DNA of 32,000 nucleotides, from the NCBI GenBank assembly GCA_008080745.1, contig SHMX01000001.1, positions 180,001 through 212,000 of the forward strand, given 5' to 3'. The position numbers were made by a program, and so were the translations under genes. The first letter of the stretch is position 1, and every line of letters begins with the position of its first letter. The notes beneath the pieces are model-generated. The model saw nothing but the letters and a program-made list of their open reading frames with translations. It was not told where the DNA came from and did not search any database. Shown here in pieces: positions 1-32,000 of this stretch. This stretch comes from Candidatus Thorarchaeota archaeon. Lineage in GTDB: Archaea; Asgardarchaeota; Thorarchaeia; Thorarchaeales; Thorarchaeaceae.

Positions 1-177
1 AAGAACGGACTGGATACTGTAGGGAAACTATCCAAAGCTCCAACAATATACCCAAGAATACCTCTTGATCTTTTTTTGATTTTTGAAGAATTTATGGTGC
101 GAAAACATGTAGATCAACTAAAATCTAAAGGTATAATCAGACAGGAAGAAGAAAAACTAATGATAGAAAGAAAATGA
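1..177 (+). CDS. 3' fragment of a gene entering the window; possible C-terminal winged helix
   Basis: Frame 1 is open from base 1 to TGA at 175-177: KNGLDTVGKLSKAPTIYPRIPLDLFLIFEEFMVRKHVDQLKSKGIIRQEEEKLMIERK. The V-x2-H-x3-L-x3-G-I pattern resembles wHTH tails such as those of MBL-fold hydrolases; product call is weak. Confidence 0.6.
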   Translation, partial: KNGLDTVGKLSKAPTIYPRIPLDLFLIFEEFMVRKHVDQLKSKGIIRQEEEKLMIERK

Positions 178-195
178 GAGGCCATGATGGCCTCT
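177..195. terminator. Hairpin between convergent genes, candidate bidirectional terminator
   Basis: Perfect inverted repeat agaggccat-g-atggcctct between the stop at 177 (+) and the stop at 204 (-); T-rich runs follow on both strands. Confidence 0.55.
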
Positions 196-203
196 TTGTG
201 CGT

Positions 204-989
204 CTATTTGTGTTTGAAAGACGGTTCGCGTTTCGCTAAGAAAGCATCAACACCTTCTTGTTTGTCTTCAGTGTTAAAGACTGCTGAAAACTGTCTGACT
301 TCGAATTCGAGATTCTTTTCCAAGGTCATTTCAAACGCATTATTGAGAGACTCTTTAGCAAGTCTAATAGCCACACCAGGTTTTGCTGCGAGATTGGTAG
401 CGAGTTGTTTCGTTCCTTCCATTAGCTCTTCTACGGAAACAAACATTCTATTGATAAGCCCTATTCTAAGTGCTTCTTCAGCTTTGATTTGATCACCAGT
501 ATAGACCAGCTCCTTTGCAATTCCCATTCCAACAATTCTTGGGAGTCTAACGGTTCCACCAAAACCAGGAATAATACCCAGATTTATCTCAGGTTGTCCA
601 AAGCGCGCGTTAGTAGAGGCATACCGAATATCACAAGCCATTGCGATTTCACAGCCACCACCGAGAGCGAAACCATTCACTGCAGCTATAACGGGTTTAC
701 TCATCGATTCAATGAACTTACAGAGATTTTGACCATTCTCCGCAAGTGGCAAAACAGTATTGCCATCCTTGTCCTGAAACTCCCCGATATCCGCACCTGC
801 TGCAAATGCCTTCTCACCAGCACCTGTCAAGATTATAACACGTACATCTTGGTCATCTTCAGCTTTATTGAATGCCTCATGTAGTGATTTAACTACCTCA
901 CTATTCAATGCATTGTACTTTTTTGGTCGGTTAATAGTTATTGTTGCTATACTACTATCGACACTATAGAGAACTACTTCTTCAGACAT
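204..989 (-). CDS. Enoyl-CoA hydratase/isomerase (crotonase family)
   Basis: Motifs AFAAGADI, GFALGGGCEIAMACDIR and FGQPEINLGIIPGFGG with both catalytic Glu. Start moved to ATG 989 (MSEEV), which has GGAG upstream. Confidence 0.95.
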   Translation of the reverse strand: MSEEVVLYSVDSSIATITINRPKKYNALNSEVVKSLHEAFNKAEDDQDVRVIILTGAGEKAFAAGADIGEFQDKDGNTVLPLAENGQNLCKFIESMSKPVIAAVNGFALGGGCEIAMACDIRYASTNARFGQPEINLGIIPGFGGTVRLPRIVGMGIAKELVYTGDQIKAEEALRIGLINRMFVSVEELMEGTKQLATNLAAKPGVAIRLAKESLNNAFEMTLEKNLEFEVRQFSAVFNTEDKQEGVDAFLAKREPSFKHK

Positions 990-1165
990 GGTATACTCCA
1001 CTCCGGGATGATGCAAAAAATCGGGGGGAGCTTGGTAATAAGGCTTCGGAGGAAGGAAAAATCATATTTTAGAGATTGAAATCAGAACAACGAATCTTTA
1101 TCAATCAGATTCATACTAATTATACTAATTCGCTGAGGGACCGGCGAACGAACGGGGACCTAAAC

Positions 1166-1483
1166 TTGATAGAAGAGAAGGTTAGTTATGTATGTAAAGA
1201 GTCGCTTATTGCGATGAAAAGTTCACTGCAAAATTCCTATGCCTTTGACATGGCAATTTTTGATCAGAGAGAGTTTCTAAAAATTTGGACGTATCATTCT
1301 AACGATGGTAGAAGACGTCTGAAGGACATTATCGATGTTATTGATGTTGCTCTGCAAAAACTGAACTATTGCGACAGTAAAAAAGCCTCGAGAATTTACC
1401 TAGACACGCTAAAGGGTGTAGCTCTTGTGCAAAAATGGACAAGGATTCTGGAAAAAGCATCTCTTACCACTTCAAAGAATTAG
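1166..1483 (+). CDS. Hypothetical helical protein, tandem paralog A
   Basis: Shares K[ED]SL[IL]AMK.SL and AS.IYL.TL..VAL..KW..[IV]LE motifs with the next ORF. TTG 1166 chosen as start because it aligns with the paralog start and follows GGGGA; the ORF track starts it at 1076. Confidence 0.75.
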   Translation: MIEEKVSYVCKESLIAMKSSLQNSYAFDMAIFDQREFLKIWTYHSNDGRRRLKDIIDVIDVALQKLNYCDSKKASRIYLDTLKGVALVQKWTRILEKASLTTSKN

Positions 1484-1613
1484 AAAATATACCAAATAAC
1501 GAGATAATCAGTGGTTTGATGTCTGTTTTTGTACATCAACGTAGATATAGTGAGGATTTAAGTAGTAGAAATACTACGAACAAAATGTATTCGAACACAT
1601 TAGAGGGGTCAAA

Positions 1614-1991
1614 GTGGAACTAGCTGACAAACGCCATGTCTGGAAGGATTCACTCTTAGCAATGAAAAATTCCTTGATGACAACATACGAAATGATCACA
1701 TCGATAGAAGAGGAACGCTCCCTGATTCGTGCCCTCACTGGAAATGGATATGACTACATTAAATTTTCAGGATATCGAAGAAATGAAGGGTTCAGAAGAT
1801 ATACTGATGTTGCAGAGATTATTGATAATGCAATAATGGAAATTGAAGCAAGCACACTCCAACAAGCATCAATGATTTATCTTCGTACACTTCGCTCAGT
1901 GGCTCTACTTTCTAAATGGGCAAAAGTTCTAGAAGAGAGTTCAAATGGTTTTGATTTTCTACAAGCAGACTTTAGCACATATCAAAGATAA
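1614..1991 (+). CDS. Hypothetical helical protein, tandem paralog B
   Basis: GTG start after AGAGGGG; clear motif similarity to 1166..1483. Confidence 0.8.
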   Translation: MELADKRHVWKDSLLAMKNSLMTTYEMITSIEEERSLIRALTGNGYDYIKFSGYRRNEGFRRYTDVAEIIDNAIMEIEASTLQQASMIYLRTLRSVALLSKWAKVLEESSNGFDFLQADFSTYQR

Positions 1992-2077
1992 ACGAATTAA
2001 CTATTTCCAGCAACTCCACCGAAGGACTTCTTTTTACAGAGTCTAAAAATTAGATTGAGTTATAAAAAATGTAGAGG

Positions 2078-2093
2078 GAGGGCAGGTGCCCTC
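2078..2093 (-). terminator. Hairpin downstream of the thiolase-DUF35 operon
   Basis: gagggca-gg-tgccctc, 5 nt past the DUF35 stop; a T-run follows shortly on the minus strand. Confidence 0.45.
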
Positions 2094-2098
2094 TTAAA

Positions 2099-2515
2099 CT
2101 ATACAAGCCACTTGTAAGTAATCTTCTTTGCGTCAATCTTGTCGAAGGCTAGTTTCAGATTCATACCGACTTCAGGCATACTCATCAAGTTTGTAATATG
2201 GGCTGTTAGGCGAAGCCCTGAGGGAAACTCACCAATAGCCACAACATAAGGGGCCTTTGATGAAAGGGTCTCAGGGGCAAAGTCCACAATAACATAACTA
2301 TAGAGCTTTGCCTCTTTTTCGGTATGTTCTTCCAGTTCACATTTGGATAGGTCCTTCTGGCAGTATTCACGAGGGGGAAGATACTCTGTACCACACTTAG
2401 TACACTTGCTCTTCATGAGTTTCTCCTGTTCCAAGGCCTCCAAAAAGTCTTGGAAAAAGGGAGTAATTGCCTTGTCAGTAGTATATCCCAAATAGAGTTC
2501 TTTCTCTTCACTCAT
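2099..2515 (-). CDS. Zn-ribbon/OB-fold protein (DUF35 family), thiolase partner
   Basis: KCTKCGTEYLPPREYC rubredoxin-like ribbon followed by OB-fold (LYSYVIV, APYVVAIGEF). ATG 2515 lies immediately after the thiolase stop. Confidence 0.92.
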   Translation of the reverse strand: MSEEKELYLGYTTDKAITPFFQDFLEALEQEKLMKSKCTKCGTEYLPPREYCQKDLSKCELEEHTEKEAKLYSYVIVDFAPETLSSKAPYVVAIGEFPSGLRLTAHITNLMSMPEVGMNLKLAFDKIDAKKITYKWLV

Positions 2516-2516
2516 T

Positions 2517-3683
2517 TTACCAACCTCTCTCAAAGATGAATACGTTCACAAATTGTCCTGACTGACCTACATTATGTGCCAGACCAAGCTTTACATCCTC
2601 TATTTGACGTGACTGATTCTCAGCCTCACCGCGCATCTGCTTCATAATCTCATAGGTCATAGATACGCCCGTAGCACCTAGGGGGTGACCCTTACTCTTG
2701 AGACCTCCATCACAGTTTACAGGAATGCGACCAGTGTGATAGTTCTCCTTGTTCTCAACTATCTCTCTGCCTTTTCCTGGTTCTGCAAAACCGAGGTCCT
2801 CATATGCAATGAGTTCCGCAATTGTGAAACAGTCGTGTACTTGAGCCATATCGATATCATCTGGACCCACCCCAGCCATTTCATAAGCTGCTTTTGCAGC
2901 ATGTTTTGCACCAGGAATCGAAGTGAGTGACTCACGATCTTGGATTTTCATGGATGAAGCACCAGCTCCAATTCCTTTGATCCACATTGGACGATCTGTA
3001 AATTCGTTCACACGATCTTCAGCAGCAATCACAACTGCTGCTGCTCCATCAGTGATAAGACTACAATCATATAGATTCAATGGTCTACAGATAGGAATTG
3101 CATTATTTGCTTCCTCAAAAGACACCTCTCTTGGTAGATGTGCCTTTGGATTTTGAGCACCATAGTGATGGGATTTCACTGCAATCTTAGCTAAAACATC
3201 ATGAGGCATATCATATTCATGCATATACCTTGATGCCATAAGAGCATAAAAAGCAGGGAAAGAGATACCGTAGGGATACTCCCACCGCATATCACCCGCT
3301 TGTGACATATATTCTGTAGCTGTAGCAGATGAAACACGATTCATCTGTTCTACACCTAGTACTAACATAACATCATAGAGACCAGCAGCAACCATTCCCC
3401 AAGCAGCTCTCAACGAAGCAGTTCCCGTGGTACATGCAGACTCAACCCGTAGATGGGGCTTATCGTAAAGACCGATATAGTCTGCAATTAGAGCTGAACC
3501 AGCTCCTTGACCTGTGAACTGTGATGCTGCGTATGATAGAACAGTGGCATCAATCTTGTCTTGAGTAATGCCTTCATCGTATATTGGCTTGTATGCCTCT
3601 GCAGAGAGTTCTCTCATTGTAGCATCGTAACGTTTTCCGAACTTGGAATGGCCTCCGGCCACAACTGCAACCTTTCTTGCCAT
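2517..3683 (-). CDS. Thiolase, SCP-x/archaeal HDCF type (acetyl-CoA acyltransferase)
   Basis: VESACTTG (catalytic Cys), QVHDCFTIAE, SKGHPLGATG, HNVG. Start ATG 3683 follows GGAGG. Confidence 0.95.
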   Translation of the reverse strand: MARKVAVVAGGHSKFGKRYDATMRELSAEAYKPIYDEGITQDKIDATVLSYAASQFTGQGAGSALIADYIGLYDKPHLRVESACTTGTASLRAAWGMVAAGLYDVMLVLGVEQMNRVSSATATEYMSQAGDMRWEYPYGISFPAFYALMASRYMHEYDMPHDVLAKIAVKSHHYGAQNPKAHLPREVSFEEANNAIPICRPLNLYDCSLITDGAAAVVIAAEDRVNEFTDRPMWIKGIGAGASSMKIQDRESLTSIPGAKHAAKAAYEMAGVGPDDIDMAQVHDCFTIAELIAYEDLGFAEPGKGREIVENKENYHTGRIPVNCDGGLKSKGHPLGATGVSMTYEIMKQMRGEAENQSRQIEDVKLGLAHNVGQSGQFVNVFIFERGW

Positions 3684-3873
3684 GTGATTTCCTCCGGATA
3701 ATCCTGGAGTCAATTCTTCCAGTTTCCGAATTATATGATAATTTATGTTCCATTTGCAGTCCTAGTCTTAAGGTTGACGTTTCAGCAAAAATTCAAACAA
3801 ATATCACATTATCTATAGTTATGCTCTGGAAAAAGAGAAAAGGAATGACTACCAGAGTAACAGAGGTGTTAGC

Positions 3874-4182
3874 ATGGTCAAACATCCAAAATATCAAGCC
3901 ATGGACGAAGCAAGACAGATAGCCATTCCAAAGGCATTTGAGAAATTCTGCCCAGATGATTTCGTACTAGATGTAATCGAACCAAAGAGTGATTCGCGTC
4001 CTGGACCGATACCAAGACCTACTTTTAGGGTATTCAGTCCCCAAGAAGTTCTCCTTGCGCATTTCCACCCTAATGGTTATTCAGAGTGTCATGATGTTTC
4101 TTTTCAAGAAATATACGAGAAAATGAAAGTAATGATTGAAGAAGCTGCAAAAAGAGGATATGAGGAATTTCAGGGGCTCTAA
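3874..4182 (+). CDS. Hypothetical protein (102 aa)
   Basis: Fills the gap between the divergent thiolase and the convergent crotonase; GAGGTG upstream; no motif recognised. Confidence 0.7.
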   Translation: MVKHPKYQAMDEARQIAIPKAFEKFCPDDFVLDVIEPKSDSRPGPIPRPTFRVFSPQEVLLAHFHPNGYSECHDVSFQEIYEKMKVMIEEAAKRGYEEFQGL

Positions 4183-4192
4183 AAAACAGAAT

Positions 4193-4214
4193 TGACCCCG
4201 GAGTTCCGGGGTCA
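4193..4214. terminator. GC-rich hairpin between convergent genes
   Basis: Perfect 10-bp inverted repeat tgaccccgga-gt-tccggggtca between stops at 4182 (+) and 4226 (-). Confidence 0.65.
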
Positions 4215-4225
4215 TCATTGAATCA

Positions 4226-5038
4226 CTATTCTCCTACGAATTTTCCACGACGCTTCTCAAAGACTGCAGAAATACCTTCTGCTAGGTCTTTTGTTCCAAA
4301 GCATTCAACAGCAGCTTCAACCTCAAATTCGAGATTATCGTCGTAGTCATCCTCGAAAGCCATGTGAGTAGCTTTCTTTGCAAGCTTCAAAGCTATAGGT
4401 GCGTTTCCTCCAAGTTTGGCGCCGTACCACAATGCTTGACTCATGAGCTCGTCAACAGATGTAACTTTGCTAACAAGTCCAATATCAAGTGCTTCTTGTG
4501 CGGTAATCTGCCCACCTGTAAGAATTAGCTCCATTGCCTTCCCAAGCCCAATGATTCTTGGTAGTCTGACACAACCACCCCAAGCGGGGATAAGTCCCAG
4601 ACTGACTTCAGGGGTACCAATTTTTGCCTCATCATCTGCAATACGAATATCGCAAGCAAGGGCAATCTCTGTACCACCTCCAAGACAGAGGCCATGAATT
4701 GCTGCAATGACTGGTTTACTGAGGGTCGCAATCTTGTCAATAGCCTTCTGGCCTTGAGCAACAAGATCCTTAACTTCATCAGGCTTTCCAATCAGGCCTT
4801 GAGCCATCTTCAAATCCGCACCAGTACAAAATACTTTGTCATGTGCGGAAGCAAGAACCACTGCACGAACTTCAGAGTCGTTCTCTGCCTCTTCCAAAGC
4901 GGCAACAAGATCCGTGATAAACTGGTCGTTAATGCTGTTCAGTGCGTCCACTCGATTGAACTTGATCACAGCTACATTCTTTGAAGTAGAAAGGAATGAG
5001 CCTTCCTTACTGTATAACATTGTCTCATATTCTGGCAT
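4226..5038 (-). CDS. Enoyl-CoA hydratase/isomerase (crotonase family), second copy
   Basis: VFCTGADL, GLCLGGGTEIALACDIR, IGTPEVSLGLIPAWGG. The ORF-track N-terminal extension is not crotonase-like; ATG 5038 (or 5047) with GAGG upstream. Confidence 0.93.
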   Translation of the reverse strand: MPEYETMLYSKEGSFLSTSKNVAVIKFNRVDALNSINDQFITDLVAALEEAENDSEVRAVVLASAHDKVFCTGADLKMAQGLIGKPDEVKDLVAQGQKAIDKIATLSKPVIAAIHGLCLGGGTEIALACDIRIADDEAKIGTPEVSLGLIPAWGGCVRLPRIIGLGKAMELILTGGQITAQEALDIGLVSKVTSVDELMSQALWYGAKLGGNAPIALKLAKKATHMAFEDDYDDNLEFEVEAAVECFGTKDLAEGISAVFEKRRGKFVGE

Positions 5039-5175
5039 TGATGTCATCCTCAAGAGACTATGACTAGCCAGTGGAGATGCCACCTTAAAAACCCAATCTA
5101 TGGTAAGAAAAATATTGGAAAATAAAAAGAAAAATAGAGAAAGAGGGCTCTGTTGAGCCCAATTCCCAAAGCACA

Positions 5176-5661
5176 TTACCAATCAGTAATGTGTAGGTTG
5201 AAGAAGTGGTGCTTCTTCTCGACATGATGGTCTGCTGTGTTAATGTGTAGGTGTTTACCATATTTCTCTTCTACAAGAGCATATAGTACAGCAATCCACG
5301 GGCATAGTGGGATATCACCTTCGTGATGTCGCTTGTTTATTTCGCAGGCTTCAGAAAATACACATCCACCCATCTCGACATCGATTTCCTCATCGTCAAC
5401 TCGATGTATCTCTATGTGTGCAGCCAGTTTGTTTTTCTCAACAGCTTCAGCCCAATTTTCAACAAGCTCTTTCATATCAGCAGCCTGTTCAATTTTGGTT
5501 AGATCTAATCCATCGCGTGTCAAAAGATCACGGCATTCGCCTTCGAATGACCGTGCCATTCCCGCAAACATGAGATCTGGGCTAACACCAAGGTCAACCA
5601 TTGCGTCCATCATTGCTGCAAACAAAAAGTTTGAAGTGTCTTTTAGATGTTGAAAGTCCAT
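5176..5661 (-). CDS. V4R/H-NOX-like (methanogen output domain-like) small ligand-binding protein
   Basis: Helical N-terminus, then VEMGGCVFSEAC...LCPW with three Cys in the C-x5-C-xn-CP arrangement typical of V4R-like domains. ATG 5661 follows AGGGGA. Confidence 0.55.
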   Translation of the reverse strand: MDFQHLKDTSNFLFAAMMDAMVDLGVSPDLMFAGMARSFEGECRDLLTRDGLDLTKIEQAADMKELVENWAEAVEKNKLAAHIEIHRVDDEEIDVEMGGCVFSEACEINKRHHEGDIPLCPWIAVLYALVEEKYGKHLHINTADHHVEKKHHFFNLHITDW

Positions 5662-5827
5662 TGTTATTTTGTCCCCTAGACGTTCGTTAGGCGTAATGTA
5701 TGCACTAGTTCTCAATAGTACATTCACAACCGAACGGTCCAAGGTTTATTGTTTCGTTTTGATTAATATACATATGTTGTTTAGATTTAGGAAGATTATT
5801 ACGAGTTATGAACAGAAAAAGAAGAAA

Positions 5828-5849
5828 AATGCAGGATTTATCCTGCATT
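5828..5849 (-). terminator. Hairpin plus U-tract ending the nitroreductase-to-3HCDH operon
   Basis: Perfect 10-bp repeat aatgcaggat-tt-atcctgcatt, 8 nt after the stop; followed on the minus strand by a T-rich run. Confidence 0.65.
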
Positions 5850-5857
5850 CTGTTTGC

Positions 5858-6982
5858 TTATTGAAGCATCTTAGGGATACTATAGCATTCTCCATGTTTT
5901 TCATGGAGTTTTTCCATCTCAGCCTTGACTGTATCCATCCCCATCTTCTCGGCCATCTCAAAAGGACCGATAGGGAAACTTGCACCGAGTTTCATTGCTT
6001 GATCGATGTCATCCTTCTCAGCAATGCCTTCATCAACGAGAAGCATGGCCTCACGGATCACTGGGATGGTTATTCGAGTGACAAGCCAATCGGCATCTAC
6101 GCCTTTAGGTGGCTCAGGCTCCTCAGCTTTACCTCCATAATTATAGAAGCCCTGCTTGGACTTGGTACCGATATGCCCCTCTTCAACCAATTTCTCAAGA
6201 GTTTCTGGTGGCTTGAAGCAATCGCCTAATTCACGATAGAGCGTACTCATCGCATTGTAGGCAATATCAAGTCCAACAAAGTCTCCTAAAGCAAAGGGTC
6301 CTGCTGGAAACTTGGCCTTCGAAGTCATTGCTGTATCAATCTCTTCTTTGGTGGCAACACCCTCCTCATAGAGAAGGATAGCTTCACGAAGAACAGGCAT
6401 AAGAATTCGGTTAACGATGAATCCGGGGCTATCTTTAGCCTTGATTGGGACCTTTTCCTGTTTCTCTCCAACCTTCATGGCCGCCTCAATGGTTTCATCA
6501 CTAGTCTTTTCGCCAATGACAATCTCGATGAGCTTCATTGCGGCAACGGGAGAGAAGTAGTGCATACCAATGAACTTCTCAGGGCGCTCAGTTGCTGAGG
6601 CAAGTTCATCAATACTGAGAGAAGAGGTGTTGGTAGCGAGGATGGTATGTTCTGGAGCTGCCTTATCTACAGTTCCAAAGACCTTCTTCTTGACCTCCAT
6701 ATTCTCAAAGATGGCTTCAATAACTAGATCTGCATCTTTGACTGCCTCCTCCATATCAGTAGTAGACTTGAGTCGACCCATCAACTCTTGAGCTGCGGAT
6801 AGACTAATCTTGCCTTTGTCAATACCAGTCATGACATCGGTTCTGATACGTTCCATTCCAGCATCCAGCGCCTCTTGGTTAATATCAACAAGTGTGACCT
6901 CATATCCATTCCATGCAGATACATATGCAATACCAGAACCCATCAATCCAGCACCGATGACTGTGATCTTTTTGATATCCAA
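5858..6982 (-). CDS. 3-hydroxyacyl-CoA dehydrogenase with duplicated C-terminal domain
   Basis: VIGAGLMGSGIA NAD motif, VIEAIFE, TNTSSL, GMHYFSP, PGFIVNRIL; the second C-terminal copy is WLVTRITIPVIREAMLLVDEG...FPIGPFE. TTG 6982 follows GAGGTG. Confidence 0.95.
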   Translation of the reverse strand: MDIKKITVIGAGLMGSGIAYVSAWNGYEVTLVDINQEALDAGMERIRTDVMTGIDKGKISLSAAQELMGRLKSTTDMEEAVKDADLVIEAIFENMEVKKKVFGTVDKAAPEHTILATNTSSLSIDELASATERPEKFIGMHYFSPVAAMKLIEIVIGEKTSDETIEAAMKVGEKQEKVPIKAKDSPGFIVNRILMPVLREAILLYEEGVATKEEIDTAMTSKAKFPAGPFALGDFVGLDIAYNAMSTLYRELGDCFKPPETLEKLVEEGHIGTKSKQGFYNYGGKAEEPEPPKGVDADWLVTRITIPVIREAMLLVDEGIAEKDDIDQAMKLGASFPIGPFEMAEKMGMDTVKAEMEKLHEKHGECYSIPKMLQ

Positions 6983-6992
6983 AGAGACCACC

Positions 6993-7352
6993 TCACATTG
7001 CACCCATAAGAGCCTGTAAGATGAGGTTTGCTAATGGATCACTTTCATGAGCATTACCAATGACCTCAAGTCTTCCGTCCTTCATGGTGTCTTTAAATTT
7101 GACATCTCCAGTGAAGATTCCCAGAAGTACATCAGCTTTAGCTTTGTAGATGACATCAGGGCTTGGATAGGTACCTTCATGCATCGTCATACCATCATGA
7201 GTGATAACAATATACTGGTCTCCATCTTCGGTATGTACCTGCAGGATTTTTCCATCATAAGGCCCAATCCAATCGCTAACAAACTTCTTGATATCATCCT
7301 TCTCATTGACCTTTGATTGCAAGAACTTGAAGAACTCTTGTAATTGACTCAA
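6993..7352 (-). CDS. SCP2 sterol/lipid-binding domain protein (stand-alone)
   Basis: PDVIYKAKADVLLGIFTGDVKFKDTMKDGRLEVIGN matches the SCP2 signature. TTG 7352 follows GGAGG, just past the upstream stop. Confidence 0.85.
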   Translation of the reverse strand: MSQLQEFFKFLQSKVNEKDDIKKFVSDWIGPYDGKILQVHTEDGDQYIVITHDGMTMHEGTYPSPDVIYKAKADVLLGIFTGDVKFKDTMKDGRLEVIGNAHESDPLANLILQALMGAM

Positions 7353-7354
7353 TT

Positions 7355-7627
7355 TCAGTCCTCCTTCTTTAGCCATTCATCAATGGCTTCGTGTATGGCA
7401 TCATCAACGGAGCTTGCCCAGATGTTACCCTTTCTTTCTTTCACCTTAGCTAGGAATTTGTCGTATTTCTCTCCATCCATGAGAACAACCACTCTTCCCT
7501 TTCTATCATTAATGAAGGCCTGATGAGCCATCTTTTTGGATGTCCAATACTCGTGCTCAATATCGCCTTCTTTCAAGCGGGGATAGAAGGGCCATTCTCC
7601 ACTTGGATGATCTCTGTACTTAGCCAT
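7355..7627 (-). CDS. Small protein with C-terminal ribbon-helix-helix-like segment
   Basis: RVVVLMDGEKYDKF...SSVDDAIHEAIDEWL fits an RHH strand-helix-helix pattern; tightly packed in the operon. Confidence 0.65.
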   Translation of the reverse strand: MAKYRDHPSGEWPFYPRLKEGDIEHEYWTSKKMAHQAFINDRKGRVVVLMDGEKYDKFLAKVKERKGNIWASSVDDAIHEAIDEWLKKED

Positions 7628-7628
7628 T

Positions 7629-7886
7629 CTACTCTAACCTCCATTTCTTTACCATATCACCTGGCGCTTCAATGAAGCCAGGTTTAAATGGCCATTGCAC
7701 AACATAGCGGAATCCCTTAACACCATCAACCTCACCACCGGACCAACGTCCTGTGTAAACCCTAGAACCAGTATTGTTGGCCCATTGATGCATAACAACC
7801 TCAATCAAACCCTCAGTAGAGAGATTAGCTTCTTCTGCAAGTTCTTTGAGTTTAGCCTCGGTTTCTTTGTCAAATGAAACATCCAT
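7629..7886 (-). CDS. Small protein with N-terminal ribbon-helix-helix-like segment
   Basis: MDVSFDKETEAKLKELAEEANLSTEGLIEVVMHQW is CopG-like; 1-bp spacing to both neighbours. Confidence 0.65.
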   Translation of the reverse strand: MDVSFDKETEAKLKELAEEANLSTEGLIEVVMHQWANNTGSRVYTGRWSGGEVDGVKGFRYVVQWPFKPGFIEAPGDMVKKWRLE

Positions 7887-7887
7887 T

Positions 7888-8661
7888 CTACTTTTCCTCC
7901 TTCTTGAAAGCTATTCGCTTGTAGGGGTTACCCCATCGCTCCTCATACATCAATCCTTCAAGAGGAACTCTGCTAGGTCCAAGAGCTCGTGCTGAAATCC
8001 TCTCGCCAATACAGAATGCTGTGAGAGGTGTCCAAATAGGTGGAATACCCAGTCGGTCACGAATCAGCTCCGCATGTCTTGGGTCTGAACAGACCAATGC
8101 CTCATATCCACAGCCATACCCAAGATCAGTGGCAACAAGCCACATGTTCTGGATAGCCATTCCCGCTACAACGGAACCAAATAGTTCATTGGGGTAGAGG
8201 TAGCCTGCATCATGCCAAGAGTCGCTTGCACAAACAATGATTACAGCATCACTCTTCTCAGGATATCTGAAGAGTTCACCATCACGCATTCTTGCATACA
8301 CTGCGGCACGATAGGGGTCGGCAATAAACCAGTTTCTCCCTGATGTCAGTTCAAAAGGGGCCCCACCAAAAGCGGTCTCAGCCATCTCTTGAGCAATATC
8401 AGCAAGAAACTCCTTAGTTTCCTGATCATCACGAATAACCACAAAACGAATCATAAGCATGTTTTCAGGACTTGGAGCATGCCGAGCAGCTTCAAGTATT
8501 AGTTCAATATGTTCATCCGGTATTTTGTTACCAGTAAATTCTCGGATTGAGCGTCTTGCTCGAACGAGTTCGATTGCGCGTAAATTCAACGCGGTCTTCG
8601 AATCCTCCTGAGCCTCGCCGCCGGAATCCGATTTGGTCTTAGCAGCACTGCCAGCCATCAC
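7888..8661 (-). CDS. Nitroreductase family flavoprotein
   Basis: RRSIREF FMN motif, ARHAPSPEN, AIQNMWLVATDLGYGCG. Confidence 0.92.
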   Translation of the reverse strand: MMAGSAAKTKSDSGGEAQEDSKTALNLRAIELVRARRSIREFTGNKIPDEHIELILEAARHAPSPENMLMIRFVVIRDDQETKEFLADIAQEMAETAFGGAPFELTSGRNWFIADPYRAAVYARMRDGELFRYPEKSDAVIIVCASDSWHDAGYLYPNELFGSVVAGMAIQNMWLVATDLGYGCGYEALVCSDPRHAELIRDRLGIPPIWTPLTAFCIGERISARALGPSRVPLEGLMYEERWGNPYKRIAFKKEEK

Positions 8662-8759
8662 TTAACCTCTTTATTATATGAATAATATGTCCAGTCAGAA
8701 AACTAGCATAAATCCTTTCCGAGAGAAAGAGGGGCCCCTTATAAAGAGGCCAGAAGATA

Positions 8760-9563
8760 TTACTCTAAATCTTCGATGTCAACAATGCCATCTATACGTT
8801 TTGGAAATCCAAATCGCAAAAACATTATTGCAAAAAGACCTAACTGAACGAGTAGTACGATGGGAACGACAAAACCAATTCCGCCAAGAACTAATGCAAT
8901 GATCCCTTCAATCTGTCCATAACCTAGGTACTCTTGTAGAATTAAGAGTGATATGCCGAAAAAGACGGTGGTAAGTCCACCCAGCATCATTATAGTAAAT
9001 CTAACAAGGAGATATCCAAAAATTTCAGAGTATACAATTAGTCCGGTTTCAGAATCATAGTAAATTGGGTTACTACCGATTGAATTCAACCAGATTGCAG
9101 ATCCTAAAAGAAGAGCTCCAGTTACAACCGAGAGAATACCAGTTAGAAGACCTATTCCTTCGTTATAATTTCTAGATACTGCAATAAACCCAATCGAAGA
9201 ACCGAGAAAACCAATTGATAGTACAAAAAATGAATTTACTACCCACATGTAGTCTATGTTACAATAGAAATAGAATGCAACAGCCTCCCAAGTGGGTGAG
9301 AAAAATCTCGGCAGCCATCCAGATGATACAACAAGACTGAGAATTGGAAGAGTCAGCAAAATAGCAACCAAAGGGCCAATAGCGCCTATTTTGAATAAAA
9401 TGGGACTAAATGTCTGTTTACTTTCTTCCACAGTTTGTCGTGCACAGGTTTTGTGTGCAATCCAGTCATTATATCTTACAATATCAGATTTCGCAATAGA
9501 CTTCCCGCAAAAAATGCATGTCGCAGCAGTCTTTTTGTCCGAATCAACGGAGTCTTGAACCAT
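8760..9563 (-). CDS. Multi-pass membrane protein with N-terminal CxxC-x17-HxxC zinc finger
   Basis: CIFC...HKTC followed by about five to six hydrophobic segments. Confidence 0.8.
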   Translation of the reverse strand: MVQDSVDSDKKTAATCIFCGKSIAKSDIVRYNDWIAHKTCARQTVEESKQTFSPILFKIGAIGPLVAILLTLPILSLVVSSGWLPRFFSPTWEAVAFYFYCNIDYMWVVNSFFVLSIGFLGSSIGFIAVSRNYNEGIGLLTGILSVVTGALLLGSAIWLNSIGSNPIYYDSETGLIVYSEIFGYLLVRFTIMMLGGLTTVFFGISLLILQEYLGYGQIEGIIALVLGGIGFVVPIVLLVQLGLFAIMFLRFGFPKRIDGIVDIEDLE

Positions 9564-9807
9564 TTCTTTTCATCTCAGCATAAAATATGATACAATTTCA
9601 ATGCTAGTATACTATTAACCCGAACAAAGAAAAATATATGGCAAATCAATAATCAAATCATTTTCTCGATGATAACATCATAATACAGTGTCAATATTAG
9701 CTGGGTAAGAGGAGGAACATACAAGATAAGATATTCAAGAGGATAATCAAATGTATTGGAGCACATAATACTCCCGGATACAAATGTGCTCCTTTTGTTT
9801 TGAAAAG

Positions 9808-9823
9808 GGAGCGATTTCGCTCC
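9808..9823 (-). terminator. Hairpin plus U-tract after the acd/Pta-like operon
   Basis: ggagcga-tt-tcgctcc, 3 nt past the stop at 9827; followed by ctttt on the minus strand. Confidence 0.55.
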
Positions 9824-9826
9824 TCT

Positions 9827-10894
9827 CTAGATTCCAAGATGAGAAAGATTCAGGGCTTCGCCAATTATACGCTCAACCAAAGCTATCTTTTCTTTATTCT
9901 CGGGAGTAACAGTAGCAACGAGATTGTCAACAATTTGACCAGTAGTATAAGTGTCATGTGCGGTCATGATAATGGGGATACCAAGTTCTTTCGCACGAGA
10001 AACGGTTCTGATATCGGGACCCATTCCACCAGTCAGAATAAGCAGATTAGTGTCAGTCTCCATTGCTGCGAGACAGATATCACTGCGATCTCCGCTTGTG
10101 ATAACAGCCTTATGTTTAGCACGACGGAACCATTTTAGGGCGTTCTCAGGAGCCATACTGCCCACCATGAATTGATCCACAATAACTGAATCAATATGGT
10201 CTTCACCAGTGATAATCTGTCCATCTAATGCTCTGAGTATCTCTCGAACCGACGGACTGAATAGTTCACGGTTCTGATATATTGCACCACCATAATGCAT
10301 TCCATTTTCTTCAATAAATTCACGAATATGATTATGAATAGTACCCTTCAACATGGGTGGGACTAGGTTCAAAACGACGGTTATTTCCTCCACACCATAA
10401 CTCTTGAAGAATTCACGTTGAAGAAGGATATCATCAATTGCTGTTATATCGGGAAAATTGACCAAACAAATTACTGAGGCTTCTAGTTTGGTGGCTATTT
10501 GAGCAGTGGATAGACCGACATGAAGTAAATGCCACGGAGCCTTGGTTCCCTCGATAAGCATTATATCTTTTCCACTTGATAATTTAGTATAACAGGTCAT
10601 TATTTGATCAAGTAATTTATCGTGACCAGCCCGTAGGAATTCGTCATAGCTTGATTTTGTCCTTATTATGGGGCAGATGCAGGACACTTCAGATTTCAAT
10701 TCGAGAACGCTCTTCATCACAACTGCATCCTCATCCGCATCATGATCAATTGTACTATGGTCGAAACTCTTTGTTCCAACTGGTTTGAAATAACCAACTT
10801 CTTTCCCGGCAGTTCGCAACTTAGCAGCAATGCCCAATGCGATTAGTGTCTTTCCTGTGATTGTGTCGCCTGTAATCACTATGTTCTTGACCAT
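9827..10894 (-). CDS. Phosphotransacetylase-family protein (BioD-like N-terminus plus DRTGG domain)
   Basis: GDTITGKT P-loop, GYFKPVG, IEGT, ITSGDRSD and LILTGG motifs; no PTA catalytic domain. ATG 10894 follows GGAGG. Confidence 0.88.
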   Translation of the reverse strand: MVKNIVITGDTITGKTLIALGIAAKLRTAGKEVGYFKPVGTKSFDHSTIDHDADEDAVVMKSVLELKSEVSCICPIIRTKSSYDEFLRAGHDKLLDQIMTCYTKLSSGKDIMLIEGTKAPWHLLHVGLSTAQIATKLEASVICLVNFPDITAIDDILLQREFFKSYGVEEITVVLNLVPPMLKGTIHNHIREFIEENGMHYGGAIYQNRELFSPSVREILRALDGQIITGEDHIDSVIVDQFMVGSMAPENALKWFRRAKHKAVITSGDRSDICLAAMETDTNLLILTGGMGPDIRTVSRAKELGIPIIMTAHDTYTTGQIVDNLVATVTPENKEKIALVERIIGEALNLSHLGI

Positions 10895-10895
10895 T

Positions 10896-13013
10896 CTAGC
10901 TGCCTCCAATGGTAATCTTTACATCTACCGCGGAAATACCCTTTCCTTTCTCATAAGCAAAACATGGGTTGATATCTAATTCCACTATTTCCTCAAAATC
11001 TGTGACCAACTGGCTTATCCGAAGAATAGTATCTTCAATTGCTTTGATATCACTCGGTGGTTCTCCACGTACCCCTTTCAGAAGGGTGCCCATCTTAGTA
11101 TCATCAATCAACTCTTGGACATCCGTCCGTGTCATTGGTGCTAATCTAAAGGATATGTCTTTTAGATAATTAACAAAGATACCCCCTGCACCAAACATAA
11201 TCATAGGACCGAACTGAATATCTCTAGAACAGCCAATAATGACTTCTTTACCCTTCTCAGCCATTTCTTGCACATCGACACCATAAACAATTGCTTTAGG
11301 TCTGTGAGTCTGGGCATTTTCCAATATCTCAAGAAATGCTTGTTCGACCTCCTCCGGTGTCTCAAGGCCTATTCGAATACCCCCAATATCGCTCTTATGT
11401 ACAATATCGGGACTAGCAATCTTCAGAACTACCGGATATCCTAGCTCATTAGCAAGATCCACTGCCTCTTCTGAACTAGTTGCTAATCGAATCTTGGCAA
11501 CCTGAATTCCATATGCCTCAGCTATAGCATGAGCCTCACTACCAAGAAGAACAGTACGGTTATCTTCACGTACCTTCTCAATGATTTCTGCAACTTCCTT
11601 CTTCTTCACTCTAAACTTGGGGATGGTTTCGTCTTTCAAACTATCTCGATGTACCGTGTATTTGTACAACTCCGCTAAAGCATAGACCGCTCGTTCTGGA
11701 AAGTCGAAAACTGGAATATCACCCTCATTAAGAACAATGCGAGGATACACCATGGAGTTTCCACCCATAAATACAGCAACAAGAGGTTTTCCCGGGAATT
11801 TTTTGTGCGATTCCACTAGTATTTGGGCTGTGCCAGTCTCATCGGTCATAGCTTGGGGAGTAACCAATACAATGACGGAATCTACATTCTCATCAGCAAG
11901 TGCAGTCTCGACACATAGTTCGTAGTCCTCAGGTTGTGCGGTTCCTAGTGCGTCAATTGGATTATAGACCGCTGCCGCGGGGGGAAGTCCCTCTTTTAGA
12001 ACTTCAATTGATTGTGGAGTAAGCTTTGCAATCTCAAGGCCATTGGATTCACAGGCATCTGTGGTAAGAATACCAGGACCACCAGCATTAGTAACAATGG
12101 CAACACGATTACCTGCTGGAAGATGCATATCATCAAAGACATTAGCTACATCGAATAGATTAGCCATACTTTCTGCTCTGCTCACTCCCGATTGTTTAAA
12201 TGCCACGTCATATGCAGTATCACTTCCAGCTAAAGAACCAGTATGAGATGAAGCTGCTCTTGCTCCAGCTTCACTAACACCCGATTTCACCACGAAGATG
12301 GGCTTTTTCGGTACAACCTTTTTGCACGCCTCCATGAATTTTCGACCATCTACAACAGATTCAATGTAAAGTAGAATGAACGTTGAATCAGGGTCGCTCC
12401 CAAATGCCTCAATGAAATCGGCCTCATCCAAATCTGCCTTATTTCCAAGGCTGACAAACTTCGAGAAACCGATCTTTTCCATGAGGCTCCAGTCAAGGAT
12501 TCCTGTCATCAGAGCTCCTGATTGAGATGCAAAGGCGATGGTACCCTTTGAGGGGGTTCCAGCTGAAAAGGATGCATTATAGGGAGCACTGGTATTGATA
12601 ATTCCAAGACAATTAGGTCCTTGAATGACCATATCATATTTCTTTGCAAGTTCTACCAGTTTCTTTTCTGCTTCTTGTCCCTCATGTCCAATTTCTTTGA
12701 AGCCAGCGGTTATGATAACAAGAGCCTTAACTCCTTTTTCGCCACACTCTTCAACAACAGGAAGAACAAATCTAGCGGGAATGACAATAACTGCAACATC
12801 AACATCTCCAGCTATATCTCCAACTTTACGGTAGACCTTCAAACCAAGAATTTCTCCACCCTTTGGATTTATGGGGTATATCCTTCCTTGAAAGCCACTC
12901 TCAATTAGGTTTCTCAGAACATCATTTCCTAGTTTACCTTTAGTTTCCGAGGCACCGATTACTGCGATTGAACGCGGATTGAATAAAACATCGATTAGTT
13001 CTTGGCGGTCCAT
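10896..13013 (-). CDS. acd: Acetate--CoA ligase (ADP-forming), fused alpha-beta
   Basis: LFNPRSIAVIGAS CoA-binding domain, QGPNCLG, ASSHTGSLAG (phospho-His), TNAGGPG, and a C-terminal ATP-grasp (GYPVVLKIASPDIVHKSDIGG, ELDINP). Confidence 0.95.
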   Translation of the reverse strand: MDRQELIDVLFNPRSIAVIGASETKGKLGNDVLRNLIESGFQGRIYPINPKGGEILGLKVYRKVGDIAGDVDVAVIVIPARFVLPVVEECGEKGVKALVIITAGFKEIGHEGQEAEKKLVELAKKYDMVIQGPNCLGIINTSAPYNASFSAGTPSKGTIAFASQSGALMTGILDWSLMEKIGFSKFVSLGNKADLDEADFIEAFGSDPDSTFILLYIESVVDGRKFMEACKKVVPKKPIFVVKSGVSEAGARAASSHTGSLAGSDTAYDVAFKQSGVSRAESMANLFDVANVFDDMHLPAGNRVAIVTNAGGPGILTTDACESNGLEIAKLTPQSIEVLKEGLPPAAAVYNPIDALGTAQPEDYELCVETALADENVDSVIVLVTPQAMTDETGTAQILVESHKKFPGKPLVAVFMGGNSMVYPRIVLNEGDIPVFDFPERAVYALAELYKYTVHRDSLKDETIPKFRVKKKEVAEIIEKVREDNRTVLLGSEAHAIAEAYGIQVAKIRLATSSEEAVDLANELGYPVVLKIASPDIVHKSDIGGIRIGLETPEEVEQAFLEILENAQTHRPKAIVYGVDVQEMAEKGKEVIIGCSRDIQFGPMIMFGAGGIFVNYLKDISFRLAPMTRTDVQELIDDTKMGTLLKGVRGEPPSDIKAIEDTILRISQLVTDFEEIVELDINPCFAYEKGKGISAVDVKITIGGS

Positions 13014-13245
13014 CTGCTATAACTCCATCCCAAGAGTCTTCACGTTCATTCGAATTCATACTTTGTTATAATTGCTATGCTAATGGCTAATATGAAAGAG
13101 AATTGTTGGAAAAATTCGAGCTTCTTAATATAACCGAGTAATACTAGGTATCAAATTTACGTATGACCCAGAGAATATCTAGCGAATATGGACGTATCTT
13201 ACCAAAAATACAGGGGTAAGATAACAAATTTGCGGAGAGGAAAAA

Positions 13246-13386
13246 ATGAAACTTGTAACACTACACTGCCCATCACAATATCTGGAGGGTTTAGAGAAGC
13301 TTGTTGAGAGTGGCCTCTATCCTAACAGATCTGAGGCTATTCGAATTGCAATTCGAGACCTATTGAAGAGAGAATTATGGGGTTAA
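13246..13386 (+). CDS. Ribbon-helix-helix (CopG/CdrS-like) transcription regulator, 46 aa, not in ORF track
   Basis: My translation: MKLVTLHCPSQYLEGLEKLVESGLYPNRSEAIRIAIRDLLKRELWG*. GGAGAGG SD upstream; the G-x-[YF]PNRSEAIR motif is typical of this archaeal RHH family. Confidence 0.92.
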   Translation: MKLVTLHCPSQYLEGLEKLVESGLYPNRSEAIRIAIRDLLKRELWG

Positions 13387-13402
13387 AGGCATTTTTTGCC
13401 TT
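13386..13402 (+). terminator. Hairpin at the RHH stop codon
   Basis: aaggca-ttttt-tgcctt starting at the last base of the TAA; T-rich sequence follows. Confidence 0.4.
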
Positions 13403-13498
13403 CCCCATTTGTCTTTTCATATTAACGGCCAAGGAAGTTTAATATTCATTCATATCAGCTCTGATTCTTAGAGAGGATGAAAACCCTCCAATTGTGCA

Positions 13499-14491
13499 TT
13501 GAGGACAGACATAAAAGCAGAGGTTTCCGATTTGAAAGTGGGTTCGTCCCTTATGGCATCAATGGATGATGACGACAAGGGATTAGTGAAAGGTTGTCCA
13601 TGCTACAAAGAATTTGGGAAGGACCAAGTTTGCGTGAACAACGACGATGTCCAACCAGTTAGTACTATAATTGTAGACCCTACATTTTTCCCAGCTGATT
13701 CCGTTGAAGATCTTGAGGAATTTAAAAGCGATAACGAGAGCATGTGTTATCTTTTGATTTATTTAGACGATACATCAGACACTGCTTATTGTGTTAGTCA
13801 GGGAAAACGAATCAAGATCAACAATCGGCCTGTACGAGCATCGGACATTCGAGAAGCACTTCAATTTGTGACAGCAACCGAAAAGGCAGGTTCAGGTGTC
13901 ATATGCTCCACTTGTCTCTACAAGTACCTTGTGACTATGGGAGATGTGTTCGAGGACCTTCTTAATGAAACAGAAAGAGCCAAAGTAATTTCGGAATATA
14001 TACAGAAAATTGCAGCCAAAATGGCGGTAGATATGACGAATGCTACTGAAGAGCAAATGGCTGATAAAGAAAGCTATAATCAACATCTAAAAGAATACAT
14101 CAAACAACTCATAAACATCAGAAGTGAATGGTCTTCACTAATATTTCTATATCAGAAAAAGGATACGAATCAAGACCTTCTAGATCTAATGGAACAGTAT
14201 CGTACTTTATCCCGTCTTGAGGGTATTTTTCTATTCCAAGTCCTTACTTTGCGAGATGCTACTGATGAGCTTGTAGCATTAGGCCTATTACGATTCATGA
14301 TTGAAGTTGCAGAAAAGGTAGTAAAGGTTATTGATGATATTAGAGATGGACATTTGAAAATCCAGCCGCTAAAGAAAATACCAACAGATATCAAAGAGAT
14401 GCTGAAGGAAGAGAATAGCCGAAGAATGACAATAGAACAGAGATTTACTAATGTTCTAAAAGTATTGAGCCAAGTAGATGTTGGAGCCTAA
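13499..14491 (+). CDS. Unknown protein with Cys-rich N-domain and helical C-domain, tandem paralog 1
   Basis: Shares GCPC, CVN, CY, YCxSQG and ICSxCLYK with the next ORF. Start uncertain (TTG 13499 or ATG 13553). Confidence 0.85.
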   Translation: MRTDIKAEVSDLKVGSSLMASMDDDDKGLVKGCPCYKEFGKDQVCVNNDDVQPVSTIIVDPTFFPADSVEDLEEFKSDNESMCYLLIYLDDTSDTAYCVSQGKRIKINNRPVRASDIREALQFVTATEKAGSGVICSTCLYKYLVTMGDVFEDLLNETERAKVISEYIQKIAAKMAVDMTNATEEQMADKESYNQHLKEYIKQLINIRSEWSSLIFLYQKKDTNQDLLDLMEQYRTLSRLEGIFLFQVLTLRDATDELVALGLLRFMIEVAEKVVKVIDDIRDGHLKIQPLKKIPTDIKEMLKEENSRRMTIEQRFTNVLKVLSQVDVGA

Positions 14492-14556
14492 AAATCAACA
14501 ATAAGAACACCTATTAGAATTAGTATCCATTTTGAAATTGATTAGTTAATGGGGCA

Positions 14557-15534
14557 GTGCCAATCTTGTTAGAAAGCCAAAAATCCACAGAACAGCAAGG
14601 TGAAATCAGACTTGTAAGAGGGTGCCCTTGCTTCAAGGTTTTTGGCGATGAGAAACTATGTGTCAATGATGATGAGATATTAGAAGTAGATGCGATTGAA
14701 GTTCATCCATCTCTCTTTGCATTTCACTCCAATCGTGAAGGGATGAAACAAGAGATGGCAAAAGAGGATAATGTATGCTATTGTGCCATATATATCAACT
14801 ACCCAGATAACAAAGTCTATTGTATATCCCAAGGATGGGTGCTAAGAATTCATGGAAAGGATGTTCCTGGAACAGACTTAGAAGATGCGCTCCAATTTCT
14901 ATCGACAAAAGACATGGATGCTAGTGCTGAAATCTGCTCTGAATGTCTCTATAAATTTCTCCTCACACTAAGTGACATATTTGCTGACATGATGAGTAAG
15001 AAAGAAAAGACGGATGAGATTAAGCGTTATGTAGATAAATTCTCCCTCATGATTGCAGTTAAGCACAGTCAGATGGAGGGCATGAAACCTATTGGTACTG
15101 AAGATGACATAGAAGAGGGTGTTGATCATTTTGGTTTTCTTAGAGAATATCTAGTCCAATTAATAAATCAACAGAAAGCATGGTCTCAGCGTGCGGAAAA
15201 TACTGATGACACGGATATAGGAGAATGGAAACAAAAACTCTTCAAGATGCGAGAGAAACTTGCTCGGTTGGAATTCCAATTCTACAGTCAGACCCTACAA
15301 TTACGTGATATCAATGATTTCCACCTTCTCATCAAAATGCTGGAGTATATCCTTCATTCATCTGATGAGATACTAAATCTGAATGAAGAAATTCACTCTG
15401 AAATAAGAAGTAAGCAATTTCAGGAACTTGTCGATGATGATGAACAGCTTGCTTCCTTGTCTGAGTATGCAGAGAAGAGCCGAACTGTTGAACATAATTT
15501 TGGAAACATTCTTCAAATTCTCAGCCGACTCTAA
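14557..15534 (+). CDS. Unknown protein with Cys-rich N-domain and helical C-domain, tandem paralog 2
   Basis: Same seven Cys positions and ALQF motif as 13499..14491; similar length. Confidence 0.85.
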   Translation: MPILLESQKSTEQQGEIRLVRGCPCFKVFGDEKLCVNDDEILEVDAIEVHPSLFAFHSNREGMKQEMAKEDNVCYCAIYINYPDNKVYCISQGWVLRIHGKDVPGTDLEDALQFLSTKDMDASAEICSECLYKFLLTLSDIFADMMSKKEKTDEIKRYVDKFSLMIAVKHSQMEGMKPIGTEDDIEEGVDHFGFLREYLVQLINQQKAWSQRAENTDDTDIGEWKQKLFKMREKLARLEFQFYSQTLQLRDINDFHLLIKMLEYILHSSDEILNLNEEIHSEIRSKQFQELVDDDEQLASLSEYAEKSRTVEHNFGNILQILSRL

Positions 15535-15539
15535 TTTTT

Positions 15540-16499
15540 CTAAGAAACGTCACCAAATTCGGACACTAACCATTTCACATACTTACGAATACCATCTTCC
15601 AATTTCGTAGAGGACTTCCATCCAAAGGATTTGAGTAATGAAATGTCAATATCAGTAATGGTAACGTCGCCTTTCCAACCACGTTTTGTTCCGGTATACT
15701 CAATTTTTGCATCCGGAAGGCCAAGGCTATCTGTGACAAGCTCTGCAATTCTTTTCACAGTCAAACGTTCACCAGAACCCACATTAACAGGTGTATAACC
15801 AGATTTCATTTTTTGGTCCAGTAAACAAACAGCATCTACCGTATCCTCTACGTACATGTATGCCTTCTCCTGTGTTCCATCTCCCAACACCTCCAATCTG
15901 GTAGAGTCTCTTTTCAATTTCATATAGAAATCGTATATTACTCCATGAGTGGATCGTGGACCAATGATGTTGGCAAAACGGCAGCTTATCGCATGAATGT
16001 CATACAATTCTGTAAATGAAGAGAGATACATTTCAAAGGCACCCTTAGCCGCTCCATAGTTGCTGATGGGCCGGAAAGCAACAGATTCAGGGGTGGGAAA
16101 TATATCAGTTTCACCATAAACTGTTCCACCCGATGATGCAAAAAGTATGCGCTTTACATCATTTCTTCTCATACAATCGAGGAGATTCATGCTTCCGGAA
16201 ACATTGATTTCAAAATCCCAAATCGGTCGATCCACACTTAGACGCACATCAGGTTGAGCAGCAAAATGAAATACTGTAGAAACATCATCAAGTGCCCTTG
16301 TAACATCCGTATCAGAGGTGATTGATCCCTCGATGAAAGTGAATCTATCATTGTCTTTGTGAGCATCTATGTTTTCTAGTCTTCCCTCAGAAAGATCGTC
16401 CAAAACTACAACTTCATTTTCTTCTATCAGTCGGTCAACTAGATGGCTACCAATGAAACCAGCGCCTCCAGTTACAAGTACTCTTCTCATTTGAACCAT
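15540..16499 (-). CDS. NAD-dependent NDP-sugar epimerase/dehydratase (GalE-like extended SDR)
   Basis: VTGGAGFIGSH, HFAA, ASSGGTVYG, YGAAK catalytic motif, RFANIIGP, GWKGDV. Confidence 0.93.
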   Translation of the reverse strand: MVQMRRVLVTGGAGFIGSHLVDRLIEENEVVVLDDLSEGRLENIDAHKDNDRFTFIEGSITSDTDVTRALDDVSTVFHFAAQPDVRLSVDRPIWDFEINVSGSMNLLDCMRRNDVKRILFASSGGTVYGETDIFPTPESVAFRPISNYGAAKGAFEMYLSSFTELYDIHAISCRFANIIGPRSTHGVIYDFYMKLKRDSTRLEVLGDGTQEKAYMYVEDTVDAVCLLDQKMKSGYTPVNVGSGERLTVKRIAELVTDSLGLPDAKIEYTGTKRGWKGDVTITDIDISLLKSFGWKSSTKLEDGIRKYVKWLVSEFGDVS

Positions 16500-16532
16500 G
16501 TCAAGGGAACCAGAGAAAGCGAATAAGTCTTA

Positions 16533-17144
16533 CTAGGCATAGAATACAGGTGATTCTAGAATTGATTTTATGAATAGTCTAACAGTGTGTCGTTTATTGA
16601 TGCTATTCCAATCCTTGACAAAATCAGTGTATATGCTCAGGTTCTCTAATACTTCAGTTCCCACTGCCTCAAGATATGATTTTTTCACTGCATTCCCCAA
16701 TCCAATACCAGGGCAGATATCCTTCATTGCATTCAGACCCCAAACCAGTTCTCCTGACTTTCTTTGAAAAGAAAAGGGAAATGAAGCACAGACTGCAGGT
16801 CTGACGGGGTGAATCATGCATTTGTTATCCTTTAGAAAAATACAAGATCCGTCCTCCATTTTTTTCAAAGCCATGTAGGCAGGACCCTTCTCTGTTGTTA
16901 CAAGCGGAAAGTCCCTCATGCCTTCAGGAGTAGCACGGTCCCCTTTAAGTAGATAAAAATCGAGAGCTTTTAGAATCTCATCGGGGCCGAAATCTAATAC
17001 TCTTGCAATCCTTACAATATCCGTGCCAGTTACAGTAATGACCAAATTTTCTACTTTACAACATCGACCACACATGATACATTCAAAATGTAAATCCACA
17101 GAATCGGAATTTTTGGAATCACCAGCTGTCAGAAAAATCACCAT
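16533..17144 (-). CDS. YkgJ/FliB-family cysteine cluster protein
   Basis: FECIMCGRCC, CIFL, CMIHPVRPAVCASFPF, CPGIG; ATG overlaps the upstream TAA (TAATG). Confidence 0.9.
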   Translation of the reverse strand: MVIFLTAGDSKNSDSVDLHFECIMCGRCCKVENLVITVTGTDIVRIARVLDFGPDEILKALDFYLLKGDRATPEGMRDFPLVTTEKGPAYMALKKMEDGSCIFLKDNKCMIHPVRPAVCASFPFSFQRKSGELVWGLNAMKDICPGIGLGNAVKKSYLEAVGTEVLENLSIYTDFVKDWNSINKRHTVRLFIKSILESPVFYA

Positions 17145-18310
17145 TATCTAAGAGTCTGACAATATTTTTTCAAGTGAGAAAGGCCTTCCTCTATAATATC
17201 AATAGATGTAGCATAAGAGAATCGGAGATTGTAATCAAAATGCTCACCAAATATTTTTCCTGGTGTGCAGGTCACACCAGTATCTTGTAAAATCTGCTCA
17301 GCTAACTCTTCTGATGGGATTCCGTAGGCAGAAAAATCAGGAAATACGTAGAAGGCACCCATTGGGTTTACACATGTTACATCTGGAATAGAACAGAAAA
17401 TTTCAGTAATCCTGTTTCTTCTCTCTTGATATGATGCCCTCATCTCATCAATGAAGCTTTGGTCGCCTTTTAGAGCCTCTACACCAGCATATTGGACAAA
17501 GGAAGTTGCACAGGATGTGGTATTTTGTTGAATTCGAACCATATTACTAATAGTTTCAGGATTACCAACAGCATATCCCAGACGCCATCCTGTCATTGCA
17601 TAGGCTTTGGAGAACCCATTAATCACAAGGGTCCGTTCCATTGCAGGGTCGATTTCCAACATGGATATCTGCTTAAAACCTTCATACACAAGAGACTCGT
17701 ATATCTCATCACTGAATATCACGAAATCATGATCACTGGCTAAATCAAAGATGATTTTCAAATCCTCACGGGATAATACCCCGCCCGTTGGATTATTAGG
17801 ACTGTTAATCACTATACAGGTAGTCTTGCTAGTGATTTTCTCCTTGATTGCTTCTTCATTTATGGTATAACGTGAATCAGTTACCACATCAATAGGTTTT
17901 CCACCAGCATGCTCAATCATGACTCTATAGCTGGGCCATGCAGGTGTTAGAAGCATTACGTCGTCTCCTTTGTCTATAGTAGATAAAAAGCCCATGAACA
18001 ATGCCATTTTTGCTCCAGGCGTTACGATTACATTCTTTCTACCAGACACACCGATACCTCTAGCCGCGTACAAATCACGAATTGCGTCAAGTATTGGATT
18101 AATTCCTCTGGCTGAAACATAACGAGTAAGACCACCATGAAGTGCTTCTACTGCAGCTTCAACAATATTGGGAGGAGTTGGAAAATCGGGTTGTCCAACT
18201 TCAAAATGGTATATCTTGCGTCCTTCAGATTCAAGACGACTTGCTAGCTCAAATATCTTGAGTGTGCCAGAGGCAGGGATTCTGCGCATGTGATGAGATG
18301 TCCAGTCCAT
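17144..18310 (-). CDS. PLP-dependent aminotransferase class I/II (aspartate aminotransferase-like)
   Basis: VGQPDF, NSPNNPTG, SDEIYE, NGFSKAYAMTGWRLGY (PLP Lys), LRFSY. ATG 18310 follows GGTGG. Confidence 0.95.
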   Translation of the reverse strand: MDWTSHHMRRIPASGTLKIFELASRLESEGRKIYHFEVGQPDFPTPPNIVEAAVEALHGGLTRYVSARGINPILDAIRDLYAARGIGVSGRKNVIVTPGAKMALFMGFLSTIDKGDDVMLLTPAWPSYRVMIEHAGGKPIDVVTDSRYTINEEAIKEKITSKTTCIVINSPNNPTGGVLSREDLKIIFDLASDHDFVIFSDEIYESLVYEGFKQISMLEIDPAMERTLVINGFSKAYAMTGWRLGYAVGNPETISNMVRIQQNTTSCATSFVQYAGVEALKGDQSFIDEMRASYQERRNRITEIFCSIPDVTCVNPMGAFYVFPDFSAYGIPSEELAEQILQDTGVTCTPGKIFGEHFDYNLRFSYATSIDIIEEGLSHLKKYCQTLR

Positions 18311-18383
18311 GGGAGTACCACCTAGATGCCGAACAATATCAATCCAATTACAATGAACATAAATTGTTTGTGGATATGTCATA

Positions 18384-19205
18384 TTAGTTTTGAATTATCT
18401 CTATCAATTGTTTCTGATATTCTGTACCCAGAACTCTTATCTTCTCACTCATAATTTCGCCCAGACCGAGAGTATGGGCGGTAACTAGATGGGGTACATC
18501 CAAAGGTTCTATGTCAATCAATCGGGCTCCAAATGAATCAATGGCAACAGGATCATATCCCACCACTACACCATTCGTACGAGTGGTGAGTTTTTCTTTT
18601 CTCAGACCGGAGACCATCTGTGTAAGGTCCAAAATGGTTATTTTCGGACGATATGCGATTAGAAGGTCGATAAGGACGCTGTGGATGTTATCGTGATATA
18701 CGGACTTGTCTACTTCAGGAAGGAGACCGAATAGATTCTTTATACTGGCACCCATGACCCTAGCATCCGACTCACGTTTGATAGTTGCAGCATTAACAAG
18801 GAGAATATTTCCATCTAATATCTTAGGCATATTATGCTCTCTGAAATAATGCCCGTTCATCTTGACAGTATGTAGCGGTTGATGGGAGAGATTCACTAAT
18901 TCTGCACCATGATCCAATAACCGGTTATAGCCACACTTGGCAAAAGCCTCTTCGGTGGTTCTGACAGGATTATCACTTTCCACCACATATACGGGTGCTG
19001 TGCTTTGAAACATTTTTACCAGGCCCTCCACTAATTCAATATCAGTATTCCCAGGATAATCAGGATTATAGATTGAAGGTTTGATAATGACCCTCTCGAT
19101 TTCTCCAGATATTTGTAAAGGATCAGATAACTTTGACAATGCGGTAACAAGAGCTCCCTTTGTATGTCTTTCTACGGCAACTGCAACTTCGGACATGGAT
19201 TCCAT
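18384..19205 (-). CDS. DUF362 domain protein
   Basis: VIIKPS, VYVVES, SIKNLFGLLP, GYDPVAIDS, VPHL...GLG are the DUF362 hallmarks; no C-terminal ferredoxin domain. Confidence 0.85.
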   Translation of the reverse strand: MESMSEVAVAVERHTKGALVTALSKLSDPLQISGEIERVIIKPSIYNPDYPGNTDIELVEGLVKMFQSTAPVYVVESDNPVRTTEEAFAKCGYNRLLDHGAELVNLSHQPLHTVKMNGHYFREHNMPKILDGNILLVNAATIKRESDARVMGASIKNLFGLLPEVDKSVYHDNIHSVLIDLLIAYRPKITILDLTQMVSGLRKEKLTTRTNGVVVGYDPVAIDSFGARLIDIEPLDVPHLVTAHTLGLGEIMSEKIRVLGTEYQKQLIEIIQN

Positions 19206-19267
19206 AAGTAAATCGACAATTTACAAGGCTTTAAGTCACACTCTATGACATAGTGAGTTGGATAATA

Positions 19268-20014
19268 ATGACTCTGACTCTAAAACAAAAAGAGCGGTAC
19301 TCGCGATTCCTTCGATTAAACGAGATACAAAAGGAGGATATGGAATCAATTGTACGCACGACTGTTGGTGTTGTTGGGGCAGGAGGTCTGGGAAGTTCTT
19401 CCCTAAGACTACTCACTGCTATAGGTTTTGGAAGAATCATAATTGTTGATTCAGACGAAGTTGAATTATCTAATATTCAGAGACAGACACTCTATAATAC
19501 AGAGGATGTGGGAAGACCCAAGGTAGAAGCCGCAGTAGAGAACCTGATGAAGCTAAACCCAGAAGTGAAATTTGAACCGAAGAAAGTGAGGGTTAATGAG
19601 GATAATGTTGAGGATATACTTCGGGATACAGACATTATTATTGATGGACTCGATTCCTTCAAAACACGGAAAATAGTCAATAAATTCAGCTTGGAAAGCA
19701 AGAAACCCTACATTTTTGCGGGTGCTGTAGAATTTTATGCAAATACTACGACCTTTCAGCCCGATAGTACGGGTTGTTTCCATTGTATTATGGGGGATGC
19801 TAAAGATAATCCAGAAATGACATGTGCGTCTATTGGTATAACCCCGGAAATACTACCAATGGTCACCAGCGTTCAGGTTCGAGAAGCGGTACTAATTGCA
19901 ACAGATAGAAAACCCAACCTTGCCAATAGATTACTGTCTATTGATATTGGCACTCTTGTTTTTGAAATGTTTGATATAAAAAAGAATGAGGAATGCGAAG
20001 TCTGTGGAGTTTAA
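19268..20014 (+). CDS. HesA/MoeB/ThiF family E1-like adenylyltransferase
   Basis: ERYSR, VVGAGGLGS, DSDEVELSNIQRQ, DGLD, Zn ligands CFHC and CEVC, putative active Cys in TCASIG. Start ATG 19268. Confidence 0.93.
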   Translation: MTLTLKQKERYSRFLRLNEIQKEDMESIVRTTVGVVGAGGLGSSSLRLLTAIGFGRIIIVDSDEVELSNIQRQTLYNTEDVGRPKVEAAVENLMKLNPEVKFEPKKVRVNEDNVEDILRDTDIIIDGLDSFKTRKIVNKFSLESKKPYIFAGAVEFYANTTTFQPDSTGCFHCIMGDAKDNPEMTCASIGITPEILPMVTSVQVREAVLIATDRKPNLANRLLSIDIGTLVFEMFDIKKNEECEVCGV

Positions 20015-21156
20015 GCTCCAAAGAACAGTCTTCGCGCTCTTCTCTTCCTCTCCTCATCACTCTGATCATCTGGTGGTGGTGGAGGTGGAGGTGGTGTGGT
20101 CTTGTCCGCTTCGTCTTTGGACTCGACTTCTTCATCTTCTTCCTCGTCCTCACTGCCTTCTTCGGATTCATCCTCAGAATCGTCAGGAATAGATGGTTCA
20201 TCATAGGGACTCCATACTCGCTTAGGATCAGTAGGAACTTCATCTTCAGAATCGGATGTTTTGGATTCGACTGATTCCTCTGAATCTGGAGCTATAGTTT
20301 CTTCATAGTCACTCCAAGTAAATTCAGGTCCCTCGGAAGGTTTTGAGGGGGATTCTGGTGAAGCGCTCTGTTCGAAGTCATCAGTTGGAGGTATACTTCG
20401 CTCTGGCATAGAAGTCCTTTCAAAACTGGATTCTGGAGTAATTTCCGTATCGGTTTCGGTTTCTTCGGATTTTTCAGGTATCGGTGGTAGTTCTGATTCA
20501 GAACGAAGAGATTCTACACCTAATGGACTGGGTTCAATCAGTTCAAAGTCATCTTCAAAATGTCGTGATGAGGAACTGAAGGAGTAATCATCTGATTCTT
20601 GCTTGTCGGATTTACCTAGAGATTCGACAGATAATGGTTCAATATCCTCACTCTCAGATTCGATAGGAACTTCTGATTCAATAGGTTCAGTTGACTCAGT
20701 AGGAATTTCAAATTCGTCGGTTTCAGGAGATTCAGCTCTTTCAACTTTTTCACGAGTTATAGACTCAGAATAACTAGTGGTATCAGATGAAGTTTCGTAA
20801 GAACCTCTCTCTGGTTCGTAAGCAGAACTTTCCGGGATTTCCGATCCACTTTCTGTGTGTTGATAATCCTCGGTTACTTCATCTCTTGCTGTTTCGGTCT
20901 TTTTGAATTCGACTCCCAATTTCCAGCTAAGACACTCTTCACATTTCTTTGCAGCCGCTATTAGTCCGTCCGCTATGAAATCTTCAAGCGATTTGGCTTG
21001 TTCAGGATTGCGTCGCGACCATCTCAGAAAGCTATCTACCATACGTAAAGCGTCACGAACGCCTAACCAATACTTCTCGTCCTTCTCCGAGCTCAATGGT
21101 GACACCTGAAGATGGAGATATGTAATTATGACAAAAGCCTTTGCATTACATACCAA
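20011..21156 (-). CDS. Acidic intrinsically disordered protein with N-terminal helical/CxxC domain and C-terminal poly-Pro plus basic helix
   Basis: Long E/S/D/P-rich open frame with P8 and a final RKRRARRLFFGA. The true start is probably TTG 21096 or GTG 21105. Confidence 0.85.
   Translation of the reverse strand: MVCNAKAFVIITYLHLQVSPLSSEKDEKYWLGVRDALRMVDSFLRWSRRNPEQAKSLEDFIADGLIAAAKKCEECLSWKLGVEFKKTETARDEVTEDYQHTESGSEIPESSAYEPERGSYETSSDTTSYSESITREKVERAESPETDEFEIPTESTEPIESEVPIESESEDIEPLSVESLGKSDKQESDDYSFSSSSRHFEDDFELIEPSPLGVESLRSESELPPIPEKSEETETDTEITPESSFERTSMPERSIPPTDDFEQSASPESPSKPSEGPEFTWSDYEETIAPDSEESVESKTSDSEDEVPTDPKRVWSPYDEPSIPDDSEDESEEGSEDEEEDEEVESKDEADKTTPPPPPPPPDDQSDEERKRRARRLFFGA
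20071..20094 (-). repeat. Eight consecutive Pro codons (CCA/CCT)
   Basis: tggtggtggtggaggtggaggtgg on the plus strand, read in frame with the stop at 20011. Confidence 0.9.
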
Positions 21157-21164
21157 AATACATG

Positions 21165-21617
21165 CTACAACCCGCGTGTCGTAAGCAATTCTTCCACGAG
21201 ACCTTCAAAAGCTGAGATAATCCTCTTCCGCTCATCATCATCAAGGGGTTCATCAAGAATGAGCAACCTGCATGGAACACTTCCAATTTTTTCCTTGACT
21301 TTGTTTTTGTATTTCGCCTCAAGATCCGGGTCGGTCTTCTCTAATACAACCATAGCCCCATGAGCGCCAGTATAAGTCATAGTCAAGAGGATATCCAGAG
21401 CTGAATGTTTGGAAAACATAAAGACAGCTCTAACGTCTGCTCCGTGACTCTCCCGCTCAATAGATCCTATACTTATTCCATCAACAGATACTAGATCTTT
21501 ATTGAAGATCCTCACAACTTCCTCTAATAGATCTTCATCGGGGCCAAGTAGGGTAATCTTAAACAGAAACCTTTGCCCTTTCCTTTCCGAGGCTGGTGAC
21601 ATCAATAATTTCTCCAT
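21165..21617 (-). CDS. Degenerate Rab/Ras-like small GTPase-fold protein (pseudo-GTPase)
   Basis: FLFKITLLG and TYTGAHGAMVVLEKTD echo Rab1 YLFKLLLIG and YYRGAHGIIVVYDVTD, but GxxxxGKS/T, DxxG and NKxD are absent. Confidence 0.7.
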   Translation of the reverse strand: MEKLLMSPASERKGQRFLFKITLLGPDEDLLEEVVRIFNKDLVSVDGISIGSIERESHGADVRAVFMFSKHSALDILLTMTYTGAHGAMVVLEKTDPDLEAKYKNKVKEKIGSVPCRLLILDEPLDDDERKRIISAFEGLVEELLTTRGL

Positions 21618-21745
21618 AGATGTTAGAGATTTCTCTCTTGGATATTACACCACTACTAGTTGATATGTGTTATGTGGTTTGTTAGATTGTCAGGACTACA
21701 AATTAATAAGCAAAATTCAACGCATTTGTGTAATAGGCGATATCA

Positions 21746-22090
21746 GTGACCTCTGTTGATGATGTTTTTGAAGCCTTGAAGCCTGTTATGGACCCAGAGC
21801 ACCCAGTCAGCATAACGGACCCTAGAATGCAAATTGTTAAGAAAGAATACATCTCAGTTGATGATGGCATCCAAGTTCAGTTTAAACCCACTGTGCCATA
21901 TTGCCCAATGGGAGGACTCATTGGAATCCTTATTCGTCATAGACTTGAAGAAGTATATCCTGATAAAAAAATCCATGTGAAGTTGGTGCCAGGAACACAC
22001 TCTCAAGAACAAGCTGTCAATCTAATGATAAGTGACAATGAACGCTATCGACAAATAGTTGAGCAGCTCAAAGAGAAGGATATGCTCTAG
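21746..22090 (+). CDS. MIP18/CIA2 (DUF59)-family Fe-S cluster assembly protein
   Basis: DPEHP, FKPTVPYCPMGGLIG and PGTHSQEQAVN...DNER motifs. Confidence 0.88.
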   Translation: MTSVDDVFEALKPVMDPEHPVSITDPRMQIVKKEYISVDDGIQVQFKPTVPYCPMGGLIGILIRHRLEEVYPDKKIHVKLVPGTHSQEQAVNLMISDNERYRQIVEQLKEKDML

Positions 22091-22095
22091 AGGGT

Positions 22096-22464
22096 TTGCA
22101 ATATTTGAAAGCTTCCGAAAATCTGATTCAATTAGGAATCATTCTCCTGTTCATGGGTTTTGGCATATTACTACTGACAAGTCCAACTGAAGGACAGACT
22201 TTTTTCTTTGTGTTCCCATTCTTCTTTTTTGGAGAGCTGACGGGTATTGGCTTCGTGATTAGTCTAGCAATTATAGGAATCATGATCTGGTACTTCGTTG
22301 CAGGATTCCCAAAATCGATCAGTAGACAGGGAAGATTGGAAAATGAGAGAATCTATCTTGAAGTTGAGGGGATATGTGATTATTGTGGGTCAGCAATACC
22401 AACAGGTGCATCTTTCTGCCAAGTCTGCGGCAGGTCAATAAGGAATGAAAGAGAAAGTTGGTAG
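22096..22464 (+). CDS. Two-TM membrane protein with C-terminal double zinc ribbon
   Basis: Two hydrophobic segments, then CDYCG-x8-CQVCG. Confidence 0.8.
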   Translation: MQYLKASENLIQLGIILLFMGFGILLLTSPTEGQTFFFVFPFFFFGELTGIGFVISLAIIGIMIWYFVAGFPKSISRQGRLENERIYLEVEGICDYCGSAIPTGASFCQVCGRSIRNERESW

Positions 22465-22485
22465 AATAGGTGGGAGGCACTCGGA

Positions 22486-22950
22486 TTGGGTAGAATCAGA
22501 CCAATTAAGTCAACGGATGTCGAGAGCGTGGTAGGGATAGAAAGTCAATGCTTTCCTACACCGTGGGACAGAAGCATCTTTGAAGCAATCTCGCAATGGA
22601 GAGGTAATATTCCACTGAAGCATAAACGGATAATTAGAATGCGTGTATTGGAATTCAAGGAACAGGTTGAGGGATACATTGTATGGGAGGAAGACAAGAT
22701 AACTGAAAATGGGCATGTGATGAATTTGGCTGTTTCTAATGCTCATCGAGGTAAAGGATGGGGAGAAAAACTCCTAAGATATGCAATTGAGTTAATGCGC
22801 GATCATGAAATGAAACTTTGTTTTTTAGAAGTCAGGGAGAACAATACGACTGCTCAGGCATTATACAAGAAAATTGGCATGGTCAAGAGCGATGTTAGGG
22901 TCGGTTACTATGAGAGTGAAGACGCTTACATCTATACTCTTGACCTTTAG
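22486..22950 (+). CDS. rimI: RimI/Ard1-like GNAT protein N-acetyltransferase
   Basis: IESQCFPTPW, HVMNLAV...HRGKGWGEKLL, LEVRENN..AQALY, YYESEDA; GGGAGG before the TTG start. Confidence 0.88.
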   Translation: MGRIRPIKSTDVESVVGIESQCFPTPWDRSIFEAISQWRGNIPLKHKRIIRMRVLEFKEQVEGYIVWEEDKITENGHVMNLAVSNAHRGKGWGEKLLRYAIELMRDHEMKLCFLEVRENNTTAQALYKKIGMVKSDVRVGYYESEDAYIYTLDL

Positions 22951-22953
22951 GAA

Positions 22954-25900
22954 TTATTTCGTTGGACGAATTATTTGGGGACCAACTATATCATGGAAGA
23001 GCTCTAGATAGGAAGAATCACTAGATAGCAAACTAAAGGGCTCATCAGAGTCTGTACCTAAGAGTATAATTTTATTGTCAGCAACCGCCATTAATGGAAC
23101 ATCTTGGGAATAGATAATCCTCCAACCCGGCAGTTCTTCAATACTGGGTTCACCATCTTCGGGTAAGGGAATGATCAATATCTTTCTTCGAGGTTTGGAA
23201 ATCTTGGAAATCTTCTTTAGGTCTAAATCACCAGGATTTGGACTTGCAATCACTATTGATTCTTCAGCTTGATTAGCCAGAGCTAGTATCTGTGAATAAA
23301 TTGCCTCTTTTCCTTTGATATACCAAGTCTTACCAGATTGTGATAGAATTTCTCGACTGGCTTTTTGGATAACCTCAAGACTCTCAATCGATTTCTCTGT
23401 TACTGATTTCACACTCTCGAATGATGAATCTAAATTCTTCTGAAAATCAGTGTATTGTTTCTCCAGCTTGGTCACCCACCTTCTGATTGATTTATCCATC
23501 TCGGTGCTCATAGCTGTCAATACTTCGGACCTAGTTTGTTTCAGTTCTGAAGTTGTTTCTGTCATGACTGTGTTAGTCGTGGCTGTCGTTTCATTAATCT
23601 CAATATTCTTTGTAGCCACGTCAGCACGGATAGATTCCATTAATTCATAGGATTTTGTACTCACATCAGTTTTTAATTCAACACCAAGGGACTCAAATTT
23701 CCTCGAAGCTTGCTGATTGGCAACAAGAACATTTTGACGAGTTTTATCAAGTATGTCATCACAATTGGATCGCAGTTTCTTAGCAGTTCTCTCAAGGAGA
23801 GTAGTTATTTCATCATGGGCTGATTCCAACGAGAGGGAATAATCATGAAGTGAAGTATTCAGTTCCGAGTTAGCTTCGGAATGAACCGCAGCTACTCCCT
23901 TCTTTATCGATTTTGTAGCTTCTTCAACACCAACTTTTGCACTCTCTGGCATAGCATCAATGGACTCCTTAACTCGCTCTAGAGCTGTTGCAACCATTGA
24001 TTCAAAGTCCGTAGCTTGTGAACGAAGCTTCGATTCAGTTTTATCAAATAGACCAATACTCATAGCTTCTAGTTTTTCAATAGTTTCATCACCCTTCGAT
24101 AGTATATTCTCGGTTGCCTGTTCAGAAGTTTTGGAAAGTTGTTGTTGGACCAAGGTAAGCTCATTATCCAATTTACTTCCGAGAGCGGTAAGCGATGACT
24201 CTACATTAGAAACTGCAGATTCAACCCAGACAGAGGCAGCGTCGAAGGCTAAAGCAACTTCGTTCTTTCTGGTTTCTAAAGTCTTCATGATATCCTCCTT
24301 AGACTTGCTTCTTGCTTTCACAGCTTTTGATTCCGCTTCCGTGATTGAACTTTGATAGTTTTCAAGACGTTCAGAGGATACCCTCGCTCTTGCACTGTAT
24401 AGTGCATCCAGTTTCTTACTAGTTTCAGCTAGTGTTCTCTGTTTGGCATCACTTTGAGATGAAAGGAATGACTCTGCCTTTGTTTTGATAGCACCAGTTG
24501 ATTTGGTAATGAAAGTCTTGGCATCATCACGTGCACCCCCAATCCTTTCAACCACAGTATCCCTACCACTACTGATTGAAGCATTGAACTCTCGAGATAC
24601 CTGAGTAAGATTTTCTCCAAGCTGCCGAATTGTGCCACTGCTCATCTCTCTTAATGACTCAGCAGTTGTGATCATTGATTGTTCAAGATTATCTATAGCG
24701 GTGTTAACCATTGAGGTAATTGAAGTACGCTTCTCAGAGCTCACCGTCTGAAGTGTTTCTCGAATCTCCTCCGCATGTTCAGCTACTTCATCAACTCGAC
24801 TCTGTAATTGTATTGTGTACTCCTCTTGTATTTTGAGTGAATCGGATTCTAGGGAGGAAATCTCTGTTCTAATAGCATTCTTAAATTCGGTATGAGCTGA
24901 ACCAATAAGATCAGTTGCTTCCAAGGTCTGACTAGAAATTAAGGCATTGAAAGACGACTCTGTGCTCTGGGTTAGAGTGATGAATTGACGAGTTATCTCT
25001 TCAAGTTTGACATGGAATTCCTCCTGGATCCCTTTCGCCATTCGCTCTATTCGTCCCGTCTGATCTTCAATGGTGGAATCAATTTCTTTTTGAATCCGAG
25101 TAGCATGGCTAGTTAAGGTTGACACACTCTGAGCGAGTCTTTCATTCAGAGTTGTCCCAAGTTCTTGGTAGAGTGTCTTCGTGACATCTACCTGTGTCTT
25201 TGTAGTAGTTGCAAAATCGTTTATGATATCTGTAAATGTACTCTCAAGAGAGGACTCAAACTCTGTAGACATAAGTTTTGCATCAGAAAGAATTGCTTCA
25301 CTTTGACTTGCTGATTTAGATATAATGCTGTCAAATGCAGTCTTTAGTCGACTATTCATATTAGTAACAAGAGAATTAAATTCTGACGATTCTGTATCAA
25401 GAACTTGAGAGATTTCATCTACAGCACCAGTTAGTTTCTTCTCAATTTCTTCTCCGGCAATTGAAGCCCAATCATCAATATCAGCATTGAGTGTTTCACC
25501 ATCTTCCTGTATTCTAGCATCATCAGCTTCAAGTTGGCCTTGTAGTAGGGAGAGTATGGAATTCCGCACCTCGCTGACATGAACATCGAAATCTGAATTA
25601 ATCGATTTTGCAAAAGATTTCAAGCGGGCAAATTCATCACTCAGAAATCCACTCGCCTTGTCAAAATAGGTATTCACCGAGGTTCGAATAACTTCATGAT
25701 AAGAATCGTCAGTGTCAGACACCTGTTCAAGTTGAGCGGTGACAGACTGATTTGCAACCTCCATAAATCCTGTCACTTCTTTCTTCCAAGCTGAAATGTC
25801 ACTTAGGACTGAAATAGTAGCGTCAATTGCAGTCTGAATTTCATGCTGAACGTGTTCTGCTTGTTCACGAGGAATCTCTTTAGCACTTTCAAGCATGCCA

Positions 25901-26820
25901 TCAAGAGACTCCTTCGCACCGAGGTAGGATTCACCTAGAGTACTATCAAACTCACTAAGACTGGTTTTCAAATCTGAGATGAGTTGGTTTAGCTGTTTTA
26001 CGCTTTTCTTTGAGATATCTGTCGATTTTGCAAGTACTACCTTTACAATTTCTTTTGATGCATCATCAAGAGCTCCCTCTGATTCTGATAGTGCTTCGTT
26101 TATTGATGACCTAATTTGCTCTACTAATTCAGCTATCTTGTTGCTTACACCATCTATCGAATCTGAAACGGAGGTGGTCTCATCATTAAGCCAATCATCG
26201 AATTCGGTGGCAATCTCATCGGTGGATTCGATTAATTGTTTTTGGCTGGCATCTAATGACTTCTGCAATTCTGACAATAAAACTCCTAGGCGATTGTCCA
26301 ATCCAGTATCGATTTCTGTAAGTACAGTTTCTAGCTGTTCAACCAAAGAATTGAGAACATTAGTTACAGTTCCAGATATCTCTTCAATCTGGTCACGAAC
26401 AGTAGTAACCATCTCGTTTTCATATTCGTCTAAAGCATTGGTTACTTTGAGATCTCGTTCTTTATGAGACTCGAGTAAATTCTGGGCAAGTGAGCTTGTT
26501 GTTTTTTCTTGCTCACCAATGACATTTTCAGAAACCTCTTTGATTGAGGAAAATTCGTCAAGCATCTCTTGGAGAGATGATACCACCATCGTATCAAGGG
26601 GTACAGCCCGATAAACCGGAATTACACCCTCTAGCTCTACCACATAACCTTTCTCAATCAATTTCTTCAGTGTTGATTTTACTTTTGAGGTCTTTTCACC
26701 AATTAATAGAGCTACTCCCTCAGCAGTAATATTACCACTCGCAAGTATGGGATAAAGCACAGAAGCTTCAAGTTTGGTGAGACCAAGATTGGATTTCAAT
26801 ACAGGAACAGTTTCAGTCAT
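22954..26820 (-). CDS. Giant TrmB-family protein: N-terminal wHTH, ~1100-aa helical insert, C-terminal TrmB effector-like domain
   Basis: LGLTKLEASVL...TAEGVA...LIEKGYV...YRAVP matches the TrmB HTH; WYIKGKEAIYSQI...AEESIVIASP matches the start of the TrmB C-domain. Start ATG 26820 (or GTG 26847). Confidence 0.85.
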   Translation of the reverse strand: MTETVPVLKSNLGLTKLEASVLYPILASGNITAEGVALLIGEKTSKVKSTLKKLIEKGYVVELEGVIPVYRAVPLDTMVVSSLQEMLDEFSSIKEVSENVIGEQEKTTSSLAQNLLESHKERDLKVTNALDEYENEMVTTVRDQIEEISGTVTNVLNSLVEQLETVLTEIDTGLDNRLGVLLSELQKSLDASQKQLIESTDEIATEFDDWLNDETTSVSDSIDGVSNKIAELVEQIRSSINEALSESEGALDDASKEIVKVVLAKSTDISKKSVKQLNQLISDLKTSLSEFDSTLGESYLGAKESLDGMLESAKEIPREQAEHVQHEIQTAIDATISVLSDISAWKKEVTGFMEVANQSVTAQLEQVSDTDDSYHEVIRTSVNTYFDKASGFLSDEFARLKSFAKSINSDFDVHVSEVRNSILSLLQGQLEADDARIQEDGETLNADIDDWASIAGEEIEKKLTGAVDEISQVLDTESSEFNSLVTNMNSRLKTAFDSIISKSASQSEAILSDAKLMSTEFESSLESTFTDIINDFATTTKTQVDVTKTLYQELGTTLNERLAQSVSTLTSHATRIQKEIDSTIEDQTGRIERMAKGIQEEFHVKLEEITRQFITLTQSTESSFNALISSQTLEATDLIGSAHTEFKNAIRTEISSLESDSLKIQEEYTIQLQSRVDEVAEHAEEIRETLQTVSSEKRTSITSMVNTAIDNLEQSMITTAESLREMSSGTIRQLGENLTQVSREFNASISSGRDTVVERIGGARDDAKTFITKSTGAIKTKAESFLSSQSDAKQRTLAETSKKLDALYSARARVSSERLENYQSSITEAESKAVKARSKSKEDIMKTLETRKNEVALAFDAASVWVESAVSNVESSLTALGSKLDNELTLVQQQLSKTSEQATENILSKGDETIEKLEAMSIGLFDKTESKLRSQATDFESMVATALERVKESIDAMPESAKVGVEEATKSIKKGVAAVHSEANSELNTSLHDYSLSLESAHDEITTLLERTAKKLRSNCDDILDKTRQNVLVANQQASRKFESLGVELKTDVSTKSYELMESIRADVATKNIEINETTATTNTVMTETTSELKQTRSEVLTAMSTEMDKSIRRWVTKLEKQYTDFQKNLDSSFESVKSVTEKSIESLEVIQKASREILSQSGKTWYIKGKEAIYSQILALANQAEESIVIASPNPGDLDLKKISKISKPRRKILIIPLPEDGEPSIEELPGWRIIYSQDVPLMAVADNKIILLGTDSDEPFSLLSSDSSYLELFHDIVGPQIIRPTK

Positions 26821-26892
26821 CAAATTGCCACTCACTACTAATACCACCGGATAATTCTTGTAAATGCGTAAACGAGATACTGTTTTAATCAG

Positions 26893-27732
26893 TTATTCGG
26901 ACCCAGAAACCATCGTGAATAAACGGTTGAGTTCTCCCACCTTTATTCTGGCTCCTTTCGAGTCGGTTACTAGCTCCACCTCAAGTTGAAACTCTCCATC
27001 ATCAAGTATATGAATTTCTTCAAATTGATTCTCAAATTTGCTAGCAATTTCTTTGAGTTTCTTGGGAGGTAGTTTATCCGAACCTAGTTTAAGTATCCAC
27101 CAATTGGTTGTCAGATCATTGAGAGCGTATTTCACATTATAATGCTCAGAAAAGACTTCTACATAGATCTTAAACATATTAAGTGTACTGATAATAAGAT
27201 TCCGAGGATTAACAACAACTACCCCTCTTGAAAGGTCAAAATGAAATAGTAGGTCATCCCCCACTACTACTTTGACGTTAAAAACTCTTAGAACAGACAT
27301 TTTCGTCCAGATTTTTTTAAATCGAGTAAGAAAATGCTTGATGGAACTCACACGGAGTGTGGAGAGAAGGTCCTTGATGGGAACACGCCGGTCATATAAC
27401 GAGCGTCCTTTTCGCTCAAGAATGTACCGTTTAACCTGGTCCAAATACTGAGAATAACAGAAGCTTGGAAGGTCTTGCGGTTCTACGCCAATCTCTATTA
27501 GTGCATTTAGAAAATTACGATTTTTGCATGATGGGCGTACTGTGCAGGCTAGTCTGTCTTCTTGGCATTCGGAACATTTTGTCTCATAGAGTTCAATAAT
27601 CTCGCTTGCAAGACTGCCATCAGCGATATCATCCAATATCTCCAATCTGATAGCAAGATCGTCCTTGTGCTTCTTTAGTTCCAAATGCGATTCCAGCTCC
27701 GTTGTATCATAACTTCGAGGAGAGGGGGCCAA
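26893..27732 (-). CDS. Hypothetical protein with N-terminal Cys cluster (Cx2Cx6Cx5C plus a distal C)
   Basis: KCSECQEDRLACTVRPSCKN...PSFCY; 279-aa open frame co-oriented with both neighbours. Confidence 0.8.
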   Translation of the reverse strand: MAPSPRSYDTTELESHLELKKHKDDLAIRLEILDDIADGSLASEIIELYETKCSECQEDRLACTVRPSCKNRNFLNALIEIGVEPQDLPSFCYSQYLDQVKRYILERKGRSLYDRRVPIKDLLSTLRVSSIKHFLTRFKKIWTKMSVLRVFNVKVVVGDDLLFHFDLSRGVVVVNPRNLIISTLNMFKIYVEVFSEHYNVKYALNDLTTNWWILKLGSDKLPPKKLKEIASKFENQFEEIHILDDGEFQLEVELVTDSKGARIKVGELNRLFTMVSGSE

Positions 27733-27841
27733 GTAGCATATGGACTGCTTGGTCCGAAGTCTCTATGAAAACTAAAACGACGAGTTATTTTATACTTATC
27801 TTAAGGATACACAAATACATGGCTTGTAAGAGTGTTTCGGA

Positions 27842-28951
27842 TTAGCCACTATGCGCTTCTTTCAATTTCGGAATCCAAGATCGAAACTCTTTATTCAAAC
27901 GAGCAATATCGTTCTCATTTAGAGTCGCTGTAGCAGGATAGGACTTTAGCTCACGTGCAACTTTACCAAACTGAAATAGAACGGGAGAATGTACCTTGAT
28001 CATCTCCGTGAGGGTGTCACGAGCTTTTTCGAGTGCCTCTGCCATTTTTACAGCCTCTGTCTGAGGTTTAACCATATCCAATAGAGATTGCATAATTTCG
28101 TCCATTGTTCCCTCAGGTTCATAATCCACAGAAGGTTCTTCTTCTCCAGAATCTTCAGCTTTCTTCTGTTTTTTTGATTTCGTTTCTTTTTCTTCAGGTG
28201 CATAACCGGTATCTACGAATTTGCCAATAACAGCAAGAGCCTCATTAACCTCTTTGAGGGTCTTGTTATACTTTCGTTCAATATCATCAAGCTGACGAAC
28301 GATTATTCCTACAATCTCCTTGGTTTCCCCAAAACTGTCAGACAAATCACTAATTCGTTCTTCAAGAGTGGAAAGACTTGCCACATAGGACTGGAGTTCA
28401 TCAATTTTCTTGGAGATGACCTCTGTTTGAGACCCGGAAGTGTCACCTACCTCTTTTACACTGGTACACAGACCAGCTACCGAATTGATGATGTCATCCA
28501 TCTTTTTGCGAATTTCCTTCTCACCCTCATCAGAAGAGGCCTCTTTAAGTCGCTCATCAACATCTTTCATTGAGATAAGAACATCATCTATTTTCTTGAT
28601 AATGACTTCACCCTCTTTCGCATCAGTCATAGTCTTAATTCCAGTATCTATGCTCATTATAGTGTTGGCAATATCTTCCATCTTTTGTCCCAAAGTTTGA
28701 ATATCCTTAGATTCCTGAACCTTTTTGAGACCTGTATCTACATTTCTAACAGATGAAAGTAATTCATCAATTTTTGTTACTGGACTTATCTCCTTTTTCA
28801 CAGCGTCCAAGTCAGAATCGATAGCATCAACTTTCTTAGCCAAGCTTGGAATAATGCTTACCGCCTTCAGCACCTCTCTAATAGCTGCAAGCTCCTCTGA
28901 TATTCTATCTACTTTCTTTTCCAATTTCCCGATTGATGCTTCGTCCGACAT
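27842..28951 (-). CDS. Coiled-coil protein with 30-aa repeats and a C-terminal helical domain
   Basis: Heptad-rich N-terminal two thirds, a K/E-rich linker and a C-terminal domain ending EFRSWIPKL. Confidence 0.85.
   Translation of the reverse strand: MSDEASIGKLEKKVDRISEELAAIREVLKAVSIIPSLAKKVDAIDSDLDAVKKEISPVTKIDELLSSVRNVDTGLKKVQESKDIQTLGQKMEDIANTIMSIDTGIKTMTDAKEGEVIIKKIDDVLISMKDVDERLKEASSDEGEKEIRKKMDDIINSVAGLCTSVKEVGDTSGSQTEVISKKIDELQSYVASLSTLEERISDLSDSFGETKEIVGIIVRQLDDIERKYNKTLKEVNEALAVIGKFVDTGYAPEEKETKSKKQKKAEDSGEEEPSVDYEPEGTMDEIMQSLLDMVKPQTEAVKMAEALEKARDTLTEMIKVHSPVLFQFGKVARELKSYPATATLNENDIARLNKEFRSWIPKLKEAHSG
28382..28780 (-). repeat. Five imperfect ~30-aa (90-nt) tandem protein repeats
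   Basis: K[IM][DE][DE] at residues 60, 90, 120, 150 and 182; [VIL]D[TE]xxK-like at 71, 101, 131 and 161. Confidence 0.75.
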
Positions 28952-29053
28952 AGAGATCCCTACTCCAAGACTATGAAATCATCTTGTCTTATTACAATAT
29001 TTAGGCTTTTGGTAAAAATCATCCGCGTATTAAAATTCTGATGATAGTATTAT

Positions 29054-29887
29054 TTAATCTGATTTCAGTTCCTTTGCACGTATTATTTCAATCCCTAAAG
29101 ATTCAATCATTGGAATGATACGATCACGTTGGTCAGAAGTGGTACCTTTCCAGTCAAGTATTGCTTGATTTACAGATTCGTGGGTTCTATTAACCATCTG
29201 AGATACCAAATCTTGGTTGATTTCATCAAGTACGTATTTTGGAGCCATATGGCTTATGTGAATATTTTCTTCTAGGACAAGACGATTGAATTTCGAGGCA
29301 TAATGATTTCCCCCAAATGCAATAGATGCCCCTTTATTCATGGATACAGTGAGACAGTCGATAGCAGCAGCCGCTACTGCTTTAGCACCTTCAGGATGCT
29401 CCCAATATTCTTCATCAGAGCCAAGTTCAACAAATAACAGAGGTGTTTTCATACTGGTTGGACCATGATGAGTAACCTCAAGTGAAACATCAAATTCCGA
29501 AAGGTTACGATGATTTCGTTCTGAAAATAACCGTTTGTAAGCGGTTGAAACCAATGATGCTGTAGATATTGAGAGCTCGTAGGGCTGTCCACCGAATGAG
29601 TCATCGGAGAGATAATTGCCAGTGCTATGCACCAGTAGAGCTGGTTTTGCTGATTTTGACCTATGACGTGAGCAAAATATGAACACTTCTGCATCAAAAT
29701 GCTCATCCAAATGGTCACACCGAATCAAATCACGTTCACTAGTGATAAGAATGGAATCTGGTTCGTGTGTATAGATTTCATTCCCTTCAAAAATTTCGCC
29801 ATTTGAATGGAAACCATATTCATCGATTAGGACTTGCTTGATATTTTGACTAGCTGGATCTTTTACTGAGGTTACTATTACCCTCAA
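29054..29887 (-). CDS. dtdA: D-aminoacyl-tRNA deacylase (archaeal DTD2 type)
   Basis: DPASQNI, FCSRHRS, LLVHSTGN, EVTHHGPT, FVELGS, FGGNHY, HMAPKY, DWKG. Confidence 0.93.
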   Translation of the reverse strand: MRVIVTSVKDPASQNIKQVLIDEYGFHSNGEIFEGNEIYTHEPDSILITSERDLIRCDHLDEHFDAEVFIFCSRHRSKSAKPALLVHSTGNYLSDDSFGGQPYELSISTASLVSTAYKRLFSERNHRNLSEFDVSLEVTHHGPTSMKTPLLFVELGSDEEYWEHPEGAKAVAAAAIDCLTVSMNKGASIAFGGNHYASKFNRLVLEENIHISHMAPKYVLDEINQDLVSQMVNRTHESVNQAILDWKGTTSDQRDRIIPMIESLGIEIIRAKELKSD

Positions 29888-31134
29888 ACTGCCTCACCTG
29901 ATACAGGCTCGATACTACATTTCTGAAGAAGCGGTTCGAGGGTCTCACCATATTCAATTGAAACCTTAGCACTAAAGGATTTTAGAAGTTCTTTCTCAAT
30001 CCGAGATTTGTAATCTTTCATCTTTTCTAATTCACGTTCGATATCATCTTTCACGCGTAGCAAATCATTCTGATGATACTCTAGGTTCTTTCGAGCCTCC
30101 TCCACTTCAACCTTCAGTTTTGCATCTTTAGAGTAAACATCGGAGTCGGCAAATTCTTTTCGTTTGCGTTCTATTTCCTTTGCTTGTTCCTGAAGTTCAA
30201 AGAGTTCACCCTTCTTGATAGATTCAGCTTCTTCAATAGCACGCCTACCTAATCTGTCTTTCAGTGGAAATGCATCGGTCTCAACAGCTTGCTTCAATGC
30301 TTCAAGTCCTTCGATGAGACCTGGTTGTCCATCTGGCTCTTCTATTATTGCTTGGTAAGGATCTTCAAAATAGTCTAGTAATGCCTTTGATCCTGCTGGA
30401 CTAACTCTAACCCCGTGATCGTGCTGAAGGAACTTTTTAACTGGTTTCTTAAGGGTGTTTAATTTCATTCGTAATAAGGTAGCAATACGATCGGCTTCGT
30501 CATCAAGATTTAGCAGGTCTCCAACATTGGACTTTTCAACAAAATCACTGTATTTCTTTTTAGCAGCCATATACTCTCCACGAGCATGGTCAATCTTCAA
30601 ACGAACTTGTCTAATTTGCTCCTCGAATACGTCTCGACTGTATGTCATGTCGCGCAGAGTGTTAATCCTGGCATCTATTCGTTCCAAATCCTTAACCCAA
30701 CTGTATTCGTATAGAAGTTTGCCAAGTATTTTCATATCGCGTGATAGGTCTTTCATTAGATTGTCCAATACTTTAATGGTGCTCTTGTGTTTCTTATCCA
30801 TACGTTTAATCCATCGAGCACCTGCACCCCAAAGATCATTGATGAATTGTTGAATCTCCGCTTGCATATCCTCAGTACTTTCATAAGTAATATCTTGGTC
30901 AACCTCAAAACCATCCACTAACTCACGTAATTTCAGACCAAATCTAGTTGCAGTGCCTTCGCTATCCTCCTCGGTAGCCTCCTTCAGCAAATCTTTGGAT
31001 AATTCTTCAATATCTTTCAGAGTTCGACCTACAGATTTGTAGCTCTTTTCTGCATTTTTTCGAAAGTCCTTAGACTTTTTCTTTAACTGTTTCCTATACC
31101 ATTTAGACAAGGAGTCGATATCAAGTTGCGTCAT
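29884..31134 (-). CDS. Archaeal coiled-coil protein of unknown function
   Basis: Charged helical protein of about 416 aa; its stop overlaps the dtdA start (TTGA). ATG 31134 (MTQLD) preferred over 31209. Confidence 0.82.
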   Translation of the reverse strand: MTQLDIDSLSKWYRKQLKKKSKDFRKNAEKSYKSVGRTLKDIEELSKDLLKEATEEDSEGTATRFGLKLRELVDGFEVDQDITYESTEDMQAEIQQFINDLWGAGARWIKRMDKKHKSTIKVLDNLMKDLSRDMKILGKLLYEYSWVKDLERIDARINTLRDMTYSRDVFEEQIRQVRLKIDHARGEYMAAKKKYSDFVEKSNVGDLLNLDDEADRIATLLRMKLNTLKKPVKKFLQHDHGVRVSPAGSKALLDYFEDPYQAIIEEPDGQPGLIEGLEALKQAVETDAFPLKDRLGRRAIEEAESIKKGELFELQEQAKEIERKRKEFADSDVYSKDAKLKVEVEEARKNLEYHQNDLLRVKDDIERELEKMKDYKSRIEKELLKSFSAKVSIEYGETLEPLLQKCSIEPVSGEAV

Positions 31135-31276
31135 AAGAAATGAACACCCATCAAACGGAAATTCTTCAAGCACTTTATCAACTTTACGAAGCATGTAGAA
31201 TTGTTCCATTAGTCGATATCCGTAGTCTTATATCAATCACAGAGTACTCGTACACAACAAACAAACAGTGATTATC

Positions 31277-32000
31277 ATGTCTGAGCTCTTAGATACGGGA
31301 AACCAATATCCAAGGCTCGATATAGAATATGCTGTCGAATGTGCCTCATGAGGAAAAGGTCGCAAAGGCTTCTATTTCAAACGCCTAAGTCTGATAGACG
31401 AGTCCAATGAGAATTGTCTACTACTTAGAAATCCTGCGGACTACAAAGCAGGTTTCTGGGTATCATACATAATGAATGGTGAAATCCAAGTGTGTGGTTC
31501 AACTGATAGTGAAAGATTGAATCTCATCAGTCAAGAATATGATAAAGAACGGTATCACTTCACATTGGAGAATACCCCGCTGTTTAAGGAATCACCAGTT
31601 CTGAAATTTGACATTGATGTGTGGAGTTACAACGAACCCTTCATGCTTATTCGTCATGTTACACGAAATGTTGGCGAAGAACAAATAGAGGATTTGAAAA
31701 TCTACAACATCATGGACTTTGACATTGGAGGCCCCATAAGTTACAAAGATGATATGGGACTCTATAATACCGATACAGGGGTCATTATGGTATACGATCT
31801 AAGCTCACTTACCGTAGCAATGACTGGTATACCACAACCAAATGGTTGGGACTTGGACAAACCCACTAGTTTCAAACTAGAAGCAGACCGCGACCTTAGA
31901 GGAACCACAAAATTAGGACCACAAGATATTGCTACGGGATTGCAATGGGATCTCGGAAATCTTGATCCTTGCGACTCGAAAAAATTAGAAATTGTTCTTG
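31277..32000 (+). CDS. Candidate selenoprotein (CxxU) with a downstream beta-rich domain; runs off the window end
   Basis: ATG 31277: MSELLDTGNQYPRLDIEYAVECAS-[TGA 31349-31351]-GKGRKGFYFKRLSLIDESNENC..., then open to base 32000 with no further stop (...NVGEEQIEDLKIYNIMDFDIGG...GPQDIATGLQWDLGNLDPCDSKKLEIVL). Confidence 0.75.

Follow-up and report, generated by a model that had tools for sequence, protein, structure and literature searches.

A core gene of Thorarchaeia encodes a candidate dimeric scaffold protein with a conserved polyproline and basic-aromatic terminus

A gene on the minus strand of a Candidatus Thorarchaeota contig belongs to the core of Thorarchaeia, essentially as a single copy, the N-terminal head domain of its product being found in 76 of 87 genomes of the class (in a single copy in all but one) and in 23 of the 24 that are of high quality. 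The gene lies within the window, by which we mean the whole 32,000-nucleotide stretch of DNA that was analysed, and which belongs to an assembly that is 98% complete. We consider it fairly likely that the encoded protein is a soluble dimeric scaffold of a “hub - flexible linker - docking motif” design, and we refer to the tether gene and the tether protein after this proposed role. The gene is real, and the Asgard head family to which it belongs is undescribed in the literature that we found, as are the Asgard pseudo-GTPases, one of which is its upstream neighbour. New to the present analysis are a corrected start, a promoter-like element, a genome in which the two neighbouring genes are split, a fixed spacing in the terminal region of the protein, and a wider family with swapped tails.

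The open reading frame at 20011-21156 (minus strand) is intact, and runs from the head motif through a middle rich in E, D, S and P to eight prolines and a terminal RRLFFGA. This bears out the layout given in the initial annotation, namely an ordered N-domain, an acidic E/S/D/P-rich stretch, Pro8 and a basic C-terminal end. The start at 21156 given there is replaced, since comparison of 50 related loci shows a start codon matching the TTG at 21096 in all 50 (36 GTG, 10 ATG and 4 TTG), with the frame still open 20 codons further up in only eight. We therefore place the true start at this TTG, giving a coding sequence of 361 aa (20011..21096, minus strand), and the first 60 nt of the longer frame contain a conserved non-coding element. 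Ahead of the start are a GGTG ribosome-binding or leader element at -10 to -7 (21103..21106, minus strand; at least 90% conservation per position in 50 loci) and a BRE/TATA-like element, AA-N-[CG]-CTTT[TA][TC]TC (21130..21142, minus strand), with its first T at about -39/-40. The latter stands 39-41 nt ahead of the tether gene's start in 49 of 50 loci, and the standard deviation of its position is 0.54 nt relative to that start and 21 nt relative to the upstream stop. From archaeal promoter geometry, it is probably a promoter belonging to the tether gene itself, which would give a leader of about 11 nt; a genome-wide control for the element yielded too few matches to confirm a typical promoter. 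On the other flank is a convergent ThiF/MoeB gene (19253-20014), the stop of which overlaps the tether gene's stop by 4 nt. Its product measures about 250 aa in the window, against 347 aa in G001, the deepest genome of the Thorarchaeia, and in 13 of 41 loci the tether gene lacks this neighbour.

The head (residues 1-66; 20899..21096, minus strand) is predicted from alignments and AF2 to consist of two long helices and a short third (helices 7-29, 37-51 and 53-60, pLDDT 80), and carries the invariant motif Y-W-x-G-V-R-D-A-L-R-M. Searches of Pfam, PDB sequences and Atlas features returned nothing for head or tail: the full protein has no Pfam family at E values up to 0.1, none of 34 head domains queried against Pfam had a significant match, and no PDB sequence matched the head. 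The matches returned by fold searches were all generic helical ones (best Z 5.0 for the single head and 8.4 for a tandem head); they are not proof of a new fold, nor do they single out a known helical-hairpin dimer fold such as the APS phenylalanine zipper or the Rab-effector hairpins. A CxxC in the head (C52 and C55; 20932..20943, minus strand) is invariant in Thorarchaeaceae, present in 10 of 11 Hermodarchaeia long forms and absent in other lineages; it possibly forms an inter-subunit zinc site or disulfide. The head is tandemly doubled in Hodarchaeales, and the doubled form was modelled as one bundle with a pTM of 0.71, against 0.59 for the single copy; the helical-bundle matches of the tandem head cover both repeats. 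Since the doubled head models as one unit, we infer that the single head dimerises, and a dimerisation unit is what it probably is, judged from the paralogous tandem model rather than from the Thorarchaeia protein.

The head is followed by an acidic linker (residues 67-334; 20095..20898, minus strand), predicted to be disordered from its composition and from a mean pLDDT of 0.40 in an Atlas model. It is 43% P+E+D, has a net charge per residue of -0.27, and ranges from 148 to 424 aa in length across orthologues; no transmembrane stretch is found in the protein. Three motifs on the minus strand interrupt it in a fixed order, with key residues conserved at 81-97%: R-[DE]-F-x-x-[DE]-F-x-L-x-E-P-x-P-L (20521..20565; F 96%, F 97%, E 91%, P 95%), F-T-W-x-x-Y-E (20302..20322; W 81%, Y 84%) and W-S-P-x-D-E-P (20194..20214; W 88%, E 90%). 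Conservation is thus confined to islands (the head, the three motifs and the tail), while the length of the linker drifts. Invariant islands in an acidic chain of free length typically mark short binding motifs within a disordered scaffold. The three internal aromatic motifs, absent from the initial annotation, strengthen its reading of the protein as an adaptor.

The linker leads into a tract of eight prolines (Pro8, residues 335-342; 20071..20094, minus strand), encoded by mixed CCA and CCT codons, which no other proline run in 2,746 filtered ORFs of the genome equals in length; the next longest are two of Pro6. The protein closes with a basic-aromatic candidate docking helix (residues 347-361; 20014..20058, minus strand), aligned as E-E-R-x-x-R-A-R-R-L-F-F-G. 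All 49 distinct complete orthologues, chosen by the head alone, have a proline run of at least four near the end (at least seven in 37 of them), and all 49 have [RK]RLFFG plus one to three residues as their C-terminus. Conservation of the tract and of the terminal motif therefore holds within the family Thorarchaeaceae (f1); as a pan-Asgard trait the tract does not survive, Pro7-8 being restricted to f1. The distance from the proline run to LFF is fixed at 15 residues in 93 of 97 orthologues, and thus the prolines and the helix behave as one unit. The helix has a hydrophobic moment of about 0.55-0.6, a negative mean hydrophobicity and one hydrophobic turn only. Across 77 aligned sequences, conservative replacements are nearly absent at its Ala, Leu and Phe positions, which would favour a protein pocket over a lipid surface as the binding site.

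Iterated profiles extend the head family from Thorarchaeia to Hermodarchaeia, Asgardarchaeia and Hodarchaeales. The G001 genome encodes a 144-aa form without the proline run, ending in RRRRLFFSA. The family is present in 18 of 19 genomes of f14 (probably Hermodarchaeia), where a long P/E-rich form ends in KRRTFFF in 11 of 11 complete copies and has an internal PPPVPPVPEP in nine of the 11, so that a basic-FF end is common to Thorarchaeia and Hermodarchaeia. Asgardarchaeia have short acidic forms, some with IPIF or NPFV-like tips. Among Hodarchaeales-type genomes, it is carried by 19 of 22 in f11 and two of two in f12, and a different invariant end helix was found in 18 of 18 f11 copies examined. 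In each long-form lineage the far end bears a hydrophobic motif peculiar to that lineage and, as read from the sequences, what stays constant in the family is a head joined to a disordered arm that terminates in a hydrophobic motif. Between lineages the tails are so dissimilar that the partners may differ as well. The basic-FF end would be the older feature and the proline tract an addition in Thorarchaeaceae, on a head tree too short and weakly supported to order the events of tail evolution firmly. The head family was not found in the largest family searched (0 of 135 genomes) or in many others, a result that reflects limited profile sensitivity and is not to be read as absence. Weak matches in f22 (E values of 1e-3 to 0.05) were treated as noise, and had disappeared in a later profile search.

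Some of these relatives have features of their own. In f14, a stand-alone gene encodes only a 70-aa head (L128-L132, e.g. L129:4302-4511, minus strand), near a 630-aa gene of the rod family; its product could be a heterodimer partner or an inhibitor of the long form. The Hodarchaeales homologue (L157-L175, e.g. L158:3861-4703, plus strand) has repeated SPLE[ED] motifs that resemble the third helix of the head, and an end helix with a MIM1-like LxxxLxxLR pattern. The genes that follow it directly are a weakly gelsolin-like one (E 0.003) and one for a 760-aa TrmB rod.

In the design that we propose, the hairpin of the head would pair with that of a second copy into a four-helix hub, for which the stand-alone Hermodarchaeia head and the tandem Hodarchaeales head are counted. 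Two strongly negative, length-tolerant arms, acidic by composition and predicted to be disordered, would extend from the hub, each with the three aromatic motifs in fixed order followed by a two-part docking end. This end, conserved as a polyproline rod and then, at a fixed distance, a basic helix ending in LFFG, would bind one conserved protein partner with the avidity of two arms, and the linker motifs would recruit further partners. Our best single guess for the partner, a tentative one, is the profilin-actin system, in which profilin would sit on the proline rod while the basic helix contacts actin or some other acidic surface. The genome encodes actin, two profilins and gelsolin-like genes, and for one Thor profilin weak binding of VASP polyproline was seen as NMR shifts, though only at millimolar peptide (PMC8410842). 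The weakly gelsolin-like gene that follows the Hodarchaeales homologue, and an actin gene convergent with another homologue, are also counted in favour. Counted against the actin part are the lack of a WH2 L[KR][KR][TV] motif in all 116 tails inspected and the end of the chain directly after LFFGx. G001 lacks a proline run despite encoding a profilin, and profilin binding can therefore not be the ancestral role of the family. The further idea that profilin has in this protein a native polyproline ligand of Asgard origin, a dimeric tether that evolved independently on an Asgard-specific head and loads profilin-actin through Pro7-8 and the basic helix in the manner of VASP or the formin FH1, we regard as unlikely on present evidence; for Asgard archaea such machineries are reported to be still undiscovered (PMC9433394). 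The two profilin genes are in tandem outside the window (G000 C2:52594-51759, the individual genes being at 52594-52217 and 52136-51759), and were missed by a Pfam profilin search and found by tblastn. Also outside the window is a cluster of gelsolin-domain, roadblock-like and 102-aa weakly gelsolin-like genes (G000 C3:157736-162560), the last of which has a homologue that follows a head-family gene in Hodarchaeales. A short-form homologue, P0217, is positioned tail-to-tail with an actin gene (L153:1407-3274).

Ena/VASP, WASP/WAVE and formins share with the tether protein a helical module, predicted to oligomerise in the latter, a disordered linker, and polyproline followed by a short basic helix, and profilin and actin are present in the host of the tether gene. 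The polyproline of WASP/WAVE/VASP-type regulators has its counterpart in Pro8. The tether protein differs in lacking EVH1/WH1, CRIB, FH2 and the WH2 LKKT motif, and in having a single proline run that is absent in the wider family. Pfam finds no EVH1/WH1 or other domain of these families, the sole folded part being the all-helical 65-aa hairpin, and for the formin FH2 there is neither a Pfam match nor a folded region of that size. The alphaproteobacterial PopZ likewise combines a helical self-assembly domain, a disordered region and, at one terminus, a short helix that binds clients (PMC12999525); relative to it, the tether protein has the reverse order, with the assembly domain N-terminal and the docking helix C-terminal, a linker of 43-58% P+E+D to set beside the PopZ disordered region, and a self-assembly that is presumed from models. 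Homology to PopZ is not seen in sequence, neither the protein nor the 34 heads having a significant Pfam match. The MIM1/MIM2 tails of ESCRT-III (PMC7240154) resemble it in placing a proline-rich stretch and a terminal helix after a disordered linker, and differ in following a Snf7 core and in the leucine-rich MIM1 pattern, neither of which is found at the tether locus. On these grounds the tether protein falls outside the WASP, VASP, formin and MIM proteins. The description “eukaryote-like” in the initial annotation names one analogy only; because the layout also recalls a bacterial protein in reverse, it stands as analogy and not as ancestry.

The literature that we found identifies neither a native partner of Thor profilin nor a nucleation machinery fed by it. 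As the longest proline run of its genome, conserved family-wide, the tract therefore offers one concrete peptide to test on Thor profilin. Beyond this, the undescribed Asgard family, which extends as far as Hodarchaeales, keeps its head constant and varies the short motifs of its disordered arm from lineage to lineage, and so makes the evolution of motif-based adaptors before eukaryotes amenable to study. The interest would be moderate if the tail turned out to be no more than a membrane anchor, or the partner an ordinary one.

Other readings of the protein were weighed against that of a dimeric scaffold. Most of its sequence is of low complexity, as would be expected of an artefact or an unconstrained ORF, and this reading is refuted for practical purposes by class-wide single-copy conservation, the invariant motifs, the mixed proline codons and the conserved context of the start. 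The terminal basic-Phe-Phe segment, which may resemble the tail of E. coli MinD in sequence, might instead be a membrane-targeting helix through which the dimer would tether linker-bound partners to the cell membrane. The forms of Thor f1, Thor f2 and Hermodarchaeia all terminate in basic residues together with two or three Phe, and we keep this reading at a low probability because MinD makes a weak terminal helix effective by dimerisation (PMC8155659) and Asgard terminal amphipathic helices bind liposomes (PMC12583498). The MinD targeting sequence and the OdinFtsZ1 helix (PMC8155659, PMC12583498) are, like the tether tail, short terminal basic-aromatic helices with possible dimer avidity; the tether tail differs in having one hydrophobic turn, in being near-invariant, in being preceded by prolines and acidic residues, and in lacking an NTPase domain. 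Its negative mean hydrophobicity, the acidic run directly ahead of the helix and the acidic residues flanking the Hodarchaeales and Asgardarchaeia ends argue against a membrane anchor, and the near-zero tolerance of L/F/W or Ala swaps would be unusual for one. That the tail is a MIT-interacting motif recruiting the ESCRT cofactor Vps4, as suggested initially, fits poorly and is very unlikely. Vps4 and two ESCRT-III genes are present in the genome, MIM2 is proline-rich (PMC7240154), and the Hodarchaeales end helix has the pattern given above, but the ESCRT genes are about 90 and 230 kb distant on the contig, and Asgard MIM1-like motifs are leucine-rich, whereas only one Leu occurs in the Thor tail, the other positions being Arg or Ala. 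At the level of short motifs, there may be further, imperfect likenesses to cyclin RxL, p97 VBM/VIM, LIR, AP2 FxDxF and SSB tips. Cooperation with TrmB-head helical rods in chromosome organisation or tethering, with the acidic linker as a spacer or DNA mimic, appears improbable. A rod gene is found within about one to four genes of a family member in Thorarchaeia, in Hodarchaeales f11 and beside the short Hermodarchaeia paralogue, and only about two TrmB-head rods were found per genome. This association was, however, picked post hoc among many neighbours and involves differing rod paralogues and orientations, it does not extend to the long form of Hermodarchaeia, to the form of Asgardarchaeia or to several members in Hodarchaeales, and it could be inherited gene order. 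The rod genes near head-family genes are at 22954-26847 in the window, and in L129-L133 and L157-L172.

The last reading concerns the gene upstream, a Rab-derived pseudo-GTPase of about 145 aa from its second Met (21165..21602, minus strand) that is a constant neighbour in Thorarchaeia. Its profile matches Rab23 in the PDB (E 7e-6), and the GxxxxGK[ST] P-loop is absent from its alignment. The initial annotation proposed that the two genes form a module, in which, in a more specific form, the nucleotide-free GTPase fold would bind the head of the tether protein, or one of its linker or tail motifs. Its expectation of synteny is confirmed for Thorarchaeaceae, the pseudo-GTPase being directly upstream on the same strand, 48-151 nt away, in 48 of 49 loci whose flank is long enough to tell, while ThiF, FeS-assembly and Zn-ribbon genes that lie nearer by are present in some loci and missing from others. 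The pair is still adjacent in G001, and the pseudo-GTPase retains a conserved surface in the region equivalent to the switches. The adjacency stands; what it implies is weakened by unrelated neighbours that are equally syntenic (DUF362-like 41/41, aminotransferase 40/41, RimI 39/39), and by the tether gene's own promoter-like element, locked to its start. In G038 (L061) the two genes are on different contigs, and 1.37 kb upstream of the tether gene contains no pseudo-GTPase and retains the promoter-like element; in G001 the pair is divergent (head-to-head). Lineages with one gene of the two also exist: the pseudo-GTPase was not found by profile in head-bearing Hermodarchaeia, Asgardarchaeia and Hodarchaeales, and its relatives in three other families have no head homologue nearby. 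A dedicated module, which would then be specific to Thorarchaeia, is on balance unlikely. Co-loss of both genes in 11 genomes was considered and rejected, orthologous flanking genes being missing too in the five that were checked, and a candidate head homologue beside the G214 pseudo-GTPase relative was likewise rejected (probability 4%, E 0.24).

Several details of these loci deserve mention. The upstream region of L061 (1166-1320) carries what appears to be a resolvase-type helix-turn-helix remnant of an insertion element. Many pseudo-GTPase orthologues (L056, L071, L075 and L081) have lysine-rich N- or C-terminal extensions, absent in the window's copy, that possibly contact a membrane or an acidic partner. 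In f30 (L139:6478-7624, L140 and L141), two tandem pseudo-GTPase paralogues with no head gene nearby are flanked by a dehydrogenase-like gene on one side and a ribosomal L15e-like gene on the other. Longer relatives with a conserved C-terminal extension occur in f17 and f19 (L142:5847-6659, L143:6112-6681, L144 and L145), that of L144 adjoining roadblock-like genes.

Follow-up and report, generated by a model that had tools for sequence, protein, structure and literature searches.

A 32,000-nucleotide stretch of a Candidatus Thorarchaeota genome (contig SHMX01000001.1, positions 180,001 to 212,000; hereafter, the window) carries a small gene whose product is probably a class i-type, Rab-derived pseudoGTPase acting as a nucleotide-independent adaptor, a function that we infer and that it most likely performs together with the protein encoded next door. 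The gene, an old and strongly selected dead switch of Rab origin, belongs to the core genes of an entire Asgard lineage.

In the list of open reading frames, the longest frame of the pseudoGTPase gene spans positions 21165 to 21617 of the minus strand (150 aa plus stop). The true start is probably the second ATG, at 21602, which gives a protein of 145 aa, because orthologs and gene callers begin there (MSP...). The initial annotation described the product as a Rab-like protein with its nucleotide-binding motifs erased and its Rab scaffold kept, and every string that it quoted is found in this frame. The G1 position is occupied by FLFKITLLGPDEDLLE, and along beta1 and the former P-loop (FLFKITLLG-PDED-LLE, 21522 to 21569, minus strand) the glycine-rich GxxxxGK[ST] loop has become a short acidic turn. 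At the start of the former G3/switch II region, FMFSKHS (21402 to 21422, minus strand) takes the place of DxxGQ, leaving no DxxG, while beta5 and the former G4 position read LLILDEPLD (21240 to 21266, minus strand) in place of NKxD, with no [NT]KxD. The end of the Rab-like helix 2 and the following beta4 are represented by TYTGAHGAMVVLEKTD (21330 to 21377, minus strand), a stretch identified by profile and alignment matches that is the best-aligning part of the protein against the YYRGA..IVVYD of Rabs and the FYKGS.AAIIV of active Asgard GTPases. A single long helix (residues 127 to 149; 21171 to 21239, minus strand) ends the protein, and alpha4, beta6, and the G5 (SAK) loop are absent. The motif loss therefore stands as first described, but the deletion of the C-terminal third of the G-domain had been overlooked.

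It had also been expected that motif-based annotation would miss such a gene, and this is the case: the protein has no Pfam or NCBIfam family, matches no Pfam family at E values up to 10, reaches no Pfam gathering threshold, and lies outside the 34 PF00071 matches of its own genome. Two NCBIfam matches, IOR_alpha and IteA, were dismissed as chance level, since their E values of 0.04 to 0.13 are far under the cut-offs. When a second copy was sought in the same genome, only the gene at 21165 to 21617 was found. Of the 34 PF00071 loci, 30 yielded Ras-like frames, 32 in total, and every one of these frames keeps G1 and G4; by motif content, the pseudoGTPase is the single motif-less copy among the Ras-family genes checked in this genome.

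Neither GxxxxGK[ST] nor [NT]KxD occurs in any of the 77 distinct family sequences. The dead P-loop is thus conserved in orthologs from several Asgard lineages and is not the product of lineage-specific decay, the outcome that would have spoken against the initial annotation. At the G1 position, the family carries G-P-[DEN]-[DE] or G-T-S-D (in short, G-[PT]-x-[DE]; G-P-D-E in the window copy), and at the place expected for the Lys/Ser that binds phosphate, an acidic residue is nearly invariant. The P-loop is shortened rather than merely substituted, as helix 1 of the predicted model starts three residues past the beta1 glycine. The switch I Thr is lost, with an invariant (V/I)DG standing there across the family; the DxxGQ of G3 has given way to [MW][SF]P..[HN][SA]A; and the G5 region is absent, since the chain stops one helix past beta5. 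The RabF4/F5-like TY.GA..A.IV is kept; the RabF motifs of the switch regions have disappeared, and the C-terminus carries no Cys. Positions that are invariant in the family are found in three places: VDG of the former switch I, SP.HSALD.L of the former switch II, and the surroundings of the acidic turn. Degenerate G motifs on a G-domain fold, here a predicted one, correspond to the structural definition of a class i pseudoGTPase.

Sequence profiles and structural models both place this protein next to Rabs. A PDB search with the single sequence returned nine matches, all sub-threshold (E 0.1 to 1), of which eight were Rab proteins aligned over the same G-domain region (Rab23 at E 0.1; Rab21 and Rab5C at about 1). 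With a family profile built from 11 members, the matches were headed by Rab23 (E 1.5e-7) and Ypt32 (5e-6), followed by Rab35, Rab8, Rab1, and Rab11, and all 60 matches listed were Rab/Ypt proteins. Using hhalign, we compared a 39-sequence family alignment with 12 active Asgard GTPases (nine from this genome and three Lokiarchaeia-type). The two aligned from beta1 to beta5 over 99 columns at a probability of 97% (E 1.2e-10), interrupted by a gap of 13 columns where the P-loop and helix 1 lie. Judged by these comparisons, the Rab likeness is more than chance.

The AlphaFold2 model obtained with the family alignment (pLDDT 87.4, pTM 0.81) comprises beta1 (residues 16 to 24), a helix (28 to 38), beta2 (43 to 57), beta3 (60 to 69), a second helix (75 to 82), beta4 (87 to 92), a third helix (97 to 110), beta5 (116 to 120), and the one long helix that closes the protein. 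This is a predicted G-domain fold, but with five strands and four helices instead of the canonical six and five. The Ras G-domain fold expected from the initial annotation was borne out by the structure searches: the best 50 Foldseek matches in the PDB were all Rab proteins (E from 8e-8), and a VIA-align search against representative structures ranked Rab23 first (Z 15.4, rmsd 2.6, 135 residues), then Sec4 (Z 15.0) and Ypt32 (Z 14.8), these three superposing on the model at rmsd 2.5 to 2.9 over 135 to 137 residues, followed by M-Ras, Ran, RhoA, and MglA. Within the ESM Atlas, the protein matched its own Thorarchaeota cluster best (TM 0.85), and every other match belonged to the Ras, Roc, or Arf families. 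Nearly the whole length of the model matches Rab23 residues 5 to 175; therefore, the closing helix replaces alpha5, with alpha4 and beta6 missing. There is no room for G5, because only that single helix follows beta5.

These results bear on the reading that the protein is not derived from a GTPase at all, being either a convergent flavodoxin-like alpha/beta fold or the remnant of a decaying pseudogene. The absence of a Pfam or NCBIfam match and the sub-threshold single-sequence PDB matches would fit such a reading, but the profile-sequence and profile-profile matches are significant, in register, and exclusive to Rab/Ras, and the gene is widely retained (88% of the genomes of f1, the window's own family) with a dN/dS of 0.08. 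We consider a non-GTPase or pseudogene origin extremely unlikely, as it is largely refuted by the profile matches, the structural superposition, and the dN/dS.

Selection was estimated by the Nei-Gojobori method from 16 ortholog pairs with dS between 0.1 and 1.5, giving a median dN/dS of 0.08 (range 0.05 to 0.23), a value low enough to show that the gene is kept by selection and is not decaying. Among 1.84 billion representative sequences, 12 clusters matched at E up to 1e-3, and a profile search of 90% clusters found 37 family proteins, the named ones being labelled Lokiarchaeota, Promethearchaeota, Sifarchaeia, or Helarchaeota, with the exception of P0035, which bears the label Candidatus Deferrimicrobium. 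Thorarchaeota make up most of the nearest ESM Atlas cluster. The family profile was also run against 400 genomes of the phylum, with E values below 1e-30 counted as strong matches. Strong matches occurred in 75 of 85 f1 genomes, in the one genome of f2, in all three f17 genomes (Hel-type, 190 to 200 aa), in one of two f19 genomes, and in three of five f30 genomes (Sif-type, with tandem duplicates). Six f16 genomes gave intermediate matches (1e-13 to 1e-15), and many Lokiarchaeia-type genomes gave weak ones (about 1e-8), of which those read out were mostly ordinary GTPases of 177 to 187 aa with GDGGVGKT, WDIAGQ, NKID, and SAK, and one was the 428-aa protein of L044, which has degenerate G motifs.

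The f16 proteins match the pseudoGTPase family at 1e-15 and also pass the Pfam Ras and Roc thresholds, and by these matches they form a bridge between the family and Ras/Roc. In a maximum-likelihood tree of 58 G-domains (16 of them family rows), the pseudoGTPase family formed one clade with 100/99 support on a stem of 2.1 substitutions per site, and it joined the P-loop-less f16 proteins at 100/98. Since the tree includes the lost-motif columns and its branches are long, the union with f16 could be inflated. As it stands, the grouping of the aligned sequences fits one old loss.

Several members differ from the window copy in their layout. In three Sif-type f30 genomes (G307-G309, loci L012-L014), two family copies of 150 aa and about 160 aa stand in tandem about 230 nt apart. 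The Hel-type and f19 members (L007, L009-L011, L046; P0026-P0045) carry a C-terminal extension, AGKP.Y.VDEFGF...G(I/V)PLF, followed by a charged tail. AlphaFold2 predicted the core of the Hel-type member P0041 confidently and its extension at pLDDT 34 to 60, with a placement that is not confident. The idea that this extension arose by fusion with part of the Thor-type partner described below found no support, as an HMM comparison with 27 partner sequences gave a best E value of 0.4. Many Thor-clade orthologs have short polybasic N- or C-termini (+5 to +14), and one may speculate that these could contact the acidic linker of the partner, membranes, or nucleic acids.

The pseudoGTPase descends from small GTPases of the Rab-like kind, in which Asgard archaea abound, and keeps a core of beta1 to beta5, helices 1 to 3, and one closing helix. 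Its P-loop has become a short acidic turn, the switch I Thr, DxxG, and NKxD have been lost, and the alpha4-beta6-G5 half that holds the guanine base has been deleted; these losses, read from the sequence and the model, imply that the protein should no longer cycle between GTP and GDP. With both the P-loop and the base-binding half deleted, it is expected neither to bind nor to hydrolyze guanine nucleotides. A competing reading sees the protein as a switch or sensor instead of a dead scaffold, with a nucleotide or some other phosphate ligand bound in a non-canonical manner. Some so-called pseudoGTPases later proved to bind nucleotide, and G25 and G47 are invariant here, but in all 77 sequences the P-loop is shortened to an acidic turn in which an Asp/Glu hardly varies, the Lys/Ser-Thr pair and NKxD are lacking, and beta6/SAK is deleted, and we regard non-canonical binding as very improbable. 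Most likely, the pseudoGTPase works as a constitutive protein-binding module.

Directly downstream of the pseudoGTPase gene and in the same direction lies a gene for an acidic, disordered protein of about 360 aa with a net charge of about -70 (20011 to 21105, minus strand). Its longest open reading frame (20011 to 21156, with a TTG start at 21156) is probably some 17 to 20 codons too long, and the start is probably TTG 21096 or GTG 21105, because the alignment with orthologs points there. Given the revised start, the gap between the two genes is 59 to 68 nt, the same as in orthologous loci. The protein opens with a conserved helical head domain, YW.GVRDALRMVDSF ... AAAKRCE.CL ... LG (20887 to 21099, minus strand), which matches no known family. 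This head has 65 aa, of which about 25 are invariant or nearly so. It has no Pfam match, and relatives of known function were detected neither by Pfam nor by PDB profile nor in the protein atlas, where its feature scores were at most 0.81; the best PDB profile match, Legionella lpg1496, was rejected as a relative because its E value of 0.05 is not significant.

The head is followed by a hyper-acidic linker of about 260 aa that is rich in Glu, Ser, Pro, and Asp. Three conserved aromatic-acidic islands in this linker, R.F..DFEL.EP, FTW.DYE, and WSP.DEP, resemble short linear motifs. The protein closes with a conserved C-terminal module made of eight prolines, an acidic stretch, and RKRRARRLFFGA (20014 to 20106, minus strand), and this end is nearly invariant over 30 aa up to the terminal ERRRRARRLFFG. 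Across the lineage, the partner measures 300 to 380 aa and has the RRLFF tail. On the opposite strand, a ThiF/E1-like gene (PF00899, E 1e-65; 19253 to 20014, plus strand) converges on the partner gene, with the 3' ends overlapping by 4 nt, and ThiF, DUF362, and an aminotransferase are also found near the locus in the orthologous L002 and L003.

The putative pairing of the pseudoGTPase with this adjacent disordered protein, which the initial annotation had suggested for complex prediction, is supported by conserved gene neighborhood and co-occurrence. The partner adjoins the pseudoGTPase in 21 of the 24 loci of the f1 set (L015-L038). The three exceptions are L037, where the contig ends; L020 (genome G348), where a transposase-like frame stands beside the pseudoGTPase and the partner is found on contig G348:C47; and L021, the f2 genome, where the partner lies upstream. 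In L020, the frame in the usual partner place (2042 to 3451, minus strand) encodes 470 aa and has a Cys cluster resembling a zinc ribbon at its C-terminus. In the f2/P0009 clade, the partner has 141 to 144 aa and is encoded divergently upstream, with the head and an RRRRLFFSA tail kept, and the adjacency has therefore survived a rearrangement. Among the 85 f1 genomes, 74 have the partner, and these are almost the same genomes as those with the pseudoGTPase; ten lack both genes, one of them being single-contig. This co-absence adds little, because it is expected for adjacent genes in draft assemblies.

The partner head domain was not detected in the genomes of f17 (Hel-type), f19, f30 (Sif-type), or f16, and the partner family is present in f14 (18 of 19 genomes) and in f3 without a strong pseudoGTPase family member. 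The linkage to the acidic protein is thus conserved within one order-level lineage, and the pairing is not universal. In four f14 genomes (G100, G095, G110, and G104; L091-L093 and L095), members of the partner family end in KRRTFFF, and their linker is rich in Pro and Glu (PEPEP). Within 1 to 2 kb of them are encoded a thioredoxin, an Arf/MglA-like GTPase whose P-loop is intact, and a protein with a weak match to Roadblock/LC7 that stays under the cut-off (E 0.009), and a second, head-only copy of about 80 to 125 aa is found elsewhere in the same genomes. Complex prediction with the pseudoGTPase and the partner head only, in two runs made without controls, gave an ipSAE of 0.01, a result that speaks neither for nor against binding.

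Active Rabs bind their effectors through the switch I/switch II side. The former switch I/II stretches and the acidic turn are the likely interaction surface of the pseudoGTPase, because its invariant residues lie there and active Rabs use this face for effectors. The same invariant residues would also suit a protein that acts as a silent partner or regulator of one of the approximately 30 active Rab-like GTPases of the genome, the acidic neighbor being incidental. Such a protein could make up one half of a heterodimer, act as a decoy that engages a GEF, GAP, or effector, or form a homodimer through the beta5 edge that the missing beta6 exposes. The tandem duplicates in Sif-type f30 suggest pairing of G-like domains, and the f17, f19, and f30 members manage without the acidic partner. 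Against this, neither the window nor any orthologous locus that we examined has an active GTPase gene next to the pseudoGTPase, and the acidic protein is the only conserved neighbor relation that we found. We therefore consider a silent-partner role fairly unlikely and return to the adaptor, for which the acidic neighbor would be the most likely ligand in the window's lineage.

The pseudoGTPase and its neighbor, with its head, acidic linker, eight prolines, and basic-hydrophobic RRLFF tail, may together form a two-part adaptor or tether. In the most specific form of this idea, which we hold to be distinctly unlikely as it stands, the pair would be an Asgard-specific, nucleotide-independent tether in which the pseudoGTPase docks on the head or the aromatic-acidic motifs, the linker acts as a spacer, and the polybasic-diphenylalanine tail (RRLFF, KRRTFFF) serves as an anchor. 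The target of that anchor might be a membrane or a receptor of the coat or cytoskeleton type.

Small GTPases are a hallmark of the link between Asgard archaea and eukaryotes. To our knowledge, work on pseudoGTPases, dead switches that have been put to new use as binding modules, has dealt almost exclusively with eukaryotes. Full-text literature searching on archaeal pseudoGTPases returned general reviews and no description of this family, no publication on a comparable archaeal pseudoGTPase came to light, and two large Asgard surveys based on structure name clusters of small GTPases without mentioning dead ones. The family marks a blind spot in motif- and Pfam-based counts of Asgard GTPases. 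If the adaptor or tether reading is true, adaptor-type pseudoGTPases (compare AAGAB and CENP-M) and motif-rich disordered adaptors would predate eukaryotes, and, given the inferred scaffold role, the reuse of G-domains as scaffolds would start in archaea. The pseudoGTPase is small, soluble-looking, and easily expressed, and its candidate partner has a eukaryote-like disordered architecture, which makes both directly testable.

Among known systems, the closest are the Asgard Rab-like GTPases themselves, an example of which is the Thor-Rab of Thorarchaeota SMTZ1-45, known from a crystal structure (PMC10933270). The pseudoGTPase shares with this group, which has about 30 paralogs in its genome, the homologous beta1-beta5 core found by hhalign, as well as FKI.V.G, the beta3 Trp (in part of the family), F/YY.GA..AIIV, and G..IP before beta5. 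It also shares the absence of a C-terminal prenylation Cys, a residue that active Asgard Rab-like proteins likewise lack (PMC10933270). On the other hand, the active proteins have G1 to G5 complete in 180 to 200 aa, whereas the pseudoGTPase has none of these motifs, a shortened P-loop, and no alpha4 or beta6 in about 145 aa. By its sequence, it lacks every motif that defines the Ras/Rab family proper (PF00071). Eukaryotic Rabs (Rab23, Sec4, Ypt32/Rab11, Rab35, Rab8, and Rab1) provide its best PDB profile and structure matches, but they are only 14 to 20% identical to it, and, unlike them, it has no nucleotide motifs, no Cys-bearing hypervariable tail, and five strands only.

The P-loop-less Ras-like proteins of f16 are the sister group in the tree and have the same G-P-x-E/D replacement of the P-loop, but they differ from the pseudoGTPase in passing the Pfam Ras/Roc cut-offs, in keeping the WD of G3, in having an extra domain of about 170 aa, and in that no acidic partner was found for them. 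In genomes G122, G117, and G118 (L039-L041), these proteins have 316 to 333 aa and read VVGPREEVKDRF and IWDVYDSPPF before the domain of about 170 aa, which has a Cys motif (CDECERDC). A separate pseudoGTPase candidate, judging from its degenerate G motifs (GNNSTKPD, WDYDAEE, and GLKIH), is a Lokiarchaeia-type protein of 428 aa from genome G205 of f22 (L044, 6 to 1289, minus strand), whose Ras domain passes Pfam (E 7e-31) and whose C-terminal domain of about 240 aa ends in a Cys cluster.

In the classification of Stiegler and Boggon 2020, as cited in PMC12490416, class i pseudoGTPases include the N-terminal domain of AAGAB/Irc6, CENP-M, and the pG1/pG2 domains of p190RhoGAP. By analogy with these eukaryotic proteins, which have a G-domain fold without G motifs and use it for protein-protein interaction, the window protein would likely work in the same mode; it differs from them in being archaeal, stand-alone, and more truncated (no beta6), with a candidate partner and a predicted nucleotide-free state. 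CENP-M, AAGAB, and p190 pG were absent among the 60 profile and 50 structure matches listed, which are mostly active Rab/Ras proteins, so that a relation to a family outside these lists stays conceivable. As no specific sequence relation to AAGAB/Irc6, CENP-M, or p190RhoGAP pG was found among the matches listed, the family points to an independent origin from Asgard Rab-like genes. Altogether, the pseudoGTPase is an archaeal form of a known kind, with an unusual truncated G-domain and a candidate partner.

Follow-up and report, generated by a model that had tools for sequence, protein, structure and literature searches.

A candidate selenoprotein family with a conserved in-frame UGA codon and a SECIS element at its stop codon in Thorarchaeota

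Annotation of the locus

The analyzed window comprises 32,000 nucleotides (C1:180001-212000) of a metagenome-assembled Thorarchaeota genome of 3.16 Mb with a G + C content of 41%. Five short contigs of the assembly (C14, C15, C17, C18, and C19) have a G + C content of 62-65%, compared to 39-43% elsewhere, and are probably bin contamination.

At the 3′ end of the window, an open reading frame on the plus strand starts with ATG 31277 and comprises 266 codons if one internal stop codon is read through. Codons 1-241 of this CDS are located at 31277-32000 according to frame reading and ortholog alignment. From the genome sequence, the last coding nucleotide was extrapolated to position 32074 and the TGA stop codon to 32075-32077, so that the ORF ends 77 nt past the window. 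The sole internal stop is a TGA at codon 25 (31349-31351, plus strand), three codons after the TGT codon of Cys22 (31340-31342, plus strand). Read as selenocysteine (Sec, U), this TGA results in a C-x-x-U motif in the local context VEC-A-S-U-GKG. The next in-frame ATG is found at 31472 (codon 66), 41 codons past the TGA, and the standard ORF list contains just the 201-codon ORF that starts there.

A TATA-box-like promoter element (cttatatc) is located at 31227-31234 on the plus strand, 43-50 nt upstream of ATG 31277, and nearly all orthologous loci have a TTTATATC-like TATA motif at a comparable distance ahead of the start codon (about 40-52 nt). Furthermore, a GTGAT at 31268-31272 (plus strand), 4 nt before the ATG, may serve as a Shine-Dalgarno-like sequence; GTGAT or GTGGT (GTGRT) occurs at the same position in most orthologs. 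A preliminary description of this DNA had listed ATG 31277, the single TGA at codon 25 with a cysteine three codons before it, ATG 31472 and the TATA-like element upstream, all of which were found as claimed.

The stretch was also searched in public sequencing data. It is present in two DNA runs only, both from one marine-sediment study, with no RNA run listed as containing it, and the contigs of these two metagenome runs are identical to the assembly over the region, with a word depth of 48x and 126x. The two runs are the probable source of the assembly and are thus not counted as independent support.

The gene appears to be monocistronic, with a divergent neighbor on one side and a convergent neighbor on the other. 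The divergent gene (29884-31209, minus strand) encodes a coiled-coil-rich protein of 441 residues, lies 67 nt from the start of the candidate selenoprotein gene and was found in synteny at each of the 28 orthologous loci inspected. Together with the convergent genes for proteins of 132 and 164 residues, the neighborhood is syntenic in 25-28 genomes. None of the three neighboring proteins could be assigned to a Pfam family, and they provided neither an operon link nor a functional hint.

Conservation of the UGA codon among orthologs

In a six-frame search with the read-through protein, a match was found in 29 of 36 genomes of the same taxonomic family, and all 28 full-length matches align from residue 1 and contain exactly one TGA each, at codon 25. 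Within its taxonomic family, the gene is present in 72 of 85 genomes. A class-wide search of 87 genomes revealed 60 full-length orthologs, of which 59 carry one TGA and one (G075) carries none. The TGA-bearing orthologs span 15 genera of the class with 34-75% protein identity, and the orthologs align over residues 1-266. Chance does not explain why 59 of 60 full-length orthologs (27 of 27 in the codon alignment) have their one TGA at exactly codon 25.

The Cys22 codon is TGT or TGC in 26 of the 27 aligned orthologs. The exception is G005 (L049, G005:C21), which has ATA (Ile) at this position and no cysteine at all, with the Sec codon kept. Invariant residues were identified on either side of the TGA and ahead of Met66, and the surrounding conserved block reads P-R-L-D-x-x-Y-x-V-E-C-x-S-U-G-x-G-R-x-G-F-Y-x-K-R-L-S-L-I-D. 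Among 13 closely related ortholog pairs, pN/pS amounts to 0.20 for codons 1-24, 0.13 for codons 26-65, and 0.31 for codons 66-266. The regions dropped by standard annotation are therefore the most constrained ones, and both homology and purifying selection begin at Met 31277 and not at Met 31472.

The only Cys ortholog found is that of G075 (L075, G075:C61:11905-12702), in which codon 25 is TGT, giving C-S-S-C. Its 3′ region keeps the AUGA/GA core of the RNA element described below, with a diverged apical loop and no match to the covariance model R1; this divergence is consistent with a relaxed constraint following a change from Sec to Cys. The other Cys homologs are distant (19-25% identity). 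In full-length homologs from other Asgard ("Promethearchaeota") assemblies, cysteines are aligned to both Cys22 and Sec25 in the form of CxxCxxC or CxxC, with a Cys at the Sec position in P0052, P0077, P0135, P0056, and P0083. Four of these (P0052, P0077, P0135, and P0056) have CxxCxxC at the same hairpin and an extra Cys six residues before the conserved Asn131.

The genomic context of two Cys homologs was uninformative, one of them preceding a VWA-domain gene. P0153, a Cys homolog with CxxCxxC from a Promethearchaeota MAG (L076:6001-8213), is followed by a gene for a VWA-domain protein 20 nt downstream on the same strand, and a HypD gene is located divergently upstream. Another relative, L051 (G006:C8:20129-20515), has an internal deletion, and only residues 1-81 and 218-263 align. 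With the TGA kept and a weaker SECIS match of 32.7 bits, it is probably a decaying copy.

When 1.8 billion representative proteins were searched with a profile, close relatives were detected only as N-terminally truncated gene calls, which begin at profile positions 34-48 or later. The starts of the public gene calls are scattered from position 28 to 48, all of these annotations are truncated after the TGA, and all are named "hypothetical protein". One public fragment record (P0043) has a W at the TGA position, presumably as the result of a gene call under a TGA=Trp table.

Identification of the SECIS element

Among orthologs, nucleotide conservation extends into the sequence just 3′ of the CDS, which harbors a putative SECIS element at the gene's own stop codon. 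Beyond the window end, the element was extrapolated to 32054-32145 (C1:212054-212145; L001:2355-2446). Its core is a canonical K-turn by sequence, with the stop codon of the gene inside its AUGA: a C-stem of UGC (32070-32072) and GCA (32111-32113), an AAU bulge (32073-32075), G.A/A.G pairs of 32076-32077 with 32109-32110, and helix II of 32080-32085 with 32101-32106, closed by an apical loop (32086-32100). The terminal stop codon, which lies within the AUGA, is TGA in 27 of 28 orthologs.

RNAalifold predicted an 8-bp helix II with compensatory changes on both sides at all eight pairs. In a 21-sequence alignment, 92.9% of the cells are paired compared to 27-52% in slid controls, and 53 double changes were counted; the observed covariation score was reached by none of 500 shuffles. 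U-G-A on the 5′ side of the core does not vary and follows either A or G; equally fixed is A-G on the 3′ side, which in most orthologs comes after a G. The apical loop reads G-U-A-A-A-G-C, of which UAAAGC is invariant in the 21-sequence seed and two adenines are invariant across all 28 orthologs. The C-stem pair adjoining the bulge is C-G throughout; its neighbor in the stem occurs as CG, GC, AU, UA, and UG, i.e., in five standard types. In G005, the RNA element is intact although the coding frame runs into the SECIS and stops at a UAA in the apical loop. The stop codon is shifted and the element is nevertheless kept, and its conservation therefore acts at the RNA level.

Minimum-energy folds of most orthologs contain, in addition, an outer helix in which the last codons AAGAAGAU (K-K-M/I) pair with AUCUUCUU further downstream. 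In the genome studied here, the 5′ strand of this helix I covers the last CDS codons (32054-32069) and the 3′ strand about 32127-32145. Single-sequence folds place a GC-rich hairpin (GGGnAGCaCCC; hairpin III, about 32116-32125) between the K-turn and the outer helix. Cognate strands of helix I pair with -12.4 kcal/mol compared to -7.8 kcal/mol for non-cognate strands; since the sequences are related, these values are taken as no more than supportive. With outer helix and extra hairpin, the modeled element appears to form a three-way junction.

A covariance model (R1) was built from the core of the SECIS elements of this family and recovers the cognate element at the stop codon in the orthologs. 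When the genome was scanned with R1, only the gene's own SECIS was found, plus a weak hit (E 2.5) that is unlike a SECIS. An Rfam scan of L001:2300-2520 revealed no SECIS family (SECIS_1 or other) at E <= 10.

Sec machinery of the genome

The genes for SelB, SepSecS, tRNA-Sec, and PSTK are located within 4.3 kb (C5:24628-28925; L005, L006, and L015), with PSTK on the opposite strand. The tRNA-Sec was detected with 57 bits against a cut-off of 47 bits. The PSTK match of 145 bits is below the curated cut-off of 290, and the gene is located directly beside tRNA-Sec. The selD gene (C1:338860-339666, minus strand; L008) contains an in-frame TGA of its own at the position expected from G-U-x-C-K. 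By eye and in a single-sequence fold, its 3′ end consists of an AUGA as stop, an 8-bp helix, an AAA loop, UGAG, and a GC-rich hairpin. This layout is the same as in the 266-residue selenoprotein gene, and the apical loop differs. A crude SECIS pattern scan recovered the SelD element and was otherwise unspecific.

The matches to MvhD/FlpD and to the NiFe-hydrogenase large subunit in this genome contain no in-frame TGA, so no SECIS could be obtained from them for comparison. Among five genomes without the selenoprotein gene, SepSecS was found above the cut-off in two and not in the other three. The co-occurrence of gene and Sec machinery is therefore not strict.

A second UGA-containing ORF family

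In five relatives, R1 detected a second site with 40-48 bits, located 24-30 nt past the stop of a different small ORF. These sites are L098 (G007:C9:25082-25126, minus strand), L099 (G017:C52:53362-53406), L100 (G022:C111:19303-19347), L101 (G002:C3:33335-33379), and L092 (G027:C12:17533-17577). The ORFs encode 75-83 residues with an N-terminal membrane helix and end with a TAG stop codon. Four of the five share a conserved D-N-R-T-[TGA]-E-x-Y-E-Y-I-D, and the copy in G027 is divergent. By tblastn, no member was found in the genome of the window. Judged from sequence, this small membrane-helix ORF family is a candidate for a second, unrelated selenoprotein family. Thus, two unrelated families as well as SelD pair a conserved in-frame UGA with the same type of RNA element.

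Sequence features and structure prediction of the protein

Pfam and NCBIfam scans of the protein and 27 aligned orthologs returned nothing significant, and a profile search of PDB sequences had no result. No signal peptide or membrane segment is evident in the 266-residue sequence. Of the cysteines, only Cys22 is conserved, and in many orthologs it is the sole one.

The AlphaFold2 model based on the 27-ortholog alignment (mean pLDDT 88, pTM 0.88) consists of 18 beta strands and one C-terminal helix. The C-x-x-U motif is located in the loop of the first beta-hairpin, between strands 13-22 and 29-40, which is the least confident part of the model. With VIA-align, residues 1-266 could be superimposed on the N-domain of the GH15 glucodextranase 1ulv (19-262) with a Z-score of 23.6 and an rmsd of 2.3 Å over 226 residues. 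The score for the glucoamylase 1lf6 is 23.0, the N-domains of GH94, GH116, and GH65 enzymes reach 18-22, and galactose mutarotase-like proteins about 15; Foldseek agrees on a supersandwich. The predicted fold is that of a stand-alone all-beta supersandwich like the N-domain of GH15 glucoamylases. The sequence identity to such structural matches is 8-14%, and Pfam family PF09137 (Glucodextran_N) was not matched, the best E-value being 0.13 in one of 27 members. In contrast to the GH15, GH94, GH116, and GH65 enzymes, no (alpha/alpha)6 catalytic domain is attached to the 266 residues, and the Cys/Sec hairpin is specific to this family.

Two candidate assignments were rejected. A zinc ribbon or zinc knuckle with four Cys/His ligands in two knuckles does not agree with Cys22 as the only conserved Cys. 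A thioredoxin-fold CxxU/UxxC oxidoreductase does not agree with a model that is all-beta save the C-terminal helix, with the motif in a beta-hairpin loop, and no Pfam match was obtained. Cys22 being the only conserved cysteine, the protein is therefore taken as neither zinc ribbon nor thioredoxin fold. The preliminary description had suggested half a zinc ribbon or redox knuckle fused to a beta-sandwich-like domain. The beta-sandwich is borne out by the supersandwich model, whereas the fusion finds no support in this family, since the hairpin belongs to a single domain with one conserved Cys. However, the CxxCxxC at the hairpin of the distant homologs suggests that a knuckle-like metal site may be ancestral.

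Many larger proteins, some of them with transglutaminase domains, contain a region corresponding to residues 105-265 with the invariant D-x-D-x-G-G...S-Y-K-D-D block. Among the distant relatives of the C-terminal half, P0054 and P0062 are fused to transglutaminase domains, and in genus g6 and other relatives (e.g., G069:C6:5483-5881) proteins of about 1,460 residues contain a domain like residues 129-260 and no stops.

Proposed decoding of UGA25 and possible functions

On the sequence evidence, the TGA at codon 25 is very probably a genuine selenocysteine codon and the gene a genuine selenoprotein gene, as the preliminary description had proposed. The proposal is supported by the conserved TGA, the Cys homologs, the SECIS, and the Sec machinery. 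Where that description had asked for a TGA or Cys at this codon in orthologs, for a SECIS downstream of the true stop and for the Sec machinery in the genome, the TGA is kept in 59 of 60 orthologs with Cys in the remaining one and in distant homologs, a covarying SECIS is located at the true stop, and tRNA-Sec, SelB, PSTK, SepSecS, and a Sec-containing SelD are encoded. Translation would start at ATG 31277, and UGA25 would be decoded as selenocysteine by Sec machinery of the archaeal/eukaryotic type, directed by the SECIS about 725 nt downstream that overlaps the gene end. The terminal UGA inside the AUGA core would be read as stop; following Mariotti et al. (2016), we infer this from its position, which is too close to the SECIS for recoding. 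The product would be a cytoplasmic all-beta supersandwich of 266 residues with Cys22-x-x-Sec25 at the tip of the first beta-hairpin.

With regard to function, the leading guess, held with slightly less than even confidence, is that the Cys/Sec pair is a redox center on a sugar-binding-type scaffold and alternates between selenolate/thiol and selenenylsulfide. The C-x-x-U arrangement and the exchange of Sec and Cys favor such a redox-active pair. The supersandwich is a fold not known for redox selenoproteins, and G005, which lacks Cys22 and any other cysteine, argues against an obligatory intramolecular Cys-Sec couple.

The main alternative, which we regard as possible but rather doubtful, is that a metal or metal-cluster site is coordinated by Sec25 and Cys22 and goes back to the CxxCxxC...C of the distant Asgard homologs. 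It would account for the CxxCxxC at the same hairpin and the Cys ahead of Asn131 in P0052, P0077, P0135, and P0056, and for G005, where Sec is kept after the loss of Cys22 and can hence act without it. The acidic motif D-F-D-I-G-G-P-x-S-Y-K-D-D likewise points to a ligand- or metal-binding surface. However, the Sec family keeps only two of the four putative ligands, position 28 being Gly and position 125 aliphatic, and no metal-binding family was matched in Pfam or NCBIfam.

A read-through of UGA25 with another amino acid, by near-cognate insertion of Trp, Cys, or Arg or by a reassigned code, is very unlikely. The W in record P0043 would agree with it, but a gene call with TGA=Trp is the simplest cause. 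Termination at UGA in 27 of 28 orthologs shows that UGA is not reassigned genome-wide, and the sole sense codon among the orthologs at this position encodes Cys, as do the distant homologs, which is the classic Sec/Cys pattern. Moreover, the gene has a covarying SECIS and the genome a complete Sec machinery.

Still less credible is an ordinary stop at codon 25, with the gene starting downstream (at Met 31472 or elsewhere) and the first 24 codons forming a separate ORF or leader. This is what standard ORF finding and all public gene calls amount to, but invariant residues occur within codons 26-65, where pN/pS is lower than anywhere else in the gene, in G000 the next in-frame ATG is that of codon 66, and the public calls start at scattered positions. 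Codons 1-24 are constrained as well, G075 reads through with Cys, and the TATA box and Shine-Dalgarno-like motif precede ATG 31277. In the model, the first beta-hairpin would also span the TGA as part of the fold. A sequencing or assembly error or a pseudogene, for which nothing speaks beyond the presence of the stop codon, can practically be dismissed, as it is already refuted by the TGA in 59 genomes and by purifying selection throughout the gene, and the contigs of the two runs are identical at 48x and 126x.

Comparison with known selenoproteins and SECIS elements

The lokiSECIS has an AUGA...GA kink-turn core and a 9-bp upper helix (Mariotti et al., 2016; PMC4989117), and Thorarchaeia have type I eSECIS-like structures with the apical loop G[U/G]AAA in frhA (Huang et al., 2024; PMC11227280). 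The element described here has the AUGA...GA core, the short helix (8 bp), the adenines at the start of the loop and the position right 3′ of the CDS in common with both, and its apical G-U-A-A-A fits the frhA consensus. The helix of eukaryotic SECIS elements is longer. In Loki VhuU.1, the AUGA contains the stop codon as well, and a UGA so near to the SECIS was argued to be unrecodable (Mariotti et al., 2016; PMC4989117). By comparison, the stop-codon overlap is family-wide here (27 of 28 orthologs). Unlike lokiSECIS and eSECIS-like elements, the present one apparently has an added outer helix from the last codons (K-K-M/I) and a GC-rich hairpin, helix I being derived from single-sequence folds and energies only.

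Surveys of Asgard archaea list seven selenoprotein families, i.e., SelD, HdrA, FrhA/VhuU, FrhD/VhuD, Prx-like, AhpF-N-like, and DsbA-like (PMC11227280, PMC13188914). Huang et al. (2024; PMC11227280) used representatives of known families as queries against more than 400 Asgard genomes and obtained these seven; a review from 2026 repeats the list, and subsets of it were reported by Mariotti (2016), Sun (2021), and Valentin-Alvarado (2024). SelD is present in about 87% of the Sec-utilizing Asgard archaea according to published surveys. The 266-residue protein has the decoding system and the kind of 3′ SECIS in common with the seven families, and its C-x-x-U motif of redox type resembles that of the Prx-like and DsbA-like members. 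In contrast, it has no sequence relationship to any of them, and its predicted fold is an all-beta supersandwich and not thioredoxin-, ferredoxin-, or PurM-like. The suggestion of an unrecognized family in the preliminary description thus stands, as known Asgard selenoprotein families, Pfam, and NCBIfam gave no match. A literature search, which was not exhaustive, found no description of this family. One Cys ortholog and otherwise distant Cys homologs may explain why it was missed by Cys/Sec-pair and homology surveys. The decoding mechanism is of a known kind, to which the protein family, the context of its fold, and the SECIS embedded in the stop codon throughout the family add new members or variants.

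A further-reaching reading, offered only tentatively and less likely to hold than to fail, is that the protein is the founding member of a class of selenoproteins with a non-thioredoxin supersandwich fold of the carbohydrate-module type. In this class, Sec would have replaced one Cys of an ancestral CxxCxxC...C metal or redox hairpin to give a new kind of selenium active site, and the three-way-junction SECIS would use a helix formed by the last codons.

No known organisms are more closely related to eukaryotes than Asgard archaea, whose Sec system is regarded as a bridge from archaeal to eukaryotic selenoprotein synthesis. The seven known Asgard families were all found by homology, and the family described here has no known domain, is truncated in public annotation and occurs in most genomes of the class, which indicates that de novo searches for a conserved in-frame UGA combined with a SECIS still yield new families. 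As far as the literature found, Sec would be placed on a fold not previously linked to selenoproteins. Furthermore, the set of about 60 orthologous SECIS elements, each on its gene's own stop codon and together rich in covariation, bears on how a SECIS is recognized without SBP2 and on why a UGA within the SECIS escapes recoding. If the founding-class reading is true, then together with the second ORF family it would mean that homology-based surveys leave a substantial part of the Asgard selenoproteome uncounted.
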